Shown here: positions 1 through 64,000 of the stretch, piece by piece | Position numbering within the stretch: position 1 is the first letter of the stretch | Layout: each line of letters begins with the position of its first letter | Origin: an uncultured Nitrospiraceae bacterium | GTDB lineage: Bacteria > Nitrospirota > Thermodesulfovibrionia > Thermodesulfovibrionales > SM23-35 | DNA length: 64,000 bases | NCBI GenBank assembly: GCA_937138415.1 | Contig: CAKZPA010000041.1 | Coordinates: forward strand, 1,072 to 65,071 | Direction: 5' to 3' | Position numbers and translations under genes: made by a program | Notes under the pieces: generated by a model | What the model saw: only the letters and a program-made list of their open reading frames with translations | Databases searched by the model: none | Told to the model about the DNA's origin: nothing

Positions 1-1990
1 CAATCGATTTGTCCGGCGTGATGCGGGGCGTTACGTTCAGTTCGAGCGTCACATCCTTGAATTCGGTAGAGACGGTCCCCTCTGCCGTGAGCTTTCGGAC
101 AGCGATGCTGTTGCCCTGCGAAATCTTTGCCTTCCCATTGTCGATGGTCAGGATCTTCGGACTCGAAATAATCTTGCCGTGTCCGATCGTTTCGAGCGCA
201 GAAAGCTGCAGATCGAGCCCGAACGTACGGTCAGGACTGAGAAAACCGAAGGTAAACCCTGACCCGGAGAGCGCACCGACGCTCTTCGCCGGGAAGTCGA
301 CGAGATAGTTCTTCCCCGTGAAAGGACCGCGGCTCAGAAAGGGAACTCCTGAGAGGCCGCCGAGGGAAGAAAGGGTATTCGACCCCTGGATGTTCATTCC
401 CCACTGAATGCCCAGATCCCGCTTTGCCGCAGTGTTGACCTCGACGATCCTCGCCTCGATCAGGACCTGTGGGGTCGGTTTGTCGAGGGTCGAGAGGAGA
501 CTCTCCACTTTCGGGAACACGTCGTCGATATCCTGCACGAGGATTGTGCTCGTCCTTTCGTCCACGCTTGTGCTGCCTCGCGGCGTGAGAAGCTTGGCGC
601 TCTTTATCGCCGCATCGACATCCTTCACCTTCGCGTAACTGACGCTGTAGATTCTCGTATCGAGCGGTTCGGCAAGGCTCACTGCTTCCATCGCCTTCGC
701 TTTCTCCTCGCTCTCTTTCTGGAAAACACTGTGCGGCGCGATTCTGATGATGTTACCCTCGACGGATTTGCCGAGGCTGAACGTTTTCAGGATCGTGTCG
801 AGTGCCTGGCTCCACGAGACGTCGATGAACTTCATCGTCGCCTTGCCCTTCACGTCCGGATGGACGAAGAGGTTGCATCCGCTGATGTCGGCGAACAATC
901 TGAAAATCGGCACAATGTCCTGGTCTTGAAAATCGAAATTGATCGCCTCTTTCCCCTCGAGGTACGACTGGCATTTGCTCCGTGGGGACGCTTCCGCCTC
1001 CGCCGTCGGGAAACGGGTCTCCGCTTCCGCTCTCTCGTACCTCATCGGTGCCGCGCGCGCGACCGCCGGTTCCTTTTCTCTCTTCACCGTGACCAGAACG
1101 GCGTTTTCGGCCGTCGAAACGTCGAACGTGCTGTTCTCCTTCAAATCGATGACGATGCGCGTCTTGCCGTCGTGCCTGCCCGAACGGATTCCACGAAAAG
1201 GCGTCACCACCTCGGTCGGAATCGCGGCGTTCAACGCGACATCGCTGAAATCCAGGACCAGGCGATTCTCCAGCGGAAAGACGTTCGGCGTCATGGCCCC
1301 GTTTCCCCGTATGTGCAACATGACCGCTCCTGCGGACGAATCGAACGCGAAGCCCGTGATCTCGGTCGCCTTCGGGAGCTGTGCCTGGGCGAGCGGCCTC
1401 ACCGTCTCGGATCCCCTCGATTCTTTCGGGCTTGCGACAGCCCGCTCTTTTCTCTCGATGGCGGGAATCTTCAGTTCCTTGGGTACCTCCTGCCACTTCG
1501 CCGCGACCGGTTTCGAAAAACCGTCGTCCTTCACGCGTATCGTCAGCACGTTGTTCTTGTACTCCTGGTCGACCGCCGATGGCGTATCGAGGAGTATTTC
1601 GAACCGGGCGAGGAACGACGGCGATTCGACCTGAACAGGAACGACCTCCGAAATCCCCTTCTTTTGGGGATTGATCTTCGCGCTGAACGCGCCGACCGAG
1701 ACGTCCGGCATGTCCACCACGATCTTATAGGGGTCACCGGGCTTGTAGAGCGTGTACGTGAACGGCTGATCCGCCGAAATGCTGATGGTGTAATCCTCCA
1801 CCAGAACGTTCGAGATCATCGTCCTCGATGGCGCCTGCGCGCTCACCTTCGCGGACGCGCATCCCATCGAAGAGAGGAGCGCGGCGCCCAGCAGCAGGCA
1901 CAAGACGAATCCGGCGAGAGAGGAAATCACCACGCGATCTTTTCCAGAGACAATTCTCCTGTTCCTGTATCGATCTCTGCGAATCATCAT
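1..1990 (-). CDS. pilQ: Type IV pilus secretin PilQ. The 3' end runs off the window, so it is absent from the ORF track (stop codon lies outside).
   Basis: Manual minus-strand translation from ATG 1990 stays open to position 1. It gives MMIRRDRYRNRR..LLSSMGCASAK (lipoprotein-like signal), AMIN-like segments, then the secretin core (QVLIEARIVEVN, GIQWG, LDLQLSALE, GKIISSPKILTIDNGKAKI). ATGA overlap with the pilP stop completes pilMNOPQ. Confidence 0.85.
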   Translation of the reverse strand, partial: MMIRRDRYRNRRIVSGKDRVVISSLAGFVLCLLLGAALLSSMGCASAKVSAQAPSRTMISNVLVEDYTISISADQPFTYTLYKPGDPYKIVVDMPDVSVGAFSAKINPQKKGISEVVPVQVESPSFLARFEILLDTPSAVDQEYKNNVLTIRVKDDGFSKPVAAKWQEVPKELKIPAIERKERAVASPKESRGSETVRPLAQAQLPKATEITGFAFDSSAGAVMLHIRGNGAMTPNVFPLENRLVLDFSDVALNAAIPTEVVTPFRGIRSGRHDGKTRIVIDLKENSTFDVSTAENAVLVTVKREKEPAVARAAPMRYERAEAETRFPTAEAEASPRSKCQSYLEGKEAINFDFQDQDIVPIFRLFADISGCNLFVHPDVKGKATMKFIDVSWSQALDTILKTFSLGKSVEGNIIRIAPHSVFQKESEEKAKAMEAVSLAEPLDTRIYSVSYAKVKDVDAAIKSAKLLTPRGSTSVDERTSTILVQDIDDVFPKVESLLSTLDKPTPQVLIEARIVEVNTAAKRDLGIQWGMNIQGSNTLSSLGGLSGVPFLSRGPFTGKNYLVDFPAKSVGALSGSGFTFGFLSPDRTFGLDLQLSALETIGHGKIISSPKILTIDNGKAKISQGNSIAVRKLTAEGTVSTEFKDVTLELNVTPRITPDKSI

Positions 1991-2496
1991 TCTTCCCCCT
2001 TATGGAGTTTCAAGATTGAATCCCTGGGCTTTATTTCTCCCCTGTAGTCCTTGACGTATTCCCTTATGTGCACCGCGTCCTTCGTGATCTTGTGCACCTT
2101 ACCGCCCTGGAGCCCCAACGCCATTCCTTCGGTTATCGTGTACGTCTTCTTGTCCGGCATCATGATGAGCGCATAGAACTTGTTCTTGTCCCATGCGATC
2201 GCGAGGAGTTGCATTTCTTCCACCTCGTAGCTTTCGAAAGGACCGGCCCCATTCTTTCTCAAGGGTTTCTGCGTTTCCTTCGCTACGAGCGACAGGAAGG
2301 GATCCCTCTTCCCTTTCGCCTCGTATTGATATGCCTCGTATTCGACCTTGACGACCTGGGACGGCGCTTTTTCTTCGGTCACCGCGGCAGGCGGCGTTTT
2401 CTGGGCCGCGGGTTTTTTGCCCGGCGCCGTCTCCTTTTTGCAGCCGCCCGATAAGCATAGCAGAAAAATGATAAACGCGTATAGTAGGCGCTTCAT
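1987..2496 (-). CDS. pilP: Pilus assembly lipoprotein PilP
   Basis: Lipobox signal MKRLLYAFIIFLLCLSGGC. Size and position between pilO and pilQ fit, and it overlaps both neighbours. Confidence 0.75.
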   Translation of the reverse strand: MKRLLYAFIIFLLCLSGGCKKETAPGKKPAAQKTPPAAVTEEKAPSQVVKVEYEAYQYEAKGKRDPFLSLVAKETQKPLRKNGAGPFESYEVEEMQLLAIAWDKNKFYALIMMPDKKTYTITEGMALGLQGGKVHKITKDAVHIREYVKDYRGEIKPRDSILKLHKGEE

Positions 2497-3128
2497 GACC
2501 GCTTCCCTTTGCCTTTCCCCTCTTCTCTCTGCTGCTGTTTCTCGATCTCCTCCTCGGGAATGACGGAAAATGTCGTTGCCATAAAAGAGATTTTGACGGT
2601 TGCGTACTCTTTCTCCGGCTTCGGATCGCTGATCTTGATATCCGAAATGTTCACGATCCTGTTCAGCTTCGTGAGGCTGCTGAAGAAATACCCCAGACTG
2701 TGGTAGTTGCCTGACAGTTCGACCTTGACGGGTATCTCGTAGACGATTCCGCTCGAATGCGTCTTTCGCTGCTCCGGTTTCCAGAAGATCACCTTCAGGC
2801 CCGCCCCCACGCAGAGATCCGAAACCTGTTTCAGGAGGCTCGATACTTCCTTCTCCTCCGGCAACTGGAGTTTCAATTCGTTGAGCCGCGACCTGAGCCT
2901 CTCGTTCTCCGCCGTCAGTTCTTGCAGTTTCGCCGCTTTCGCCTGATTCTTCGCGATCTCGTTCTCCTGAACCGAAATCTTCTGCTCGAGTGTCTTGATT
3001 TCCCTGTGCTTCGGGAGGATGAAGAAAAAAACGGCGGCGAGCGTGATGACGAGGGCGGGAAGGAGCGCGATGACCACCTTGACGGCCGACGGCAGATTCC
3101 TCAGAGAAAGATTCCCCTTCAGCGCCAC
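2493..3128 (-). CDS. pilO: Pilus assembly protein PilO
   Basis: Single N-terminal TM helix followed by a coiled coil (QENEIAKNQAKAAKLQELTAENERLRSRLNELK). Operon position fits. Confidence 0.75.
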   Translation of the reverse strand: MALKGNLSLRNLPSAVKVVIALLPALVITLAAVFFFILPKHREIKTLEQKISVQENEIAKNQAKAAKLQELTAENERLRSRLNELKLQLPEEKEVSSLLKQVSDLCVGAGLKVIFWKPEQRKTHSSGIVYEIPVKVELSGNYHSLGYFFSSLTKLNRIVNISDIKISDPKPEKEYATVKISFMATTFSVIPEEEIEKQQQREEGKGKGKRS

Positions 3129-3129
3129 G

Positions 3130-3669
3130 TCACACCTTCACCTTGCACGTCAGTTTGAACATGTAGACCGGGTTCTTCTCAACGTCGACGCTCTTCGATT
3201 CCTGCAGATACACCTCCGTGAACAGCGGGGAATTCTTTATCTGATCGACGTACGAGACGATGTCATTGTTCGTGAACGCATATCCCTCGAGGCTCACGGA
3301 CCCTCCTGCGACGGTCATGTTCTGCAGCCACACGCCGGAGGGAAGGAGCGCGCTGAATTCATCGAGGATCTTCACCGGCAGGCTCTTGTTCCTGCTCAAC
3401 TGCTCGATGATATCATTCCTCTCCCGGAATGTCTTGTTCCTTTTCTCGAAATCTTCGACGGCCTTTATCATTTCCTTGAGTTCCGCGATCTTCCTTTCGT
3501 TCGCGTCGAACTGGTTTTTCCTGTCCGCGAGGCGCGAGGAGTAGAAGAAGGCGAGGTAAGCCAAAATGACAGCCACTACCACCGTAACAAGAATTGAGAC
3601 CATGACAACAGAGGGGATCGGTTTAGGTTTCTTTTTTCTTGGTACAGGGAGGAGGTTGACCTTGATCAT
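3130..3669 (-). CDS. pilN: Pilus assembly protein PilN
   Basis: Starts MIKVNLLP as is typical for PilN, followed by a TM helix. Overlaps the pilM stop. Confidence 0.75.
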   Translation of the reverse strand: MIKVNLLPVPRKKKPKPIPSVVMVSILVTVVVAVILAYLAFFYSSRLADRKNQFDANERKIAELKEMIKAVEDFEKRNKTFRERNDIIEQLSRNKSLPVKILDEFSALLPSGVWLQNMTVAGGSVSLEGYAFTNNDIVSYVDQIKNSPLFTEVYLQESKSVDVEKNPVYMFKLTCKVKV

Positions 3670-4703
3670 CGGTCGCCCGGCCTCCTCAGCGCCAACCCCG
3701 CGGCGACTGCAGCCATGGGTGCCATCTCCTTAATGTACGCGACGTCGAAATGTTTCGGTATCTTTATGTTCCTGAATGGCTCCATGAGCTTCGTCTCGAC
3801 CCGTATCCTCTCCGCGAGCATCGTCGGGAAATCGCGGACGAGCGCGCACCCGCCGCTCAGGACGATTTCGTGGACGTCCTCGTGGAAATACTCGAGCGAG
3901 CGGTTGACCTCGCTGATGATCTCTTCCGATGCGAGTTCCATGACGGAGAGCGCGTCCTGAGGTGCCACGTTCTCGACCGACTCGCCCCGCTTCAGTCTCT
4001 CCGCGACTTCATAGGTGAGGTTGAACTCTCTCTGGAGAACCTCGGTGTGGAGATTGCTGCCGACGGCGCTGTCCCTCGTGAAGACAGAAATCCCGCCCTT
4101 GAGGATGTTCAGGTTGATCGTGCTCGCGCCGATGTTGACGAGCGCGACGTTTTTCTCCGGCTCGATCTCGTAATTGATCTCGTAAATATTTTCGAGCGCG
4201 AAAGAATTGACATCGACAATCTGGCAGTTGAATCCCGCCTCCTTCACGACCGAGAGGTACTCGTTGATGATCTCCTTCTTCCCCGCGACGAGAAGGACAT
4301 CCATCTTGCCGGGCTCGTCCGTCGGCCCGAGAATTTGGAAGTCGAGATCGACGTCATCGATATCGAACGGAATGTACTGCTCCGCTTCGAACTTGATCGA
4401 TTCGAACAGCTCGTCCTCTGACATCTCCGGCAGGGAAACGCGCTTCACGATCACGGAGGACTGACCCGCGATGCTGATTGTCACATCCCTGACCTTGACC
4501 TTCGCTTTGCGTGCCAGCTCTTTCACGGAATCGACGAGGCGGAGGGAATCGATGATGGAGCCGTCGACGATCAACTCGGGAGGGAGCGGGAGCATGTCGA
4601 AGAGTTCGAGTTCATACCCGCCTTTCGTGTCTCTCAGCTGGACCGCTTTCAGATACCCGGATCCGATATCGAGGCCGATGATCCCTTTTCTCCCGAAAAG
4701 CAT
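3666..4703 (-). CDS. pilM: Pilus assembly ATPase-like protein PilM (actin/FtsA fold)
   Basis: N-terminus GLDIGSGYLKAVQL and the overall FtsA-like pattern. First gene of pilMNOPQ. Confidence 0.9.
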   Translation of the reverse strand: MLFGRKGIIGLDIGSGYLKAVQLRDTKGGYELELFDMLPLPPELIVDGSIIDSLRLVDSVKELARKAKVKVRDVTISIAGQSSVIVKRVSLPEMSEDELFESIKFEAEQYIPFDIDDVDLDFQILGPTDEPGKMDVLLVAGKKEIINEYLSVVKEAGFNCQIVDVNSFALENIYEINYEIEPEKNVALVNIGASTINLNILKGGISVFTRDSAVGSNLHTEVLQREFNLTYEVAERLKRGESVENVAPQDALSVMELASEEIISEVNRSLEYFHEDVHEIVLSGGCALVRDFPTMLAERIRVETKLMEPFRNIKIPKHFDVAYIKEMAPMAAVAAGLALRRPGDR

Positions 4704-4709
4704 AGCATA

Positions 4710-4738
4710 TGATTACCAAAAAAAAATTCTAATGTCAA
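4710..4738 (-). promoter_or_regulatory. Candidate sigma70 promoter of pilM
   Basis: Minus strand reads TTGACA (4733-4738), 17 nt, TGgTAATCA (4710-4718), 6 nt, then ATG at 4703. No SD is present. Confidence 0.3.
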
Positions 4739-4896
4739 GTTTTTTTTATTATTAATAACGAGATTTCAGCGCAGAATTAAGAAATTAGTTGAAGTTTGTG
4801 ATTCGGGTCACAAAATGGCTGTCCGATCGCCGTTCCCCCAAACAGTCGCTGCGTGGGTCGGATGCCAAAGAAACAACGCAACGACACCGCGCGTCG

Positions 4897-5802
4897 TCAT
4901 CCGCCCGGGTTGAGGAGCCTCTCTATTTTCAAGGTCGAGTCGTCGAGAACCGCAATGCCGAAGAGGAGGCGCTGAGGACTCTTCAGGCGGACGAAAGGAT
5001 GGAGCGATTCGGACTGAGAACCAGCGAGCGCCAGGCGTTCGCGATCAGCGAGATGAACCGCGAGGCCGTTCCTCGCCTTCTTCCACGCGTCGCCATCGAG
5101 CACGATTTCCTTCAGGTGCGCGAGCGCTTCGTCCGGGGAATAGAACGGCGCGGAACGCCCCTTCTCCGAAAGCTCGGAAAGGGTGACGGCGTCTTCAGCA
5201 CAGAACCGGCCAACGCGCGTTCGTGTCAATGCGGTCATGTGCGCGCCCGTCCCAAGCGCCTCGCCAATATCGTCGCAGAGCGCCCGGACATAGGTCCCCT
5301 TCGAGCAGACCACCCGCAACGTCGCATACGGCGGCCGGTAGGACACAAGCTCGATCTCGCGGACAAAGACGGACCGTTCGGGGCGCTCGACGGAAATTCC
5401 TCTCCTCGCAAGGTCGTAGAGCCGCTCGCCCCCGATCTTGATCGCCGAGAACATGGGCGGCGTCTGCCGGATGTCGCCGGTGAAATTGACGAGGGTTCGC
5501 CGCAGGTCTTCCTCTCGCACGTGCGAGCAGTCCCTCTGCGTGATAACGCGCCCCGTCGAATCGCAGGAGTCGGTCTTTTCGCCGAGTTTCAGTTCGCACA
5601 CGTATTCCTTTTCGAGTTCGGAGAGAAACCGCGTTATTTTTGTCGCTTCGTTGGTGCAGACGAGGAGCACGCCGGTGGCGATGGGATCGAGCGTTCCCGC
5701 GTGTCCTGCCTTCCGCACGCGCAGAGCGCGCTTTACCAGCGTGACAGCTTGTTGCGAGGTCATATTGGCGGGCTTGTCGAGATTGACGACGATGTCAAGC
5801 AT
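4897..5802 (-). CDS. truB: tRNA pseudouridine-55 synthase TruB
   Basis: VNLDKPANMTSQQAV..GHAGTLDPIATGVLLVC catalytic-Asp motif, with a PUA-like C-terminus. Confidence 0.9.
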   Translation of the reverse strand: MLDIVVNLDKPANMTSQQAVTLVKRALRVRKAGHAGTLDPIATGVLLVCTNEATKITRFLSELEKEYVCELKLGEKTDSCDSTGRVITQRDCSHVREEDLRRTLVNFTGDIRQTPPMFSAIKIGGERLYDLARRGISVERPERSVFVREIELVSYRPPYATLRVVCSKGTYVRALCDDIGEALGTGAHMTALTRTRVGRFCAEDAVTLSELSEKGRSAPFYSPDEALAHLKEIVLDGDAWKKARNGLAVHLADRERLALAGSQSESLHPFVRLKSPQRLLFGIAVLDDSTLKIERLLNPGG

Positions 5803-5804
5803 TG

Positions 5805-5881
5805 TGGCGCGCCCAGGAGGATTTGAACCCCCGACCTGCGGATTCGTAGTCCGACGCTCTATCCAGCTGAGCTATGGGCGC
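5805..5881 (-). tRNA. tRNA-Arg (anticodon ACG)
   Basis: Reverse complement is GCGCCCATAGCTCAGCTGGATAGAGCGTCGGACTACGAATCCGCAGGTCGGGGGTTCAAATCCTCCTGGGCGCGCCA. It forms a cloverleaf with anticodon loop CT-ACG-AA and an encoded CCA. Confidence 0.9.
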
Positions 5882-5895
5882 TCCCTTCAGCTATT

Positions 5896-6519
5896 TTACC
5901 CTTTCTTCACGCCTTCTTTCAGGATAATCCGGTACTTCGGGTGCTCGAAGGGGTGAATCGACGGCACCTTCGCGAACAGCCAGCCCCACTGTTTCCCCGG
6001 CGCCGGAAAGATCTGCTTGCCATTTTCGAAGACTTTTACGCCGAGAGCCGGATTCCTCGGCTCGTTTGAACCCGACGTCAGATTGAGCCCGTCCATCCTG
6101 AAGTCGGGCAGAAACTCCCCGACCTGGATCCGGAGAGACGAATTCGGTACGGAGAAGTTGCTGTTCAGTTTTATCTCGAATTCCTTCTTCGTCTTTTCGA
6201 CCTTGTCCTCGAAAATAATCCGCGCGCCGCTCCACTTCCCCTTCACGGATTCCGGGACGACGACCTGGGTCTTCCCCATCATGCCCGGATGGGGGGACTG
6301 CTGCCCCGATGGGGGCATCTGTCCCATCGGCGCCTGTCGAGGCGGCATCTGTCCCTGGGGGATGGGCCCCGCCGGCACCTGCCCCGACGGCAGCGGTCCC
6401 GACGGCATTACCGGACCCGGCGTCTGGGGCGTCGGTGGCTCCGGCTCTTTCTTCTTGCAGGCGCCGAAAACAAAGATACACATGAGAACCAAGACAATCG
6501 CGAGACTCCTCTTTTCCAT
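5896..6519 (-). CDS. Lipoprotein with a P/Q/G-rich linker and a DUF2155-like C-terminal domain
   Basis: AGGAGG sits 8 nt upstream of ATG 6519, so the 6675 start in the track is an upstream extension. Lipobox is LVLMCIFVFGAC. The C-terminal GWLFAKVPSIHPFEHPKYRI resembles the GWMF..P..EHP.YDVW signature I recall for DUF2155. Confidence 0.5.
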   Translation of the reverse strand: MEKRSLAIVLVLMCIFVFGACKKKEPEPPTPQTPGPVMPSGPLPSGQVPAGPIPQGQMPPRQAPMGQMPPSGQQSPHPGMMGKTQVVVPESVKGKWSGARIIFEDKVEKTKKEFEIKLNSNFSVPNSSLRIQVGEFLPDFRMDGLNLTSGSNEPRNPALGVKVFENGKQIFPAPGKQWGWLFAKVPSIHPFEHPKYRIILKEGVKKG

Positions 6520-6708
6520 TATTGCCTCCTGAACACTCTTGCCGAGTTGATTTGCACGCGCGCGCCGTTTTCCATCCCGTCGCCTGCCCCTGCTTCGGCG
6601 GGATTCCGCCAAGGATCCCTCACGTTTTTTCGGAAGGGTGCCCGGGGTACCCGCGAAAAGAGCAGTTGCGGCCAAGGCGACGTTCGACTTCAGCCCTTTC
6701 GCTTCTCA

Positions 6709-6801
6709 TGGCGGAGAGGCAGGGATTCGAACCCTGGGTGAGGTTTTACCCCCACAACCGCTTAGCAGGCGGCTGCCTTCGACCGACTCGGCCACCTCTC
6801 C
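6709..6801 (-). tRNA. tRNA-Ser (anticodon GCU), long variable arm
   Basis: Reverse complement is GGAGAGGTGGCCGAGTCGGTCGAAGGCAGCCGCCTGCTAAGCGGTTGTGGGGGTAAAACCTCACCCAGGGTTCGAATCCCTGCCTCTCCGCCA. Confidence 0.9.
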
Positions 6802-6986
6802 ACGAATCGAACGAGGAGCACGAGACAGCGACTAAGACAGAACATACACGCGCCCGGATGTAAACTCACTATACTAACAACTAGAATTGTCCTTTGTAAA
6901 CAAGAGTGGAGGAATCCGGATCGCAGGAACCCGGCTCGAAACACGCGACGTTCAGTCCGTCGCGACACGGGGAGGGGCCGCGCAAA

Positions 6987-7832
6987 TCAGCCGAGATCCC
7001 GATGCACGAGGCTCACATCGATGGGATGTTTCTCGAGATACCCGCGGAGCTTCTCGGCGATGGCCGGCGAGCGGTGATTGCCGCCGGTGCACCCGATGCC
7101 GACCGTCAGATACGATCTCCCCTCTTTGAGGTAGAGGGGAATCAGGAAGTCGATGAGGCCCTGAATCCTTCTCAGGTAGGCCTTCGTCGTCGGGTTCCGG
7201 AGGACGAAATCGGCCACCCGCTTGTCAGTGCCGCCGAGCGGCTTCAGGGCAGGGACGAAGTTCGGATTCGGGAGGAATCTCGCATCGAAGAGGAGGTCGA
7301 CATTCTGCGGCGTGCCGAACTTGAAACCGAACGAGATGATGACGAGCGTCATCGGTTTCTTCCCGGTCCGGACTCCATAGATCGACGCCACGAGCTGCCG
7401 AAGCTGATGGGGCGTCAGAGATGACGTGTCGAGAACGCGGTCCGCGATCGCCCGCACCGGCGCGAGCCTCTCCCTCTCGACCCGGATGGATTCCTCGAGG
7501 TCTCCCCCGAGCGGATGCGGCCTCCGCGTTTCGCGAAACCTCCGTATCAGGACGTCCTTCTCCGCTTCGAGGAAGAGGACCTCCGACCGGAACCTCTTTC
7601 CCAGCGCGCCGAGGACGTCGCTGATGGACGCGAGGCTTCCCTTCTCGCGGATGTCGATCCCTATGCCGATCTTCCCGGTATCGCGGTTCTTCGCCGCGAT
7701 CGACGCGAACGAGTGAATGAGCGCGATCGGGAGATTGTCCACGCAGAAAAAACCGGAGTCCTCGAGGGAATGGAGCGCGACGGTCTTCCCCGATCCGGAC
7801 AGTCCCGTGATAATGACGATGAGCGGTTTCAA
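6987..7832 (-). CDS. rapZ: RNase adapter / nucleotide-binding protein RapZ (YvcJ family)
   Basis: P-loop ITGLSGSGKT, CVDNLP, and C-terminal GCTGGNHRS. TTG start. Confidence 0.9.
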   Translation of the reverse strand: MKPLIVIITGLSGSGKTVALHSLEDSGFFCVDNLPIALIHSFASIAAKNRDTGKIGIGIDIREKGSLASISDVLGALGKRFRSEVLFLEAEKDVLIRRFRETRRPHPLGGDLEESIRVERERLAPVRAIADRVLDTSSLTPHQLRQLVASIYGVRTGKKPMTLVIISFGFKFGTPQNVDLLFDARFLPNPNFVPALKPLGGTDKRVADFVLRNPTTKAYLRRIQGLIDFLIPLYLKEGRSYLTVGIGCTGGNHRSPAIAEKLRGYLEKHPIDVSLVHRDLG

Positions 7833-8021
7833 CCGTCTAACCCGTTTACTTTATGGATTCAGAGGCAGTGACGGCTCGTACTATGTCCCGTCATTGCATG
7901 CGTGAACAATCCGGGTACACGCGAGACGTACGATACACGATACAGGTGGCGACGGCGATACGCCGCTCATGCGCTTTTGAACGTCTTTCACTACGGACCC
8001 CGCGTCCTGCAACGTGGATTG

Positions 8022-8543
8022 TCACTTTACCGGTTCGATGAGACCGAAGTTTCCGTCTTTTCTCCGGTAAATGACGTTGATGTCGCCGCTGCTGTCATTC
8101 GTGAAGACGAAGAAATCCTTGTCGAGGAGTTCCATCTGCATCGCCGCTTCGTCGGGACTCATCGGCTTCACCTCGAACCTCTTGTTCTTTATGATGCGTC
8201 CCGTTTCGCTCCCGGCTCCGGCCGGTCCCGCCGCTGCCGCCTTCGCCTCGCCTTTCCGATGCGAGACGAGCTTCTCCTTGTACTTCATGACCTGGCGTTC
8301 GAGCTTCTCCGCCACCTCGTCTATCGATGAATACACATCCCCCGTGATCCCCTCCGCCTGGATGAGGATGCCGTTCGCCTTCATCAGGACCTCGACCTTG
8401 TGCCTGTATTTTTCCACGCTGATCGTGACGATCGCTTCCGCGATATTCGACAAGTAACGGTCAAACCTCTTGATCTTCTTCTCGGCGTACGTTTTCAGGG
8501 CGGGAGTAATGTCAATGTGCCTGCCTGTGACGATGATATTCAT
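8022..8543 (-). CDS. hpf: Ribosome hibernation promoting factor (long HPF)
   Basis: MNIIVTGRHIDITPALKTYAEKKI.. plus the C-terminal dimerisation domain (KPMSPDEAAMQMELLDKDFFVF). Confidence 0.9.
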   Translation of the reverse strand: MNIIVTGRHIDITPALKTYAEKKIKRFDRYLSNIAEAIVTISVEKYRHKVEVLMKANGILIQAEGITGDVYSSIDEVAEKLERQVMKYKEKLVSHRKGEAKAAAAGPAGAGSETGRIIKNKRFEVKPMSPDEAAMQMELLDKDFFVFTNDSSGDINVIYRRKDGNFGLIEPVK

Positions 8544-8554
8544 GCTGCCTCCTT

Positions 8555-9997
8555 TCAGTGGATCGACCTTCGCCGCTGCACTTGCGACGGAATCCCGAGT
8601 TCTTCCCGGTATTTCGCGACCGTTCTCCGCGCGATCGTGATGCCGTCCCTCTTCAGAATTTCCGAAATGTGCTGGTCACTGAGCGGTTTCCCTTTCGCCT
8701 CCTCCGCGATTATCTTCCTGATGATATCCTTCACCGAGGTGGACGATACGCTGCCCATGCCCCTGCTGAGGGCGCTGCTGAAGAGGAAGCGGAATCCGAA
8801 GATGCCGTGCTCGCACGACAAGTACTTGTTCGACGTGACCCTGCTGATCGTGCTCTCGTGCAGGTTCAGCGCCGCGGCGACCTCCTTGAGGGTGAGCGGC
8901 CTGAGGTGCTGGACGCCGTGCTCGAAAAAGTCTTTCTGCAGGTCGAGGAGCGTCTCCGTGACACGGTAAATGGTCCGGTTCCGCTGATCCAGACTCTTGA
9001 GCAAGCCGACCGCCGAACGCATCTTCTCGAGCAAAAACTGCTTGTCCTCTTTCGGGAAATCAGCCTGCTGCTGCAGGAGCTTTTTATAGTAACTGCTCAC
9101 CCGCAATCTCGGAACCCCCTCGTCATTGAGGATAATCTGATAGCCCCCGGCGGCCTTCACGAGATAGACGTCGGGCGTCACGTAGGTCGGGCTGGCGTTC
9201 GAGAAATTCCGGCCCGGCTTCGGCTCGAGCCCCTCGATCACCTTGACCGCCGCGAGGACGTCCGAGAGAGGGACGCCGCGCTGCTGCGCGATCGCCGCGT
9301 ACTTCTTCTTCTCCAGTTCGGCCATGTTATGGAGGAGGATCTGCTCGACGACCGTCCCTTCGAGGCGGAGGGCCTTCACTTGCAGGAGCAGGCACTCGAC
9401 GACGGACCGCGCGCCGACGCCGGGCGGGTCGAAAGACTGGATGACCGACAGCGCATGCTCGACCTCGCTGAGATCCGCGCCGGCGGCCTGGGCGATCTCC
9501 TCGAGAGACGCGACGAGGTAACCGTTCTCGTCGATGTTCCCGATGATGATTTCACCGATTCTCCGCACGTCTTCGGACAGGTGCGAGAGCCTCAACTGCC
9601 ATGAGAGATGGTCGTACAGGTCCGGTTTTCTCGAGAGAAACTGCTCGAACGAGGGCGGCGTGACGGTACCCGGATTGAAATACCCCAGGTCCCTTCCGTC
9701 GGAATGCCGCTCCTCGAAATACTCGTCGACCGAAAAACTCGACATCTTCTCGAGGGGACCCTCGTCGTCCGCTTCGCGCTCCTGTATCTCCAGGGAATCC
9801 TTCTCTTCGGGCGATAGTTCATCGAGGGACACTTCGTCGAGGGACTCCTCGAGGAACGGGTTCTCCATCAACTCCTGATTGAGATAGTGAGACAGCTCGA
9901 GGTGCGGCATCTGGAGGAGCTTGATCGCCTGCTGGAGCTGCGGCGTCAAAATCAATTTCTGGGTGAGTCTGAGTTCGAGCCTGCTCTCGAGAACCAT
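8555..9997 (-). CDS. rpoN: RNA polymerase sigma-54 factor
   Basis: N-terminal LTPQLQQAIKLLQMP and the C-terminal RpoN box ARRTVAKYRE. Confidence 0.95.
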   Translation of the reverse strand: MVLESRLELRLTQKLILTPQLQQAIKLLQMPHLELSHYLNQELMENPFLEESLDEVSLDELSPEEKDSLEIQEREADDEGPLEKMSSFSVDEYFEERHSDGRDLGYFNPGTVTPPSFEQFLSRKPDLYDHLSWQLRLSHLSEDVRRIGEIIIGNIDENGYLVASLEEIAQAAGADLSEVEHALSVIQSFDPPGVGARSVVECLLLQVKALRLEGTVVEQILLHNMAELEKKKYAAIAQQRGVPLSDVLAAVKVIEGLEPKPGRNFSNASPTYVTPDVYLVKAAGGYQIILNDEGVPRLRVSSYYKKLLQQQADFPKEDKQFLLEKMRSAVGLLKSLDQRNRTIYRVTETLLDLQKDFFEHGVQHLRPLTLKEVAAALNLHESTISRVTSNKYLSCEHGIFGFRFLFSSALSRGMGSVSSTSVKDIIRKIIAEEAKGKPLSDQHISEILKRDGITIARRTVAKYREELGIPSQVQRRRSIH

Positions 9998-10722
9998 CAG
10001 AGGGTAAACTCCTCTCCGAGGAACGCTCTCTTTACCTGCGCGTCCCTCGTGATTTTGTCCGGACTGCCCTCCCCGAGAATCCGCCCGTTGCTGATGATGT
10101 ACGCGCGGTCGGTGATCGAGAGCGTGTCCCGCACGTTATGGTCCGTGATGAGGACCCCGATGCCCTGCTCTTTCAGGTACCCGAGCATCTTTTTCAGCTC
10201 GACGATCGCCAGTGGGTCGATCCCGGCGAAGGGCTCGTCGAAGAGGATGAAGCGGGGTTTGATCGCGATCGCGCGGGCGATCTCCGTCTTTCTCCTCTCG
10301 CCGCCCGACAGCTTGTACCCTTCCTTTTTCGCGTGGTGTTCGAGCTGAAACTCTTTCAGGATGCGTTCCGTTTCCGCGTCGATCTCGGCCCGCGGGAGCC
10401 CCCGTAGTTCGAGCACCGCTCTCACGTTGTCTTCGACCGTCAGCTTCCTGAATATGGACGGTTCCTGGGGAAGATAGCTGATCCCGAGGAGGGACCGGCG
10501 GTACACCGGCAACGTGCTCACGTCTTCGTGATCGAGAAAGATGTGCCCGCTGTCCGGCTTGATGAGACCGACGACCATGTAAAAGGTGGTCGTCTTCCCG
10601 GCCCCGTTGGGCCCGAGGAGCCCGACGATCTCGCCGCTGCTCACGAACAGGCTGATGCCGTTCACGACGCGCCTGCCGCCGTAGCTCTTTTGGAGATCTC
10701 TCGCCTCGAGGAGGTGCATCAT
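9997..10722 (-). CDS. lptB: LPS export ABC transporter ATPase LptB
   Basis: Walker A GPNGAGKTT, signature LSGGERR, Walker B ILFDEP. Sits next to lptA and rpoN. Confidence 0.9.
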   Translation of the reverse strand: MMHLLEARDLQKSYGGRRVVNGISLFVSSGEIVGLLGPNGAGKTTTFYMVVGLIKPDSGHIFLDHEDVSTLPVYRRSLLGISYLPQEPSIFRKLTVEDNVRAVLELRGLPRAEIDAETERILKEFQLEHHAKKEGYKLSGGERRKTEIARAIAIKPRFILFDEPFAGIDPLAIVELKKMLGYLKEQGIGVLITDHNVRDTLSITDRAYIISNGRILGEGSPDKITRDAQVKRAFLGEEFTL

Positions 10723-10729
10723 GCGTCCC

Positions 10730-11224
10730 CTATTGCTCCTTCTTGTTCGTGAGAAACACCTTGCTCCCCTCGACGATGAAGCGGTCCTCTCTCACGAGGT
10801 ATGTCATTTTTTTCCCGGTCACCACGTTCTTCCCCTCGGTCGCCCGCGGCTCGCCGGTGAACACGATCTTTTCCTCGCCCGCGTAGTAGACCGCTTCCCG
10901 AGAGGTGATCACCCGCTCCGGCATGACGACCTTCACGGAACCGCTCACATCGATTTTGGTCACGCTCCCGCTCGTTCTGTCATAGGAGACGAGCATGCGG
11001 TCCGCGTACATCGTCAGGTCGGATGTCCGCGCGACCACCGATTTCTCGAAGAGCGCCGTGCCGGCCTGATTGTCGGCGGTCAGCGTCTCGGAGGTAATGG
11101 TGATCGGACCGCTTACCTTTTTCGCCGCGCTCTCGGCGCGGACGCCGGGGGTGGGAAGGAGCAATGCGAGAGACAGGAAACACAGGATGGCGAATCTCTT
11201 ACCGCTGGAACGTTGCCTTGACAT
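10730..11224 (-). CDS. lptA: LPS transport periplasmic protein LptA (OstA-like)
   Basis: Signal peptide followed by OstA-N-like beta-jellyroll repeats. Synteny is lptC-lptA-lptB. Confidence 0.75.
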   Translation of the reverse strand: MSRQRSSGKRFAILCFLSLALLLPTPGVRAESAAKKVSGPITITSETLTADNQAGTALFEKSVVARTSDLTMYADRMLVSYDRTSGSVTKIDVSGSVKVVMPERVITSREAVYYAGEEKIVFTGEPRATEGKNVVTGKKMTYLVREDRFIVEGSKVFLTNKKEQ

Positions 11225-11708
11225 TCTTCAGTATCCTCACCGTCTGCCCTTCTTCCGCGCTCATGCCGTCACCCTCGACGGAAAATCGCTTCCCCTCGAG
11301 GTGAACCCTGCCCGCCGTGTGGATCCCTCCGGAGAGCTTGTCGAAGTCGAGCGCGTTCGCCGTGATTCGGTAGCCGTCGCCGTGTGCCTCCACGACCGCA
11401 TCCGTGGAAAAACTATTCGCGGAAAAATCGTAGACGCCTCGGTCCGCGGAAAGAGAGAGGTTGTGGCGGGGAACGCCGAGGCGGACAGCGCGGAGTTCGG
11501 CCCTGTCTTCCCCTTCGAGAAAATCGGCCCTCGCCGCAGCGAGCGTCCAGGTCGTCACGCCGTTCTCCTTCTGGACCACACGGATCCCCTCGATGAACGA
11601 ACCGCTCGGCGCGTTCCGCTCTCCCTCGTACTCCCTGTTCATTCCGCGCGTGACGAAGACGCCCGCAAAAAGCAAACAGATGAGTCCTATCGAAAGCGCT
11701 TTCTTCAT
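11199..11708 (-). CDS. lptC: LPS export protein LptC
   Basis: N-terminal TM anchor, matching size, and position upstream of lptA. Confidence 0.65.
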   Translation of the reverse strand: MKKALSIGLICLLFAGVFVTRGMNREYEGERNAPSGSFIEGIRVVQKENGVTTWTLAAARADFLEGEDRAELRAVRLGVPRHNLSLSADRGVYDFSANSFSTDAVVEAHGDGYRITANALDFDKLSGGIHTAGRVHLEGKRFSVEGDGMSAEEGQTVRILKNVKATFQR

Positions 11709-11809
11709 GGGAAAATTCTATCACAGAGCACGGATGATGTAAACGGAGCGGCCCTCGCGGGGCGGTTCGTTCGGTTGAAAATTTTTCCTGCCCCGCCGAT
11801 AATATACGG

Positions 11810-12130
11810 GTGATTTCGTACGACGATTTTCGGAAGTGCGACGTCAGGATCGGCACCATCGCCTCCGCGGAGAGAATCCCGGAAACGGACAAGCTCGTCC
11901 TTCTCACCGTGGACATCGGCTCGGAGAAGAGGCAGATCGTCGCCGGCATCGCCGACACGTACGAGCCGGGCCACCTCGTCGGGAAGAAGATTCCCGTCCT
12001 CGTCAACCTCGTTCCGAGGAAGATACGCGGGGTCGAGAGCCATGGCATGATCCTCGCGGTCGACGTCGGCGGAAAAGCGATCCTCCTCCACCCCGAAAGA
12101 GACGTGCCCGCCGGCAGCACCGTCAGATAG
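11810..12130 (+). CDS. CsaA/EMAP-type tRNA-binding domain protein
   Basis: DFRKCDVRIGTI..LLTVDIGSEKRQIVAGI..GKKIPVLVNLVPRKIRGVESHGMIL is the OB-fold tRNA-binding signature. GTG start. Confidence 0.8.
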   Translation: MISYDDFRKCDVRIGTIASAERIPETDKLVLLTVDIGSEKRQIVAGIADTYEPGHLVGKKIPVLVNLVPRKIRGVESHGMILAVDVGGKAILLHPERDVPAGSTVR

Positions 12131-12140
12131 AACCGCGTGC

Positions 12141-13151
12141 ATGAGGCCCGGCAGGGATCAATTCAGCGGCTGTCTCGTCGGTCAGTGCCTCGCCGACGCC
12201 GCCGGATTCGTCGTCGAGGGCTTCTCCCCCGCGGCCTCCGTGCGCTACGTGGAAGACTACCTGAAGACGGAGAAAGCCGGCGAGTTCGGCAGATTTCCCT
12301 TCCAGTTCGGCCAGTACTCGGATGACTCCCAGCTCGCGCGCGAGCTGATGGAGAGCTACGTCGCGCGGGAGAAATTCGAGCCGGCGGACTATGCCGGGCG
12401 CATTCTCAGAATCTTCGCCGAGAAACGCATCGTCGGGTTCGGGTATTCGACGAAGGAAGCAGCGCGCAGGCTCGCGCTCGGCGTCGCGTGGGAAGAAGCG
12501 GGGACGCCGCCGCCTTCGGCCAGCAACGGCAGCGCGATGCGCGCCGCGCCGATCGGCCTCTTCTTCTTCGACAGCCCAGATGAACTCATCCGCGCGGCCC
12601 ACGACCAGGGGAGGATCACCCACAAGGATCCCCGATGCTCTGCGGGGGCCGTCGCGATCAGCGGCGCCGTCGCGCTCGCCCTCCGCGAAAGCGACCCCGA
12701 ACCGGAGCGTTTCGTTGCGACGTTGGCGGAGTGGACGGCGACGTTCGACCGGGGATTCGCCGACAGCCTCTCGTTCGTGACGCGGTGCCTGCCCCTTCCG
12801 CCCGAAGAAGCGGCGGCGTTCATCGCCGGCGTCGCGCAGGACGCCGATTATCTCAACGATGAAGAGTGGAAGGGCATGCCGGAATTCGTCGTGAGCAGCG
12901 TGCTGTGGAGCCTCTACGCGTTCCTGAAAAGGCCGCGCGATTACTGGGGAGTCGTCTGCACCGCCATCGCCGCGGGCGGCGACACGGACACGACCGCCGC
13001 GATGGCGGGCGCCATCAGCGGGGCCCACCTCGGCATCGGTGCGATTCCGCACACCCTGTCGGAGCGGCTCAACGACCGGGGCACGTGGCAGCGCGCGGAA
13101 CTCGTCGAACTCGCGCATCGGTGCTACGACATAAAAATGCGGCGGCGATAA
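12141..13151 (+). CDS. ADP-ribosylglycohydrolase family protein
   Basis: GCLVGQCLADAAG, YSDDSQLA, NGSAMRAAPIG, GGDTDTTAAMAGAISGA. Confidence 0.8.
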   Translation: MRPGRDQFSGCLVGQCLADAAGFVVEGFSPAASVRYVEDYLKTEKAGEFGRFPFQFGQYSDDSQLARELMESYVAREKFEPADYAGRILRIFAEKRIVGFGYSTKEAARRLALGVAWEEAGTPPPSASNGSAMRAAPIGLFFFDSPDELIRAAHDQGRITHKDPRCSAGAVAISGAVALALRESDPEPERFVATLAEWTATFDRGFADSLSFVTRCLPLPPEEAAAFIAGVAQDADYLNDEEWKGMPEFVVSSVLWSLYAFLKRPRDYWGVVCTAIAAGGDTDTTAAMAGAISGAHLGIGAIPHTLSERLNDRGTWQRAELVELAHRCYDIKMRRR

Positions 13152-13181
13152 ACGAGTCGTGCGCCAGAAGCGGAAGACCCG

Positions 13182-13991
13182 GTGATCCTCGAACCGTTCT
13201 TCACCGGCGATTCGTACGATACGCCCGACGACGCGCCGCGCGCGCTTGCGGACAGATTGGTTCTCGGTTCCCGCGCGTACTTCGCCGCACGCATCATCGG
13301 GGAAGTCGTGAGGTGCCGCTCCCTCGCGCTGAAGGGACTCTACGACAGAAAAGCGTGGGCGGAATCCTCGTTGAGGATCGTCCGGCTCATCGAGTCCGTC
13401 GGCGGGCGTTTTCACATGAGAGGGCTCGACCGCGTGCGCGCGTGCCGACCTCCGGTCGTCATCATCGGCAATCACATGAGCACGCTCGAAACCTTCGTCT
13501 TGCCGTCACTCATCGCCACCCACATGGAGGTCACGTTCGTCGTGAAGGAGAGCCTCGTCAGCCATCCCATCTTCGGTCCCGTCATGCGCTCGCGGAACCC
13601 GATCGCCGTCACGAGGGAGAATCCGCGCGAGGATTTCGAGACCGTCATGACGAAGGGGAAGGAACTCCTCGCGAAGGGGGCCTCGATCATCGTCTTCCCG
13701 CAGAGCACCCGCTCGGTCGAATTCGTGCCGTCGGAATTCAATTCGATGGGGATCAAGCTCGCGAGGGCTTCGCGCGTCCCCGTCCTGCCGGTCGCCGTGA
13801 AGACCGATTTTTGGGGGAACGGAAAGTACCTCAAAGATCTCGGACCCATAGACCGCTCGAAGCCGATTTACATCGCCTTCGGCGAACTCTTCACGGTCGC
13901 GGGCACCGGCAAAGAGGAGCACCAGCGGACGATCGAATTCATCGTCAACCATCTCCGCGAATGGGGAGGGAAGATAAAGGACACCCCCTGA
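13182..13991 (+). CDS. Lysophospholipid (PlsC-family) acyltransferase
   Basis: IIGNHMSTLE (an HX4D-type box ending in E) and IIVFPQSTRS (an FPEGTR-like box). Confidence 0.7.
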   Translation: MILEPFFTGDSYDTPDDAPRALADRLVLGSRAYFAARIIGEVVRCRSLALKGLYDRKAWAESSLRIVRLIESVGGRFHMRGLDRVRACRPPVVIIGNHMSTLETFVLPSLIATHMEVTFVVKESLVSHPIFGPVMRSRNPIAVTRENPREDFETVMTKGKELLAKGASIIVFPQSTRSVEFVPSEFNSMGIKLARASRVPVLPVAVKTDFWGNGKYLKDLGPIDRSKPIYIAFGELFTVAGTGKEEHQRTIEFIVNHLREWGGKIKDTP

Positions 13992-14248
13992 CGCACTCCA
14001 CTCCACGATAATAGGGAAAAAGGCGCCTGTCCCGTTTAGCCTACTTAATAAATTTTTCATCGAGGGCACTTTTTGTTGAATTCGACTCACAAAGAAGAGG
14101 ACGAGAGGGAAAAGCAGCGCAATTTCTCACACACGATCGGAGCCGACGGGCATCAAAGTGTTCAAAGAGCGCCATGTGGTTCATTTCTGGGCGTACCGCA
14201 CCATTGACGCGTTTTGTGCAGCACTTTCTGAAGAAGAGGAGAAGATCT

Positions 14249-14545
14249 TCAGGTCGTATCAGCAACAATCCGACGATGCTCGAGTAAGAAGATATTCTTC
14301 CAAAGATAGCCTCTGGCCAGGCGAAACCATATCCTCCTGGCTGTCTGGATCACCTGGCCTCCGATCTTCAGAAGCCTGAGTCTGAGTTGCTGGATCTGCA
14401 TCGAGGCAAACTCCGTATTCTTCAAAGCTTCCTGGAGTCTCAGCACAAGCCGGTATGCCGCCAGATGCAGGAAGAGCCTGAACTGATTTGCCACAGAGCG
14501 GTGGCAACTCAATCGGTAAACTTTCAGTCCGTTTTTAAACTCATA
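14249..14545 (-). mobile_element. IS1380-family transposase, C-terminal fragment only (5'-truncated remnant)
   Basis: ..EFKNGLKVYRLSCHRSVANQFRLFLHLAAYRLV..LRLRLLKIGGQVIQTARRIWFRLA matches the conserved C-terminal block I recall for IS1380 transposases. An in-frame stop sits at 14546-14548, and no N-terminal or DDE portion is present. Confidence 0.6.
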
Positions 14546-14646
14546 CTACATCATCGATGCCGTCTTCATCAGTGTCCGCCGCATGGGCACTATTGAGTCC
14601 AAGGAATAAGAATATGAGGAGCGAAATGCTCATCACTTTTTTTCAT
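14541..14646 (-). pseudogene. Stub of a secreted-protein gene, cut off next to the IS fragment
   Basis: GGAGG-ATG at 14646, then an A7 tract, then the out-of-frame sequence MSISLLIFLFLGLNSAHAADTDEDGIDDVV-stop. With A6 the two parts would read as one signal peptide, MKKVMSISLL... Confidence 0.3.
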
Positions 14647-15306
14647 GGTCCTTACCTCCTTATTTTTCCCGGTCTTCGCGATTCCGAATCGCGCGCTTTT
14701 TTCTGTTCATCTCATACCACCCCTCAAGTCACAAATAAGTCACAGATCCGGTGAAGAGGGTGCGCTTATTCCCCTCGAGTGGCTCGTGAAAGCGAAACGG
14801 CATTTGGACCCTAATGACATGCAAGGGCCTTCTCTTTGATCCTCACGGAGAAGATTCTCTACACCCTTTGGCGGCGGGTATTGTGTGAAAAGTGACCCGA
14901 AAACGCTGAATGTGCGGCGCTCTCTATCCGACAGGGTCGTGCCGCGAGCCGCCGGTAAGGACAGCGCTGGCGCTTATCGCGCGCGGCGTCGTCGAATGGA
15001 TATGTCGATGAAATTTACTTTGACGCCATGGTGACAGACGACAACGCGCCGCCGCAGTGCGAAAAAGGCGCCTGTCTTTTTCCTCCCGTGATATGAGTCA
15101 CAGCAGGCTGATCCAGCCCCGCGTATCGTAATCCCAAAACACACGGCATATGTTTCGAAGAGATAAATGCCGGGCAACCGCGAAACACAAAGCCATAAAT
15201 CCTGATATGCGGATAGGATGGCTGGGCCGCCGAAGAAACGAGGCCTCCCTCCTTTTTTCAGACGTCCGTTTCTTTTAGAAAATGAACTCTATGAAGGAGG
15301 TACTCC

Positions 15307-17562
15307 GTGAAACGAAAAAGAGATTTTGATTTGAAGATGGGATCGATCCTTCCTCTCATGGGGTTATTCTGTATCCTGTTCATCTCCAACTCCTGGGGTG
15401 ACTCCCCAAAAACTTTGCCCTCCGATGAAGGCACCGACGCAATCATAACCGGCGAGTTGACGGTGCTCGTCATCGATGATTTTGACAACAGACATGCCGA
15501 GGTCCTCTACCATTTAAAGGAAATCAAAAGCGGCAAGGTCTTCAATCTTCATTTCAAGAATGAACCGCCGGGCAAGCTTCGGACCGGTGCGATCATCACC
15601 GTCCGCGGGAAGAAGAAAGACCGCGATATTTATCTCATGGCTGATACAGGCGGCACCCAGGTGGTACAACTTGTTCCGTCAGCCCCGGTTGTTGCCGGCA
15701 ACCAGAAGACGCTTGTCATCGTCGCGAACTTTCTCGACTCGGCAGTAGCGTGTTCCGTTTCTGATATAGGATATCGGGTGTTCTCGGATCCCCCCAACGC
15801 ATCAGTGAATGCGCTCTACCGCGAGATGTCATTCGACCAGTTGTGGCTCACAGGCAACGTCGTTGGCCCTTTCACAATCAACTATTCCACAACGTCTGCC
15901 TGCGACATCTCGGCATGGGCGTCCGCCGCCGATGCGGCCGCAATGGCGAGCGGCCTGAATCTGTCAAACTACAGCCGGAAGATTTACGTCCTGCCAAAAA
16001 CCAACCCATGTGGATATATAGGCGTAGGCACGCTTGGCGGAAATCCCAGTAAGTCGTGGATTTTCCGATGCGATAGGAGCGACACCTTCGCCCACGAGCT
16101 CGGGCACAACTTCGGCATGCTCCACGCATCAACGCCCACTGATGAATACGGCGACACATCGGATATCATGGGATACGGCGGCTTTGGCTTGCGCCACATC
16201 AATGGCCCGCATCAGGATCAGATAGGATGGCTCAACCCGATCCAGATAACCGGAATAGTCGAGAGCGGCGTATACGCCATTGCGCCGCTCGAACTGAATC
16301 TCTCGCAGGCGCTCTATCCGCAGATTTTGATGATACCGAAACCCGACACAGGAGAATCATATTATCTTACGTACCGGCAGGCTATCGGGCTCGACGCCGG
16401 ACTATCGTCCATTTATCTCAAAGGAGTGAACATCCACAGGTACAAAAGTGATACCGCGACTCGCACGTATCTCCTCGGTGTTCTCGCTGACGGGGAAAGC
16501 TTTACCGATTCTTTGAACGGGGTGACAATAACGCAGTTGAACCGCACCGATCAGTACGTTACGGTGCTGGTGCATCTTGACCACGCACCTGTTTGCGTAA
16601 ACAATGCGCCCGCGGTCAATATAACGCCAGTGAGCCAGAACGCCAACGGAGGCTCGTCCGTTACCTACTCAGTATCTCTGACGAATATGGACACTATTGA
16701 CTGTGCTCAAGCCACATTCTCATTGGCGGGCGAGGTGCCGGAGGGATGGATAGGAACAGTATCGCCGGCAATGTTGACTCTTCTACCGGGTGCGATGGGT
16801 TCGGCATCTCTGACGGTCACATCGCCCACTACCGAAGCGGCAGGCGACTATACAATAACTATCGCTGTCGCTGACGGTGTAACCCCTGCCCGACTAGCGT
16901 CACGGACCGCAACCTATACCGTTTTGCCAACGCCCGTTTGCACCCCATCGGCACCACTCGTACGCATATCGCCGGCGATGCAATCAGGACAGCCTGGCTC
17001 TACGCTCGCTTACACGGTATCAGTGATGAATAAGGACAGTGTGGACTGCGCCGCTACACCTTTCTCACTGACAAGTTCATTGCCCGTCGGATGGATGGGA
17101 TCGGTTTCCCCCTCGGCATTGACCCTCTCGCCGGGCGCGGGCATGAGCGCGACTCTCACGGTGACATCTCCAACAACTGCGGTCGCAGGCAACTATGGAA
17201 TATCGGTCAGCGTTTCCGGTAATGCCGCGCCTCTACATGCAGCCACCGTTAACGGCACATACTCAGTTACTGCTGATGCAACGCCGCCAACGGCTCCTTC
17301 TTCACTCACGGCCAAACTCGTTCGTGGGACTGTGAACCTTTCCTGGTCTGCGTCGACCGACAATGTCGGAGTGACCGGGTATAAAGTCTGGCGCAACAAC
17401 GCGGTCATTGCGAAGACAACCAGCACGCAATACGCGGATTATTCGGTATCGGCCGGACAGGCCTATACCTATTTCATAACCGCTTTTGACGCCGCAGGGA
17501 ATACCTCGGTCTCGAGCAACAAGGCGACCGTCACGATAAGTTCGACGGCGAAGAAAAAGTAG
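15307..17562 (+). CDS. Secreted metzincin-type zinc metalloprotease (M11/gametolysin-like). Carries two tandem beta-sandwich repeats of about 115 aa and a C-terminal fibronectin-III domain.
   Basis: AGGAGG 7 nt upstream of the GTG start. Signal peptide is LMGLFCILFISNSWG. HELGHNFGMLH is an HExxHxxGxxH motif, followed by DIMGY. Tandem repeats lie at 16606-16950 and 16951-about 17274. The Fn3 region reads PPTAPSSLTA..NLSWSASTDNVGVTGYKVWRN. Confidence 0.75.
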   Translation: MKRKRDFDLKMGSILPLMGLFCILFISNSWGDSPKTLPSDEGTDAIITGELTVLVIDDFDNRHAEVLYHLKEIKSGKVFNLHFKNEPPGKLRTGAIITVRGKKKDRDIYLMADTGGTQVVQLVPSAPVVAGNQKTLVIVANFLDSAVACSVSDIGYRVFSDPPNASVNALYREMSFDQLWLTGNVVGPFTINYSTTSACDISAWASAADAAAMASGLNLSNYSRKIYVLPKTNPCGYIGVGTLGGNPSKSWIFRCDRSDTFAHELGHNFGMLHASTPTDEYGDTSDIMGYGGFGLRHINGPHQDQIGWLNPIQITGIVESGVYAIAPLELNLSQALYPQILMIPKPDTGESYYLTYRQAIGLDAGLSSIYLKGVNIHRYKSDTATRTYLLGVLADGESFTDSLNGVTITQLNRTDQYVTVLVHLDHAPVCVNNAPAVNITPVSQNANGGSSVTYSVSLTNMDTIDCAQATFSLAGEVPEGWIGTVSPAMLTLLPGAMGSASLTVTSPTTEAAGDYTITIAVADGVTPARLASRTATYTVLPTPVCTPSAPLVRISPAMQSGQPGSTLAYTVSVMNKDSVDCAATPFSLTSSLPVGWMGSVSPSALTLSPGAGMSATLTVTSPTTAVAGNYGISVSVSGNAAPLHAATVNGTYSVTADATPPTAPSSLTAKLVRGTVNLSWSASTDNVGVTGYKVWRNNAVIAKTTSTQYADYSVSAGQAYTYFITAFDAAGNTSVSSNKATVTISSTAKKK

Positions 17563-17583
17563 CCGGGCAAGGCTGCAAGAAAA

Positions 17584-17623
17584 CCAAAAAAAGAGGAGGT
17601 GACCCTCACGGGTCACCTCCTCT
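17584..17623 (-). terminator. Rho-independent terminator of the adhesin gene, between convergent genes
   Basis: Perfect 14-bp stem, 17592-17605 pairing with 17610-17623, with a 4-nt loop. A U-run follows on the minus strand (A-run 17585-17591 on the plus strand). Confidence 0.7.
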
Positions 17624-17671
17624 CTCAAGCTGTATGCCTCCGTCCAAAGACAGAAACTGTCACTAATCCTT

Positions 17672-20600
17672 CTACGGACAAGAGCTGACTGGACGGTTGT
17701 TGTTGTAATTGTCGAGCTGGGTCGCCAGACAGTTCGCCAGGTTCGCATCAGCGGTGCTCAGCTTGGGGGTGTAAGGCAGCCCGTTGAACTTGTACTTGCC
17801 CAGCAGCAGGACAGCCCTGTCGATGTTTGTGATGGTTACACCGCTGACGGCGGCGCCCATGAAGCGATTCGCCTCCGCCGCGACAAGCTGCGCTGCCATG
17901 TTGAACAGCGGGTCGCTCGACATCTTCTTCTTGCCGTCAATGGTGGACTTGTTGAGTAAATTGACCGCCTTCGAGCAGTCGGGCGCGGCCTTGATGTTGT
18001 CGATCGTGCTGCTTGGGTCGCCCTTCAGAATCAGGTACCGAATGGCTGCATAGTCCGGCCATCCGGATCCTGCGTTCTGCGCCGACATCACCAGCCCATC
18101 AGGCGGGTTCGGCGTCATCGCGGTTGCGATTCCCAATGCGAGGTCGAGCATCCACTTTTGGCCGCCTTTGGATGTGGAGCAGGACGCCCAGTTCTTCCAG
18201 AACCCGATCGTCAACGCGCGTCCGCCCGGAGGCGGGGTGTTATCGACGTTGAACGTCCTCGTCGTACCCGCGGCCGCCGTAAAGTTGGCGCACACAGTCA
18301 GGTTGTCCACATTCGGGTTCGGGAGCGCCGGCGGTATGATGCTGTTTGGCACAAAAAGCGGCCCATCGCCCGCGAGGTTTGTGTTCCAGCCCGGGAATAC
18401 CCATTCGCATATCTGATAGGTCTGGCCGGGCAAGAGGACAGTTGTAAAGCTGATGTCGCCGCTGGCATCTGTGTTCTTCTGCTCGAGCACAGTCCCGTCT
18501 GAGGTGGTCGAAGCGTCCTTTCGCAACTGGAAGGTAAATGTCTGACCAGCAGCCGGCGCCTGCCCGCTGACGGTCTTGACCACCTTAGCGAGGCCGGTAA
18601 CCGTGTTCGTGACCGTGACCTCAGCGGTTCCACCCTTACTGATTGTTGCGGGGCTCCCGCTAATTATCTCGGCAGCCCAGGTGTAACCGTCGGGTGCGCC
18701 GGACTTCGATGTCTCGGTGACTGTGCAGGTGTTGCCCGCCGGGATATCGGTGATTGTTACGAAGCCCGGAGCCGGGTATTCTACGGTGGGCTTATGCGTG
18801 CCACCGTCGCCCGTGCAGACAGCTTCAACGCCGAAGGAGCCCGTGAAGCCCGCGCCGCCGCCGTTGACAACCTTGGTGATCTTCAATGACCCCTTGTCAC
18901 GCGTGATCGAGTTGGTTACCACGATCTCAAACGTCTCACCCTTCGTGCTGATCACAATTGAAGAGGGTGTATACGTGACCGTTCCCCACGTGTATCCGGT
19001 GATAGCAGCCGGTGCCGTCTCAACCACCGAGCAGGTGTTGCCCGTCGGGATGCCGCTGATCGTCTGCGATCCGCCTGCAGCCACGCTCCAGGTGCCGGTG
19101 TAACCGGTGCCGCAATCATACATGCCCGTAAAGGCAGCCGGCAGCGTCGCTTCATCAGGGTTGCTCACGCTCTTGGTGATCTTCAGCGAGCCGGTCTCGC
19201 GGGTGTTGGTCATGACACACTCGAACACATCCCCGTAGTCTTGAGGATAGTTCACCCAGAACTCACACGTACCCGCAGGGGCGCTACTGCTTTCCCACTT
19301 GCCGGATTCGCCGGTTTTCTCCCATCCTGCCTGCGCCGTCTCGGTAATGGTATACTGACAGCCGTCTTTGAGCAGTGCCTCGAAGGTCTCGAAACCGGTG
19401 CCTGTCGTAGTTTTGGTCTCATTCGGATCGTCACATCCGACGGTGTCGGTTGACAACGTGAAGGACCAGCCAGCCTCGGAGCCTGCCGGAGCCGTCACCT
19501 TCTTCACCTTGGCCCTCGCGATCAATTCCTGAGGAGTGGTGTTGGCGAAGGTCAGACTTCCCGCGCAGGTCGGCAGGTTGATGTTTTCGTACTGTGGATT
19601 ACTTTCCGGCGAGAAGCCCTTCACAGGCTGCTCGTACACTCTGTAATATCCCGGAGCCAAGCCGCCAATCGTGACGGACTTGCTCGCCGAATCGCCCGCC
19701 GCGAAGGTAATGGTTGGGCTGGGGCTTATGTAAGATCCCGTGCAATCGCCCGACATGCCTCCGGCGGGGCAGACGTCGAAAACAAAGCTGAGAGTCTCCT
19801 GCCCGGTGAGGATGCTTGGGTCGGGGATAGTCTTGGTAATCGTCAGTTTCACCGAGGCATCCGAATAGATCTCCACGAAAGCCTCGTCGCTATCAATCGT
19901 TTCGCCCGTTGTGCGGGCTACAACCGCCGTGTCAGTCAACATCCCGCTTGTTTTTATCTTCTGGTCCAGTTTGACGGTCTTGGTGAATTCCACAGCACCG
20001 ACCTTGCAACCGTCCTGGTTCGCGCAAGCCGTCTGACCGAGGGCCTGCCAGTTAACAGGGCCGACCGTGATCTCACCTAGAGCCGGATAGTTCGTGAAAC
20101 TCCAGGGGAATATCGGATCTACGGTAACTTCATCAACCGAAAAGCTGAGGCCTTCTCCGGTAATGGATTCTTCGTCTTTGACATTCACTACCGAATCCTG
20201 AACGTTTGTACGCACAGGCGCAGACGCTGTCGCCGTCGTAGTTCCCGGAATGGGCAAACCTGTTACCTTGTCAAAATACATAGCCGTCGCCACATCGCTC
20301 AGGCTTGTGACGTTGTATGGGGCATTATACGTATGAGTGAGGACGAGTTGAGTCGTGTTGGCAGGCACATCCACACGTCCCGAAGCGGCCGTATCGAGAG
20401 TAACCACCCCTCCGCCAGTATTGCCCCGGATCACGTCCGTCACATCGACGGTGACCGTTCTCGACGCAGGGTTCGTGGCATATACCTTGGTAACGACGGT
20501 GACCCAGCCGAAAGCGCCCGGCAGGATTTTCCACTCGATGTTTACCTTCACCTGCTTTTCAAAAACCGCTTCCGGATCGCAGACATCACCGAAGTTAACC

Positions 20601-21359
20601 GTTGCGTCATGAGGCGACTTACTGATGCTCCAGACGTAGTCGACATCCTGGTCTGCCGTCATGTTCTTGCTTAAGGACTGAGGCACCGCCTGCCTCACAG
20701 GAATTGAGACGGTCTTCTTGCCCGTTTTAAAATCTTCCTGTTCGAACATATACGACTGCAGAGACGATCCCGGATATTGACTCGCGCCGAGCGCAAGCCT
20801 GTTCGCCCAGTCAATAACGCACGTGGTACCGGAATTCTGTGTGATTGTAAGTATTCGATAGATCACCACGTCGACGCCGCCTGTCACTCCGGCTCTTTCA
20901 GCCATGACGGTAGAAGACATCCGGCAAGAGGAGTCGGAGAAGGCATTGAGTTGTGGCTGCCGGATTATCTGTGGTTCTGTTATCGAGTCGTAGCCGATCT
21001 TCCCGGACGTTTTATAGTCGGCTGCGATGATGACGTTATAGGTGACCGGAGTTCCACTGTTACCATTTCTGGCAATGAGCCGGTGCGGAACGAGGTCGAG
21101 TTCGTTCCAGCCCTTACCGAGGTTTCCCCGTTTGATAACGCGTGTCGTTGCCACCCAACGGCTCTGGATCGGGGCAAACAAAATTTCCATCCGCATTCGG
21201 CAGAAAAATTGTGCCATCGTTGTCGCAGCCGTTAAATGTGAAATTCACCGTGTTGGGCGGGTTGGTGTAAGCAGCGCCGGCGCTGCCCGACAGTCCCGCT
21301 ATCAAAACCAACGTGAGCATCGCGTGGACGAACACGTAAAAATACTTCTTGGATTTCAT
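17672..21359 (-). pseudogene. Giant secreted adhesin-like protein of about 1228 codons. The reading frame is broken by a single-nucleotide frameshift near 21121-21130 (authentic or an assembly error).
   Basis: AAAGGAGGGG then ATG 21359 gives signal peptide MKSKKYFYVFVHAMLTLVLIAGLSGSAGA. That frame stops at 21114. The 1181-aa frame (17672-21217) becomes protein-like only from NLGKGWNELDLV. 3688 nt minus 1 is exactly 1229 codons. Two tandem GSLKITK..C..GY(T)W.. domains lie at about 18590-19195, followed by a SpaA/prealbumin-like domain. Confidence 0.65.
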
Positions 21360-21551
21360 TTCTTTTCCCCTCCTTTCAATAAATTGTGCTGCATACTTCC
21401 TTGTCTGAAAATCGTTTGATTCTTCCCATAACCCCCCTTTCGTTTCAGGCATATTTTGCCTCTCAATCGTTAATAGCATCAATTTCCAGACTGCTGAAAC
21501 TCTCCCTCTGTTGTTATTGAATCTGCAATTCTTCAGACATCAATGTCTCAA

Positions 21552-21590
21552 TAAAAAAAACCGGGCTTCCTTTTTCTCTCGGCAGCCCGG
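21552..21590 (-). terminator. Intrinsic terminator acting as the riboswitch expression platform
   Basis: Minus strand reads CCGGGCU-N16-AGCCCGG followed by U8 (plus-strand A-run 21553-21560). Confidence 0.75.
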
Positions 21591-21672
21591 CCGTCTTCGA
21601 TGCGATGACATGAAGACCGAATGCTTTCCGTCCCCTCCTCACGAAGGGTTTGGCTTTATCGGAGATAAATCG
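21581..21672 (-). promoter_or_regulatory. c-di-GMP-I (GEMM-I)-like riboswitch aptamer
   Basis: The core GCCAAACCCUUCGUGAGGAGGGGACGGAAAGCAUUCGG was compared with the Vc2 core as remembered, GCAAACCAUUCGAAAGAGUGGGACGCAAAGCCUCCGG. 28 of 38 positions are identical. The 6-bp GNRA-capped hairpin is preserved with one compensatory pair. A second hairpin is GUCUUC/GAAGAC. The 3' element is GCCGGGCUGCC. Confidence 0.6.
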
Positions 21673-21977
21673 AGTCTTGCGGTCGCCTATGAATGCTCTG
21701 TTGGCTCGGTCCCACCTCCTACCGCACCCGAAGATACCTGCGCATCATGCCCCGTTCCTTTCCGTTCTTCTCTTCGGAGCGGGAAGAAGTTCTCTCTCGC
21801 TTCCCTCGGCACCCTCCGCCCTTATCATCGCGCCGGTCGCGGATGAGAGCGGCCGACGCCCGAGAGGTGTCACGCGCGACGGGAGCGCGCGCAAAAGGCG
21901 TCATTTTTTACGGCCCTTCGCCGATAAATTCTATATCGGCAAACTCGAAAGCGCAAGGGAAACCCCTTTCAAAGTAC

Positions 21978-22006
21978 ACTATACCGACGCGCGACGCGCG
22001 TTGCAA
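21978..22006 (-). promoter_or_regulatory. Candidate sigma70 promoter for the adhesin leader transcript
   Basis: Minus strand reads TTGCAA (22001-22006), 17 nt, TATAGT (21978-21983). Confidence 0.4.
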
Positions 22007-22110
22007 TAGAAAAGTTGCTTTTTACATTGGCACTATTGCTTTTTTCAAAAAAAATTTCCGCCTCTTCTATTCCATGCAAAGGAATCGGGTAAAATAGCTT
22101 AGTATCTTTC

Positions 22111-23076
22111 ATGGGGGGCTGGCGCGTGCACACAATGATTCGGTGGATCCGGAAAAACGCCCGTACACCTTACGTCCACAACACACGCACGCCTTTTCGG
22201 TCCGGCGGCTTCGCCGAGAGCAATGCCCGCCGACGTTCCCTCGGAGATCTCTTCGTCATCTCCTTGATCCTCCTTGCCGGAACCCTTTTCCTCCTTGCCT
22301 GCGCGCCGAAATATAGCCGGTACGATCCTGACCAGAAGCAGGCGCTGAGAACCCTCGCCGGCGGCGTCGCGGGAGTGCTCATCGCGGGCAACACGGGCGG
22401 AGCCATTGTCGGCGCATTCGTCGCGGACGTTGCGAGCGTCGCGACGATCAAGTACGAAGACAGGCTCCTCGAAAACGGAGATCAGGCCGCGAAGAGATAC
22501 CTCGACCAGGAGAAGAAAGCGGAGGAGAGAAAAGAGCAGGAACGGAAGGCGGAAGAATTGAGAGAGCAGGAGAGAAAAGCGGATGAGAGAAAGAGGCGGG
22601 AAGAGAAAGCGGAGGAACCGAAAGAGCGGGAAAAGAAGGCGGAGGAGGCAACACCGGAAGAGCAGAAGGCGGAAGAGGAGAAGCTCCGCGAGAAGAAAGC
22701 GGCGGAGGAAAGGGAGGCAGAGAAGAAAGCGGAAAAGAGATTGCGGGACAAGCGGGTGAAATTGATCATAGAAGATTCATCGCTCGCCTCGCATACGGTC
22801 GTGACCGGTTCCGTGGTGAAAGCCGTCGTGCGGTACACCGTCCTCGCTCCCGAGGGGACGGAAAAAGTGACCCTCACGGAAACGAGGAGGCTGTGGACGG
22901 CGTACACCGTCATCGAGATAGACACGAGGGACGTCGTGAGGGAATCCGGAACCTACCAGTCGACGATTCAGTTCAAACTGCCGGAAGATCTCCCGAGAGG
23001 ATACTGCGTTCTCTACACCACGGTGTCCGACGGGAGGCAGATAAAAACGGCCCGCTCCGTGATGAACGTTCTGTGA
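22111..23076 (+). CDS. Lipoprotein with a glycine-zipper segment, a long E/K/R/A charged repeat region and a beta-rich C-terminal domain
   Basis: Lipobox-like LFLLAC. Glycine zipper is GGVAGVLIAGNTGGAIVGAFVA. About 80 aa of (E/R)KAEE-type repeats follow. The start codon is uncertain. Confidence 0.55.
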   Translation: MGGWRVHTMIRWIRKNARTPYVHNTRTPFRSGGFAESNARRRSLGDLFVISLILLAGTLFLLACAPKYSRYDPDQKQALRTLAGGVAGVLIAGNTGGAIVGAFVADVASVATIKYEDRLLENGDQAAKRYLDQEKKAEERKEQERKAEELREQERKADERKRREEKAEEPKEREKKAEEATPEEQKAEEEKLREKKAAEEREAEKKAEKRLRDKRVKLIIEDSSLASHTVVTGSVVKAVVRYTVLAPEGTEKVTLTETRRLWTAYTVIEIDTRDVVRESGTYQSTIQFKLPEDLPRGYCVLYTTVSDGRQIKTARSVMNVL

Positions 23077-23222
23077 CGCCCCGCTGCTGCATGACGTCAT
23101 GATACTTCAGTAAACGGCGGGATCGCCACGCGCCCTTTCCCACGTCATTCCACGGCTTGACCCTGAAATCCATTCTTCCCTTTTTTTCTGTCATCACCCG
23201 ACTCCGATCGGTCGCCTCATGA

Positions 23223-23283
23223 CTCGCCAGAGGCGAGGGGATCCAGAATTAACGACAACCTGGATCCGCATCGAGTGCGGAAT
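23223..23283. repeat. REP-like hairpin cluster A
   Basis: Three hairpins: CTCGCC-aga-GGCGAG; GGATCCAG-N13-CTGGATCC; and TCCGCA-TCGAG-TGCGGA. The last is the same family as the hairpin at 25443-25463. Confidence 0.5.
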
Positions 23284-23396
23284 TAGAGGTTGCTGGATGA
23301 CGTCACAATTTCAATGAACGGCGATCTCGCCGTCAGGAGAGATGCTTCTGCTGCGAATCACAATGACAACCTTCTCACCGAGGATGCCATGCCCCG

Positions 23397-24527
23397 TCAA
23401 TGCACCATCTTCGCGATCACCTTCTCTTTGACGAACGCGACGACCCGCTCGACCTCTTCCCGCATCCGCTCCTTCCGCTCGCCTTCTATTGAGTAGCCTT
23501 CGCTCCTCAAGCGGCCGTCCGGGAACCCCGCGTCCGCGTTGCGCGCGAGAAAATCCGGCGGTATCGCGTCCGGCAGTTCGACCCCGTTCATGATCGCCCA
23601 CGCGAGCGTCCACGCCTTCGCGACATTCGGGATGTCGTACCCGCCGCCACCGAGCGCGACCCATTTCGGAGCAAGCTCTTTTATCATCTTCACCGCCTCG
23701 CAGAACCCGTTGACCGTATAGTTCAGGTGGGCGAGGGGGTCGGATCGGAAAGAGTCCACGCCAAGCTGGGTGAAGACGACGTCGGGCCTGAACCTCTCGA
23801 TGAGCGCGGGAACGGTCTCGCGAAACGCGTACAAGAACAGTTCATCGTCTGAGTACGGCGGCATCGGGACGTTCACGGAATATCCCTCTCCGCGACCTTC
23901 CCCCGTCTCGTTCTCGAACCCCGTGCCCGGGAAGAGCATCGTTCCCGTCTCGTGGATCGAAATGGTCAGCACGCGATCGGTTCGGTAGAATGCTTCCTGC
24001 ACGCCGTCGCCGTGATGGGCGTCAATGTCGATATAGACGACTCGCCGCCCTTTCTTGAGAAGCGACATGATGGCCACCACGGCGTCATTGATATAGCAGA
24101 ACCCGGAGGCCCTCGACGCGAGCGCGTGGTGGAGGCCTCCGGCGATGTTGAACGCGATGTCGGCCTCGCCGCCGTCGACGAGAGACGCCGCCTGGAGCGA
24201 CGCACCCGCCACGAGCAGAGACCAGTCGAGGAGTCCCTCGAACGCCGGGTTGTCGCCCGGACCGATGCCGAAGAACGGCCCGTAGAGAAGGTCCTTCCCC
24301 GTATTCGCCTCCTTCAAGGCATCCAGGTACTCTCTGCTGTGAAACGAAAGGACATCCGCATCGCTCGCCCTTTGGGCTTCAATGAAGCAGGTGTTCGGGA
24401 GATCGAGAAGCCCGAATGCCCCGATGAGTTCATACGCGAGCGCGAGCCGCGAGATCCTCAGGGGATGCGACGGCCCGTAATCGAAACGCTGGTATTCCTT
24501 CGTGTAGAGGAAGACGGTCTTCCGCAT
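23397..24527 (-). CDS. Histone-deacetylase-family enzyme (AcuC / acetoin-utilisation or acetylpolyamine amidohydrolase type)
   Basis: GGLHHA, FCYINDAV, DIDAHHGDGVQEAFY, GGGGY. Confidence 0.85.
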   Translation of the reverse strand: MRKTVFLYTKEYQRFDYGPSHPLRISRLALAYELIGAFGLLDLPNTCFIEAQRASDADVLSFHSREYLDALKEANTGKDLLYGPFFGIGPGDNPAFEGLLDWSLLVAGASLQAASLVDGGEADIAFNIAGGLHHALASRASGFCYINDAVVAIMSLLKKGRRVVYIDIDAHHGDGVQEAFYRTDRVLTISIHETGTMLFPGTGFENETGEGRGEGYSVNVPMPPYSDDELFLYAFRETVPALIERFRPDVVFTQLGVDSFRSDPLAHLNYTVNGFCEAVKMIKELAPKWVALGGGGYDIPNVAKAWTLAWAIMNGVELPDAIPPDFLARNADAGFPDGRLRSEGYSIEGERKERMREEVERVVAFVKEKVIAKMVH

Positions 24528-24531
24528 GGGT

Positions 24532-24966
24532 TCAGTCTTTCGATTTCCTGAACCTGTCGAGAGAGACTATCTTCGCGTCCTCGGGTCCTTTGCCTGTGGT
24601 TTTCGAGAAGTCTTCGGATTTCCCGCCGGCATCCCGCAGATCGATCATGTCCCACCGGTCGAGCTTTACTCTGGCGTCATGGGAAAAGATCGAGACAATA
24701 TCGTCGGCGTGGATGAAGCATTTCTCCGGCCTGTTGCCCGCGCCGAACCCGAGCACGGTCTGAATGCTGCCGTCCTCCAGCCAGACGAGATTTTTATTGT
24801 TCATCCTGGTGAAGACGAGGATCATTCCTTTATTCTTCTCCTCGTCGGTGAAGCCGCGCGTGCCAATGCGTGTCTTTTCCGAATACTTGACGACCATGAA
24901 CACCTTCCCGTAGTCGTTCAGGATGTCATAGAAGAGGTTCTGCAAATACCGAATCTGATTTTTCAT
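24532..24966 (-). CDS. SspB-like ClpXP adaptor protein
   Basis: By manual alignment the N-terminal fold block LQNLFYDILNDYGKVFMVV..ILVFTRMNNKNLVWLEDGSIQTVLGFGAGNRPEKCFIHADDIVSIFS parallels E. coli SspB. A disordered linker follows. The C-terminal IVSLDRFRK resembles the alpha-proteobacterial SspB ClpX-binding tail. Confidence 0.6.
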   Translation of the reverse strand: MKNQIRYLQNLFYDILNDYGKVFMVVKYSEKTRIGTRGFTDEEKNKGMILVFTRMNNKNLVWLEDGSIQTVLGFGAGNRPEKCFIHADDIVSIFSHDARVKLDRWDMIDLRDAGGKSEDFSKTTGKGPEDAKIVSLDRFRKSKD

Positions 24967-25162
24967 ATCTTAGCGTAATTCTACAATAGACGGAAGCCGA
25001 GGAAAAGACCACCGTTGATTCCCCAATAAGGGCACGTGAGAACCGAAATAATCGTTATCGGAGCAATTGATCATTTCCGTCACGCCCGAAGTTTCTCCGC
25101 CTCTTGCGTGGGGGCTGGCTGAATACAGCATTCATGGTTCGGCAAGCCCGCCCCGAGCGCAA

Positions 25163-25463
25163 TGTCATCCTTCGACACGCTTAGGATGACAGCCGCTAAT
25201 GGCCTCGGCGTGACACGTTGTCATGGCGAGCCCTTCGGTGAGTTCTGGGCAGGCTCGAGGAGACGAGATTGCTTCTCGACGTATACAGGGATTTCAGACA
25301 TCTTGCAAGAAATATCCATACGTTTAGAGCCTCTCTCGAATTCGCGTCATACCGGTGAAAGCCGGTATCCAGCGTCGTACGTGTTTAACACTTGCGATTC
25401 GTCATTCTCTGTTTTTAGAGAATAAAACGGCAACGTCACTGGATTCCGTGTCGAGCACGGAAT
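25163..25463. repeat. REP-like hairpin cluster B
   Basis: CCTTCGACACGCTTAGGATGACA (25169-25191). GTGACACGTTGTCATGGCGAGC (25210-25231). ATACCGG-tgaaag-CCGGTAT (about 25349-25368). ATTCCGTG-TCGAG-CACGGAAT (25443-25463). Confidence 0.6.
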
Positions 25464-25915
25464 GACAAAAAAGAGAAAACCGATTTCGAGACAGGTTCTC
25501 ACATACTCCCGCAGAAAGTCATGAAATTGGCAATGGGTGTTCGCGATGCATGGAAAGCACCGCGGACGGACATCGGGAATTTCCCGGATAGTATCGGTAC
25601 GATCTCGGGATAAAGACCGTTACGGCTTGCTCGCTCGTTTGATTGTCATGCACCAGCTCGATGGCGCTTCATCTTGACCCGCTACCGCCGAGACTACTTC
25701 AAAACTTTGCCGAAGAAGCTCCCTGACGAAAACCTTCCGTGACGCGAGCCGGCCAGCCGCCCAAGCCGGACCATCGGCCCATTCGGGTTCATTCGCCGGT
25801 CGCTGACGAGAAATGCAGGCGAACAATTCGGTATCGATGACGCGTTGCCTCCTTTCCGCACAAGGAGGGGGGGAGGGGCCTCCCGGGGGAAGGAGGCCCC
25901 TCGTGGGAGGGAACC

Positions 25916-27079
25916 TTAAAGCCCTTTCTGAAGCTGGGGCGCTTTTCTCATGAATGCCGGCATATCGATGTGCTCTTCGTAGGCAATGATCTCGGTCGGC
26001 ACCAAATCGCCGACGGAATTCTGCGCGAGATTTTTCGAGAGAACGCGTTCCGACCCCTTCAGGTGAATCGGGTGCTTGAGAGGCGACCACTTCTTCACGT
26101 GCGGAAGCTCGGCTTTTTCCTTCCGTTCGCTGAATCCCGTCGCGATCACGATCACCCGCACCTCGTCCCGCACGTCGGGGTCGATCACCGCGCCGATGAT
26201 GATGTGCGCGTCTTCGTGGGCGAAGTCGTAGATGAACGACACGGCATCCTTCATGCTGTCGAGGGAGAGTTCGAGCCCCCCCGTGATATTCACGAGGATG
26301 CCCTTCGCGCCCTCGATGGATGAGTCCTCGAGGAGCGGGTTCGAGACCGCCTTCCGGGCCGCCTCGAGGGCGCCGCCCTCGCCCTTTCCGAAGCCGCAGC
26401 CCATCACTCCCCTGCCTTTGTCCTGAATGATCGTCTTCACGTCGGCGAAATCCACGTTGATCAGGCCGGGGACGAGGATGATATCGGATATCCCCTGGAC
26501 CGCCTGCTTGAGCACGTCGTTCGCGATCGCGAACGATTTGAGGAGGGGCGTCCCTTTCTCGACGACGAGCGTAATCTTATCGTTCGGGATGACGATGAGC
26601 GTGTCCACGATGTCCCGCAGCGCGCGTATCCCTTCTTCCGCGTTTTCGTTGCGTATCTTCCCTTCGTAGAAGAACGGTTTCGTGACGACCGCGATGGTGA
26701 TCGCCCCCAGCTCCTTCGCGATGCTCGCGATCACGGGGCTCGCGCCCGTCCCCGTGCCGCCGCCCATGCCGGCGGTGATGAACACCATGTCGGCGCCCTC
26801 GAGGTATTCGGCGATGAGCGCCGCGTCCTCTTCCGCGGCAGCCCGGCCGATCTGGGGGTCCGATCCGGCGCCGAGACCGCGCGTGAGCTGCGACCCGATC
26901 TGGACCTTCGATGGCGCGAGCGACATTTCGAGCGCCTGCGCGTCCGTGTTCACCGCGATGAATTCGATGCCGTGCAGATTCGAGGCGATCATCGTGTTGA
27001 TCGCGTTGCCGCCGGCCCCCCCGGCGCCGACGACCTTGATCCTCGCACACTGTCCTCGTGCTTCTTCAATTTCGAACAT
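25916..27079 (-). CDS. ftsZ: Cell division GTPase FtsZ
   Basis: GGGTGTG tubulin signature, NTDAQAL, and the C-terminal DMPAFMRK peptide. Confidence 0.95.
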   Translation of the reverse strand: MFEIEEARGQCARIKVVGAGGAGGNAINTMIASNLHGIEFIAVNTDAQALEMSLAPSKVQIGSQLTRGLGAGSDPQIGRAAAEEDAALIAEYLEGADMVFITAGMGGGTGTGASPVIASIAKELGAITIAVVTKPFFYEGKIRNENAEEGIRALRDIVDTLIVIPNDKITLVVEKGTPLLKSFAIANDVLKQAVQGISDIILVPGLINVDFADVKTIIQDKGRGVMGCGFGKGEGGALEAARKAVSNPLLEDSSIEGAKGILVNITGGLELSLDSMKDAVSFIYDFAHEDAHIIIGAVIDPDVRDEVRVIVIATGFSERKEKAELPHVKKWSPLKHPIHLKGSERVLSKNLAQNSVGDLVPTEIIAYEEHIDMPAFMRKAPQLQKGL

Positions 27080-28319
27080 ACGCTATCCCTCCTTTTTTTC
27101 TATTGAAGATTTCTTTTGCCAATCCTTTTATGAAGCCGAATACCCCCGCCACGGCGTCCCGCGTGCGGACCATGTCCGGCAGCGCGTCGAACCCGTAGAG
27201 GACGAGGCCGGCCGCGGTCGCGCACGCCGGCGCGTCCGGCATGTTCTGGACACCGCGCTTCTTGAGGGGGCTCCCCAGCCTCACGGGGACGCCCCAGACG
27301 GATTCCGCCATCCTATCGAGGCCGTTGAGCAGCGCGCCTCCTCCGGCGAGGACGACCTTCGTCGGAGCGATATCCCCGGCGGCGCACTGCGTGAGTTCCT
27401 TTCGGATGAGATCGAGCACTTCGTACGAACGCGCCTCGAGTATCTCCACGAGGCGGCTTCGTGAAAAAGCCCTCTTCCGGCCCTCGTAGGAAACCTCGAT
27501 CTCGTCCCCATCCCCGGCTCTCCGGAGCGCCTCGATGCCCACGTGTTTCTTGATATGCTCGGCCTCGCTCACGGAAACGCCCAACCCGACCGCGATGTCG
27601 TTCGTGAAATGATTTCCACCGACCGCGAGGACGGAGCAGTGCCGCGGCCACCCGTCTCTGAAGAAAAGGATGTCCGTCGTGCCGCCCCCGATGTCGACGA
27701 AGACCGCCCCCATCTCGCGCTCTTCCTCCGTGAGGAAGACGCCGGCGGACGCGAGCGGAGAAAAGACGACCTCGACGCCCTCGACTCCCGCCTTGTTAAC
27801 GCACGCGACGAGGTTCCTCACCGCGGAGACGGATGCCGTCACGACGAACACATGCGCCTCGAGACGCTCGCACGTCATGCCGGACGGATCCGTGATGCCG
27901 TTCTGGCCGTCGACCGCGTAGCCCGCCGGAAGGACGTGGAGGACGTCCCTGTCGAGAGGGACATAGACCGACCGCGCGGAGTCGAGCGCCTCCTCGATCT
28001 CCCGGCGGCCGACTTCTCTGCCGCCGATGCCGGCGGCCCCGATACTGCCGAATCCCTTCACGTGGGCCCCGGACAGGCCGAGATAGACCGAGTTGATTTC
28101 GACCCCGCAGCCCGATTCGGCCTCGCGGAGGGCGTTGGCGATCGACAAGGTGAGTTCGTCCATGTTGACGACAACGCCTTTCCTCATGCCCTGCGCCGGA
28201 GAGATCTGCATGCCCCGGATGAGCAGGGTACCGCGAACGACCTCGCCGACGACCGTGCAGATCTTTGTCGTCCCCACGTCGAGGCCGACGAGTATCTGTT
28301 CTGACCGACCCGACGGCAT
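27066..28319 (-). CDS. ftsA: Cell division protein FtsA
   Basis: Actin-fold motifs LDVGTTKICTVVGE and VDIGGGTTDI. Lies between ftsQ and ftsZ. Confidence 0.95.
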   Translation of the reverse strand: MPSGRSEQILVGLDVGTTKICTVVGEVVRGTLLIRGMQISPAQGMRKGVVVNMDELTLSIANALREAESGCGVEINSVYLGLSGAHVKGFGSIGAAGIGGREVGRREIEEALDSARSVYVPLDRDVLHVLPAGYAVDGQNGITDPSGMTCERLEAHVFVVTASVSAVRNLVACVNKAGVEGVEVVFSPLASAGVFLTEEEREMGAVFVDIGGGTTDILFFRDGWPRHCSVLAVGGNHFTNDIAVGLGVSVSEAEHIKKHVGIEALRRAGDGDEIEVSYEGRKRAFSRSRLVEILEARSYEVLDLIRKELTQCAAGDIAPTKVVLAGGGALLNGLDRMAESVWGVPVRLGSPLKKRGVQNMPDAPACATAAGLVLYGFDALPDMVRTRDAVAGVFGFIKGLAKEIFNRKKGGIAYVRN

Positions 28320-28324
28320 CGCGC

Positions 28325-29083
28325 CTACTCCTCCTTTTTCTTCGCCATCATCGGCTTGACGAACGCTTTGTCGCCGAACCGCACGTCTATGTAATCCACC
28401 GCGATATTCCTGTTCTTGAGCTCCTCTTCCAGGTGGAGGAGCCGTTCGAGTTTTTCTTCGTAGTTGCCCGCGCCTATCTTGACGACCGCGTCGTCCATTT
28501 CGACGGACAGTTCATTGGGATTGTGCGCGATCACCTCGACGTGGTCCCGTCCTTGCGTGATCCCCATCTCGTTCAGGAGCCGCACGAGCTTGAGCGCCTC
28601 CTCGAACCCCTCGCGCTCGCGCTCGGGGTCGCTCAGGATCACGGGGAGGAAGGGCACCGCGTCGTCTTTCAGCTCTTCGAGAGATTCCCCGCGTTCGTCT
28701 ATGAGGACGAGGCGCCCGCGCACGTCGAGGAGTGCGAACGGCTCCGTTTCCTCGATCGCGATCGCGAGCGTGTCGGGAAACTCCTTCCGCACGGACGCGG
28801 ACAAGACCCACGGAGACTCGAGCAACCGCCGCGTTATCTCACGGCCGCGGAGCGTGAAGAGGCTCTTGCCGACCGGCACCCGCGCGATCTCCCGGAGTTC
28901 GCTCTCCGAAAGGCGCTTGTTGTCGTGGAACACGACCTTCCGGACGTGAAAGATCGGCTTCACGTGGTTGAAGAGATAATACACGGAAAAAGCGAGGAGA
29001 CCGACGAGCAAGGCAGCGAACCCAAGCCGCACGTTTCGGAAAGAAGCGACGCCGATGCCCTTCTTCACCCTATTCGCTTTCAT
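28325..29083 (-). CDS. ftsQ: Cell division protein FtsQ
   Basis: N-terminal TM helix with a POTRA-like region. Position fits. Confidence 0.8.
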
Positions 29084-29984
29084 GGAGCGCCTCTCTCACT
29101 ATCTCCTCGACGAGTTCTGGAAACGGCAATCCCGCCCGGAGCGCGATCTTCGGCAGCAGGCTCGTCTCCGTCATCCCCGGGATAGTGTTGACCTCGAGCA
29201 CGTACGGGTTCCCCTCAGGCGTGATGCGCAGATCGACTCTCGTCGCGCCCCTGCACCCGAGCGCCGCATGGGCCGCGCACGCCACCGCCGCCGCCCGCTC
29301 GTAAGCGGCGCCGTCGATGTCGGGAGGGAGCACGTACTCCGTCAATCCCGGCGTGTACTTCGCCGCGTAACTGTAGAATTCGACCGTCGGCCTCACCTCG
29401 ACCCCGCCGATGGCCCTTCCACCGAGGATGCCGATCTGGACCTCTTTCCCTTCTATGTACCGTTCGATCAGAACCCGCGGGCCGTACTTCCGCGCCTCGC
29501 TCACGGCGCGCGCGAGTTCGCTCTCGCTCTTCACGATGCTCACCCCGATGCTCGATCCCTCCGCCGCAGGTTTCACGACCCACGGCAGATCGAAGCCGAT
29601 CGCCGTCGCCGCGGCGGTTAGATCCGCGAGCACGTGGGAGGGAGGCACCGGTATCGCGTGGTAACTGAAGACCTTTTTCGCCAGTTCTTTGTCCATCGCG
29701 AGTGCCGAGGCGAGGATGCCGGAACCGGTGTACGGGATGCCGAGGATCTCGAGCACCCCCTGAATGGCACCGTTTTCCCCGTGCCCGCCGTGCAGCGCGA
29801 TGAAAGCGACCTCCACTCCTTCGTCCGAGAGCCTGCGGCAGATGTCCGGCCCGACATCGAGAGCGACCGCGTCGTATCCACGTTCCTTCAGGGCGCGATA
29901 AACCGCCTGCCCGCTTCTGAGCGACACCTCCCGCTCGGCGGACTGCCCGCCCATCAGGACGCCGATCCTTTTATTCGTCACCAT
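29070..29984 (-). CDS. ddl: D-alanine--D-alanine ligase
   Basis: [23 protein letters not shown], and the ATP-grasp motif [10 protein letters not shown]. Confidence 0.9.
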
Positions 29985-30912
29985 CGTCTCTTCCGACGAT
30001 TCTGATCTCCGGTTCGAGGAGTACCCCGTGCGTTTCCTTCACCCGCGCGGCCACCTCGCGCATGAGCGCGATGAAGTCCGCCGCGGTCGCTCCGCCGACG
30101 TTGATGAAAAAATTCGCGTGGAGCGTGCTGACGACGACATCGCCGATCCGGAGGCCCTTGCAGCCCGCCTCCTCGATGAGCCTTCCCGCGGACCGACCCG
30201 CGGGATTCCTGAAGACGCACCCCGCCGACGCCTCCCAGATGGGCTGCCTGCTCCGCTTCTCCCCGAGAAACTGCTCGATGCGTCCGGCGACGTCCTCCGG
30301 CCTCCCCTTCAGGAGCCGCACCTCCGCGCTCACGACGAGATCGTTCCGCGCGAGGGAAGACGTCCGGTACCCGAAGGAGAGCCGTTCCGCCGGCACGCGT
30401 TCGATCTCACCGCCCGGCCTCATCACGTCAACCGAAACGAGGACGTCCTTCATCTCATAGCCGAATGACCCCGCATTGCCGCAGATCGCGCCGCCGACGG
30501 TTCCGGGAATGCCGGCGAGCCCCTCGATCCCTGCGTATCCGTTATCCCGCGAAAACAGCACCAGCCGCTGGAGGAGGGTACCGGTACCGACCGAGAGGGT
30601 GACGGCGTCCGAATCCTCCGCTCTCCGCTCGATATGGCGGAACGCCGACATGCAGACGACGGCACCATCGATTCCGCCGTCACGCACCAGCACGTTCGTC
30701 CCCGAGCCGAGGGCGAAAAATTGGACGCTCTCTTCCCGCAGGGCGTTCGAGAGGTACGCGAGAGAGCGAACGTTTTCGGGTACGGCGAAGACGTCCGCGG
30801 GTCCTCCTATCCTGAGCGACGTGTGCCTGCTCATCGGTTCCGAGAACCGGACCTCGCCCTCGAACAATCCCCTCGTGAAAATGTCGCGCACTCTGACGTC
30901 CGTCATCTGCAC
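29971..30912 (-). CDS. murB: UDP-N-acetylenolpyruvoylglucosamine reductase
   Basis: [29 protein letters not shown]. Confidence 0.9.
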
Positions 30913-32309
30913 GGTATCTTCTTCGTCCTCAATTTATGCACGATCTCCTCGCCGGCTCTATAGACGTTCCCGGCCCCGAGGGTGAGCACGATGTCCCCCT
31001 CCCGCACGATGCCGAGAATACGATCGATCGCTTCTTCGCGGTCCGCAGCGTACCGCACGTCGCCAGACCCCGCTTCTCTCATTTTCCGCACGAGCGCTTC
31101 GGAATTGATGCCTTCGATCGCGGGTTCCCCCGCAGGGTAGATGTCGAGCACGATGAGCGCGTCCGCATCGGCGAACGAGACCGCGAACTCATCCATGAGG
31201 TCGCGCGTCCGGGTGTAGCGGTGCGGCTGGAAGAGGACGAGCACTCTCCCGTTCCACTCCCCGCCCGCCTCGTGCCCTTCCCTGAGGGCCTTCAGCGTCG
31301 CCCGGATCTCGGAAGGGTGATGCCCGTAATCGTCGTAGACCCGTATCCCGTCCACCTCGCCTTTCAGCTCGAGCCGCCGCTGGATGCCCGTGAATCCCCT
31401 GAACGATTCCCGCACGGCATCGGCGTCGATCTTGAGAACGATCGCGACACCGATCGCGGCGAGACTGTTCAGCACGTTGTGGACGCCGGGAACCGGGATA
31501 TCGAACGTCCCGAACCGATTTCCCCGGTACACGACGTCGAACGCGGTGGACATGAAGCCCTTCCTGATGTTCTCCGCGCGGAGCTGCGCTTCCCTCGAGA
31601 ACCCGTAGGTGAGGCAGCGCCGGTGAACGGACGGCAACAGTTCGCGCACGTATTCGTCTTCGTGGCAGACGACGGACGCCCCGTAGAAAGGCACTTTATT
31701 CATGAACGACAGGAACGCCTCTTTCAGGCGGTCCATCGTGCGGAAGTAATCCATGTGTTCCCTGTCGATATTCGTGACGACGGCGATCGTCGGCGAGAGT
31801 TTCAGGAACGAACCATCGCTCTCGTCCGCCTCGGCGACGAGGAAATCGCCCTGACCGAGTCGGGCGTTGCTTCCGGTCGCCTTCAGTCGCCCGCCGATGA
31901 CGACCGTCGGATCGAATCCGCCGTGCGCGAGGACCGTCGCGAGCAGCGACGTCGTCGTCGTTTTCCCGTGCGCGCCGGCGACGAGAACGCTGTACTTGAG
32001 GCGCGCGATCTCGGCGAGCATTTCCGCGCGGGGGATGACCGGGATCGACCGCGCCCTCGCTTCGATCACCTCGGGATTGTCCGCCGAGACCGCCGAGGAG
32101 ACGACGACGACGTGCGCGTTATCCACGTTTTCGGGCCTGTGGCCGATCCAGACCGGGATCCCCGCCCGCTCGAGACGTTCCGTCGTCTCCGACCGCTTGA
32201 TGTCGGATCCCGTGACGCGATACCCGAGCGTGTGGAGGACCTCCGCGATCCCCGACATCCCGATGCCGCCGATGCCGACGAAATGGATGACCCGGTAACT
32301 CTCAAACAT
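30903..32309 (-). CDS. murC: UDP-N-acetylmuramate--L-alanine ligase
   Basis: HFVGIGGIGMSGIAEVL, AGAHGKTTTTS. Confidence 0.9.
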   Translation of the reverse strand: MFESYRVIHFVGIGGIGMSGIAEVLHTLGYRVTGSDIKRSETTERLERAGIPVWIGHRPENVDNAHVVVVSSAVSADNPEVIEARARSIPVIPRAEMLAEIARLKYSVLVAGAHGKTTTTSLLATVLAHGGFDPTVVIGGRLKATGSNARLGQGDFLVAEADESDGSFLKLSPTIAVVTNIDREHMDYFRTMDRLKEAFLSFMNKVPFYGASVVCHEDEYVRELLPSVHRRCLTYGFSREAQLRAENIRKGFMSTAFDVVYRGNRFGTFDIPVPGVHNVLNSLAAIGVAIVLKIDADAVRESFRGFTGIQRRLELKGEVDGIRVYDDYGHHPSEIRATLKALREGHEAGGEWNGRVLVLFQPHRYTRTRDLMDEFAVSFADADALIVLDIYPAGEPAIEGINSEALVRKMREAGSGDVRYAADREEAIDRILGIVREGDIVLTLGAGNVYRAGEEIVHKLRTKKIPCR

Positions 32310-32324
32310 ATCCTGTCCTCCCCT

Positions 32325-33449
32325 TCATACCGCGTGCCTCGCGCCGGACGGAGACGACTGCCTCAGCAGGCTGAAGGCGACATCCGCGACCCGCGCGGCG
32401 GCGTCCGGGCGGCCGATGGACGCGCTCGCCCTCCGCATCTCCTCCCGCGTCGCCGCGTCGAGGACGAGTTCGCGAATCGCGGCGGCAAGGGTCTCTCCGC
32501 GGAGTTCACCGTCGAGGATCACCCGCGCGGCGCCCATTTCCTGCAACTTGAGCGCGTTGAACTCCTGGTGTCTCCCTGCCGCGAACGGATACGGGACGAG
32601 AATCGCCGGCTTGCCGAGCACGGTCAATTCGGCGAGCGTCGTCGCCCCGGCGCGGGAAATGACGAGATCCGCGGCGGCGTAAGCGTCGCCCATTTCATAG
32701 ATAAAGGGGACGATCGTCCCCCTGTATCCGCTCTCGCGAAAGGCGTTCCGGACGGCGTCGTAATCGGCCTGTCCGGTCTGGTGGAGAAATTGGACCCTGT
32801 CTTTGAGGTCATCGAGGTGCGGGAGACACTCGACGATGGCCTTATTGATACTGCGCGCGCCGGAACTCCCGCCGAAAACGAAGACCGTAAAGAGTCCCTC
32901 CCCGAGGGAAAAGAGACGGCGGCCGACAGCCGCGCTCCCTTTCAGCAGCCGCTCGCGCACGGGGTTGCCGGTCAGGAACGCCTTGTCCGAAGGGAAGAAC
33001 GACATGCTTTCCTGATACGTCACGCACACGCTGTCGACGAATTTTCCGAGAATTTTGTTCGTCATCCCCGGCGCGGAATTCTGCTCGAGGATCATCGTCG
33101 GAACCGACAGGAGAGAGGCGAGGAACACGACCGCTCCCGATGCATATCCGCCGACGCCGATCACGATGTCGGGCCTCACCGCCTGAATGATTCTGTACGC
33201 GTCAAAGATGGACAGGACGGACAACATAACCGCCCTCATTTTTCCGAAAACGCTCATCCCGACGATGCCGCTCGCGCGAACATACCGGATCGGATATCCC
33301 TCTCTCGGCACGACCCTCGCTTCGATGCCAGCCTCGGTGCCGACGAAAACGACCTCGACGACCGCATCGCGTTTTTTCAATTCCTCCGCGAGCGCCAGTC
33401 CCGGGAAAACGTGCCCTCCTGTCCCGCCGCCGGCAATGATGACCCTCAT
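32325..33449 (-). CDS. murG: Undecaprenyldiphospho-muramoylpentapeptide beta-N-acetylglucosaminyltransferase
   Basis: The true start is ATG 33449 (MRVIIAGGGTGGHVFPG), in an ATGA overlap with the ftsW stop. The 780-aa ORF in the track is this gene plus an R/P-rich out-of-frame read-through of ftsW. Confidence 0.9.
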   Translation of the reverse strand: MRVIIAGGGTGGHVFPGLALAEELKKRDAVVEVVFVGTEAGIEARVVPREGYPIRYVRASGIVGMSVFGKMRAVMLSVLSIFDAYRIIQAVRPDIVIGVGGYASGAVVFLASLLSVPTMILEQNSAPGMTNKILGKFVDSVCVTYQESMSFFPSDKAFLTGNPVRERLLKGSAAVGRRLFSLGEGLFTVFVFGGSSGARSINKAIVECLPHLDDLKDRVQFLHQTGQADYDAVRNAFRESGYRGTIVPFIYEMGDAYAAADLVISRAGATTLAELTVLGKPAILVPYPFAAGRHQEFNALKLQEMGAARVILDGELRGETLAAAIRELVLDAATREEMRRASASIGRPDAAARVADVAFSLLRQSSPSGARHAV

Positions 33450-34678
33450 GGAAGAACCCGCTCTCCTTGCCGGGGAACCGGATACCGCGGTGCCGCGGGA
33501 AAGCGCTCCCCTGTAATCCTTCCCGCGAGGTTCCTCCCGAAACTCTTCCTCGCCAAGATCCTCCGTTCGCCTCTCTCGTGGCCGGCCTCGCCGCTCCGGG
33601 ATATCGCGAGGAGCATTCCGACAGCCGCCATGTTGACGAGGAGGGAGGAACCGCCGTAGCTGATGAACGGGAGTGGCAACCCTTTCGTCGGCACGAGCCC
33701 GACGGCGACCGCGAAATTGATGAGACCCTGGAGCGAGATCATGAGCGTCAGGCCTGTCGCGAGATACGAGACGAAAGGGTCTTTCGCGCGGTTCGCGATC
33801 TGGATGCCTCTGATGAAAATAAGGAGAAAGAGGGCGACCGTTCCGAGCGCCCCGAAGAATCCGATCTCTTCCCCTATGATCGAAAAGATGAAGTCCGTAT
33901 GGGATTCGGGCAGGTACGCGAGCTTCTGCTTCGAATTGCCGATGCCCACGCCGGTCAGTCCGCCGCTTCCGAGGGCGATGAAGGACTGCACGAGCTGGAA
34001 ACCGCACCCCTGGGGGTCTTTCCACGGGTCGAGAAAACAGGTGAGCCTCCTGAACCGGTACGGCTCCATGACGAGCAGGGCGATTGCCGGCAGCGCGATG
34101 ACGCCCAGTGACGCGAGGTACCGGAGGCGGATCCCCGAGACGAAGAGCATCGCGAACGTGAGGAAGGCGAGGCTCATCGCCGCCCCAAAGTCCGGCTGCA
34201 GGAGGATCACCGCCTGGAACACGACCATGACGACGATCGGTTTGAGGAACGACGCGAACCTGTCGGTCCGGTACGCCGGACTCGAGAGGTGAAACGCGAG
34301 GAAAATGACCATCGAGAGCTTCACGAGTTCCGACGGCTGGAAAGTGGACGGCCACAGCCGCAGCCACCGGGTCGCGCCACCCGCGGTAACGCCGATCCCC
34401 GGAACGAAGACGAGGACGAGGAGCGCGAACGAGAAGACGAGGAGCGGGATCGCGGACTTTTTCACGCTCCCGGGCCGTCCCTTGTACGTGGTCAGGAAGA
34501 GGATGCACACCCCGATGAGGATCGTGAACAGATGCCTCTTGAAATAGTGAAACTCGGTGACGTTCTTCCGCGCGAGGACCGGCGTGATCACGGAGGTCGA
34601 ACTGAAGACCATGAGCGCCCCCAGACCGACGAGGACGAGCGTCGCGATCAGTAACACCCTGTCGCACGATTTCGTCAC
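33446..34678 (-). CDS. ftsW: SEDS-family peptidoglycan polymerase / lipid II flippase FtsW
   Basis: Polytopic membrane protein with QPSELVK, PDFG, EEIGFFG and GLPLPFISYGGSS. Confidence 0.9.
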   Translation of the reverse strand: MTKSCDRVLLIATLVLVGLGALMVFSSTSVITPVLARKNVTEFHYFKRHLFTILIGVCILFLTTYKGRPGSVKKSAIPLLVFSFALLVLVFVPGIGVTAGGATRWLRLWPSTFQPSELVKLSMVIFLAFHLSSPAYRTDRFASFLKPIVVMVVFQAVILLQPDFGAAMSLAFLTFAMLFVSGIRLRYLASLGVIALPAIALLVMEPYRFRRLTCFLDPWKDPQGCGFQLVQSFIALGSGGLTGVGIGNSKQKLAYLPESHTDFIFSIIGEEIGFFGALGTVALFLLIFIRGIQIANRAKDPFVSYLATGLTLMISLQGLINFAVAVGLVPTKGLPLPFISYGGSSLLVNMAAVGMLLAISRSGEAGHERGERRILARKSFGRNLAGRITGERFPAAPRYPVPRQGERVLP

Positions 34679-36114
34679 GCGAGCCCCCTCACGATATCCT
34701 TGAACCGGCGCCCCCTGTCCTCGAAATCCGCGAACATGTCGAAACTCGCGCAGGCGGGCGAGAGGAGGACGACGTCTCCCGGCCTGGCTCTCTCCCGGCA
34801 GACCTCCACCGCGCGGCGCAGGTCATCGGCGAAGGTCGTTTCGGTGAGATCGCCGAGCGCATTCTTCATCTTTTCCCTTGCCTCGCCGATCAGGACGAGC
34901 AGCTTGACCCTCTGCCTGACCGGTTCCCGCAGACGCGAGAAGTCGCCGGCCTTGTCTCTTCCGCCCGCGATGAGAAGGACGGAGTGCGGGAAGCTCTCGA
35001 CCGATTTCATCGCGGCATCGACGTTCGTCCCCTTCGAATCGTTGAAATACCTGACGCCGTCGAGTTCACGGACGAACTCGAGCCTGTGCTCGAGCCCGGC
35101 GAATTCCCCCAGCGCGGCGCGGACGGAATCGACGTCGCACCCTGCAAGGAGAGCCATGGCTGAAGCAGCCATGGCATTCTCCAGGTTATGAACCCCTTTG
35201 ATCCGGATCGCGTCTTCGGCGATGAGTTCGCAGTTCCCAAAATGCGAACCGTACCCTTCGAAATTGCAGAAAACGGCGCCGTCGCGCGCGTAGACACCGC
35301 GCACCGTTTCGTATCTGCTGAAAAAGAAAACGGTCGGAGCGTCATCCCGTCCCGACAGCCACTCTTTATAGTGGCGCCGCGTGACGGGATCGTCGTGGTT
35401 GAGCACGAGGACATCCCCCCGGCCCTGACGCTCGCAGATCCTGGCTTTCGCGCGCGCGTACTCTTCCACGTCGCGGTAACGGTCGAGATGATCCGGCGTG
35501 ATGTTCGTTATCGCGGCGACGCGCGGTTTGAACGCCGCGGTCGTCTCGAGCTGGAAACTCGAAACCTCCGCCACGATGAAATCGACGGGTTCGGGATTCT
35601 CCATCCTCCCGAGGATTTCCGTCGTGAGAGCGTTCCCGATGTTCCCCCCGAGAATGGTGCGGAACCCGTTCTTCTTCATCATGAAATCGAGGAGCGCGGT
35701 CGTCGTGGACTTCCCGTTCGTCCCCGTGACCGCGAGGAACCCGCCACTGCCTTCGCGAACGAGCGGTGCCGTCGGTGGGTCCTCGAGGCCGCGCGCCGCG
35801 ATCTCGTAGGCGAGTTCGAGTTCCCCGATGACGGGGATTCCCTTCGCCGCGGCGTGCTGGATCGTCGGCACGCCGGCCGGAACGCCGGGGCTCAGCACGA
35901 TCAGATCGGCGCCCGCGAAGACTTCCTCGGGATGGCCTCCGAGGACGAGCCTTACCCTCGGATCGACGGCACCTGCGAACGCCGAGAGTTCCCTCTCCTC
36001 TTTCCTGTCCGTGACGACGACGTCCGCGCCGAGCCGGGCGAGCAGATTCGCGGCTCCCGTTCCGCTCCGCGCCATGCCGACGACGGTCACGCGCTTACCC
36101 TTTATTCTTCTCAC
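34675..36114 (-). CDS. murD: UDP-N-acetylmuramoylalanine--D-glutamate ligase
   Basis: VVGMARSG, VTGTNGKSTT. Confidence 0.9.
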   Translation of the reverse strand: MRRIKGKRVTVVGMARSGTGAANLLARLGADVVVTDRKEERELSAFAGAVDPRVRLVLGGHPEEVFAGADLIVLSPGVPAGVPTIQHAAAKGIPVIGELELAYEIAARGLEDPPTAPLVREGSGGFLAVTGTNGKSTTTALLDFMMKKNGFRTILGGNIGNALTTEILGRMENPEPVDFIVAEVSSFQLETTAAFKPRVAAITNITPDHLDRYRDVEEYARAKARICERQGRGDVLVLNHDDPVTRRHYKEWLSGRDDAPTVFFFSRYETVRGVYARDGAVFCNFEGYGSHFGNCELIAEDAIRIKGVHNLENAMAASAMALLAGCDVDSVRAALGEFAGLEHRLEFVRELDGVRYFNDSKGTNVDAAMKSVESFPHSVLLIAGGRDKAGDFSRLREPVRQRVKLLVLIGEAREKMKNALGDLTETTFADDLRRAVEVCRERARPGDVVLLSPACASFDMFADFEDRGRRFKDIVRGLA

Positions 36115-37207
36115 TTATCCCTTTCCGCGCGACGCGATACCGCTTCGTTTTATCCCTGTGCTTCTCGTATGTAGCTCCCTTCTTCCGCGCGCACGCGAGC
36201 TTAGCGCTCCCGCCCGCGCGGTCCGCGGTCAGCACGCACGTCTTCTTCGTCCGCGAGCTCTTCTCCACGCGGGTCTTCCGCTTCTTCGCCATGAATCCGG
36301 CGGCAGCCGCTCCCCCCGCCTTCGCGAGATAGACGACGGGCTCAGCGCCGCCCTGCAACACAGTGAACCCCCGATCGAGAAGACGGTCCGACTCTCTCCA
36401 GAGGTTGTTTCTGCTCGGGCTTCCGAGGAGGGCGACGATGACCGCGTCGTCCGACCGCTCCGCCGCGCAGACGAAGCAGTGCCTTGCCGTCCGCGTGTAC
36501 CCGGTTTTGCCGCCGATAACGTCCCCGTCCGTCCAGAGGAGCCGATTCGTGTTCCTGAGCGGGATAGCACGGCCCCCTTCCGTCTCGATCTCGGTCGCAC
36601 GCGTGCTGATGATCTGCCTCAGCAGCGGCGAGCGAAGGGCGTACTGCATGATCCGGGACAAGTCAGAAGCGCTGATGTACTGACCGGGGCCCGGAAGACC
36701 GTGCGGATTGATGAAACGGGTATCGCGGGCGCCGATCGCGGCAGCCTTTCCGTTCATCAATTCCACGAACCTCTCCTCCGAGCCGGCAACGGCCTCGGCG
36801 AGGGCGACCGCGGCGTCGTTGGCTGATCCGAGCAACGCAGCATAGAGGAGCTCTTCGACCGTTACCCGGTCGCCTTCCCTCAATCCCGCCTTGTGCGGAG
36901 AGACGGTGGCGGCCCTCTTGCTCACCGTCACGACGCTCTCTGGCTTCATGTGCTCGACCGCGAGGATCGCCGTCATCAGCTTCGTCGTGCTCGCGGGCGG
37001 ACACCGCAAGTCGGGATTCTTCGCGTAGAGCACTTTGCCCGATGAGGCATCCATGACCACCGCCGCCCGGGAACGGACCGTCTCGGCCCGCGAAACGGTC
37101 GACAGCATACAGCAAAGATGAAACAAGACACATAGCAGCACGAAAACCCGATAATGCTTCTCCTCCCGCTTCCTGTTTCCTGCATCCTGTCTACCGACCA
37201 TCTTCAC
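36095..37207 (-). CDS. D-alanyl-D-alanine carboxypeptidase (S11, PBP5/6-like) with a basic C-terminal tail
   Basis: Signal peptide, ASTTK (SxxK), SANDAA (SxN), KTGYT (KTG). The GTG start overlaps the mraY stop (GTGA). The 3' end overlaps the murD start by 20 nt. Confidence 0.8.
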   Translation of the reverse strand: MKMVGRQDAGNRKREEKHYRVFVLLCVLFHLCCMLSTVSRAETVRSRAAVVMDASSGKVLYAKNPDLRCPPASTTKLMTAILAVEHMKPESVVTVSKRAATVSPHKAGLREGDRVTVEELLYAALLGSANDAAVALAEAVAGSEERFVELMNGKAAAIGARDTRFINPHGLPGPGQYISASDLSRIMQYALRSPLLRQIISTRATEIETEGGRAIPLRNTNRLLWTDGDVIGGKTGYTRTARHCFVCAAERSDDAVIVALLGSPSRNNLWRESDRLLDRGFTVLQGGAEPVVYLAKAGGAAAAGFMAKKRKTRVEKSSRTKKTCVLTADRAGGSAKLACARKKGATYEKHRDKTKRYRVARKGISEKNKG

Positions 37208-38286
37208 CTCACTTTAAGAGTTGCCAAACTCAACAGCGCCAGCATTATTCCGATGATCCAGAACCTCACGATCACTTTAGGCTCGGGCCACCCCTTCAGT
37301 TCGAAGTGGTGGTGGATTGGCGCCATCTTGAACAGGCGCTTGCCCGTCGCCTTGTACGACGCGACCTGCAGTACTACGGAAATCGTCTCGATCACGAAGA
37401 TGCCGCCGACGACCGCGAGCACGATTTCGTGCTTCGTGATGACCGCGAGTGTCCCGAGCGCGCCGCCTAACCCAAGGGAGCCGACGTCACCCATGAAGAC
37501 GTCGGCCGGATAGGAATTGTACCAGAGAAACCCGAGCGCCGCGCCGAACATCGCGCCGCAGAAGACCGTCAACTCTCCGGTGCCGGGCAGGAAGAGGACC
37601 TGAAGATACTGCGCCAGCCCCTTATGCCCCGATATGTACACGAGCACGCCGTTCGCGAGGACCGCGATCGCGACGAGGCCGATGGCGAGTCCGTCTATCC
37701 CGTCGGTAAGGTTCACGGCGTTGGACGAACCCACGATGACGAGCACCGAGAATGGGATATAGACGAGCCCGAGATCGATGAGCCACTTTTTGAAAAAAGG
37801 AATGCTCAGCACGTCCGCGTACGGATCGCGCGGATTGATGTAGAGGACGGTCCCGATCGCGAGCGCGAGCGCGATCTGCAGGCTGAACTTCTGGTACGCT
37901 CGCAGGCCGCGATGGTTCTGGCGGGCGATTTTCAGATAGTCGTCGAGGAGACCGATGCCGCCGAACCCGACGAGCGAGACGACGACCGTCCAGATGTACA
38001 CATTCTTGAGGTCGCCCCACAGAAAGACGGAGATCAGGATGCAGAGGATGATGAGGATCCCGCCCATCGTCGGGATCCCCGCTTTGCCCATGTGGGCTTT
38101 CGGCCCGTCTTCCCGTATCTGCTGGGTGAGGCTCAGCCTCCTGAGCTTCCCGATGAGCCACGGCCCGAGGACGAGCGAGAAGAAGAGCGCGGTGAGGACT
38201 GCGAGGGCCGTCCTGAACGTGATGTAACGGAAGACGTTGAGAGGTGAAAACCAGTCCCGCATGCCGTAGAGGAAGATATAGAGCAC
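37204..38286 (-). CDS. mraY: Phospho-N-acetylmuramoyl-pentapeptide transferase
   Basis: The likely start is GTG 38286 (VLYIFLYGM..FNVFRYITFR), with GGAGG inside the murF 3' end. This gives 360 aa. The 398-aa ORF in the track adds an R-rich extension overlapping murF. Confidence 0.9.
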   Translation of the reverse strand: MLYIFLYGMRDWFSPLNVFRYITFRTALAVLTALFFSLVLGPWLIGKLRRLSLTQQIREDGPKAHMGKAGIPTMGGILIILCILISVFLWGDLKNVYIWTVVVSLVGFGGIGLLDDYLKIARQNHRGLRAYQKFSLQIALALAIGTVLYINPRDPYADVLSIPFFKKWLIDLGLVYIPFSVLVIVGSSNAVNLTDGIDGLAIGLVAIAVLANGVLVYISGHKGLAQYLQVLFLPGTGELTVFCGAMFGAALGFLWYNSYPADVFMGDVGSLGLGGALGTLAVITKHEIVLAVVGGIFVIETISVVLQVASYKATGKRLFKMAPIHHHFELKGWPEPKVIVRFWIIGIMLALLSLATLKVR

Positions 38287-39656
38287 TATTCCTCCAGAAC
38301 CCTCTCCATCTGCATTCCTCTCGACCCCTTGATCAGCACCGTATCTCCTTCCCTTCCGACCTCCCTGAGGATCGCGCCTGCTTCTTCGGCGCGTTCGCAC
38401 CGGTACGCGGTGCCGTTGAACTCCGACACCGCCGAAGCCATGCGGCGTCCCGCCGCGATGAGCACGTCGACGGCAAGCGCCGACAATGCCCTCCCGATGT
38501 CGCGGTGCGCCTCCTCCTCGTAGGCACCGAGTTCGAGCATATCGCCGAGGACGGCGATCGCCCTCCCTTTCCTCATCCGCGCGAGTTCGACGAGCGCGGC
38601 GTGCATCGAGGACGGATTCGCGTTGTAAACGTCGCAGATGACCTTCATCCCCCGGTATTCCTTTATCTCCATGCGCCGGGAAACGCCGGCGAACAACTCG
38701 ATCGCGCTTTTCATAAGGAGCGGATCGACCCCGAAGAGATAGCCGACCGATGCCGCGGCGAGAATATTCGACACATTGAAAAGCCCCGCGAGGCGGGCGT
38801 TCACGTCGATCGTCCGCCGATCGGGGAACCGTATCCCGAATGCGAGCCCGTCCTCTGACACGCGGGGATCCACCGCGCGCACGTCCGCCGTGGCCTCGTT
38901 ACCGTACCGCACGAGGGCGCGGCGAAATCCGGCGCGGCGTATTCCTTCCATGAGGAAGAGGTCGTCCGCGTTCGCGACGGCGACCTGCACCGTCTCGAGC
39001 AACTCGAGTTTCGTCTCCCGAACCGTCTCCATATCGCCGAACCCTTCGAGATGCGCCCGTCCGATATTCGTCAGGACTCCATAGTCCGGCTTCGCAATGC
39101 GACAGAGGTCCCTGATGTCTCCCGGGGCGCTCGCCCCCATTTCGAGGACGACGGCCTCGTGACCGGCCTCCATCTTCGTCAGGGTGAGCGGAAGCCCGAT
39201 CTGGTTGTTCAGGTTTCCCTCATTCCTGAGAACCCGGAAGCGGGCCGCGAGGATCGAGGCAATCAGCTCTTTCGTCGTCGTCTTCCCGTTCGACCCCGTC
39301 ACCCCGACGACGGCGATTGCGTGCCGCGCCCGATGAAAACGGGCGATATCCTGAAGGGCTTTCAACGTGTCGGGCACGCGCACGACCGTTTTACCGGGCA
39401 CGCCACGCGCGTCGCCGGAATGTATGATCGCGCCGTTTCCCTTGCGAAGCGCGTCCGGAAGAAATTCATGGCCGTCGAACCTCTCGCCTCTGAGGGCAAT
39501 GAACAGTTCCCCTGCCCGTATCGTCCGCGAGTCGATGCTGACGCCGGCAAAGGAGTCAGGCCCACTCGAAAGGATCTCGCCTCCCGTCGCCGCGATGATA
39601 TCCTCCGTCGTAAACGACGCTGCGCGGGTTCCCTCGCGCGGAATGACGTCGTTCAT
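38286..39656 (-). CDS. murF: UDP-MurNAc-tripeptide--D-Ala-D-Ala ligase
   Basis: VTGSNGKTTTKE. Position fits. Confidence 0.9.
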   Translation of the reverse strand: MNDVIPREGTRAASFTTEDIIAATGGEILSSGPDSFAGVSIDSRTIRAGELFIALRGERFDGHEFLPDALRKGNGAIIHSGDARGVPGKTVVRVPDTLKALQDIARFHRARHAIAVVGVTGSNGKTTTKELIASILAARFRVLRNEGNLNNQIGLPLTLTKMEAGHEAVVLEMGASAPGDIRDLCRIAKPDYGVLTNIGRAHLEGFGDMETVRETKLELLETVQVAVANADDLFLMEGIRRAGFRRALVRYGNEATADVRAVDPRVSEDGLAFGIRFPDRRTIDVNARLAGLFNVSNILAAASVGYLFGVDPLLMKSAIELFAGVSRRMEIKEYRGMKVICDVYNANPSSMHAALVELARMRKGRAIAVLGDMLELGAYEEEAHRDIGRALSALAVDVLIAAGRRMASAVSEFNGTAYRCERAEEAGAILREVGREGDTVLIKGSRGMQMERVLEE

Positions 39657-41185
39657 CCGGCACCGCCCCCGCCGTATCTTCGGCGGATCGACTCGCGGAG
39701 AACCGCGACATCGCTGAACGGATACCGCACGCCGCTGATCTCTTGGTATTCTTCGTGGCCTTTCCCGGCAACGAGCACCATGTCGCCGTCCCCCGCCATC
39801 TCCACCGCTTTCTGAATCGCAATCCTCCTGTCCGGTTCGACGAGGTACCTCGCGCTGACCGCTTCATCCTCGATCTGTTTGATGATGTCGAGGGGGTTCT
39901 CCGACCGTGGGTTGTCTGACGTGATGATCGCGAAATCGCTCAACCTCGTCGCAATTTCTCCCATGCGCGGCCTCTTCCCCTGATCTCGGTCCCCGCCGCA
40001 TCCGAACACCGTTATGATGCGGCCAGACCCGGACGACGTGCCGACCAGGCGCGCTGAAGAGAGCAGCTCCCGCGCGGTCACGATCAGCCTTTCGAGCGCG
40101 TCCTCCGTGTGCGCGTAATCGACCAGGCAGAGAAACGGCTGGCCCTCGTCAATCCTCTCGAATCGTCCCGCGACGGGCCGTGTCTTCCCGATGCCCTCGA
40201 GGATATCGTCCCACGGGACGCCCATCGAGACCGCCGCAGCGGCGGCCGAAAGGATGTTGTACACATTCGGCGTACCGATCAGCGCGGACGCCACGTCGTA
40301 GCGCCGGCCCTCGTACGAGAGCCGGAACCGCACCCCATCAAAAGAGGTTTGGATATCTGAGGCACGCATGCGTGCCTCCTCTCCGACGCCGCACGTGATC
40401 ACCGATCGCGCCGGCGATGCCGATTCGAGCAGAGCGGCGAGCCGTTTCCCATACGCATCATCGGTGTTGACAACCGCGGAGGCATCCTCATGGAGGAGTT
40501 CGGTGAAGAGTCGTTTTTTTGCCTCGAAGTACTCTTCCATCGTGCCGTGAAAGTCGAGGTGGTCCCGCGTGAGATTCGTGAAGACCGCGGCGCGAAAGAC
40601 GACGCCGTCGACGCGATGCTGCGCGAGGGCGTGGGACGAGACCTCCGCGACCACGTGCGTGCACCCTTCCCGCACCATTTCGCGCAGCAGTTCCTGCAAC
40701 TCGACCGACTCGGGGGTCGTGTGGAGCGCCGGGAAGGATCGGTCACGCACCATATGCCGAATCGTGCCGATCATCCCGACGTATTTACCCCACGCTTCGA
40801 GAATCGACTTGAGGATGTGCGTCGTCGTCGTCTTCCCGTTCGTGCCGGTCACGCCGGCCACGAAGAGATCTTCGGAAGGCCGCCCGTAGAAATTGTTCGC
40901 TATGCACGCGAGCGCCCGCCGGCTGTCGCCGACGAGAACGCACGCGCAGCCCGGAAGCCCGGCGTCCCGTTCGGCGACGACGACCCTCGCGCCTTTCGCA
41001 ACCGCGTCGTCCACGAACATGTGCCCGTCGACCTTCTCCCCTCGTATCGCGACAAAGAGGTAATTCTCCTTCACCTGACGGGAATCGTAGGCGATGCCCG
41101 CGACCTCTCCGTCGAGGATCCCGCTCTCACCTTTCATAACCCGGTAATCGCACCCTTCTAAAAGTGCCTTCACCCTCATCTCCAC
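39653..41185 (-). CDS. murE: UDP-MurNAc-L-Ala-D-Glu--2,6-diaminopimelate ligase
   Basis: VTGTNGKTTTTH, DYAHTEDAL, and a DNPR motif (TSDNPRSE) consistent with meso-DAP specificity. Confidence 0.9.
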   Translation of the reverse strand: MEMRVKALLEGCDYRVMKGESGILDGEVAGIAYDSRQVKENYLFVAIRGEKVDGHMFVDDAVAKGARVVVAERDAGLPGCACVLVGDSRRALACIANNFYGRPSEDLFVAGVTGTNGKTTTTHILKSILEAWGKYVGMIGTIRHMVRDRSFPALHTTPESVELQELLREMVREGCTHVVAEVSSHALAQHRVDGVVFRAAVFTNLTRDHLDFHGTMEEYFEAKKRLFTELLHEDASAVVNTDDAYGKRLAALLESASPARSVITCGVGEEARMRASDIQTSFDGVRFRLSYEGRRYDVASALIGTPNVYNILSAAAAAVSMGVPWDDILEGIGKTRPVAGRFERIDEGQPFLCLVDYAHTEDALERLIVTARELLSSARLVGTSSGSGRIITVFGCGGDRDQGKRPRMGEIATRLSDFAIITSDNPRSENPLDIIKQIEDEAVSARYLVEPDRRIAIQKAVEMAGDGDMVLVAGKGHEEYQEISGVRYPFSDVAVLRESIRRRYGGGGAG

Positions 41186-42876
41186 GCCAGCAGCGCCTGC
41201 TTCCCCGGGACGTCCTCCCTCGGCACGTTGAGGTACGACAGCGCCTGCCGCGCGATCTCGCGGAAAACCGGAGCCGCGACGACCCCGCCGTAAATCTGCC
41301 CTTTCGGCTCGTAAACGACCACGATCATCGCGATCCGGGGATTGTCCGCGGGAACGAATCCGACGAATGAACTCACGTACTTGTCCTTCGAGTATCTCTT
41401 CGTTCGGGGATCGATCATCTGCGCCGTCCCCGTCTTGCCCGCAACCAGATTGCCGTCCACCGACGCGCTGCGGGCGGTGCCGCCGTCTTCCGTCACGCTC
41501 TTCAGGATTTCCTTGAACGTCTCGGCGGTCTTCGCGGAGAGAACCGCGCGCCGCTCGCCGTCCCGGAACGACGCGAGCGTCTTGCGGTCCGGCGAGAGGA
41601 CCTCGGAGACGATGTGCGGCCGGACGAGATAGCCGCCGTTGGCGATCGCCGCGTATGCCCTCACGATCTGCAGGGGCGTCACCGCGACTTCCTGCCCGAT
41701 CGGTATCGCCCCGAGCGATGTGCCCGACCAGTGTTCCGGCTTGGGGATCCAGCCCGACACCTCGCCGGGCAGGTCGATACCCGTCTTCTCCCCGATGCCG
41801 AGCAGCTTCGCGTACCGATAGATGTTCTCCTTCCCGAGTCTCATGCCAGCCATGATCGAACCGACGTTCGATGACTTCTGAATGACCTCTTTGAACGTGA
41901 TCACACCGTACTTGTGCACGTCGCGGATGACTTTGCCGCCGACCTCGATGCCGCCCCTGCTCACATCGAAGAGCGAATTCGGTGTCACCAGCTTCTCTTC
42001 GAGAGACCCGACGCCGATGACGATCTTGAAGACGGATCCCGGTTCATAGCAGTCCGTTATCGCCCGGTTCCTCTTCTCGAAGCCCGGCGCGGACCCTCCC
42101 GCGTTGGGGTCGTAGGCCGGCCGGTTCGCGAGGGCGAGGATTCCCCCGCTGTACGGGTCCATCATGACGGCCGTGGCGGCAGCCGCGCGCCACTGCTCGA
42201 GAGCCCGGTCGAGTTCCTTCTCCACGATGCGCTGCAAAACCTCGTCGATCGTGAGCACGATGTTGTTCCCTTTTGCCTCCGCGCTGATCCCGGACGAGAG
42301 GGTCCTGCCGCTCGCGTCCCTCTCGCGGAAAACCTTCCCGCCCTTCGCGCCGAGATATTTATCATACTGCAACTCGATGCCTTCGAGAGGCTGATTATCG
42401 ATCCCGACAAAACCGATGACGTGCGACGCGAGATCACCCTTGGGATAAAACCGCTTCGCTTCGGTCACGAAGCCGAGGCCCTCGATGTTGAGGGCGCGGA
42501 CTTTGTCCGCGGTCTCGGGCGGCAGCTTTCGTTTGATCCAGACAAACCGTCCCTCATCCGGTATCCGCGAGAGCATCTTTTGGGGCTCCCGGTCGACGAG
42601 GGGCGCGAGCATCCTGATCGTCTCCCAGCTCGGGGCGAATGTTTTCGGGTCGCAGTAGAGTGATTCGAGGTCGAGATTGAGCGCCAGTTCGCGACCCATG
42701 CGGTCGAAGATGATGCCCCGCCGCACCTGCACGTCCTCGACCGCCGTGTGCTGTTGCTGGGCCCGCCTGGCGAGCCGCTCGTGGTCGAAGAGCATGAGAT
42801 CGGTGAGACGATAGGCAACGATCAAAAAACCGAAGACGACCGCCGTGTGAAGAATGACCGCCCGTCCTGTCCGCAT
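41176..42876 (-). CDS. ftsI: Division-specific transpeptidase FtsI (PBP3)
   Basis: N-terminal TM helix, SVFK (SxxK), SSN, and KTGT (the motif that replaces KSG here). Confidence 0.9.
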   Translation of the reverse strand: MRTGRAVILHTAVVFGFLIVAYRLTDLMLFDHERLARRAQQQHTAVEDVQVRRGIIFDRMGRELALNLDLESLYCDPKTFAPSWETIRMLAPLVDREPQKMLSRIPDEGRFVWIKRKLPPETADKVRALNIEGLGFVTEAKRFYPKGDLASHVIGFVGIDNQPLEGIELQYDKYLGAKGGKVFRERDASGRTLSSGISAEAKGNNIVLTIDEVLQRIVEKELDRALEQWRAAAATAVMMDPYSGGILALANRPAYDPNAGGSAPGFEKRNRAITDCYEPGSVFKIVIGVGSLEEKLVTPNSLFDVSRGGIEVGGKVIRDVHKYGVITFKEVIQKSSNVGSIMAGMRLGKENIYRYAKLLGIGEKTGIDLPGEVSGWIPKPEHWSGTSLGAIPIGQEVAVTPLQIVRAYAAIANGGYLVRPHIVSEVLSPDRKTLASFRDGERRAVLSAKTAETFKEILKSVTEDGGTARSASVDGNLVAGKTGTAQMIDPRTKRYSKDKYVSSFVGFVPADNPRIAMIVVVYEPKGQIYGGVVAAPVFREIARQALSYLNVPREDVPGKQALLAWR

Positions 42877-42894
42877 CCCCCGCCCCCCTGTTTC

Positions 42895-43242
42895 TTAGGG
42901 TTCTGCCAGCTGTTTCTCCTTGAAGGAAGCATGGGACGGCATCGATCTCGTGTGTTTCCCGATCTGCACGACCTTCAGCCTGTCAGGGAGGACGAAGCCG
43001 TCCTGACTCTGCGAGGAGGCCTCGAGCCGCGCGAACGAGAGCTGGCTCGTTTTTTCGGCGAACAGCACCTTCCGCTCCCTGAGGCAGAGCGTCTTTTTCT
43101 TTTCGAGTTCGCCGAGACGATACTCAAGCTTCACGATCTGCGACCTCACGAATACCAGGGCAAAGACACTGATCAGCAACAATGCGATGAGGAAAGGCGT
43201 CACGACCAATTTCCCGATGCTCCTTCTTCTCCCAACTATCAT
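42895..43242 (-). CDS. ftsL: Cell division protein FtsL
   Basis: Small bitopic protein with a TM helix and a leucine-zipper-like segment. Lies between rsmH and ftsI. Confidence 0.6.
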   Translation of the reverse strand: MIVGRRRSIGKLVVTPFLIALLLISVFALVFVRSQIVKLEYRLGELEKKKTLCLRERKVLFAEKTSQLSFARLEASSQSQDGFVLPDRLKVVQIGKHTRSMPSHASFKEKQLAEP

Positions 43243-44120
43243 AGTCTCTCCGCCACCCGTAATTTTGCGCTCCTCGACGACGGATTCCCTCTCAGCTCAT
43301 CCGGTCGGGGAGTGATGGGTTTCTTCGTCAAAACGCTGAACAACCCTTTCCGTGCCTGGTCTGCGAAACAATGCTTCACGATCCGGTCTTCGAGCGAATG
43401 GTAGGAAATGACGCAGAGCCGGCCGCCTCGCGCGAGGAGAGTGACCGACGCCGACAACGCCTCCCTGAGTTCATCGAGTTCGCGGTTCACCGCGATGCGC
43501 AACGCCTGGAAGGTTTTCGTCGCGGGATGTATCCTCCCCCTGACCCTATAGACCTGCTCGACGATGCGGGCGAGTTCCGCGCACGTCTCGATCGGTTTTT
43601 TCGCTCTCTGCCGCTTTATCGCCGCGGCAATCCTGCGGGCGTGCCTCTCTTCGCCGTATTCGCGCAAAAGCCGTTCGAGTTCCTCTTCGGGGTACCGGTT
43701 CACGATGTCGCGTGCGGTCAATGGCTGGCTCTTGTCCATCCGCATGTCGAGCGGCGCATCGGATGCGAAACTGAATCCCCTCTCCGGCGTCCGCAACTGC
43801 GCACTCGATATCCCGAGATCGAACAGGATACCGTCAGCGTGGAGGATACCCTGTGCGCGAACCATCTCTTCCATATCCGAAAAGTCTCCCCGCACCAGCG
43901 TCACCCGGGAGTCCGCGAGTCTGCTTGCCGCTTCCCGGATCGCCTCTTCATCCCTGTCTATCCCGATGAGCCTGCCGCGAGGCCCGAGTTCCCTTACGAT
44001 CGCTTCCGCATGTCCGCCGAGTCCCACCGTCGCATCGACATACGCCCCTTCCCGCCGTATACGAAGCATTTCCACAACCCGTTCGCACATGACGGGGCGA
44101 TGCGAAATGGCCGCGGTCAC
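43239..44120 (-). CDS. rsmH: 16S rRNA (cytosine1402-N4)-methyltransferase
   Basis: HRPVM, DATVGLGGH, DLGISSAQL. Confidence 0.9.
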   Translation of the reverse strand: MTAAISHRPVMCERVVEMLRIRREGAYVDATVGLGGHAEAIVRELGPRGRLIGIDRDEEAIREAASRLADSRVTLVRGDFSDMEEMVRAQGILHADGILFDLGISSAQLRTPERGFSFASDAPLDMRMDKSQPLTARDIVNRYPEEELERLLREYGEERHARRIAAAIKRQRAKKPIETCAELARIVEQVYRVRGRIHPATKTFQALRIAVNRELDELREALSASVTLLARGGRLCVISYHSLEDRIVKHCFADQARKGLFSVLTKKPITPRPDELRGNPSSRSAKLRVAERL

Positions 44121-44135
44121 ACGATCGGGAAAATC

Positions 44136-44588
44136 TCAGAAACCGAGATCCGCAAGCCCCCTCTCCATTTCTTCCTTGTCGATCTGCGAGAGGTCGACGA
44201 GTTTGTTCCACTCGTCCCGATTCCAGAGTTCGATCCTGTCAACCTGACCGACAATGACGATCTCCGTGTTAATGTTCGCATCCTGCCGCAATGCCGCGGG
44301 GATGAGGATCCTCCCCTGCTTATCCATGTCTATCTCCACGGCGGAACCGATGACTCTCCGCATGAAAAATTTGACGTGCTTGTCGGAACTCGGCTTCGTC
44401 CTCACCCGTTCCTGGAGTTTATTCCACTCTTCCGCGGGATAGATGCGGAGGCACTCGTCGACGGGCGCGATCGTGATAAAAAGTTTTGTGCTATAATGCG
44501 CGGTAATGACATCCCTGAACGGAGCCGGGATGATAATTCTCCCCTTTTGGTCGGCGGTGTAATAGTACTTGCCCGAGAAAGCCGGCAC
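44136..44588 (-). CDS. mraZ: Transcriptional regulator MraZ
   Basis: GTG 44588 preceded by GGAGGG gives MPAFSGKYYYTADQKGRIIIPAPFR, 150 aa. The ORF-track start at 44672 would place the promoter and operator inside the gene. Confidence 0.85.
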   Translation of the reverse strand: MPAFSGKYYYTADQKGRIIIPAPFRDVITAHYSTKLFITIAPVDECLRIYPAEEWNKLQERVRTKPSSDKHVKFFMRRVIGSAVEIDMDKQGRILIPAALRQDANINTEIVIVGQVDRIELWNRDEWNKLVDLSQIDKEEMERGLADLGF

Positions 44589-44595
44589 GTTCCCT

Positions 44596-44651
44596 CCACT
44601 TTTTACCACTTTATTCCACAACATATTAGAGTGAGGGCGTTTGATTGTCAA
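44596..44651 (-). promoter_or_regulatory. Pmra promoter plus three MraZ-box direct repeats
   Basis: Minus strand reads TTGACA (44646-44651), 17 nt, TAATAT (44623-44628). GTGG then occurs at 44616-44619, 44606-44609 and 44596-44599, exactly 10 bp apart. Confidence 0.6.
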
Positions 44652-44969
44652 GAGAAAAATCGCACTTCCCATATTATGTGCGGCTTCGATTGGCGTACCA
44701 CTACATGTTGGGATATCGTTCTTCCCCGACCATTTTTCCTGCGAGCGCGACCAATCCCGTCAATAACGGACTGCCGATGCGCGGATGACAGCTCGATCGA
44801 ATGAACGCCGAATCGAGGGGATGAAGCAACGCATCAATCGGATGCATGGACGGCGCTCTGCAGATGCGCCGACGCGCGAGCGCCCGCCGCCAGTGGGAGC
44901 GCGCTCCGCGCGCACCGCAATCCGTTGACAGGCGCGCGTTTTCGACGGCCGGCCCGTGCATTTTTTACC

Positions 44970-44999
44970 TTGACAAAATGATTTCTTCCTTGATACTGT
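44970..44999 (+). promoter_or_regulatory. Candidate hup promoter
   Basis: TTGACA (44970-44975), 18 nt, TGaTACTGT (44991-44999). Confidence 0.4.
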
Positions 45000-45064
45000 T
45001 ATCGCAGTTATTCCGGGACTAATACCACGCAGCAGAATACTTCAACGAAAGGGGGGAAGATTCG

Positions 45065-45337
45065 ATGACCAAAGCAGAACTGATCGACAAAATCGCGTCT
45101 GGCGCGGGGATGAGTAAATCTGACGCGACGAGGGTCTTGGATACCACTCTGAACGCGATCCGCTCCGCACTGAAAAAGGGACAGAAAGTAACACTCGTGG
45201 GGTTCGGGACGTTTTCCGTGGCGAAGAGGAAGTCCAGAAAAGGCCGCAATCCGAGAACCGGCGATGTCATTACTATTCCTGCCTCCAGGATTCCTAAATT
45301 TACCGCTGGCAAATTGCTCAAAGATGCCGTGAAATAA
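45065..45337 (+). CDS. hup: Nucleoid protein HU
   Basis: MTKAELIDKIA..GFGTFSVAKRKSRKGRNPRTGDVITIPA. SD present. Confidence 0.9.
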   Translation: MTKAELIDKIASGAGMSKSDATRVLDTTLNAIRSALKKGQKVTLVGFGTFSVAKRKSRKGRNPRTGDVITIPASRIPKFTAGKLLKDAVK

Positions 45338-45446
45338 TACGATTGTACGAAGGGGAAGGACAGAAGACGAACGTCCTTCCCCTCCTCACCGAAACCCTGC
45401 ACCGCGGAAATGTTCCGACGCACAAGACGAGAGAAAGGAGGTTTCG

Positions 45447-45752
45447 ATGCTCGTCGAATTCAGCATTATACCGATCGGTATCGGGAGCAGTCTTGGGGAC
45501 AGGCTCGCGGAGGTTCTCGAGATCGTCGATGCGAGCGGGCTTCCTTACAAAATCAATCCGATGGGAACCGTCATCGAAGGCGATTGGGACGATACGATGA
45601 AGCTCATCAAGAAATGTCACAAGGCGGTGATGAAGAAGGGGGAGCGCGCCGTGACGATCATATCGATCGACGACAGGAAAGGCAAGCCGAACAGAATCGA
45701 CGAGAAGGTGAAGTCGATCGAGAGAAGAATCGGGAAAACCCTGAAAAAGTGA
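45447..45752 (+). CDS. MTH1187/YkoF-family (UPF0045) thiamine-binding-like protein
   Basis: MLVEFSIIPIG..LPYKINPMGTVIEGDWD. AGGAGG present. Confidence 0.75.
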   Translation: MLVEFSIIPIGIGSSLGDRLAEVLEIVDASGLPYKINPMGTVIEGDWDDTMKLIKKCHKAVMKKGERAVTIISIDDRKGKPNRIDEKVKSIERRIGKTLKK

Positions 45753-45762
45753 GGGACGCGCG

Positions 45763-46860
45763 ATGAACTCGAAAATAACGCTCAGCGTCATCAAGGCCGA
45801 CGTCGGAGGCTACGTGGGCCACTCGTGCATTCATTCGGATCTCCTCGAGATGGCGAAGGAGCGGCTCGGCAAAGCCCGCGAGCAAGACGTGCTCATCGAC
45901 TTTCACGTCGCGCGCTGCGGGGACGACCTCGAACTCATCATGACGCACACGCACGGCCCCGATTCGGAGACGATTCATAAACTCGCATGGAATACGTTCG
46001 TCGCCTGCACCGAAGTCGCGAAGGAACTGAAACTCTACGGCGCGGGGCAGGATCTCCTGAGCGACGCGTTCACGGGAACGGTGAAAGGCATGGGGCCGGG
46101 CGTCGCGGAGATCGAATTCGAAGAGAGGAAGAGCGAACCGGTCATCATCTTCATGGCCGACAAGACCTCGCCGGGCGCGTGGAACCTCCCGCTCTACAAG
46201 ATCTTCGCGGATCCGTTCAACACCGCGGGGCTCGTCATCGACCCCGCGATGCACGAAGGGTTCGTCTTCGAGGTCCTCGATGCGTACGGCCGCAAGAAGA
46301 TCACCTTCTCCTGTCCGGAGGAGATGTACGAACTCCTCATGTTCATCGGTGCGATGAGACGATACATGATCAGGAGCGTCCGGAGGAAAGACGGCACGAT
46401 CGCGGCGGTCGCCTCGACGCAGAAGCTGAGCCTTATCGCGGGCAAGTACATCGGCAAAGACGACCCCGTGTTGATCGTTCGGTGCCAGTCGGGGCTCCCG
46501 GCCGTCGGCGAGGTGCTCGAGCCCTTCGCGTTCGCGCACATCGTCGAGGGATGGATGCGCGGTTCGCATCGCGGTCCGCTCATGCCCGTCGCCTTCTACG
46601 AAGCAAACCCCTCGCGCTTCGACGGTCCGCCGAGGGTCATCGCTGCGGGTTTTCAGATCAGTCACGGGAAATTGATCGGGCCGAGAGATCTCTTCGACGA
46701 TCCCGCATTCGACGAGGCGCGGAGAAAGGCGAACGAGATCGCGAACTACCTGCGGATGCACGGCTCGTTCGAGCCGCACCGCCTCGGGCTGGAAGACCTC
46801 GAGTACACGACGATGGACAAACTCATGAAGAAACTGGAGAGCAGGTTCATCCCCGAATAG
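45763..46860 (+). CDS. fbp: Bifunctional fructose-1,6-bisphosphate aldolase/phosphatase (class V FBPase)
   Basis: ITLSVIKADVGGYVGHS N-terminus. The length of about 365 aa is typical of this family. Confidence 0.9.
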   Translation: MNSKITLSVIKADVGGYVGHSCIHSDLLEMAKERLGKAREQDVLIDFHVARCGDDLELIMTHTHGPDSETIHKLAWNTFVACTEVAKELKLYGAGQDLLSDAFTGTVKGMGPGVAEIEFEERKSEPVIIFMADKTSPGAWNLPLYKIFADPFNTAGLVIDPAMHEGFVFEVLDAYGRKKITFSCPEEMYELLMFIGAMRRYMIRSVRRKDGTIAAVASTQKLSLIAGKYIGKDDPVLIVRCQSGLPAVGEVLEPFAFAHIVEGWMRGSHRGPLMPVAFYEANPSRFDGPPRVIAAGFQISHGKLIGPRDLFDDPAFDEARRKANEIANYLRMHGSFEPHRLGLEDLEYTTMDKLMKKLESRFIPE

Positions 46861-49453
46861 CTTTCGTGACGAACCGTTCTTCGTCTTCGCGGGTCTGGAG
46901 TTTCCCCCGCATCTTCTCGTGGAGCAGCTCCCTGAGAAGGTTCGAATACACGGGGCCCGGGGAGATGCCCATCTTCTTCAGATCCTCGCCGGTCAGGAGC
47001 GGCTTGACGTGCCGCAGTTCGGTGAGGTATCGCGATATCGCCTTCTGTTTCTGCCGGTCGCGGCTGAGCGCCATCGCGAAGAGAATGACCTCGAGCTTCA
47101 GGGGGTGCAGAAGCCGGTAGATATCGGCCGGGTCGCGAAGCGGCAGCTGCTCCACGACGTGGCGTGCGGACGCAATCCCGCGGATGATCGTCTCCTTGAT
47201 GCGCGGCGACGGTGACAATCGCTCCATGGTCGACCTGATATCCTCCTCTTTCAATCCCGACAGGAGCGCCATCAGGTAGAGTATGCCCGTGTCCGGTTTC
47301 TCCTCGAGGAAGAGGAGCTTGAACCACGAGAGGGTTTCGTGCATGGACTTGAGCGTCGCTTCGAGGTCCTCCGTAAAGATGAGATTCGGGCAGATCACCT
47401 TCAGGAGACCGAATTCGGAGACACGTTTGAGCGTCCTGATCGGGTCGGTCTCTTCGAACAGCAGGAGCAATTCTTCGTAGAGCCGCGGGCCCGACAGCTT
47501 GTCGAAGAGGTTCATTTCGATCGTGGACTTGATGAGATTTTCCGTGTGCTTGCTGATCTTGAACCCGAACCGCTCCGAAAATCTCACGGCCCTGAACGCG
47601 CGCGTCGGGTCCTCGACGAAGCTGAGATTGTGGAGCACCCTGATCGTTTTCTCCCTGAGATCCCGCTGGCCGCCGAAAAAATCGATGAGGACTCCGAAAT
47701 CGTTCGGGTTCAACTTCACTGCGAGCGTGTTGATCGTGAAGTCCCTCCGATACAAATCCTTCTTGATCGACGAGGTCTCCACCTTGGGGAGCGCCGCCGG
47801 AGATTCATAGTACTCCGTGCGCGCAGTCGCGACATCGAGTTTGAACGAACCGTGAAAGATTTGGGCGGTGCCGAACTTCTGGTGCGTCCTGACCTTCGCC
47901 CCGAGCTGTTCCCCCATCGTCCGCGCGAAGAGGATTCCGTCCCCTTCGATCACGATGTCCAGATCGAGATTCTCCTCGCCGCGGAGGAGATCCCGAACGG
48001 AACCGCCGACGAGATACGCCTGAAATCCGAGCGACTCGGCAACCTCGCCGGACCGCTTGAGGAGAGTGAAAATCTCGGGCGGAAACTTTTCCCTGAGCCA
48101 TGATGAGAGGTTCCTGCCGGCCGTCAGCCGTTCCCTGCTCACCGTCTCCTCGATCTTCCGGCGGCGCAGGAATTCCTCGTAGAGCGTGCGGAGGAGATCC
48201 GTCCGCGTGATCGCGCCGATGATCGTATCCTGCTCGACGACCGGCATGAACCGCTGGTTCTGCTCGATCATGAGCGTTTCGATCTCCCGTATCGGCGTGA
48301 GCGGGCCGACCGTGATCGCATCGGCAGTCGCGAAATCGATAGCCTTGCTCTTCCCGAACCCGAGGAACAGCGCCTTCTCGACGATCTCGCGCGAGAGGAG
48401 GCCGACGTACGCCTGGCCACGTAACACGGGAAGGACGTTCACCCCGTACCGCGTCATCATCGTCTCCGCCTCTTTGATCGGCATGTCCCACTGGATGCTG
48501 ATCACCGGCTTCGTCATGATATCGGAGGCAACCTTCGCCGGCTTCACGCTCGTCCGAATGAGTTCCAAAAGACGGTCCTCGACGAGTTCGAGAGACTCTC
48601 CCTTGATGGTGGCGGCGGCCGCGGTCGGATGACCGCCTCCCCCGAATTCCCTCATGACGCGCGCGACGTCGAACTCCGGCACCTTGCTCCGCGCGACGAG
48701 GAGGATTTTCCCCTCCATGCTCAAAAGGATGATCACCGCGTCGACGTCCTCCATGTCGATCATCCTGTGCGCGAGGTGCGCGGCGTCGCCGACGTAGCGC
48801 TCGTGCGATGCTTTCGCGACCTTGATCCGAACGCCACCGATCACCATTTCCTTCGACGCCTGGACGAGTTCGTTGAGCAGGTCGAACTCCTCCATGCTCA
48901 ACTCCATCTTGACGAAGCTCGAGACGATATTGAGATTCGCGCCCCTCTTCAGGAGGTACGCGGCCGCCATCAGATCCCTCTCGGTCGTTGACGGGAAGAG
49001 GAGGCATCCCGTCTCTTCGTAGATGCCCAGAGCGAGGATCGTCGCCTCCATCGGCGAGGGGTGGAGTTTCCTGTTCTTCAGGATCTCGGTGAATATCGTC
49101 GCGGTCGCGCCGACCGCCTCGATCTTCTCGAGCTCACCGCGGATATCCCCTTTCTGAAAGGGATGGTGGTCGTAAATGTGAATTCGAACGTGTTTGGAGC
49201 TCAGCAACTCAGCGAGGGGACCGATCCGATCGGGTATCTTCGTATCGACGATGATCAGTCGAGTCACCTTCGCGAGATCGATCTCCTTGACGCGCTTCGG
49301 TTCCACCGGACGGAACGCTTCGATAAAATCCCTGACCTTCTTCTCCTGGGAACCGGGGAAGACGATCGCCGCCTCCGGATACAGCTTTTTCGCAGCGACC
49401 ATGGATGCGAGCGAATCGAAATCGGCATTCAAGTGAGACGTGATGATATCCAC
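46847..49453 (-). CDS. DHH/DHHA1 - tandem CBS - tRNA nucleotidyltransferase (CCA- or A-adding / poly(A) polymerase family) fusion protein
   Basis: N-terminal HLNADFDSLAS with a DHH motif (IYDHHP). A CBS pair follows. The class II NTase motif is GGSVRDLLRGEENLDLDIVIEGD. Confidence 0.8.
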   Translation of the reverse strand: MDIITSHLNADFDSLASMVAAKKLYPEAAIVFPGSQEKKVRDFIEAFRPVEPKRVKEIDLAKVTRLIIVDTKIPDRIGPLAELLSSKHVRIHIYDHHPFQKGDIRGELEKIEAVGATATIFTEILKNRKLHPSPMEATILALGIYEETGCLLFPSTTERDLMAAAYLLKRGANLNIVSSFVKMELSMEEFDLLNELVQASKEMVIGGVRIKVAKASHERYVGDAAHLAHRMIDMEDVDAVIILLSMEGKILLVARSKVPEFDVARVMREFGGGGHPTAAAATIKGESLELVEDRLLELIRTSVKPAKVASDIMTKPVISIQWDMPIKEAETMMTRYGVNVLPVLRGQAYVGLLSREIVEKALFLGFGKSKAIDFATADAITVGPLTPIREIETLMIEQNQRFMPVVEQDTIIGAITRTDLLRTLYEEFLRRRKIEETVSRERLTAGRNLSSWLREKFPPEIFTLLKRSGEVAESLGFQAYLVGGSVRDLLRGEENLDLDIVIEGDGILFARTMGEQLGAKVRTHQKFGTAQIFHGSFKLDVATARTEYYESPAALPKVETSSIKKDLYRRDFTINTLAVKLNPNDFGVLIDFFGGQRDLREKTIRVLHNLSFVEDPTRAFRAVRFSERFGFKISKHTENLIKSTIEMNLFDKLSGPRLYEELLLLFEETDPIRTLKRVSEFGLLKVICPNLIFTEDLEATLKSMHETLSWFKLLFLEEKPDTGILYLMALLSGLKEEDIRSTMERLSPSPRIKETIIRGIASARHVVEQLPLRDPADIYRLLHPLKLEVILFAMALSRDRQKQKAISRYLTELRHVKPLLTGEDLKKMGISPGPVYSNLLRELLHEKMRGKLQTREDEERFVTKAIRG

Positions 49454-49490
49454 ACCTTCATTGTACCAGATGCGGCGAGAGAGGACGTGC

Positions 49491-50897
49491 CTACGCGGAA
49501 GAACGAACGACGATCTGGTCGCGACCTTTTCGCTTCGCGGCGTACAGGGCGTTATCCGCCAGACTGATGAGATCGTCGAAATGTTTTATCTTCTCGTCGG
49601 GGAACCCCGATATCCCGAAACTGGCGGTAATCGTGTGGCCTTTTCCCAGGTGCGGGAATTGCGTCGACGTGATCATCTTCCGGAGACGTCGGGCCTCGAC
49701 GATGGCTCCGTCGAGGGGAGTCTGCGGGAGAAGCAGGATGAACTCTTCACCGCCGTAGCGGGCGAAGAGGTCCGATTTCCTCGTATGCCGCTTCACGAGC
49801 TGCGCGAAATCCCTGAGAACGCAGTCGCCGACCCTATGCCCGTAGGTATCGTTGACCTTCTTGAAGTAATCGATGTCCATCATGACGCAGCTCAGGGGCA
49901 GGTGGTATCGCTCGGCACGATTGAATTCCTCTTCGAGCCGAGAGTAGAAGTACCGTATGTTGTAGACCCCCGTCAGATAGTCCGTGACCGAAAGCTTCTC
50001 GAGGTTCCCCCTCTCCCGGTCGAGCTTCTGAAAAAGGAACGCGTTGTAGAGGGCGTTCGACGCTGCATTCGCGAGCGCCACGCAAAAGTCCACCTCGCGT
50101 TTCGAAAAGGAGTGGTGGACGCGCGACATCCGCAGGACCATCGTCCCGATGACTTCCTCCCTGAAGAATATCGGGATCACGAGAATCGACTTGATGCCGA
50201 GGGGCGCAATGAGTTCTCTCACGCCTTTCATGATCGGATTCTTCTGGGCGTCCTGGATGATCACGGGCTTCTTGCTCGAGAGCGCCGCGGAGATCTCCGG
50301 GTACTTCCTGAGGTCGAGACGCAAATTCGTGAGGGTAGGATCCTCGAACGTCGCGAGGACCCGCGCAAACCTTTTCTCTTCGAGATTGACGCTGATCATG
50401 GAGCATCTCGTGGCGTGGAGCACCTCCGAAATCTTTTTCACGACGAGGTAGAGCACCTCTTTCGGGTTGAGCGTCGAAGAAGCGAGGTAGGTGAGTTCCA
50501 GGAGCGTCTCGAGGTCCTTCTTGTCCCGATAGAGGTTCTCGATGACGCTGCTCCTGTAAATGAGGGTTTTGAGTTTGTGATCGAGTTCTTCCTCGTAAAA
50601 CGGCATCACGAGATAGCAGTCGACGTTGGACTTGATCGCGGCGTGAATCCCTTTCGTCTGATCTCCGGAGATGATGGCGATCACGGGACAGGAGATACGC
50701 AATCCCTGCAGCTGGGTCAGGATATCGGGGCTGTTGACCATGAAGACCGACGGTTTTTTCTGCTCGATCTCCTCTCCGAGCGAGCGCTTGCCCTCACCGA
50801 AAAAATGGACCGTGTAGTACCGCCGGCGACGGAAGAACGACTTGAGGAACCGGATGACCGATTCGTCCTTTTCATATACGAGAACCGTCTTTTCCAC
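49491..50897 (-). CDS. Diguanylate cyclase: degenerate receiver - GAF - GGDEF
   Basis: GGEEF active site with RKSD (RxxD I-site) five residues upstream. A GAF block is present. The receiver-like N-terminus probably starts at GTG 50897 (MEKTVLVYEKDE); the track start at 50978 is an extension. Confidence 0.85.
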   Translation of the reverse strand: MEKTVLVYEKDESVIRFLKSFFRRRRYYTVHFFGEGKRSLGEEIEQKKPSVFMVNSPDILTQLQGLRISCPVIAIISGDQTKGIHAAIKSNVDCYLVMPFYEEELDHKLKTLIYRSSVIENLYRDKKDLETLLELTYLASSTLNPKEVLYLVVKKISEVLHATRCSMISVNLEEKRFARVLATFEDPTLTNLRLDLRKYPEISAALSSKKPVIIQDAQKNPIMKGVRELIAPLGIKSILVIPIFFREEVIGTMVLRMSRVHHSFSKREVDFCVALANAASNALYNAFLFQKLDRERGNLEKLSVTDYLTGVYNIRYFYSRLEEEFNRAERYHLPLSCVMMDIDYFKKVNDTYGHRVGDCVLRDFAQLVKRHTRKSDLFARYGGEEFILLLPQTPLDGAIVEARRLRKMITSTQFPHLGKGHTITASFGISGFPDEKIKHFDDLISLADNALYAAKRKGRDQIVVRSSA

Positions 50898-51133
50898 GGA
50901 AAGAATATAACAAAAAAATGAAAAAAAACCAAATCCTTTTTTTTTCGGCAACGTCACGAAACTACAATGACAAGACATCGTGGCATCGCTCCTCGCCGGG
51001 CTTCGGCCCGCGGGAAATGCTGCCCTGAGGCATCCGCATGATAAGACTATGGGAAGGATACGTTTTCTCTAACACGCGCGGGAAGCACGAACGACGGGAC
51101 AGAGGAGAAATCCGCAGCCGGAAACGACGGGTA

Positions 51134-52846
51134 CTATTTCCGAAGTTTCTTGCGGAGCGACCGTAGGTCGAGCGTATTCAGAACATCGCCCTTTTCGACC
51201 CATCCCCGTCTCGCGATCGCAACGCCGTATTCCATGTACTCGAATTGGTGCGTGACGTGCGTATCGGTACTGATGACGAGCCTCACGCCCATCTCCCTGG
51301 CCGCCCGGGCGTGCGCGTCGTTCAGATCGAGTCTGAGCGGGTAGGCATTTATCTCGATCGCCGTTCCCGTCTCCGCAGCTACGTTGAGCAGTTCCTGCAT
51401 ATCCACCTCGTACGGGTCCCGCTCCCCGATGAGCCTCCCTGTCGGGTGCGCGATGATCGACACGTGGGGATTCCTCATCGCTGCGACGAGCCTCCTCGTC
51501 ATCTGCTCCTTCGACTGCTTGAAACCGGAATGGATCGATGCGATCACGATATCCATCTCCCCGAGAATCCTATCGTCGAAATCCATGCTCCCGTCGCCGC
51601 GTATGTCAACCTCGACTCCGGCAAGGAGCTGGAACCCCTTCAATTTCTTGTTCAGGGCTGCAATCTCCCTCTTCTCCTCGAGGAGTTTCTCCTCGCTGAG
51701 GCCGCGCGCTATCCCGAGCCCTTTCGAATGGTCCGTGATGGCGAGATAGCGGTACCCCCTTTTCCTCGCCTCCGCGACGAGTTCTTCGAGATCGTGGCTC
51801 CCGTCGCTCCGCTTCGTGTGGACGTGAAGATCCCCCTTAATGTCGGAAAGTTCGATGAGGCGGGGTAACGTTCCCGAGAGGGCTGCCTCAACTTCCCCCG
51901 TATCTTCCCGCAGTTCCGGCGGTATGAACGGCAGGCCGAGCAGTCTGTAGACATCCTCTTCTTTTTCGCCGCCCAGTTTCTTCTCGTCCTTCTCCCGAAA
52001 GATGCCGTATTCGTTGATCTTGAGCCCGGCCTTCACCGCCATTTCCCTGAGGCGGATGTTGTGCGACTTGCTGCCGGTGAAGTACGCGAGTGCGGCACCG
52101 AAACTCTCTTCCTCGACGACACGGAGGTCAACCTGGATCCCCGTGTGGAGAATGACGCTCGATTTCGTCGGCCCCTGCATGAGAATGTCGCGAACCTGCG
52201 GGAGGCGCGCGAACGCGTGCATCACCCCTTTCGGATCGCGAGACGTCGCGAGAATGTCGATATCTTTCACCGTTTCCTTCCAACGCCGCAGGCTCCCGGC
52301 GATCTCGATCCGATTCACCGGCGCCTTTGCCTGCATCTGATCCACGATCTCCTTCGCGACGGGCAGCACTTTTCCGAGCGGTTGCCTCTCCTTACCCCGC
52401 TTGAGCATCTCGAGCCCCTTGATGATGTTCTCCTCCGTCTTATCCTTGATGCCGGGCAGCGTGACGAGCTTGTGCTCCTTCGCCATGCGTTCGAGGTCCC
52501 GAAGGTCCGTGACGTGCAACTGCTCGAAGAGGAGCTTTGCGGTCTTTGGACCGAGGCCCGGCACCGAGAGCAGGAGGCTGAGCCCTTCGGGCACCTCCTT
52601 TCTGAGGTCTTCATACGCCTGGATTTTGCCGCTCCCGCAAAACTCGAGAATTTTCGCCGCAAGATCGCGCCCGATGCCCGGGATCTTCAGCAGATCATCT
52701 TCGGAAGCGGCAGCGACGTCCGTGGAGAGATTCTCGATATTGAGGGCAGCCCGCCGATATGCACGGATTCTGAACGGATTCTCCCCCTTAATTTCAAGAA
52801 GATCCGCCATATCAGAAAAAATTCGCGCAATCTCCTGGTTCTTCAT
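51134..52846 (-). CDS. polX: DNA polymerase X with a C-terminal PHP phosphoesterase domain
   Basis: The start at ATG 52846 gives MKNQEIARIFSDMADLLEIKGENPFRIRAYRRAA. Also GSLRRWKETVKDIDIL and PHP motif DLHVHTKRSDG. Confidence 0.9.
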   Translation of the reverse strand: MKNQEIARIFSDMADLLEIKGENPFRIRAYRRAALNIENLSTDVAAASEDDLLKIPGIGRDLAAKILEFCGSGKIQAYEDLRKEVPEGLSLLLSVPGLGPKTAKLLFEQLHVTDLRDLERMAKEHKLVTLPGIKDKTEENIIKGLEMLKRGKERQPLGKVLPVAKEIVDQMQAKAPVNRIEIAGSLRRWKETVKDIDILATSRDPKGVMHAFARLPQVRDILMQGPTKSSVILHTGIQVDLRVVEEESFGAALAYFTGSKSHNIRLREMAVKAGLKINEYGIFREKDEKKLGGEKEEDVYRLLGLPFIPPELREDTGEVEAALSGTLPRLIELSDIKGDLHVHTKRSDGSHDLEELVAEARKRGYRYLAITDHSKGLGIARGLSEEKLLEEKREIAALNKKLKGFQLLAGVEVDIRGDGSMDFDDRILGEMDIVIASIHSGFKQSKEQMTRRLVAAMRNPHVSIIAHPTGRLIGERDPYEVDMQELLNVAAETGTAIEINAYPLRLDLNDAHARAAREMGVRLVISTDTHVTHQFEYMEYGVAIARRGWVEKGDVLNTLDLRSLRKKLRK

Positions 52847-52852
52847 ACAAAA

Positions 52853-52861
52853 AGTATAGCA
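52853..52861 (-). promoter_or_regulatory. Extended -10 element 6 nt upstream of the polX ATG
   Basis: Minus strand reads TGcTATACT, then 6 nt, then ATG 52846. No SD. Confidence 0.35.
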
Positions 52862-53044
52862 AAAAAGCGCTCTTGCGGCGATAAGTAGCTCGCGTTCGCC
52901 CAGATCGGAGAAAGGGAAGGAAAGACGGCGAGAGGGAACAAGCGATGGAGGGATTCGGGGAAAAACCGGCGGGACCGACAAATACGTCCGTTTCCCCATT
53001 CATCGGGCTCTTGAAATCGATACCGAAATTGATAAAATAGAATT

Positions 53045-53325
53045 AACTGAAAGACAGACATGCGAGACCCAGAACGGCTTAAACCTGAGGATCGAGCAAA
53101 TATTATGGGACGCGGGAGTGGGATGCGGTGAGCAGGCCTTCAGAAGCGAGAAGGAAGCCTAAAGCATCTCCCGAAGCATCCAAGCTGTAAAAGAGCTCAC
53201 GGTTTCCGTTTCTGGGATCGCATTCAAAGTATTCGGGAGCCCCGTAAGGGCAAGGAAGAGACGGTGAGCTGCGATCGCCGTCCGAAGAAGTGCAAAGACC
53301 CTTGCGGGGCTCTTTTTAGTTTTTC
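53045..53325 (+). ncRNA. Candidate orphan small RNA, class unknown
   Basis: Promoter: TTGAAA (53011-53016), 16 nt, TGaTAAAAT (53030-53038). No plus-strand ORF of at least 60 aa, and no SD-led ORF seen. Internal helices: 53068-53077 with 53206-53216, and 53216-53222 with 53270-53276. A terminator-like hairpin at 53295-53312 is followed by CUUUUUAGUUUUU. Confidence 0.35.
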
Positions 53326-53426
53326 GACGGAGCGTTCGCCGCTATCCCGAAACGGGCAGGTCAAAAGTGCGGATGCCGCATTGGACGTGTCAGATCATCC
53401 GCGAGGAATCGCGTCTCCTTTTTTGC

Positions 53427-54719
53427 TTAATGTTTGAATGCCCTCTGCCCCGTGAACACCATCGTGACTTTCGGGTTCGCTTCGTTACAGGCGATGATCG
53501 ACTCGAAATCCCTCTCGGATCCGCCCGGATGGACGATCGCCGTGACGCCTTCTCTGATCCCGACGTCGACGCCGTCACGGAAGGGGAAAAAAGCGTCGGA
53601 CACCATGACCGATCCGATGAGCCCGCCTCTCTCCGCCTTCGTTTCGTCGTCTATCTCGGTCAGATCGCGTCGGCTCCGCCTGCCGTTGCGGACCTCGAGC
53701 TCGAATTCCTTGTAGCCGATGCCGTATTTCCTGTAGCAGAGCGCATCAGCGTATTTCGTGTACGCCTTGAAAACCGCAATCTCGGCAACGCCGACCCTGT
53801 CCTGTTCCCCGGTCCCGATGCCGACGGTTACGCCGTCCTTCACGTACAGGACAGAATTCGAGGTGACGCCCTGTTCGATGAACCACCCGAAGAGCATATC
53901 CTCGTACTCGCGGTCGGTCGGCTGCCTTTCGATACTATATTCTTTCCCCTGATACGTTGCCCTCGCGGGCAAAAAATCTTCTTTTGACTGTATCCTGTTG
54001 AGCGGCGACTGCTGCACGATGATGCCACCGTCCATGAGAGACTTGAAATCCACGAATCGCAGAGTTCGATATCGCGCTAACTGGTCTATCCTGCTTATCC
54101 GCACGATCCTCAGGTTCTTCCTCTTCGCGAGCACCGAGACCGTCCCCTCTTCGAAATCGGGGGCGGCAACGACTTCGAGATAGTTCCTGCTTACCATCTC
54201 CGCCGTCTCCTTGTCCATAGGTCTGTTGAGGACGAGGCACCCGCCGAAGGCCGCGATTCTGTCGGCCATATTCGCTTTCTCGTAAGCCTCCGCGAGCGTC
54301 GTTCCATACGCCGCCCCGCACGGATTGTTGTGTTTCAGGATGATTGCAGCGGGTCTCTCCATAAGATATCTCATGATGTTGAGCCCGTTGTCGAGATCCG
54401 TGAGGTTGATCTTGCCCGGATGCTTGCCCGCCTGGATCATGTCTTCTTCCGATATGCTGCTCACCAGTCCGTTTCCGGGCTCGATGAACTGGCAGGCGCC
54501 GAGAACGAGATTCCCGTTCACGAGTTCGTAGAGTGCCGCTTCCTGCTCGGGATTCTCCCCGTACCGAAGCCCTTTTTCGATCAGCTCCCCCGTCTTTTCG
54601 TCCGGTATCTTCCACGTCCTCTTGCGGTAGAAGAGCGTCTGATCGCCGAATTTCACGATCACCTCGCCGGGGAAATGATCCTCCATGATCGTGCGGTACA
54701 TCTTTTTTATATCCCGCAT
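53427..54719 (-). CDS. purH: AICAR transformylase-domain protein (PurH lacking the MGS-like IMP cyclohydrolase domain)
   Basis: LRYGENPEQ and the AICARFT-type core extend to the C-terminal HPGGSERD. The 430-aa product has no N-terminal MGS domain. Confidence 0.8.
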   Translation of the reverse strand: MRDIKKMYRTIMEDHFPGEVIVKFGDQTLFYRKRTWKIPDEKTGELIEKGLRYGENPEQEAALYELVNGNLVLGACQFIEPGNGLVSSISEEDMIQAGKHPGKINLTDLDNGLNIMRYLMERPAAIILKHNNPCGAAYGTTLAEAYEKANMADRIAAFGGCLVLNRPMDKETAEMVSRNYLEVVAAPDFEEGTVSVLAKRKNLRIVRISRIDQLARYRTLRFVDFKSLMDGGIIVQQSPLNRIQSKEDFLPARATYQGKEYSIERQPTDREYEDMLFGWFIEQGVTSNSVLYVKDGVTVGIGTGEQDRVGVAEIAVFKAYTKYADALCYRKYGIGYKEFELEVRNGRRSRRDLTEIDDETKAERGGLIGSVMVSDAFFPFRDGVDVGIREGVTAIVHPGGSERDFESIIACNEANPKVTMVFTGQRAFKH

Positions 54720-54757
54720 ACCCCCTCCTTTACGCCATGAAGACCCGCTCTGCGCGG

Positions 54758-55609
54758 CTATTTCTTGAGATACTCCGGCTTCACCTTCAGTCCGTCCTCG
54801 AGCAGAAGCAAAAATTTGATGTACGTAAAACCGAGCTTCATTAACGCGACGTCATCCGTTTTTATCTTTTCGACGACGTCCCCGTCGATCTCGAACACCT
54901 CGAGGAACTTACTCTCGAAGACGTAACGCCTGAACCTGTCGATGTCGTAGAATGCCGTATAGACCTGGGCTTGCTGGTTGGAGTCGAGTTCCTTGAGGAG
55001 TGGATTCCTTCGAAGCTGGATCTCTTTCCATTCTCGATTCATGTCATCGTAGAAACTCGCCTCCTGGTCATCCTTCCATGACTGGATGGTCCACTTCGTG
55101 TCCTCCTGATACCCGAGGCAGTGAGGCTCCCGGATGAAAAAGTAGAATTCCTCGTTGACCGGACCCTGTTCGGTCTGCTTCCGCAGAATGCCCTGCCCGA
55201 CAGGATAGTACCGGCAGTTGGCGGGCCTGTCCGTGTAAATCGTGCACCCCTCGGGCGTGACGAACGGACATCGTTTATGCTCGTCATCGAGCATCTTCAA
55301 ACGAACGAGTGGCTGTTTCGATTTCTCGTCGAGTTCCATCGTCGTGTACTTTTCCAGGAATTCTTCGGAGGATATCCCGAGCCTCTTCTTCATCCTGATA
55401 ATGTCATACGGGGTCAGCAGGATATTGATATTGCTGCAACACTTCGTGAAACAGACTATGCCCTTGTGACATCTGAACTTAAACTCCGATTTCAGAGAAA
55501 GCTGGGTTGGCTCAACATCTTTCATGCTTGGTAACGGCATCTTTTTCTTCAATCCTTTCTTTCTGCAGTCGCTGACAGAAATAGTATGGTATTCAGAACC
55601 CTTCGCCAA
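54758..55609 (-). CDS. YkgJ/UPF0153-type cysteine-cluster (CxxCxxCC-like) protein
   Basis: FRCHKGIVCFTKCCSNINILLTPYDI plus further Cys motifs. The start is uncertain (TTG 55609 or the downstream ATG giving MPLPSM). Confidence 0.6.
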   Translation of the reverse strand: MAKGSEYHTISVSDCRKKGLKKKMPLPSMKDVEPTQLSLKSEFKFRCHKGIVCFTKCCSNINILLTPYDIIRMKKRLGISSEEFLEKYTTMELDEKSKQPLVRLKMLDDEHKRCPFVTPEGCTIYTDRPANCRYYPVGQGILRKQTEQGPVNEEFYFFIREPHCLGYQEDTKWTIQSWKDDQEASFYDDMNREWKEIQLRRNPLLKELDSNQQAQVYTAFYDIDRFRRYVFESKFLEVFEIDGDVVEKIKTDDVALMKLGFTYIKFLLLLEDGLKVKPEYLKK

Positions 55610-55696
55610 GAGCGCAACGAGTGAAAATCAAACGCCATCCCGTCGTTCTCCGACTTGACCCCGTACCGAGTATGGTACAGGCTCCCGAATCTACTC

Positions 55697-55741
55697 TTCG
55701 ACAAGCTCAGGGTGACATTTTGTCATGGTGAGCTTGTCGAA
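55697..55741. repeat. REP-like hairpin cluster C
   Basis: Perfect 13-bp inverted repeat TTCGACAAGCTCA / TGAGCTTGTCGAA encloses GTGACATTTTGTCATGG. This is the same family as 25169-25231. Confidence 0.6.
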
Positions 55742-55912
55742 CCATAGATTGCCGATCACATGAGGCAATGACAAATATAGGGAAGCAACTCATCCCTCGC
55801 GCCAAGAGCACAGGGAGTTCTTGCTATGCTTTTTTAAACACATTTTCCGGGATAACGGACGTGTACTGTAAAAGTACCGTCTCATATTCCTGTAAAACTG
55901 TCTTCATTATAA

Positions 55913-55943
55913 TAAAAAAGGCCGGCAGAAATCTCTGCCGGCC
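55913..55943 (-). terminator. Rho-independent terminator after hppA
   Basis: Minus strand reads GGCCGGCAG-agattt-CTGCCGGCC followed by UUUUUUAUU. Confidence 0.75.
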
Positions 55944-55960
55944 TTCGCGCTCATCGAGAC

Positions 55961-58027
55961 CTAAATGAGAGGAACAATGAGCAGAGCCACGATGTTGATA
56001 ACCTTGATCATTGGGTTAATAGCCGGGCCCGCCGTATCCTTATAAGGATCTCCGACCGTGTCACCCGTAACAGATGCTTTGTGACCATCGCTCCCCTTCT
56101 TATGGAGGACTCCCTTGGCATCGACAACACCGTCCTCGAATGACTTCTTCGCATTATCCCATGCTCCTCCGCCGGACGTCATCGCAATCGCCTGGAAAAG
56201 ACCTGTCACGATGCTCCCGATGAGGACGCCGCCGAGGGCTTCCCGACCGAGGAGAAATCCGACGGCAATAGGTGCGACAACCGGGATGAGCGCAGGTACC
56301 ATCATCTGCTTAATAGCTCCCTTCGTGACGATATCGACGCAGGTTCCGTACTCCGGCTTCGCCTTGAACTCCATGATACCGGGTATCGTCCTGAACTGCC
56401 TCCTCACCTCTTCCACGACGCCGCCGGCAGCCTTCCCGACCGCCTCCATCAGGAGCGCACCGAAATAGTATGGGAGGAGACCGCCGATGAAGAGTCCCAC
56501 CAACACGAGTGGATTGGAAAGTTCGAACGATAACGCTTCGCCAAATGAACGTGAATATTCAGCGAAAAGAACGAGCGCAGCGAGTCCGGCCGAACCGATC
56601 GCATATCCCTTGGTGACAGCCTTCGTGGTGTTTCCCACAGCATCGAGAGGATCCGTGATCTCACGAATCTCCTTCGGCAACTCGGCCATCTCCGCGATAC
56701 CACCCGCGTTGTCGGTAATCGGTCCGTAGGAATCGATCGCAACCACGATACCCGTCATCGAAAGCATCGAAACGGCTGACAACGCAATCGCGAAGAGTCC
56801 GGCGACCGCCTGCTCCTGCTGTATATTCACAAAACCGCCAGCTCCGATATAGTACGCCCAGACGATCGCACCGCAGATGACGATAACGGGCAACCCGGTC
56901 GACTTCATGCTCACGGCAAGACCGGCGATTACGTTCGTTGCATGCCCGGTCAAGCTTGCCTGCGCGATGTGCTTGACAGGAGCGAAACTCTTGGACGTGA
57001 AATACTCGGTGATCATCACGATGAGCCCCGTCAAAATGAGTCCGATGAGCGCCGTGGTGAATACGCCCATCTGCGTGAATGCGGGGTTCACATTGGGGAG
57101 ACCCAGGAACCATCCGGAGACAAAGTAGAACGCGATGGCCGCGAGAATACCCGAGACCGCCAAGCCTTTGTAGAGCGCGCCCATGATGTACTGGCTCTTG
57201 CCGAGGCGGACGAAAAAGGTTCCGATGATCGAAGCGATGATCGAGATGCCGCCGATGAGGAGAGGAAATTCGACCCACGGGCTTCCCGGCCCGAAGGCTG
57301 TCTTCGCAAGCAACATTGCGGCGACGACCGTCACGGTATACGTTTCATAGAGGTCAGCCGCCATTCCCGCGCAGTCACCCACGTTGTCACCGACGTTATC
57401 GGCGATAACGGCGGGATTCCTGGGGTCATCCTCGGGAATTCCGGCCTCGACTTTACCGACGAGGTCCGCGCCGACGTCGGCCGCCTTCGTATAGATGCCT
57501 CCCGCGATACGGGCGAAGACGCTCATCAGCGAGCAACCGAACCCGAGACCGACGAGCGCGTGGAATGCTTCGTCACCGACCGCGGACTTTGCGATAAAAT
57601 AGTAGCCCGCGATGCCGAGTATGCCGAGGCCGACCACCATGATCCCCGTCACGGATCCGCCTTTGAACGCCACATTGAGTGCCGCTGCCAGCCCTTTGTA
57701 CGCAGCCTGTGCGGTACGAACGTTAGAACGCACCGTTACCATCATGCCGATGTACCCTGCCAGAGCGGAGCCCACCGCACCGATGACGAAACCGATCGCC
57801 GTCCACACACCGAGGAAAAACAGCAAAACGGTAATCACGACTCCGACCATGGCAACCGTCGTGTACTCCCTTCTGAGGAAGGCAACCGCGCCTTCCCGGA
57901 CCGCATCGGATATCGCCTGCATCCGCTCGCTACCCTTGTCCTGCTTGAGAACCCAAGAAGCAGTGATCAATGCGTAAGCGACGCCGAGTGCGCCACATGC
58001 TAATGCAAACAAGACGATATTGCTCAT
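55961..58027 (-). CDS. hppA: Membrane-bound proton-translocating pyrophosphatase, K+-independent type
   Basis: [24 protein letters not shown], and AVGNTTKAV (Lys rather than Ala in the GNTT(A/K)A motif). About 16 TM segments. AAGGAGGG SD. Confidence 0.95.
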
Positions 58028-58141
58028 ACGTACCCTCCTTTTTCAATCATGCGTACCCTGTGAGTTGCCAGTGAAAAGGAAAATGTCTTTGCCGACCTTT
58101 CACCTCCCTCCTCTCTTTCGATTTTTCTCACAAAGGAATTC

Positions 58142-59398
58142 CTACGTGATCTCGACATCCCTTTCCGTTGCCTTCGCGAAAACCATGGCGGTTGCCCGGT
58201 AGAGCATGTGTGCCATCTTCGAGAACGGTGCATAGGCGAAGAGGAAAAAAACCACGACGAGATGGGAAAAATAGATCAAGTACGACGGTAACGCCAGGTC
58301 AGCCAATCGGAACAGTTCGGAAAGAATGCCGGTCGCCATGACCGCGAAAATAATATAGATGAGAAGCCAGTCGTAATAACTCCCCTTCCCGGCCTTCGCC
58401 TCGTTCTTCTTCCTGTTGTTCATCACCATGAGAATGCCGACGAGCAGCATTACGGCGCTGATGTTCGCGAGCCACTTCATGGGATCCGTCAGCGGATACG
58501 GCGAGGGTCCCCGCAACCAGGAATACGGCGTCTTCCCCATCGCGTGCATGATCTCGTACCCGTACAGGTAGAGCACCGCCCACGCGGTCGTGATCGCGAG
58601 GCCGATGAAACTGAAGAAGACGAGCATGTGCGAAAGCTTTCGCGACTTCGTCACGTTGCACTTTTCGAACCGCTTGTGGGCCAGGATCTCGCCGATGGTC
58701 GCCGTTATTGCGCTCCCGATACCCCCCTTCGGCTGCAATCCGGTGCTCCGGATCATATCTTTCCAGTAACGGGATACTCCGATGGCGAGCGAGGCGACGG
58801 CGAAAAAGAAGACCGGTACGAATACCCCGTCGATATAGTACGATTTGATCAGGGAAGAGTAGGCAATCTTGCCCTCTGCATTGCGGATGCTCTCCAGATT
58901 GAGGTGACCGAGACCGGCGAGGATGAGGAGAAAGATCACCACGGGGATAGCGAGGAGGAGGACGAGAGATCCGGGGTTCCCGACCGCCTTCCCGAGGAAG
59001 CGGGGAACGGAGTAGTTCTCGATCGAGAGCTTCCTCACCGCGTTGAGTACTTCACCCGGCTTCGCGCCGCGCGGGCAGTACGCCGTGCAGTCGCTGCATT
59101 GGTGGCAGAGCCAAATGTCGGGGTTGCCGAACAGCTTATCCTTCATCCCCCACTGCGCGTAAATCATCTCTTTTCTCGGGAAAGGATCGTCGCTCGGCGT
59201 GAGGTTGCAGACAACGGAGCAGGTGGCACACTGGTAACATCTCTTCAGCGATTCGCCGCCGCTCTTTATGATCGCGTCGACGAACTCGAGGTCAGGGGTC
59301 ACGGTCACACCGGTAAACGGCTCGGGGGGAGCAGCCGCTTCCGGAGTAGCCGTCGCCTCTGCGGTTACTGCTTGGGCTTCCTTTTTTTCTTCTGCCAT
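58142..59398 (-). CDS. qmoC: Quinone-interacting membrane-bound oxidoreductase subunit QmoC (HdrC-like 2x[4Fe-4S] plus a cytochrome-b-like membrane domain)
   Basis: CYQCATCSVVCN and CHQCSDCTAYCP, then six predicted TM helices. Follows qmoA-qmoB. Confidence 0.85.
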   Translation of the reverse strand: MAEEKKEAQAVTAEATATPEAAAPPEPFTGVTVTPDLEFVDAIIKSGGESLKRCYQCATCSVVCNLTPSDDPFPRKEMIYAQWGMKDKLFGNPDIWLCHQCSDCTAYCPRGAKPGEVLNAVRKLSIENYSVPRFLGKAVGNPGSLVLLLAIPVVIFLLILAGLGHLNLESIRNAEGKIAYSSLIKSYYIDGVFVPVFFFAVASLAIGVSRYWKDMIRSTGLQPKGGIGSAITATIGEILAHKRFEKCNVTKSRKLSHMLVFFSFIGLAITTAWAVLYLYGYEIMHAMGKTPYSWLRGPSPYPLTDPMKWLANISAVMLLVGILMVMNNRKKNEAKAGKGSYYDWLLIYIIFAVMATGILSELFRLADLALPSYLIYFSHLVVVFFLFAYAPFSKMAHMLYRATAMVFAKATERDVEIT

Positions 59399-59419
59399 AT
59401 CTCTTCCTCCAATCCTATT

Positions 59420-61645
59420 CTAAAATTCCTTGAACGGATTAGGTCCTATCTCTTTAACCCTTTCCACAAATTCATTGATCATTTCCGGAAGTTTCGGGTA
59501 CTCGTCGATCGCCACCTGGAGCAGTTTCACGCGCTCCGCCTCGAGCTGCAGTTTGTTGAGCGTTTCGCCGACCTTGCTGAAGCGGTAATTCGCGAGCTCG
59601 CTCCCTTTCACGAAATGGCATTGGTAATTCTCTCCGAATTTGCACCCCATGAGGAGGAACCCGTCGACGCCCTTCGAGAAGGCGTCGGCGATCCAGACGA
59701 GGTTCATCCCGCCGAGGCACCTCATCGGGATGAAGCGAATGCACGGATCGATTTTATGACGGTTCATGGCGAGGGTATCGAGTGCGGGATACGCGTCATT
59801 CTCGCAGGCAAGGCATACGATCCTGAACTCTTCTTCCGGCACGTCGATCGCCTTGATCATTGATCCGATGATATCGACGCTATAGTCCTTGAACGAAACG
59901 ATGCGCTCGGGGCACGCGCCCATGCACGTACCGCATCTCCTGCATCGATTCACCTTGTAGTAAGGGATGCCTTTTTCATCTTCATCGATCGCTCCGAAAG
60001 GACATTCTTCCGTGCACCTCTTGCACGCCGTGCAACGGATGAGCTGCGGATCCGGGAAGGTGAGATCCCATGCCCTCGGATGGACCGAAATGCCTTTCGC
60101 CACGTGGTCGATACACTGTATCGCTTTGAAGGCGGCGCCCACGGCATCCTCCTGCGCGTCCGTCATGTTCATCGGCTGCCTCACGGGACCGCACGCATAG
60201 ATTCCCGTCCGTCTCGTCTCGTACTGAAAGCAGATGAAGTTCGAATCCGCGAAACCGCACGCACCCTCGAGAGAGGGGATTTCGGGCCCCTGCCGGTAGG
60301 TCAGGTTGAGAATGAAGTCGGGCTTCGGCGTCGATTCAAGGTACGCCTTTCTCGCTTCGTCGCCTTTCGACGCGGCGACGGCCAGTCCGTCGAGATACTC
60401 CTGCGGCGCCCTTGTCGTCGGTACCATCCCTGTCGCGAGCACGACGAGGTCGGCTTCCACCCTCACCTTTTCACCGAGGAGCGTATTTTCCATCTCCACG
60501 AAGAGATTTCCGTTGCCCGCATCGGAAACGCCTTTCACCTCCGCTTTCGTCAGCATGATGCCAGGATCATTCTGCGCTTCCCGGTAAAAGGCCTCGAGTC
60601 GTCCGGGCGTCCTCATGTCCTTATAAAAAATCATTGCCACCGCATTCGGATTCTGCCGCACGTAACGAGCCTGTTTCAGGGACGTCGCGCAACACATGGA
60701 GGAACAGTAGGTGAGGTGATTCGCGTCACGCTGGCCGGCACATTGAATGAACGCGACCTTCGTCGCGTCTCTGCCGTCCGACGGCCTCGCGATCGTCCCC
60801 TTCCGCGCGATCTCCTCGAATTCGACGTTCGTGACCACATTTTTAAACTTGCCGTACCCGAGATAGTCGAGTTTCGTCGCATCATAGGGCACCCAACCGG
60901 TAGCGAGGACGATGGCCCCGATCTTTACCGTTTCGGTTCCCGACGCCCCTGAAATCGTCACGTCGAACAGACCCGGCTGACCCTCCGTCTTTTCGACTCT
61001 CGACGATTTGAAGACTCTGATGTTGGGATGCGCCTCGACCCGCTGGATGACCTTTTCTATATCGGTATCGACAATGACGGGATTAAAATTCCGAACGGGG
61101 ATTTTTTTGTACAGTTTATTCGCGAACCCTCCGAGCCGCGGCTCCTTCTCGACGAGGACGACTTTGTACCCGGCCTCGGCGGCCTCAAGTGCAGCCGTCA
61201 TTCCGGAGATGCCTCCCCCGATGACGAGGATATCGGAACTCAGATTTTCGAGTATCGCCGGCGTCGGGAGGTCCGACTTCTCAGCCTTCACGACGCCCAT
61301 CGTGATATAGTCCTCCGCCAATGCCTGTGTTTCATCGTTATTCGGCTCCTGTGTCCAGGCAACGAACTCGCGTATGTTGACGCGCTCTATCAAGCACCCC
61401 GGGAAATCGAACTCTTCATACTTCACGCGAGGAGAGCAGGCAGCGACGATGATCGTGTTCACGCCGCCTTTTTTGATGTCGTTCTTGATCATCTGCAAGC
61501 CGTCGGGACTGCAGAGGATATCGTGCGCTTTAATGTCCTCTTCCTTGATCTTCCCCCTCTTGGCGGCTTTCGCGAGTTTCTCTATGTTGACGGTCTCGGC
61601 TATCCCACATCCTTTGCAAATGTAAACCCCGAATTTCTTTTCCAT
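59420..61645 (-). CDS. qmoB: QmoB (HdrA-like flavoprotein with FeS clusters and an MvhD-like C-terminus)
   Basis: VIGGGISGMTAALEAAEAG FAD fold, CTACKRCTEECP / CRRCGTCMGACP ferredoxin motifs, and a C-terminal MvhD-like Cys pattern. Confidence 0.85.
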   Translation of the reverse strand: MEKKFGVYICKGCGIAETVNIEKLAKAAKRGKIKEEDIKAHDILCSPDGLQMIKNDIKKGGVNTIIVAACSPRVKYEEFDFPGCLIERVNIREFVAWTQEPNNDETQALAEDYITMGVVKAEKSDLPTPAILENLSSDILVIGGGISGMTAALEAAEAGYKVVLVEKEPRLGGFANKLYKKIPVRNFNPVIVDTDIEKVIQRVEAHPNIRVFKSSRVEKTEGQPGLFDVTISGASGTETVKIGAIVLATGWVPYDATKLDYLGYGKFKNVVTNVEFEEIARKGTIARPSDGRDATKVAFIQCAGQRDANHLTYCSSMCCATSLKQARYVRQNPNAVAMIFYKDMRTPGRLEAFYREAQNDPGIMLTKAEVKGVSDAGNGNLFVEMENTLLGEKVRVEADLVVLATGMVPTTRAPQEYLDGLAVAASKGDEARKAYLESTPKPDFILNLTYRQGPEIPSLEGACGFADSNFICFQYETRRTGIYACGPVRQPMNMTDAQEDAVGAAFKAIQCIDHVAKGISVHPRAWDLTFPDPQLIRCTACKRCTEECPFGAIDEDEKGIPYYKVNRCRRCGTCMGACPERIVSFKDYSVDIIGSMIKAIDVPEEEFRIVCLACENDAYPALDTLAMNRHKIDPCIRFIPMRCLGGMNLVWIADAFSKGVDGFLLMGCKFGENYQCHFVKGSELANYRFSKVGETLNKLQLEAERVKLLQVAIDEYPKLPEMINEFVERVKEIGPNPFKEF

Positions 61646-61648
61646 CCC

Positions 61649-62899
61649 CTACCTCCTCTTCACGCTCTGGATGCTCTTTATTGCGGCCGCCGTTGCATCC
61701 TGAACCGACCGTGCTACGTCGGCAGGGCTCTTCATCGTGCCGACGGCATAAAAACCTTTTCTCAGGGTTGTATCATCGACGAGTCCGTCCGAGGAATACG
61801 GGACACCTATCCCCTGCGCCAAACTGCTCGCTTCCATCCCGGTTGCGAGAACGACCATGTCGAACTTTGTCTTGACCTTCCCTCCGGCGTAAATGTCTTC
61901 CACGTCGACGACAACATCGCCGCCGGGTTCCTCCGAGACGCCCGCCACCTTTCCTTTAATGAAAGCAACGTTCGGATCTTCCTTGACCTTCCAGTAGAAT
62001 CTCGGCTCGTAGAGACCAGGTGTCCTGATATCGATATAGTAGATGGTCACTTTCGCGTCTGGGTACTGTTCTCTGATATAGAGGGCGTGTTTGAGGGATG
62101 CGAGGCAACAAATATATGAACAATACGGGAGGTGATTTTCGTCCCTCGACCCGGCGCACTGCACAAACGCAACGTTCTTGACGGGTTTCCCGTCGGAGGG
62201 CCGGATGATCTTTCCCGCGGTCGGTCCGTCCGCGGAGGCCATTCTCTCCAGCATCATGTTCGTCACGACGTTCTTGAAACCCCCCGACCCGAGTATGTCC
62301 AATTTTGCCGGGTCATAAGGATTCCACCCCGCGGCGAGAATGACCGCGCCCACGTTCAGGGATATCGTTTCCGGTTTCATCGCAAAATCGATCGCGCTGT
62401 ACTTGCACGCATCGAGGCATGGTTTCTGGCAATCTTTCTGACACGCGGTCGCGTCGATGACGTACTGGAAAGGAAACGCCTGCTCGTGCGGAAGGTACGC
62501 CGCTTTCGACTGGTTCATGCCAAAATTGAAGTCATTATTCCTGTAAGACGGGCACGCCTGGGCACAGGCATCGCATCCTACGCACTTATCGTTCACGTAA
62601 CGCGGCTGGATCTTTATCGTCACGTCGAAATTGCCCTCGTCGCCTTTTATCTCCTGGACCTCGGCGAGGGTGTACCATTTCACAAGCGCATTGTTCCGTA
62701 TCCTCTTGAACTGAATCTCAAGGCCACAGTTTGGCGGGCAGAGCTTCCAAAAATACTTGTTCAGCTGCGCTACCCTTCCGCCCAGGTACGGATTTTTCTC
62801 GACGATATGCGCCTCCAGTCCTGCTTCTGCCACCTCGACCGCGGCGGTGAGGCCGCTCATACCGCCTCCAATCACCAGAACTTTCTTATTTTCTGCCAT
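61649..62899 (-). CDS. qmoA: QmoA (HdrA-like flavoprotein)
   Basis: VIGGGMSGLTAAVEVAEAG, CVGCDACAQACP. Lies immediately downstream of aprA. Confidence 0.85.
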   Translation of the reverse strand: MAENKKVLVIGGGMSGLTAAVEVAEAGLEAHIVEKNPYLGGRVAQLNKYFWKLCPPNCGLEIQFKRIRNNALVKWYTLAEVQEIKGDEGNFDVTIKIQPRYVNDKCVGCDACAQACPSYRNNDFNFGMNQSKAAYLPHEQAFPFQYVIDATACQKDCQKPCLDACKYSAIDFAMKPETISLNVGAVILAAGWNPYDPAKLDILGSGGFKNVVTNMMLERMASADGPTAGKIIRPSDGKPVKNVAFVQCAGSRDENHLPYCSYICCLASLKHALYIREQYPDAKVTIYYIDIRTPGLYEPRFYWKVKEDPNVAFIKGKVAGVSEEPGGDVVVDVEDIYAGGKVKTKFDMVVLATGMEASSLAQGIGVPYSSDGLVDDTTLRKGFYAVGTMKSPADVARSVQDATAAAIKSIQSVKRR

Positions 62900-62994
62900 A
62901 TCGACCCTCCTTTAGGGCAGTAAACCACAAAGAGCGGGTTATCCCTTCGCGTGCATAACCTTCTCTTTGTAACTTACTCTGCAAGACGGGGCAT

Positions 62995-63003
62995 ATTATA
63001 GCA
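62995..63003 (-). promoter_or_regulatory. Extended -10 promoter element for qmoABC
   Basis: Minus strand reads TGcTATAAT, about 90 nt upstream of the qmoA ATG. Confidence 0.4.
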
Positions 63004-63036
63004 CACCTGTCAACAAAAATCTTTGCCAGGATACAT

Positions 63037-63066
63037 AAAAAATGGGGGAGGTTTTACCCTCCCCCA
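63037..63066 (-). terminator. Intrinsic terminator or attenuator after aprA
   Basis: Minus strand reads UGGGGGAGG-guaaaa-CCUCCCCCA followed by UUUUUU. Confidence 0.7.
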
Positions 63067-63079
63067 CAGGATGAGCTGC

Positions 63080-64000
63080 TTACGGGAAAATCTGTACGTA
63101 CGGCACTTTCTTGAACTCCCAGGTGTTGGTCTCGGCGTTGTACCTGGAATTGGTGAAGCACTTCCAGTTGGCGTCGTCGATCTTGTTGAAGTCTCCTCTG
63201 TAGTAGTAGCCAGGATACCTGGACTCTTCCCTGAAGAGGATATGGCGCGCGTGCGCTTCGACCGCCAGGACTCTGTGGTAGTTCTCGAAGCACCGTAACA
63301 GCTCGTGCAGGTTCGCAGCAGCCATATGGTTGCAGTCCTCTTTGAGCAGTTCGAGCTTCTTGAGGCCTTCCTCGAGCATGGTCTTCGACGTCATGTACCA
63401 CGTCGCGCAGCCGCCAAAATACTCGTCGGCGATCTTCATCAATCTCGCCTGGATCGCTTTCGGTCCGATGAAATACGGGTTGATTTGCGGATCGGTGGTG
63501 TAGGTCTTGTATTTCTCGTAAATTTCGAATGGCAGATAGAGTTCCGCTGCGATCTCGTCGAGCGTCATCTTGGGATCAGGCTTGTAGTCCGGATGGTCGA
63601 GGATGTATGCAATGGCAGCCTTTGCCGCAATCCTGCCCTCCGCGTGAGAACCGGAGGAGAATTTGTGTCCCGATGCCCCGACAACGTCTCCCGCCATGAA
63701 GAGTCCGGGAACAGTCGACATCCTGTTGTAACCCCATGACCACTCCGGAGGCGTCCCCGGGATGTCGCCAGGACCGCTGACCCAGAAGCCCGCGCAGCCG
63801 GCGTGCGACCCGAGGAGATACGGCTCGGTCGGCATGATCTCGGACGGCATCTTCTCCGGCTCAATGTTGTTGGCCGCCCAGAGGGACGCCTGCCCGATAG
63901 CCATGTCGAGGAAGTCTTCCCACGCCTCGGCTTCGAGGTGTTTCAGCTTCTTCTGTCCCGCTTTCTCGCCGAGCTGACCGATGATCCTCTCGGAGAACTC
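63080..64000 (-). CDS. aprA: Adenylylsulfate (APS) reductase alpha subunit. Only the C-terminal part lies in the window; the 5' end is beyond 64000.
   Basis: The frame is open to the window edge (..EFSERIIGQLGEKAGQKKLKHLEAEAWEDFLDMAIGQ..). GLFMAGDVVGASGHKFSSGSHAEGR and the C-terminal RYPGYYYRGDF are typical of AprA. Confidence 0.9.
   Translation of the reverse strand, partial: EFSERIIGQLGEKAGQKKLKHLEAEAWEDFLDMAIGQASLWAANNIEPEKMPSEIMPTEPYLLGSHAGCAGFWVSGPGDIPGTPPEWSWGYNRMSTVPGLFMAGDVVGASGHKFSSGSHAEGRIAAKAAIAYILDHPDYKPDPKMTLDEIAAELYLPFEIYEKYKTYTTDPQINPYFIGPKAIQARLMKIADEYFGGCATWYMTSKTMLEEGLKKLELLKEDCNHMAAANLHELLRCFENYHRVLAVEAHARHILFREESRYPGYYYRGDFNKIDDANWKCFTNSRYNAETNTWEFKKVPYVQIFP

Follow-up and report, generated by a model that had tools for sequence, protein, structure and literature searches.

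A probably imported protease-adhesin cassette with c-di-GMP-I-type riboswitch leaders, apparently decaying, in a Thermodesulfovibrionales chromosome

Organization of the locus

The window analysed here is a 64,000-nucleotide stretch of chromosome from a member of the Thermodesulfovibrionales (Nitrospirota), and the locus of interest is a patch at 14000-22110, flanked by an acyltransferase gene on one side and a glycine-rich lipoprotein gene on the other. An earlier note, made from the sequence alone, had described two large convergent genes encoding a secreted M11-like protease (15307-17562, + strand) and an Ig-repeat surface protein (17672-21217, - strand), in a patch that begins with IS debris, and the analysis bears out each of these points. 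The genes and associated features are as follows.

14016..15076, strand unassigned: IS debris of about 1 kb, lying between two identical copies of a 16-nt direct repeat, GAAAAAGGCGCCTGTC
14249..14512, - strand: C-terminal fragment of a DDE_Tnp_1_4 transposase (PF13701 match, E 2.5e-23)
15307..17562, + strand: M11-like zinc metalloprotease, secreted, 751 aa (Peptidase_M11 and NEW3)
17589..17626, - strand: intrinsic terminator of the adhesin gene, with a perfect 14-bp stem (17 bp with extensions) and a U-tract at 17579-17588
17672..21217, - strand: adhesin ORF (DUF5979/SpaA)
17672..21124, - strand: main reading frame of the adhesin, whose N-terminal region is all-beta and Ig-like and is followed by DUF5979/SpaA repeats and a C-terminal 'TIGFWKNW' domain
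21114..21359, - strand: 81-codon ORF encoding the adhesin signal peptide and the first about 50 mature residues (ATG 21359, TAA 21116-21114)
21123..21129, - strand: +1 frameshift, a GGGGAAA run with one extra base, which puts the signal peptide and the main reading frame out of register

The protease consists of a signal peptide followed by an M11 catalytic domain (HELGHNLGMxH), two NEW3 domains and a C-terminal FN3 domain. It belongs with the M11-like enzymes by its score of 78.3 bits against PF05548 (cut-off 21) and by its HExxH zinc motif; residues H263, E264, H267 and H273 are invariant in 20 homologues. The adhesin, an Ig-repeat protein of 1228 aa, scores 104 bits for DUF5979 and 38 bits for SpaA, and so has the prealbumin-like domains of SpaA/Cna-B-type sortase-anchored adhesins; the model of its N-terminal region resembles the Ig domains of PrgB, AgI/II and Cnm, and the conserved C-terminal 'TIGFWKNW' domain returned no fold match in the PDB. 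The label "Gram-positive-style" fits this protein in its fold only, since the C-terminus (...NNNRPVSSCP, following a conserved globular domain) lacks an LPXTG sorting signal and the host is a diderm of the Nitrospirota. The 14-bp stem between the two genes, which had been read as a shared terminator, is present and perfect (17592-17623), but on the + strand the hairpin has no U-tract. Because the U-tract is found on the - strand only, the element qualifies as a canonical terminator of the adhesin gene alone.

The adhesin leader

Both genes had been assigned GEMM-I-like leaders. The assignment passes the Rfam threshold for the adhesin leader; the protease leader fails it, yet is orthologous to intact aptamers (see below). 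The features of the adhesin leader are:

21577..21663, - strand: intact c-di-GMP-I-type aptamer (RF03167, 59.9 bits; gathering score 59)
21553..21592, - strand: riboswitch-controlled intrinsic terminator, with 5' arm GGCCGGGCU at 21592-21584, 3' arm at 21567-21561 and a U8 run at 21560-21553

By score, nucleotides and platform, this leader is a c-di-GMP-I riboswitch, and it is predicted to bind c-di-GMP. Model R1, which was built from aptamers of other loci with the protease leader of the window left out, gives it 73.5 bits, and it carries G, A and C at the columns equivalent to G20, A47 and C92, the ligand-contacting nucleotides of Vc2. The 5' arm of the terminator, GGCCGGGCU, is the 3' strand of aptamer helix P2, so that the platform competes with the aptamer, and the same overlapping architecture, with compensating changes, is found at loci L083 and L086. 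Since the 5' arm lies within the aptamer, the ligand-bound form should prevent termination, and c-di-GMP would thereby turn transcription of the adhesin gene on.

The best Rfam family for this leader is RF03167 (c-di-GMP-I-GGC), a class for which a changed specificity has been proposed, and the ligand might accordingly be something other than c-di-GMP. This is very improbable. The middle letter of "GGC" presumably denotes a G that replaces A47, and the RF03167 consensus indeed shows G next to GACGC on its 3' side. The window RNA and all 25 related aptamers carry A there, like canonical c-di-GMP-I. The GGC label was rejected on this ground, the variant column being A in the window RNA and all related aptamers. 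Furthermore, Rfam assigns sister aptamers from this alignment to RF01051, with scores of 58-79 bits; the RF01051 score of the adhesin leader itself is masked by competition within clan CL00126. The window aptamers share with RF01051 and RF03167 the fold, the covarying helices, the GNRA loop and the G20/A47/C92 equivalents, and lack the GGC signature of RF03167.

The protease leader

The protease gene is preceded by a degenerate relative of the same aptamer and by an expression platform:

15150..15238, + strand: degenerate c-di-GMP-I aptamer, identified by a sub-threshold Rfam match, by model R1 and by orthology to L082-L085
15232..15301, + strand: expression platform, with 86% of cells paired against 45-59% in slid controls, and 3 compensated pairs
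15232-15242, + strand: purine-rich P1 3' strand of the platform, GAAGAAACGAGG
15247-15255, + strand: anti-SD of the platform, CCUCCUUU
15265-15275, + strand: pyrimidine arm of the platform
15293-15300, + strand: SD of the platform, GAAGGAGG

This copy falls below threshold for both RF01051 and RF03167; the match to the latter (15153-15235, + strand) reaches 23.5 bits with E 0.045, far below the gathering score of 59. Model R1 recognizes it at 48.7 bits (E about 1e-13), the lowest of 26-28 R1 matches. Intact aptamers upstream of orthologous proteases at L082-L085 can be matched to it base for base. Five of its 20 pairs are non-canonical, compared to 0-3 in the 25 other aptamers; two of the broken pairs sit in the P1b core, and a GGGAC that is otherwise nearly invariant reads GAAAC. 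P1a, P1b and P2 are thus not all intact, and in the minimum-free-energy fold the P1 5' strand pairs with the mutated P1b 3' strand and P1b does not form.

The anti-SD and SD helices on this side are conserved across loci and partly compensated, and they suggest a translational switch. The purine-rich P1 3' strand would mimic a Shine-Dalgarno sequence and sequester the CCUCC/UUUCUUC anti-SD. Closure of P1 by c-di-GMP would release the anti-SD to pair with the ribosome-binding site, and translation of the protease would be turned off. Against this reading, helix B could in principle arise as a pseudoknot even without ligand. In the window, the uncompensated mutations in P1a and P1b imply that the protease is probably now c-di-GMP-independent and constitutively translatable, the loss of ligand response being judged from those mutations. 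Some residual function is nevertheless possible, because the degenerate aptamer retains all three ligand-contacting nucleotides and the intact platform.

Damage to the adhesin gene

The +1 frameshift in the adhesin falls after codon 78 and leaves the signal peptide in another frame. The homologous proteins are read without interruption through Y-x-TGNLGKGWNELD in 119 of 120 cases. It recurs in independent assemblies: contigs from JGI and ENA, distinguished at other positions by 2 SNPs and 1 indel, share the frameshift, and four cluster members are each 1160 aa long. On our preferred reading the lesion is fixed and severs the signal peptide, and this copy of the cassette is probably in decay.

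The earlier note had outlined a plausible circuit. Full function in the window would require that the weak protease leader is a divergent but working aptamer and that the frameshift is bypassed by +1 slippage on GGG-G/AAA, reflects phase variation, or is an assembly artefact. In favour of this, the weak leader retains its G20/A47/C92 equivalents, a GNRA loop and an entire platform; so do speak the intact riboswitch and terminator of the adhesin gene and the lack of any further stop within about 1150 adhesin codons. Nonetheless, full function is quite improbable and the circuit is probably broken, with the adhesin frameshifted in several assemblies and the protease aptamer short of 5 of 20 pairs, its core damage and low score described above included. 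An assembly artefact is hard to reconcile with a frameshift common to at least two assemblies that differ elsewhere and to four cluster variants, and slippage or phase variation typically needs a longer run than G4A3; a stimulatory signal was not observed.

Composition, borders and origin of the patch

The earlier note called the patch compositionally distinct, and a GC and tetranucleotide profile of the window confirms that it is foreign in composition. Its GC content is 0.545, compared to 0.5915 elsewhere, the minimum of 224 same-size windows across the 64-kb stretch, and its tetranucleotide distance is the maximum among same-size windows (0.298, against a mean of 0.154 with sd 0.045). GC3 is 0.62 in the protease gene and 0.70 in the adhesin gene, compared to 0.81-0.85 in the flanking core genes. 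These values are unlike the host core and near those of cassettes from the lower-GC relatives L082 and L085 (0.55-0.60).

Synteny comparison shows that the island is variably present. At locus L087, in a related genome, the acyltransferase and lipoprotein genes adjoin with no patch between them, a clean empty site; at L086 another riboswitch-led gene occupies the patch site; at L088 and L090 both flanking genes are absent as well. The transposase fragment at the patch edge matches PF13701 over no more than its final 83 positions (profile 348-430 of 435), and the two copies of the direct repeat around it, GAAAAAGGCGCCTGTC, lie at 14016-14031 and 15061-15076, an arrangement with a chance expectation of about 0.01 by our own estimate. 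A search of the patch borders found no integrase, att site or tRNA, the tRNAs being 8 kb away. Deviant composition and presence/absence among relatives, two hallmarks of a genomic island, are therefore both observed, and at the border there is only the transposase fragment flanked by the 16-nt repeat.

The patch could instead be an old, vertically inherited resident of a hypervariable spot that was lost in several relatives, with a composition that reflects its class of genes (secreted, weakly expressed). The bare borders would fit this history, and so would L085, where the protease-adhesin pair lies less than 2 kb from an orthologous ADP-ribosylglycohydrolase gene (70% aa identity), an arrangement compatible with repeated loss. 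Likewise, the riboswitch kept at the same site in L086, divergent from the lipoprotein gene, has an aptamer that aligns at 75% with that of the window. However, every core gene measured exceeds the cassette in GC3, by 0.12-0.22, whereas the L085 cassette is in line with its own host. The clean empty site, the transposase fragment, and the spread of the cassette family across unrelated phyla (as judged from the names of homologues) likewise make long residence unlikely. Horizontal acquisition of a two-gene cassette into a variable spot of the chromosome is the reading we consider probable.

Recurrence of the gene pair

The association of riboswitches with this protease family extends well beyond the window. 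Rfam-significant c-di-GMP-I aptamers lie upstream in 10 of the first 20 loci with protease homologues, and with model R1 a riboswitch-led M11 protease is found at 24 of 63 homologous loci. Covariation is seen in 18 of 20 aptamer pairs; A47 and C92 are present throughout the 26 aptamers, and G20 in 25 of them. An adhesin-family gene lies convergent and 3' of the protease at L002, L006, L008, L009, L010, L011, L013, L025, L082 and L085. Adjacent protease and surface-protein genes that are each riboswitch-led occur in the window and at L083; at L006 and L009 the pair is present with a riboswitch solely on the protease side.

It is possible, if somewhat less probable than not, that the two genes are independent members of a c-di-GMP regulon, with a nutritional or matrix-remodelling protease that does not act on its neighbour. 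Many protease homologues have another convergent partner or none, and NEW3 and FN3 domains are frequent in enzymes that bind glycans or matrix. Moreover, at the four adhesin-homologue loci sampled, both the protease and the riboswitch are absent, which indicates that the pairing is facultative. Arguing for a functional connection, the convergent pair is still found as protease identity falls from 76% to 43%, at no fewer than 10 loci. Even the differing partner at L083, a PKD protein, is again large, secreted and built of repeats, and it too has an ON-type riboswitch of its own.

Proposed regulation and relation to known systems

In intact relatives, each gene of the cassette would be under its own c-di-GMP-I riboswitch, with opposite polarities. 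This opposition is predicted from the two platforms, by thermodynamic folding and comparison of five to a few dozen sequences. A GGDEF cyclase gene at 49491-50978 had been suggested as part of the circuit, but nothing links it specifically to the cassette, from which it is separated by 28 kb; its neighbours are unrelated housekeeping genes. In its description as REC-GAF-GGDEF, the REC match is sub-threshold (E 0.0014).

The proposed control of a protease and a giant surface protein by c-di-GMP has a Gram-negative counterpart in the LapG/LapA/LapD system of Pseudomonas fluorescens, in which release of a giant repeat adhesin from the cell surface by a dedicated protease depends on c-di-GMP. There the control is post-translational and runs through a protein receptor, LapD; the protease LapG is of the cysteine type, and LapA is a T1SS RTX adhesin. 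The likeness is one of logic.

A closer parallel removes the novelty that had been claimed for riboswitch-gated pairing of a protease and an adhesin. In Clostridioides difficile, zmpI (PPEP-1/CD2830) and CD2831 are under c-di-GMP riboswitches with reciprocal logic (PMC6366702), although the protein families are unrelated to those described here. In both cases the gene for a secreted zinc metalloprotease adjoins an adhesin gene whose surface protein has Ig-like/SpaA-type domains, and a separate c-di-GMP riboswitch precedes either gene. In C. difficile high c-di-GMP turns the adhesin on and the protease off, and the platforms described here predict the same polarities. The differences are that our protease, with its NEW3 and FN3 domains, is of the M11-like type rather than an M34 Pro-Pro endopeptidase, and that our adhesin has novel N- and C-terminal domains and no LPXTG. 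Both riboswitches here are class I, compared to class I for the protease and class II for the adhesin in C. difficile; the protease switch appears to be translational rather than transcriptional; and the host is a Nitrospirota diderm. Class I aptamers are also found in the 5' UTRs of adhesin genes in Bacillus thuringiensis (Bc2-cap; PMC4933901) and Vibrio cholerae (Vc1-gbpA; PMC4744006). These adhesins belong to other families, and no partner protease is described for them.

The best way to bring the observations together is an imported reciprocal c-di-GMP cassette whose copy in the window is decaying, and we consider this explanation as a whole to be probable. In relatives with intact cassettes, high c-di-GMP would yield the surface protein without the protease, and low c-di-GMP the protease without the surface protein; the protease may act on the adhesin by cleaving it.

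The protease and adhesin genes

The features on which the argument turns are these, with window coordinates:

14000-22110: the patch
15150-15238 (+): protease leader, with a c-di-GMP-I-type aptamer
15307-17562 (+): secreted protease of 751 aa, with a Peptidase_M11 domain, two NEW3 domains and a C-terminal FN3 domain
17672-21217 (-): main ORF of the adhesin, with DUF5979/SpaA prealbumin-like repeats
21577-21663 (-): adhesin leader, with a c-di-GMP-I-type aptamer
49491-50978 (-): GGDEF protein, with a GGEEF motif and a GAF domain; REC is matched below threshold

The HELGHNLGMxH motif in the Peptidase_M11 domain is invariant among homologues. The closest orthologues of the protease are encoded at four loci, L082 to L085, and the L082 protein is 76% identical to that of the window. 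At L085 the riboswitch-led protease gene has, as a divergent neighbour, a gene for a Crp/FNR-type regulator (2305-2976, minus strand; cNMP_binding and HTH_Crp_2). A literature search found nothing linking gametolysin/peptidase M11 (M11-like proteases) to riboswitches or c-di-GMP.

The adhesin ORF is broken. The signal peptide and the first ~50 mature residues lie in another frame, which starts at the ATG at 21359 and ends at the stop codon at 21116-21114. Dropping one base of the GGGGAAA run at 21123-21129 restores the motif Y-Q-T-G-N-L-G-K-G-W-N-E-L-D, through which 119 of 120 homologues read uninterrupted. The window comes from a metagenome-assembled contig, and the same DNA is present in ENA assembly ERZ27245459 (2 mismatches and 1 indel over the 22 kb compared) and in JGI metagenome 3300025104 (100% identity across 9.5 kb). 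The frameshift is no assembly error and truly exists in the population, because gene callers divide the adhesin into pieces of 81 aa and 1160 aa in the ENA as well as the JGI assembly, and the public data contain four sequence variants of the 1160-aa product. Elsewhere, at the intergenic position 25874 upstream of ftsZ, the length of a G homopolymer differs between the ENA and JGI assemblies of this strain.

The repaired adhesin has 1228 aa and lacks an LPXTG signal. A model of its N-terminal 480 residues shows successive Ig-like beta domains (pLDDT 85), with the Ig domains of PrgB, antigen I/II and Cnm as the nearest solved relatives; these matches are no more than generically Ig-like. The C-terminal domain of ~200 residues ("TIGFWKNW...YNNN", 17675-18319, minus strand), which 118 of 120 homologues share, gives a confident model (pLDDT 86, pTM 0.81); neither a Pfam family nor a fold match in the PDB was found for it, and the literature on DUF5979 yielded only an unrelated survey. 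The earlier note had placed a shared terminator between the convergent genes. The hairpin is there (17589-17626), but its U-tract is on a single strand, and a bidirectional role was therefore discarded.

Aptamers in the two leaders

Each gene had been described as having a GEMM-I-like leader, one convincing and one degenerate. The adhesin leader gives an above-threshold Rfam match (RF03167, 59.9 bits against a threshold of 59), ~220 nt upstream of the adhesin start, and the protease leader a sub-threshold one (15153-15235, plus strand; 23.5 bits, E 0.045), ~70 nt upstream of the protease start. The position after GACGC is G in the RF03167 consensus but A in the two window RNAs and in every related aptamer. 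The Rfam label "c-di-GMP-I-GGC" was therefore rejected as a ligand call. Both window RNAs and their relatives keep the canonical bases in the aligned columns equivalent to G20, A47 and C92. Canonical aptamers can thus receive the Rfam "GGC variant" label, a point to be remembered in annotation. One protease-side aptamer, at locus L021 (3308-3394), has A rather than G at the G20-equivalent column, a change characteristic of 3'3'-cGAMP-selective GEMM-Ib variants.

The weak leader was judged by gathering relatives of the protease together with their upstream DNA. Aptamers of the Rfam c-di-GMP-I clan lie upstream of the protease gene, on the same strand, at 10 of the first 20 loci. A covariance model was built from 14 of these aptamers, excluding the window protease leader; 18 of 20 pairs covary in the underlying alignment, and the model finds an upstream aptamer in 24 of the 63 protease loci that have upstream DNA. 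The window leader scores 48.7 bits with this model (E ~1e-13), the lowest of all its hits. The leaders of L082, L083, L084 and L085 align with it base for base and carry intact aptamers (83-90 bits). Relative to these, the window aptamer has lost two pairs in the middle of P1b (now G.G and C.C), one in P1a (A.C) and two in P2 (both A.C); GGGAC has also become GAAAC, and one base of P1 is deleted. Non-canonical pairs make up 5 of its 20, compared with 0-3 in the 25 other aptamers. In its minimum free energy fold the 5' strand of P1 (UGUUUCG) pairs with the mutated CGAAACA and the aptamer does not form. Judging from these alignments, the protease leader is a decayed orthologue rather than a chance match, and the damage relative to intact orthologues, together with the non-aptamer fold, therefore bears out the description of one convincing and one degenerate leader. 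More generally, orthologous leaders can confirm or dismiss sub-threshold riboswitch matches.

Expression platforms and the proposed switch

In the adhesin leader the 3' strand of aptamer helix P2, GGCCGGGCU, pairs with AGCCCGG to form a terminator stem that is followed by eight U. The terminator forms and the aptamer is lost when the leader is folded without constraint. The same overlap, with compensating changes, is present in the two other minus-strand aptamers found, at L083 (ahead of a PKD-repeat protein) and L086. A ligand-stabilised aptamer would block the overlapping terminator, and the adhesin leader would therefore be an ON switch.

The protease leader is built differently. The 3' strand of P1 runs on as the purine-rich GAAGAAAC(G/A)GG, which complements the pyrimidine tracts CCUCC-UUUCUUC and CCNGUUUCUUC, and these tracts in turn complement the Shine-Dalgarno (SD) sequence. 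While the P1 strand is free, the purine stretch occupies the pyrimidine tracts and leaves the SD open; once that strand is taken out of the folding, CCUCC(A/U)U base-pairs with (A/U)(A/U)GGAGG, and does so in each of the five leaders folded. In a five-sequence alignment the two helices have 86% of cells paired, compared with 45-59% in slid controls, and at three pairs both partners have changed. The layout of purine mimic, anti-SD and SD recurs, in other sequences, in a second clade of protease leaders, and a third clade has a stand-alone terminator downstream of the aptamer. The two-state folding, the paired helices and the layouts of these clades point to an OFF switch on the protease. A weak 5-bp "terminator" past the protease aptamer (GGGCC...GGCCU) is unconserved in L083-L085 and was dropped.

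With the adhesin switch ON and the protease switch OFF, as predicted, adhesin would be made at high c-di-GMP and protease would not. The damaged aptamer of the window should hold the protease in a permanently ligand-free, translatable state, and the intact ON switch would now guard a pseudogene, the frameshifted adhesin.

Recurrence of the pair

A search for co-occurrence of the two genes gave different answers from the two sides. An adhesin homologue lies convergent with and directly downstream of the protease gene at ten loci (L002, L006, L008, L009, L010, L011, L013, L025, L082 and L085), at which the protease is 43-76% identical to that of the window; the remaining protease loci have other large secreted partners or no recognisable partner. 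When adhesin homologues on long contigs were picked instead, none of four had the protease beside it, and the aptamer was also absent in all four. In three of these (L093, L094 and the contig of the homologous protein P0123) a response-regulator gene lies immediately upstream of the adhesin homologue, which suggests that the same adhesin family can be under alternative, protein-based control. The pairing is recurrent but facultative. The protease may process the adhesin.

The patch as a variable locus

The patch had been called AT-richer and compositionally distinct, and both properties are extreme. Its GC content is 54.5%, against 59.2% in the remaining window, and is the lowest among 224 equal-length windows; its tetranucleotide distance of 0.298 is the largest among them (mean 0.154, sd 0.045). 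GC3 is 0.62 in the protease and 0.70 in the adhesin, compared with 0.81-0.85 in six flanking core genes. The patch is preceded by truB, rapZ, hpf, rpoN, lptB, lptA, lptC and genes for a tRNA-binding protein, an ADP-ribosylglycohydrolase and an acyltransferase, and is followed by genes for a 321-aa glycine-rich protein and a histone-deacetylase-family protein, a 144-aa ORF, ftsZ and ftsA. Relatives of the ADP-ribosylglycohydrolase (69-79% amino-acid identity) all come from Thermodesulfovibrionales/Nitrospiraceae MAGs, except for one Euryarchaeota-labelled bin, which places the host among the Nitrospirota.

Synteny also supports the island proposed earlier, in that relatives differ at the site. 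At L087 the glycine-rich gene follows ~250 nt past the acyltransferase gene, an empty site, and L088 and L090 are also without the acyltransferase and glycine-rich genes. In L086, a Nitrospiraceae MAG, the site (6595-8121, minus strand) is occupied by a c-di-GMP-I aptamer (58 bits) with an ON-type terminator and, behind it, a different gene, which encodes a Cys-rich secreted protein of 439 aa; the idea that this protein is a short adhesin relative was dropped, since BLASTP and a profile of the C-terminal domain of the adhesin both failed to detect it. On the metagenome contig L085 the protease-adhesin pair lies 2 kb from the orthologous ADP-ribosylglycohydrolase gene. The cassettes of L085 and L082 have the composition of their own lower-GC hosts (GC3 0.55-0.60), and the window cassette was apparently acquired by a GC-rich lineage from one of this kind. 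Alternatively, it may be an old variable locus that has repeatedly been lost in relatives.

The IS debris reported at the start of the patch is a remnant of a DDE_Tnp_1_4 transposase at the left edge, covering only the final 83 profile positions. An exact 16-nt direct repeat (GAAAAAGGCGCCTGTC) at 14016-14031 and 15061-15076 flanks ~1 kb containing this fragment; repeat and fragment together resemble what an IS would leave behind after inserting between the acyltransferase gene and the protease leader. Neither an integrase nor an att site turned up at the patch. The histone-deacetylase-family gene adjoining the patch (23397-24527, minus strand) is absent in L086 and L087, where the 144-aa ORF directly follows the glycine-rich gene. 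This is a second indel of the same variable region.

Relation to known circuits and significance

The earlier note's observation is confirmed and sharpened, and its interpretation was partly right. It had the GGDEF cyclase feeding the cassette; examination of the motif, domains and neighbours of this gene (DNA polymerase X, a CCA-adding enzyme and purine-synthesis genes) found no specific link beyond its presence. No literature on c-di-GMP in Thermodesulfovibrionales was found.

The earlier note knew of no description of a riboswitch-gated pairing of an M11-like protease with a Gram-positive-style adhesin. In C. difficile, zmpI (PPEP-1) adjoins CD2831. A class I riboswitch governs zmpI, which c-di-GMP represses; CD2831 has a class II riboswitch, c-di-GMP induces it, and its product is a substrate of ZmpI (PMC6366702). 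The arrangement is therefore already described in principle. The window system differs in its protease family and adhesin architecture, in having two class I aptamers with opposite platforms, of which the OFF platform is predicted to be translational, in its diderm host and in its broader distribution.

The circuit in this genome appears to be decaying. In the most far-reaching interpretation, to which we give somewhat less than even weight, the window contains one instance of a c-di-GMP module that is widespread among environmental bacteria and so far undescribed. It would combine an M11/NEW3 secreted protease under a class I OFF-riboswitch with a convergent giant Ig-repeat surface protein, sometimes with its own class I ON-riboswitch. 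The module would be an attach/release switch of independent origin from C. difficile PPEP-1/CD2831 and Pseudomonas LapG/LapA, and the Nitrospirota copy would be a circuit falling apart, its substrate gene lost first and its protease sensor decaying after. If this is true, it would give a functional context to a large uncharacterised protease family (M11-like, NEW3, FN3), to an adhesin family with two unannotated conserved domains, and to a natural case of a decaying aptamer whose expression platform is still intact. Furthermore, the control of a surface protein and its protease by reciprocal riboswitches would not be peculiar to one Gram-positive pathogen, and would instead be a recurrent design across environmental phyla, using different protein families and two class I aptamers with opposite platforms.

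Follow-up and report, generated by a model that had tools for sequence, protein, structure and literature searches.

Class I riboswitches for cyclic di-GMP (GEMM-I) are typified by the Vc2 aptamer and in Rfam by family RF01051. The structural literature on Vc2 assigns clear roles to a handful of bases: of the two guanines of c-di-GMP, the first is recognised by G20 through its Hoogsteen face and the second by C92 through Watson-Crick pairing, with A47 intercalated between them (PMC4744006, PMC6140456). An inter-helix Watson-Crick pair, C44-G83, is universally conserved (PMC4744006). The cGAMP-sensing GEMM-Ib riboswitches have A at position 20, and wild-type Vc2, with its G20, discriminates against cGAMP (PMC6140456). 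Weinberg et al. noted in 2007 that a tetraloop receptor is almost always missing from GEMM RNAs whose loop is GYRA, and they proposed an ON model for the 78 of 322 GEMM RNAs in which a terminator overlaps the last helix of the aptamer (PMC1950547).

The element considered here lies in the leader of a surface-protein gene of an uncultured Nitrospirota. It is probably a c-di-GMP class I (GEMM-I) riboswitch of the receptor-less, GYRA-tetraloop type, acting as a transcriptional ON switch for the gene of a secreted SpaA/DUF5979 surface protein in a Thermodesulfovibrionales-like member of that phylum. It is an ordinary member of a long-known kind. The family, the bases that contact its ligand and the ON design with overlapping terminator have all been on record since 2007-2009, and a standard tool detects the element at a curated threshold, so that its novelty is low; its identification is useful for genome annotation and holds nothing new for riboswitch biology.

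An Rfam scan at gathering (curated) thresholds was run on the window, that is, the whole 64-kb stretch of DNA that was analysed (genes and RNA elements given with coordinates lie on its minus strand unless a plus sign is shown). It returned two tRNAs and one riboswitch. The riboswitch is a match to GEMM-I clan CL00126 at 21663-21577, with 59.9 bits, an E-value of 1.2e-11 and coverage of the full model (positions 1-80). This bears out the preliminary description, which had claimed a GEMM-I-like riboswitch in this leader and whose quoted RNA string agrees letter for letter with the minus strand at 21672-21581. The best family at the site is RF03167 (c-di-GMP-I-GGC), whose cutoff of 59 bits is exceeded by a margin of 0.9 bit, and a lower-scoring family of the same clan, left unnamed by clan competition, is also above its own cutoff. 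The preliminary description had proposed a covariance search in which a score below the RF01051 gathering cutoff (which is 35 bits), together with the absence of a ligand response, would speak against the element. The search places the best clan family and a second one above their cutoffs, but clan competition masks the RF01051 score itself. When the stretch was shortened to exclude P1, RF03167 was again the best family, at 42.7 bits. No further riboswitch copy was found by the scan elsewhere in the 64-kb window, and an Rfam search of the 750-nt intergenic region for a second (tandem) aptamer or other structured RNA gave nothing above noise. Elsewhere in the window, at 53108-53182 (+), only positions 59-132 of the 6S RNA model are matched, and weakly so (30.2 bits, where the cutoff is 46.4; E 0.027).

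The whole aptamer, with an extended P1, occupies 21665-21575; the Rfam match accounts for 21663-21577, and ViennaRNA pairs UCUCCG (21665-21660) with CG-A-GAGA (21581-21575). In the full-length structural alignment the two hairpins within P1, the AAA bulge in the first and a GNRA-type tetraloop (GUGA) are all present. The first hairpin (21653-21628) is closed by C21653-G21628, which corresponds to the 21-46 pair in flipped orientation, and by C21652-G21629; after these, the AAA bulge leads into the stem CCCUUC/GGAGGG (21648-21643 and 21638-21633) with its GUGA tetraloop at 21642-21639, and GAC occupies 21632-21630. The second hairpin (P3 of Vc2, P2 of Weinberg 2007) runs from 21625 to 21584 and has the base AGCA/GGCU, a middle helix around UUCGG/CCG, and the stem GUCUUC/GAAGAC (21617-21612 and 21598-21593), followed by the bulge G21592-G21591. 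The preliminary description had named CCCUUC-GUGA-GGAGGG, GUCUUC..GAAGAC and the 3' element GCCGGGCUGCC, and these were found at 21648-21633, 21617-21593 and 21591-21581, respectively.

Rfam alignment places all the canonical ligand-contacting bases: G20 is G21654, A47 is A21627 and C92 is C21582. Both partners of the inter-helix C44-G83 pair are also present, as C21630 and G21591. Judged by these bases, the binding pocket is canonical. The element thus shares with RF01051 and Vc2 the helices, the AAA linker, the GNRA tetraloop, the G20, A47 and C92 contacts and the C44-G83 pair (PMC4744006), and, with RF01051, the position in the 5' leader of a surface-protein gene and a terminator that competes for the 3' strand of the last helix (PMC1950547). 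It differs from Vc2 in its GUGA tetraloop (of GYRA type) and in a short second hairpin without the 11-nt GAAA receptor that Vc2 has. From RF01051 it differs in an A.G mismatch near the base of the last helix and in the pair adjoining G20, which is C-G in the window and a strongly conserved G-C in RF01051.

This last difference deserves a closer look. The pair adjoining G20 is C21653-G21628, whereas both the RF01051 and the RF03167 consensus have G21-C46, an orientation not found in the window. The core of the window reads AAAG-CC-AAACC...GGGAC-GG-A-AAGC, that of the RF03167 consensus AAAG-GC-AAACC...GGGAC-GC-G-AAGC, and that of the RF01051 consensus AAaG-GC-AAAcc...gGAC-GC-A-AAgC (which includes GACGCAAAgC). 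Between the two consensus sequences, position 47 (Vc2 numbering) is the sole difference in the core, A being canonical and G the variant. The preliminary description had noted two deviations near the ligand-binding junction, an extra C in GCCAAAC and a G for C in ACGGAAAGC. They are the halves of one compensatory change from G21-C46 to C-G, and no ligand-contacting base is altered. Its count of 28 identities in 38 positions with the core of Vc2 is reproduced, although its 1-nt gap disappears once the preceding G of Vc2, which reads GGGCAAACC at this point, is included; the "extra C" is consequently a G-to-C substitution and not an insertion. The C-G orientation next to G20 would then be a lineage-typical isosteric variant rather than a change of ligand contact.

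The flipped pair is by no means confined to this locus. The pattern AGCCAAACC-N(8-24)-GGGACGGAAAGC was searched in representative genomes, one genome per species, and the core with G20, C21-G46 and A47 occurs in at least 120 stretches. Among the matches listed, most come from Thermodesulfobacteriota or "delta proteobacterium" genomes, and others from Campylobacterota, some methanotrophs, Nitrosospira and one Nitrospirota genome. In an alignment of 94 flipped-pair RNAs, the window included, 94.1% of helix cells are paired (82.5% in shuffles) and 13 pairs are changed on both sides, values that none of 500 shuffles attains; when the 3' partners are slid, pairing drops to 27-50%. Four stem pairs of the first hairpin that the search pattern had left free covary across the 94 sequences. 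Two further columns left free by the pattern are invariant, that of C92 being C in 93 of 93 members and that of G83 being G in 94 of 94. The preliminary description had looked to homologous leaders for covariation. The leaders of the three closest homologues with DNA turned out to be without a GEMM element at E <= 0.1, and the covariation reported here comes instead from the class assembled by DNA pattern. Tetraloops in the alignment are mostly GYRA (32 GUGA, 24 GCGA, 12 GCAA and 10 GUAA). Downstream of class members lie genes for PEP-CTERM proteins, cadherin/Ig surface proteins, a DUF11 repeat protein, a subtilase, PAS sensors, cytochrome c and a sigma-54 activator, all of them typical GEMM targets. 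Flipped-pair aptamers also occur head to tail in single leaders, in Desulfosudis oleivorans and a Syntrophaceae genome (L082:7240-7324 and L042:3833-3915, each with a second aptamer downstream), which matches the tandem GEMM arrangement reported from delta-proteobacteria in 2007.

The preliminary description had regarded the ligand as undecidable between c-di-GMP and 3',3'-cGAMP. The matter is less open than that, as G20 favors c-di-GMP. The element is like the 3',3'-cGAMP riboswitch (GEMM-Ib, Geobacter Gs1761) in fold and differs from it in having G at position 20 where GEMM-Ib has A (PMC6140456). Because position 20 is G, whereas cGAMP sensors have A, c-di-GMP rather than cGAMP would be the expected ligand, and a reading of the element as a cGAMP riboswitch was rejected on the identity of G21654. 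The organism is plausibly able to make c-di-GMP, since a likely diguanylate cyclase, of GAF-GGDEF architecture and with the motif GGEEF, is encoded in the window at 49491-50978. The Geobacter GEMM-Ib RNAs presumably also have a C-G pair adjoining position 20. In a further stretch, L109, the flipped C21-G46 pair is found together with A20 in one GEMM-I element (minus strand, oriented position about 4061; GACCAAACC...GGGACGGAAAGCC), and from its sequence this element is a candidate cGAMP-type sibling of the flipped-pair class. That the flip occurs there together with A20 suggests that it is lineage background and not itself a specificity switch.

Some care is needed with the Rfam label. The c-di-GMP-I-GGC family is an orphan variant reported from the variant search of Weinberg et al. 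in 2017, and we take "GGC" to denote the bases at 20, 47 and 92, going by the consensus comparison; a literature text search on "c-di-GMP-I-GGC" and on the core sequence yielded nothing informative. What the window has in common with RF03167 is an explicit P1, the 3' element AGCCGGGYUGCC and a second hairpin that is short and has no receptor. It differs in the core, where the model has ACGCGAAGC (G21-C46, G47) and the window ACGGAAAGC (C21-G46, A47): the G47 of the variant, when looked for at 21627, is absent and A is there. RF03167 is nonetheless the best Rfam label in 19 of 19 tested flipped-pair RNAs with A47, at 59.4-74.9 bits (L011:7683-7767 and L070:527-607 are examples). RNAs with the exact G47 core are few: the whole metagenome collection has 12 stretches, as against at least 120 of the window's A47 flipped type in representative genomes. 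RNAs that bear G47 are split in their best match between RF03167 and RF01051, which means that position 47 does not decide the label. To judge from the two consensus structures, the label seems to go with a short second hairpin without the 11-nt tetraloop receptor. As the distinguishing G47 is absent from its sequence, the RF03167 label is misleading here, and the element should not be filed as a GGC variant. The lesson for annotation is that an RF03167 label need not mean an altered pocket, the cutoff failing to separate the variant pocket from canonical receptor-less GEMM-I.

It might still be argued that the element is a riboswitch of variant specificity, either a true member of the orphan c-di-GMP-I-GGC group or a cGAMP sensor, with a pocket retuned by the flipped pair. 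RF03167 is, after all, the best-scoring family and above its cutoff, as it is for every flipped-pair RNA tested; G21-C46 is so strongly conserved in the canonical consensus that a subclass with fixed C-G could be meaningful; and the L109 element indicates that the flipped background can host cGAMP-like variants. We consider this very unlikely. The element has A at position 47, where the RF03167 consensus has G, and G at position 20, where cGAMP sensors have A (PMC6140456); the label is blind to position 47, the exchange of C-G for G-C is isosteric and compensatory, and the downstream genes are of the classic GEMM types. A milder proposal, that the flipped-pair receptor-less subclass differs from canonical c-di-GMP-I in ligand preference or affinity, for instance by sensing both c-di-GMP and cGAMP or by having a much weaker Kd suited to high c-di-GMP levels, is given only a slim chance; if it were true, the element would report a different signal than assumed.

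Downstream of the pocket, a c-di-GMP riboswitch of this design would act through the intrinsic terminator at 21591-21553. Its 5' arm, GCCGGGCU, lies at 21591-21584 and its 3' arm, AGCCCGGU, at 21567-21560; in layout, CCGGGCU (21590-21584) is followed by 16 nt, AGCCCGG (21567-21561) and U8 (21560-21553), and C21582 and C21581 make inner pairs with G21570 and G21569. The preliminary description had placed a CCGGGCU-N16-AGCCCGG plus U8 terminator at 21552-21590; the structure is there, with its lower coordinate one base off, at 21553. An automated terminator scan, which has a loop limit of 8 nt, missed the 21591-21553 hairpin. The 5' arm of the terminator (21591-21584) is also the 3' strand of the last helix of the aptamer, and aptamer and terminator are for this reason mutually exclusive; the terminator loop takes in the 3' strand of P1 (21581-21575). 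In ViennaRNA the terminator hairpin alone has -18.4 kcal/mol, the minimum-energy fold of the whole leader -46.2 kcal/mol, and the best leader fold without the terminator -32.1 kcal/mol. The minimum-energy fold contains the terminator, which makes termination the default state. In the absence of ligand, then, the more stable terminator would form and transcription would stop at U8 (21560-21553). Binding of c-di-GMP would lock P1 and the last helix and make the 5' arm unavailable to the terminator, and RNA polymerase would continue into the gene, which begins about 190 nt further on. The strand overlap and the fold energies are computed properties of the leader, and from them we infer the dependence of switching on ligand. 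Both agree with the earlier proposal of mutual exclusion and a ligand-dependent ON switch, and an ON switch is the natural reading.

The terminator is strong enough to work without any aptamer, and no promoter was located for the leader, which might lead one to see here a chance resemblance to GEMM-I beside an ordinary constitutive terminator, for example at the end of an upstream small transcript. The E-value of 1.2e-11 in 64 kb, the full-length model with every key nucleotide present, and the finding that the terminator overlaps the helix in the same way in 50 of 110 related RNAs of the class speak otherwise. In addition, no gene ends upstream on the minus strand, and the nearest upstream ORF is divergent (22111-23076 (+)). 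A chance match was rejected on the covariance-model E-value and the class alignment, and is effectively refuted. The only sigma-70-like promoter match found near the aptamer lies about 300 nt upstream of it, TTGCAA-17-TATAGT at 22006-21978, the only such match in 21680-22110. That intergenic stretch, between the aptamer and the divergent gene (which encodes 321 aa), also contains G+C-rich inverted repeats such as GCGCGCGCUCCCGUCGCGCGUG.

Between terminator and start codon there is an A+T-rich spacer of 193 nt (21552-21360), without an Rfam match and with the ribosome-binding site GGAGGGG at 21373-21367. The regulated gene comes in two parts. The first (21359-21114) starts with ATG at 21359 and encodes a signal peptide; it comprises 81 codons and stops after a frameshift. 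The second (21217-17672) continues in the +1 frame, the frameshift falling within ACGGGGAAACC at about 21131-21121. The break is at a conserved motif, YxTG|NLGKGWNELDLVPHRL (Y-x-T-G | N-L-G-K-G-W), and parts the signal peptide from the remaining protein. When joined, the protein has 1,228 aa with DUF5979, DUF7601 and SpaA prealbumin-like domains. An NCBIfam search gave no name for it; its homologues are intact proteins of 1,000-1,400 aa, some of which are named "uncharacterized repeat protein (TIGR01451 family)" at source. The preliminary description had spoken of a giant adhesin gene. A large surface protein is indeed encoded, but at 1,228 aa it is large rather than giant, its gene is frameshifted, and "adhesin" would be a reasonable reading of its function. 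Cyclic di-GMP generally promotes surface attachment, with which an ON switch for a surface protein fits, and this SpaA/DUF5979 protein of an uncultured Nitrospirota would be a likely output of c-di-GMP signalling, on at high c-di-GMP. The pairing of RNA and gene is not conserved, since none of the three closest homologues with DNA (L002-L004; 62-77% identity over N-terminal parts) has a GEMM element upstream at E <= 0.1. Directly 3' of the closest of these homologues are group II intron domains (L002:5865-6144 (+); RF02001 with 78.4 bits and RF01998 with 38.6 bits).

The frameshift, together with certain features of the last aptamer helix, raises the possibility of a decaying relic, in which aptamer and terminator are still recognisable but useless, the target is a pseudogene and helix defects are accumulating. 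In the register of the model P3 has two non-standard pairs, A21622.G21587 and C21619.C21589, and two or more such pairs occur in only 12 of 94 class members. The score is near threshold and near the bottom of the flipped-pair class, at 59.9 bits against 59.4-74.9 in 19 others. The +1 frameshift (region 21112-21131) cuts the signal peptide off from the remaining protein, and both protein cluster P0001 and a second assembly (L001) have the same split. A relic is nevertheless unlikely. The ligand-contacting and tertiary-contact bases are all intact, as are the terminator, the ribosome-binding site and the start codon. The A.G site (alignment columns 47/84) is likewise G.A, A.G or C.A in other class members, and in an alternative register read from the sequence, CGG/CCG plus UCUUC/GAAGA with a 3-nt CGG bulge, P3 has eight Watson-Crick pairs; the last helix need not be regarded as broken. 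As for the frameshift, it falls in a G4A3 run and could be an assembly error, or a population variant from the same reads.

The contig that carries the riboswitch is also found in an ENA metagenome assembly (L001), where the G7 run at 25866-25874 is G8, the sole difference in 9.1 kb. Convergent with the surface-protein gene is a gene at 15307-17562 (+) for a secreted 751-aa peptidase that resembles M11 gametolysin and has NPCBM-associated (NEW3) repeats. G+C is lowest in the window (51%) at 14001-16000, a stretch that has short ORF fragments only and could be an island that was inserted or has decayed. The FtsZ of the window shares 83-84% identity with proteins of Nitrospirota/Thermodesulfovibrionales metagenome-assembled genomes. 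At 46847-49453, finally, an 868-aa protein is encoded that is an unusual fusion of DHH-DHHA1 and CBS with a poly(A) polymerase/CCA-adding head and RNA-binding domain.

Follow-up and report, generated by a model that had tools for sequence, protein, structure and literature searches.

The locus analyzed here lies in a 64,000-nt stretch of DNA (the window) from an uncultured bacterium of the Thermodesulfovibrionales (Nitrospirota), in the gap between two genes encoded on the minus strand. One of them, polX, has a longest ORF of 621 aa (51134-52999); the public gene call starts at 52849 and yields 570 aa, with Pfam domains beginning at residue 52. With the polX start at 52849, the gap measures 577 nt (52850-53426) and the promoter described below falls outside the gene. 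The other is a purH-like gene (PF01808; 53427-54719, stop codon at 53427), whose product comprises only 430 aa, matches the AICARFT/IMPCHase profile from position 76 and contains no other domain, and whose relatives are called "IMP cyclohydrolase" in the NCBI naming. On the plus strand of this gap, a preceding inspection of the DNA letters (the sequence-only reading) had proposed a candidate orphan structured small RNA that runs from a promoter to a terminator and converges on purH. The positions it assigned to the features of this unit were borne out to within 1 nt. The transcript, 281 nt long, is predicted to fold with -103.7 kcal/mol (z = -3.79), and none of 200 dinucleotide shuffles folded as well.

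An Rfam scan, which the sequence-only reading had proposed as a check, returned nothing at the gathering thresholds (entire window, no family called at the locus), but a relaxed local scan of 52850-53480 identified the 6S family (RF00013) as the sole meaningful family match (53108-53182, 30.2 bits, E 2.7e-4, model positions 59-132 of 187). This score is below the curated RF00013 gathering score of 46.4 bits, and the local alignment covers the apical half only. 6S was also the top Rfam match on all three syntenic orthologues (L002, 48.1 bits; L003, 36.4 bits; L005, 34.5 bits; loci outside the window are denoted by L and a number), which are 75-85% identical to the window RNA. The L002 match extends over the full model (1-187) and exceeds the gathering score. 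The statement that the RNA could not be matched to 6S is therefore wrong.

The orthologues were sought by synteny, via purH, in 80 related genomes, the purH relatives being named Thermodesulfovibrionales or Nitrospirota, which is the basis for the taxonomic assignment of the contig (ENA ERZ27245459 k141_102343), and only L002, L003 and L005 turned out to have the RNA downstream of purH. Because the syntenic orthologues were so few, homologues were fetched among metagenome contigs by means of a DNA pattern based on the apical stem, GTGAGCANGCCN{12,16}GGAAGCCTRAAG. The fetched contigs contained 81 matches to R1, a covariance model of the window copy and the three orthologues, and the scores of these matches form a gradient from 201 to 22 bits. 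In an Rfam scan of 20 loci, further homologues reached the 6S gathering score (L116, 54.7 bits; L161, 51.1 bits; L150, 47.9 bits; L105, 46.4 bits), with calls that span model positions 1-187 and coincide in their coordinates with the R1 matches. The orthologous group thus matches the family model at its curated threshold and the single window copy does not, so that the membership of the latter in 6S rests on the chain to the threshold-passing orthologues.

The original proposal, a novel and so far unclassified structured sRNA outside all known families, can appeal to the window itself, where the 6S match is partial and none of the families attains its gathering score. However, the orthologues and the further homologues pass the curated 6S threshold across the full model, and the fold, the bubble size, the length and the promoter (see below) are all consistent with 6S, which makes a new family extremely unlikely. 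We identify the plus-strand unit with high confidence as ssrS, the gene for 6S RNA, an RNA of near-universal occurrence that binds RNA polymerase and damps its activity. What stands of the original proposal is a stand-alone plus-strand gene for a non-coding, highly structured RNA, equipped with a promoter and a terminator of its own; the label of orphan does not apply, as the RNA belongs to 6S. The window RNA is a divergent member of the family, sub-threshold for Rfam. A literature search for 6S RNA in Nitrospirae or Thermodesulfovibrio found nothing specific.

The core of the transcript (53060-53223, 164 nt) corresponds in the consensus fold to the 6S rod, composed of a closing stem, a central bubble and an apical stem (Table 1). 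Among 79 distinct homologues, 91.4% of the cells form standard pairs, compared to 38-48% with the partners slid by 1-3 columns (the alignment was fitted to the R1 model, which somewhat inflates the pairing percentages), and compensatory changes are found at 40 of the 48 pairs; neither the observed percentage paired nor the covariation score of the core was reached by any of 500 shuffles. In helices 1-5, which make up the closing stem, every pair exhibits compensatory changes, and this part is free of the bias that affects the apical-stem columns under the fetch pattern, which are invariant as a consequence of how the homologues were fetched. The bubble persists in 64 full-length homologues, where its strands have medians of 14 and 11 nt and are A-rich on both sides; these RNAs have a median length of 165 nt. 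The unit thus possesses the rod of ~160-200 nt with closing stem, bubble and apical stem-loop that is typical of 6S.

Table 1. Features of the ssrS unit in the window and copies of the 3' domain at related loci
Feature	Position	Strand	Basis or remark
-35 hexamer TTGAAA, ssrS promoter	53011..53016	+	10/12 match; TTGAAA/TTGACA-type -35 conserved there in homologues
Extended -10 TGaTAAAAT	53030..53038	+	16-nt spacer from -35
5' leader (inferred)	53045..53059	+	promoter geometry; start placed ~7 nt after -10
Closing stem, 5' strand, including AUGCGA and CCCAGAACGG	53060..53093	+	consensus fold; covariation
Central bubble, 5' strand GAGCAAAUAUUAUG, 14 nt	53094..53107	+	unpaired in consensus; Rfam 6S alignment puts the bubble here
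Apical (terminal) stem-loop, conserved GGUGAGCAGGCC...GGAAGCCUAAAG	53108..53181	+	RF00013 match; covariation in helices 6-10
Central bubble, 3' strand AAGCUGUAAAA, 11 nt	53182..53192	+	consensus fold; A-rich, median 11 nt in homologues
Closing stem, 3' strand, including CCGUUUCUGGG and UCGCAU	53193..53223	+	consensus fold; covariation
Linker, 6S core to 3' hairpin, 11 nt	53224..53234	+	4-14 nt between R1 and R2 matches in 16/16 loci
Long 3' hairpin, 80 nt; outer stem GGGAGCCCCGUAAGGG / CCCUUGCGGGGCUCUU; inner hairpin GACGGUG...CGCCGUC	53235..53314	+	-42.3 kcal/mol
U-rich tail UUUUUAGUUUUU	53313..53324	+	read from sequence; inferred intrinsic termination site
3' domain copy	L114:1687-1799	-	
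3' domain copy	L005:5151-5260	-	
3' domain copy	L116:2378-2490	+	
3' domain copy	L159:1599-1713	-	
3' domain copy	L160:1108-1219	-	
3' domain copy	L121:1761-1869	+	
3' domain copy	L150:1474-1591	+	
3' domain copy	L093:2139-2248	-	

Several of the long-range pairings noticed in the sequence-only reading are accounted for by this fold. The one between CCCAGAACGG (53068-53077) and CCGUUUCUGGG (53206-53216) is real and conserved and belongs to the 6S closing stem, and the one between CGGGAG..GAUGC (53113-53126) and GCAUCUCCCG (53164-53173), equally real and conserved, is part of the apical stem. A further helix proposed there, GAUCGCA (53216-53222) with UGCGAUC (53270-53276), was rejected: it competes with the closing-stem helix AUGCGA (53060-53065)/UCGCAU (53218-53223), which exhibits compensatory changes at 6/6 pairs, and UGCGAUC is specific to the window and absent from the orthologues. 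The motifs GGAUCG, CGGGAG, GGUGAGC and CCGAAG had been reported to form an ordered series that hints at an internal duplication. Each of the four does occur twice and in the same order, as would suit an origin of the RNA by internal tandem duplication, but the alignment of the two segments is no better than that of dinucleotide shuffles (Smith-Waterman score of 16 vs 15.2 +/- 2.4, with 404 of 1000 shuffles scoring at least as high), and the second set of motifs falls in the linker and the 3' hairpin and is not conserved in the orthologues. We give this origin practically no credence; both the apparent duplication and the GAUCGCA/UGCGAUC helix are due to chance.

The near-consensus promoter described for the unit (TTGAAA, 16 nt, TGaTAAAAT) is indeed present at 53011-53038. 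A sigma-70 match of 10/12 is by itself at the level of chance (1 found vs 0.7 expected in 1.3 kb), and its significance comes from its conservation among the homologues: among 30 distinct homologues, 23 have a match of at least 9/12 within the 65 nt that precede the RNA, compared to 3% of random 65-nt windows from the same loci, and in 22 main-group homologues among these 23 the -10 element ends 10-21 nt before the RNA. Transcription would start at ~53045, and the orthologues have a purine-rich leader of a length similar to that of the putative leader in the window. In the 6S-1 RNA of B. subtilis, an 11-nt 5' leader is removed by RNase J1 (PMC10578484).

The absence of a credible ORF, already remarked on in the sequence-only reading, was corroborated, as the unit contains only ORFs of 20-57 codons, none of them conserved. 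Among these, the 23-codon ORF at 53060-53131 was discarded, having 14 codons in L002 and 20 in L005 and showing conservation without third-position bias, and so was the 57-codon ORF at 53264-53437, of which neither the length nor the codon pattern is conserved; a 33-codon ORF in the 3' domain of L114 was rejected as well, being interrupted in L005 and L159.

Analysis of the genomic neighborhood revealed five loci at which the unit converges on purH (the window, L002, L003, L122 and L135); elsewhere it adjoins genes for an IS200-type transposase (L114), FKBP and GroES (L116), triosephosphate isomerase (L093), a DUF4143 protein (L121), a DEAD-box helicase (L150) and FBP aldolase (L160). Since the neighbors differ between loci, the unit is an autonomous gene, and it combines, as expected for an independent 6S gene, its own housekeeping-sigma promoter, the lack of a conserved ORF and variable surroundings. 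A gene for an rpoD-like, full-length primary-type sigma-70 factor (regions 1.1-4) adjoins 6S at two loci (L152:6064-7494(-) and L082:5527-6951(-)); 6S RNA has sigma-70 as its protein partner, and this adjacency may be a coincidence. In 76 of the 80 genomes with purH, 72-84% identical, no such RNA was found within 3 kb of purH. The synteny breaks fast, as seen in L004 and L006-L081, where purH is up to 84% identical (e.g. in L004) and 6S is absent within 3 kb.

The convergent arrangement had led to the suggestion that read-through of the terminator would be antisense to purH. A cis-antisense regulator of purH acting through leaky or regulated termination could draw on the recurrence of this arrangement at the five loci listed above and on the interruption of the U-tract (UUUUUAGUUUUU). 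Against it, the RNA ends at ~53324, some 100 nt short of the purH stop codon; the plus strand has a second terminator-like hairpin (53400-53413, followed by a T-run) in this interval; the RNA is missing near purH in the 76 genomes just mentioned and occurs beside unrelated genes elsewhere; and there is no conserved antiterminator, the sole candidate being the window-specific GAUCGCA/UGCGAUC helix. Neither an overlap with the target nor a conserved association, as expected of a cis-antisense RNA, was thus found for purH, and we consider this role highly improbable. The adjacency to purH reflects common descent within a small clade rather than function. A riboswitch or leader would be followed by a co-oriented gene, and here purH is on the opposite strand and the neighbors vary; the Rfam scans gave no match to riboswitch families at the locus. 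The second terminator-like site of the plus strand (53400-53423) consists of CGCGAGGAATCGCG, with the hairpin at 53400-53413, followed by TCTCCTTTTT, and lies directly at the purH stop codon, where it would keep read-through from ssrS out of purH. In L003 the spacing between the 3' domain and purH is ~37 nt, hence the second site is not conserved.

The 3' end of the unit turned out to be more elaborate than had been supposed. The U-rich end after a hairpin (CUUUUUAGUUUUU at 53312-53324) is present as described, and the terminator of the sequence-only reading does have a G+C-rich stem with a U-tract, but this stem is only the base of the 80-nt hairpin. Similarly, the pairing of GAGCCCCG (53237-53244) with CGGGGCUC (53305-53312) is real and conserved, but it had been taken for an alternative structure and forms instead the actual base of the 3' hairpin. 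As in intrinsic terminators, the G+C-rich stem GAGCCCCG/CGGGGCUC stands immediately before the U-tract UUUUUAGUUUUU at the end of the unit, both stem and tail being conserved, and in most related loci the outer stem is likewise followed by a U-rich tail. Unlike in the compact stem-loops of intrinsic terminators, with loops of a few nt, the hairpin spans 80 nt and its stem encloses ~50 nt of further structure in the window; in addition, conservation of sequence and structure across loci with different neighbors is unusual for a terminator. A simple terminator scan (loop 3-8) missed the 3' hairpin, whose loop or interior is too large for it.

A model of this 3' domain built from eight canonical copies (R2) matches the window at 53235-53323 with 28.7 bits (E about 3e-5 to 9e-5), compared to 82-110 bits for the canonical copies. 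The domain was detected in 16 distinct loci (18 with two duplicate contigs), always 4-14 nt after 6S and on the same strand, and never apart from 6S in the 522 kb searched. Over 16 sequences, 89.9% of the cells form pairs, compared to 36-52% with slid partners, and compensatory changes occur at 15 of the 27 pairs. A reading of the domain on the reverse strand was dismissed, as G-U-dominated pairs and scores of 110 bits forward vs 22 bits reverse place the domain on the 6S strand. MAFFT combined with RNAalifold on all 15 3' domains recovered the outer stem only, and the canonical subset revealed the inner helices. Common to the canonical copies are the outer stem, the inner helix UGGUCAUCCUG / CAGGUUGUCCA, in which two U-U mismatches are conserved, a small GGCA/UGCC hairpin, a loop rich in purines and the U-rich tail. 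No Rfam family matched the domain when 20 loci were scanned at the gathering threshold; relaxing the cutoff to E <= 1 for L002, L003 and L005 and to E <= 10 for the canonical L114 copy gave no match either. The domain measures 87-118 nt in the relatives, and the deeper ones among them show sequence conservation in the interior, including the loop AAUGAAGCAGA; the window copy retains the outer stem and the tail, and its interior is replaced. The window segment 53235-53323 is a degenerate copy of a lineage-specific structured 3' domain that would act as a terminator stem. The more distant 6S homologues are without the domain and have a U-run directly after the closing stem. In L138 (572-577), L152, L082 and L114, a U-run (UUAUUUUA or UUGUUUUA) is found already after the 6S closing stem, ahead of the 3' domain, which at these loci may consequently arise only by read-through.

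It is conceivable, if on balance unlikely, that the 3' domain constitutes a functional RNA module beyond a terminator, for instance a second sRNA that is co-transcribed with 6S, or an element that tunes 6S through protein binding, stability or processing. This would add to the identification as 6S and is compatible with it. Its exclusive position directly after 6S, the covariation of its structure, the conserved interior in deeper relatives, a length of 87-118 nt that far exceeds that of ordinary terminators, the U-runs that precede it at the four loci above and the lack of a matching Rfam family all point in this direction. On the other hand, the domain always ends in a U-rich tail, like a terminator, and has no promoter of its own, with a linker of only 4-14 nt; its interior has been replaced or lost in several lineages, including that of the window, its third helix is missing in L138 and L082, and the more distant 6S genes dispense with it altogether and terminate at the closing stem.

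Among the characterized systems, the unit resembles 6S/SsrS (RF00013; E. coli SsrS and B. subtilis 6S-1) in the length of ~165-170 nt, in the closing stem, bubble and apical stem, in the conserved GGG/CCC bubble flanks and the conserved apical GGUGnGCAnGCC...GGAAGCCUAAA, which agree with the Rfam consensus, and in being a stand-alone gene with its own sigma-70 promoter. It differs from them in the sub-threshold score of the window copy and in that the closing stem in the window lacks its own U-run, termination being left to a separate long hairpin; unlike in Proteobacteria, the gene is not linked to ygfA. In the B. subtilis 6S-2 RNA (BsrB), a separate terminator hairpin stays in the mature RNA (PMC10578484). 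The window resembles this arrangement in that a distinct terminator hairpin follows the 6S core; the hairpin is, however, 80 nt long in the window and 87-118 nt in its relatives, is specific to this Nitrospirota lineage and exhibits conserved inner helices and loops in the relatives of the window copy.

The promoter, the 6S fold with its central bubble and the hairpin with its U-tail are all conserved. E. coli SsrS and both B. subtilis 6S-1 and 6S-2 are open-promoter mimics that sequester the housekeeping-sigma holoenzyme and are freed from it by the synthesis of product RNA (pRNA) (PMC8414754). In the window, the sigma-70-type promoter (53011-53038) would drive a plus-strand transcript of ~280 nt, the segment 53060-53223 folds into the 6S rod, and the long hairpin and the U-tract would end the transcript before the convergent purH. 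By analogy with the family, the rod with its bubble would mimic an open promoter and occupy the active-site cleft of the housekeeping-sigma RNA polymerase holoenzyme, thereby damping transcription as growth slows. Upon a nutrient upshift, the polymerase would copy the 5' bubble strand and the adjacent part of the closing stem (~53080-53100) into a short pRNA, which would refold 6S and free the enzyme. The 5' strand of the bubble (53094..53107) is accordingly the putative template region for pRNA synthesis, and alignment to the Rfam consensus suggests a start near 53093-53100, the counterpart of the E. coli start. In verified pRNAs a GG is reported to be conserved at positions 4/5 or 5/6 (PMC8414754); no such GG is evident for the suggested start, so that the exact site is uncertain. 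The 3' hairpin would serve in intrinsic termination and 3'-end protection, and it may either stay on the mature RNA, as in B. subtilis 6S-2, or be trimmed at the 11-nt linker.

This is an ordinary 6S gene, and its newness is limited to that of a sub-threshold copy in an uncultured lineage. The result is mainly a correction of annotation, by which an uncultured Nitrospirota lineage is assigned its housekeeping 6S RNA in place of a conspicuous "orphan" sRNA, and R1 together with its alignment would allow sub-threshold 6S genes to be annotated in related metagenome-assembled genomes. Only the lineage-specific 3' domain is of wider interest: should its role exceed termination, a very well studied regulatory RNA would turn out to have a new accessory module.

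Elsewhere in the window, the minus strand contains a c-di-GMP-I-GGC riboswitch aptamer (RF03167; 21577-21663, 59.9 bits, gathering score 59) and two tRNA genes (5808-5881 and 6712-6801), the second of which has a long variable arm; a gene for a GAF-GGDEF diguanylate cyclase is located at 49491-50978.
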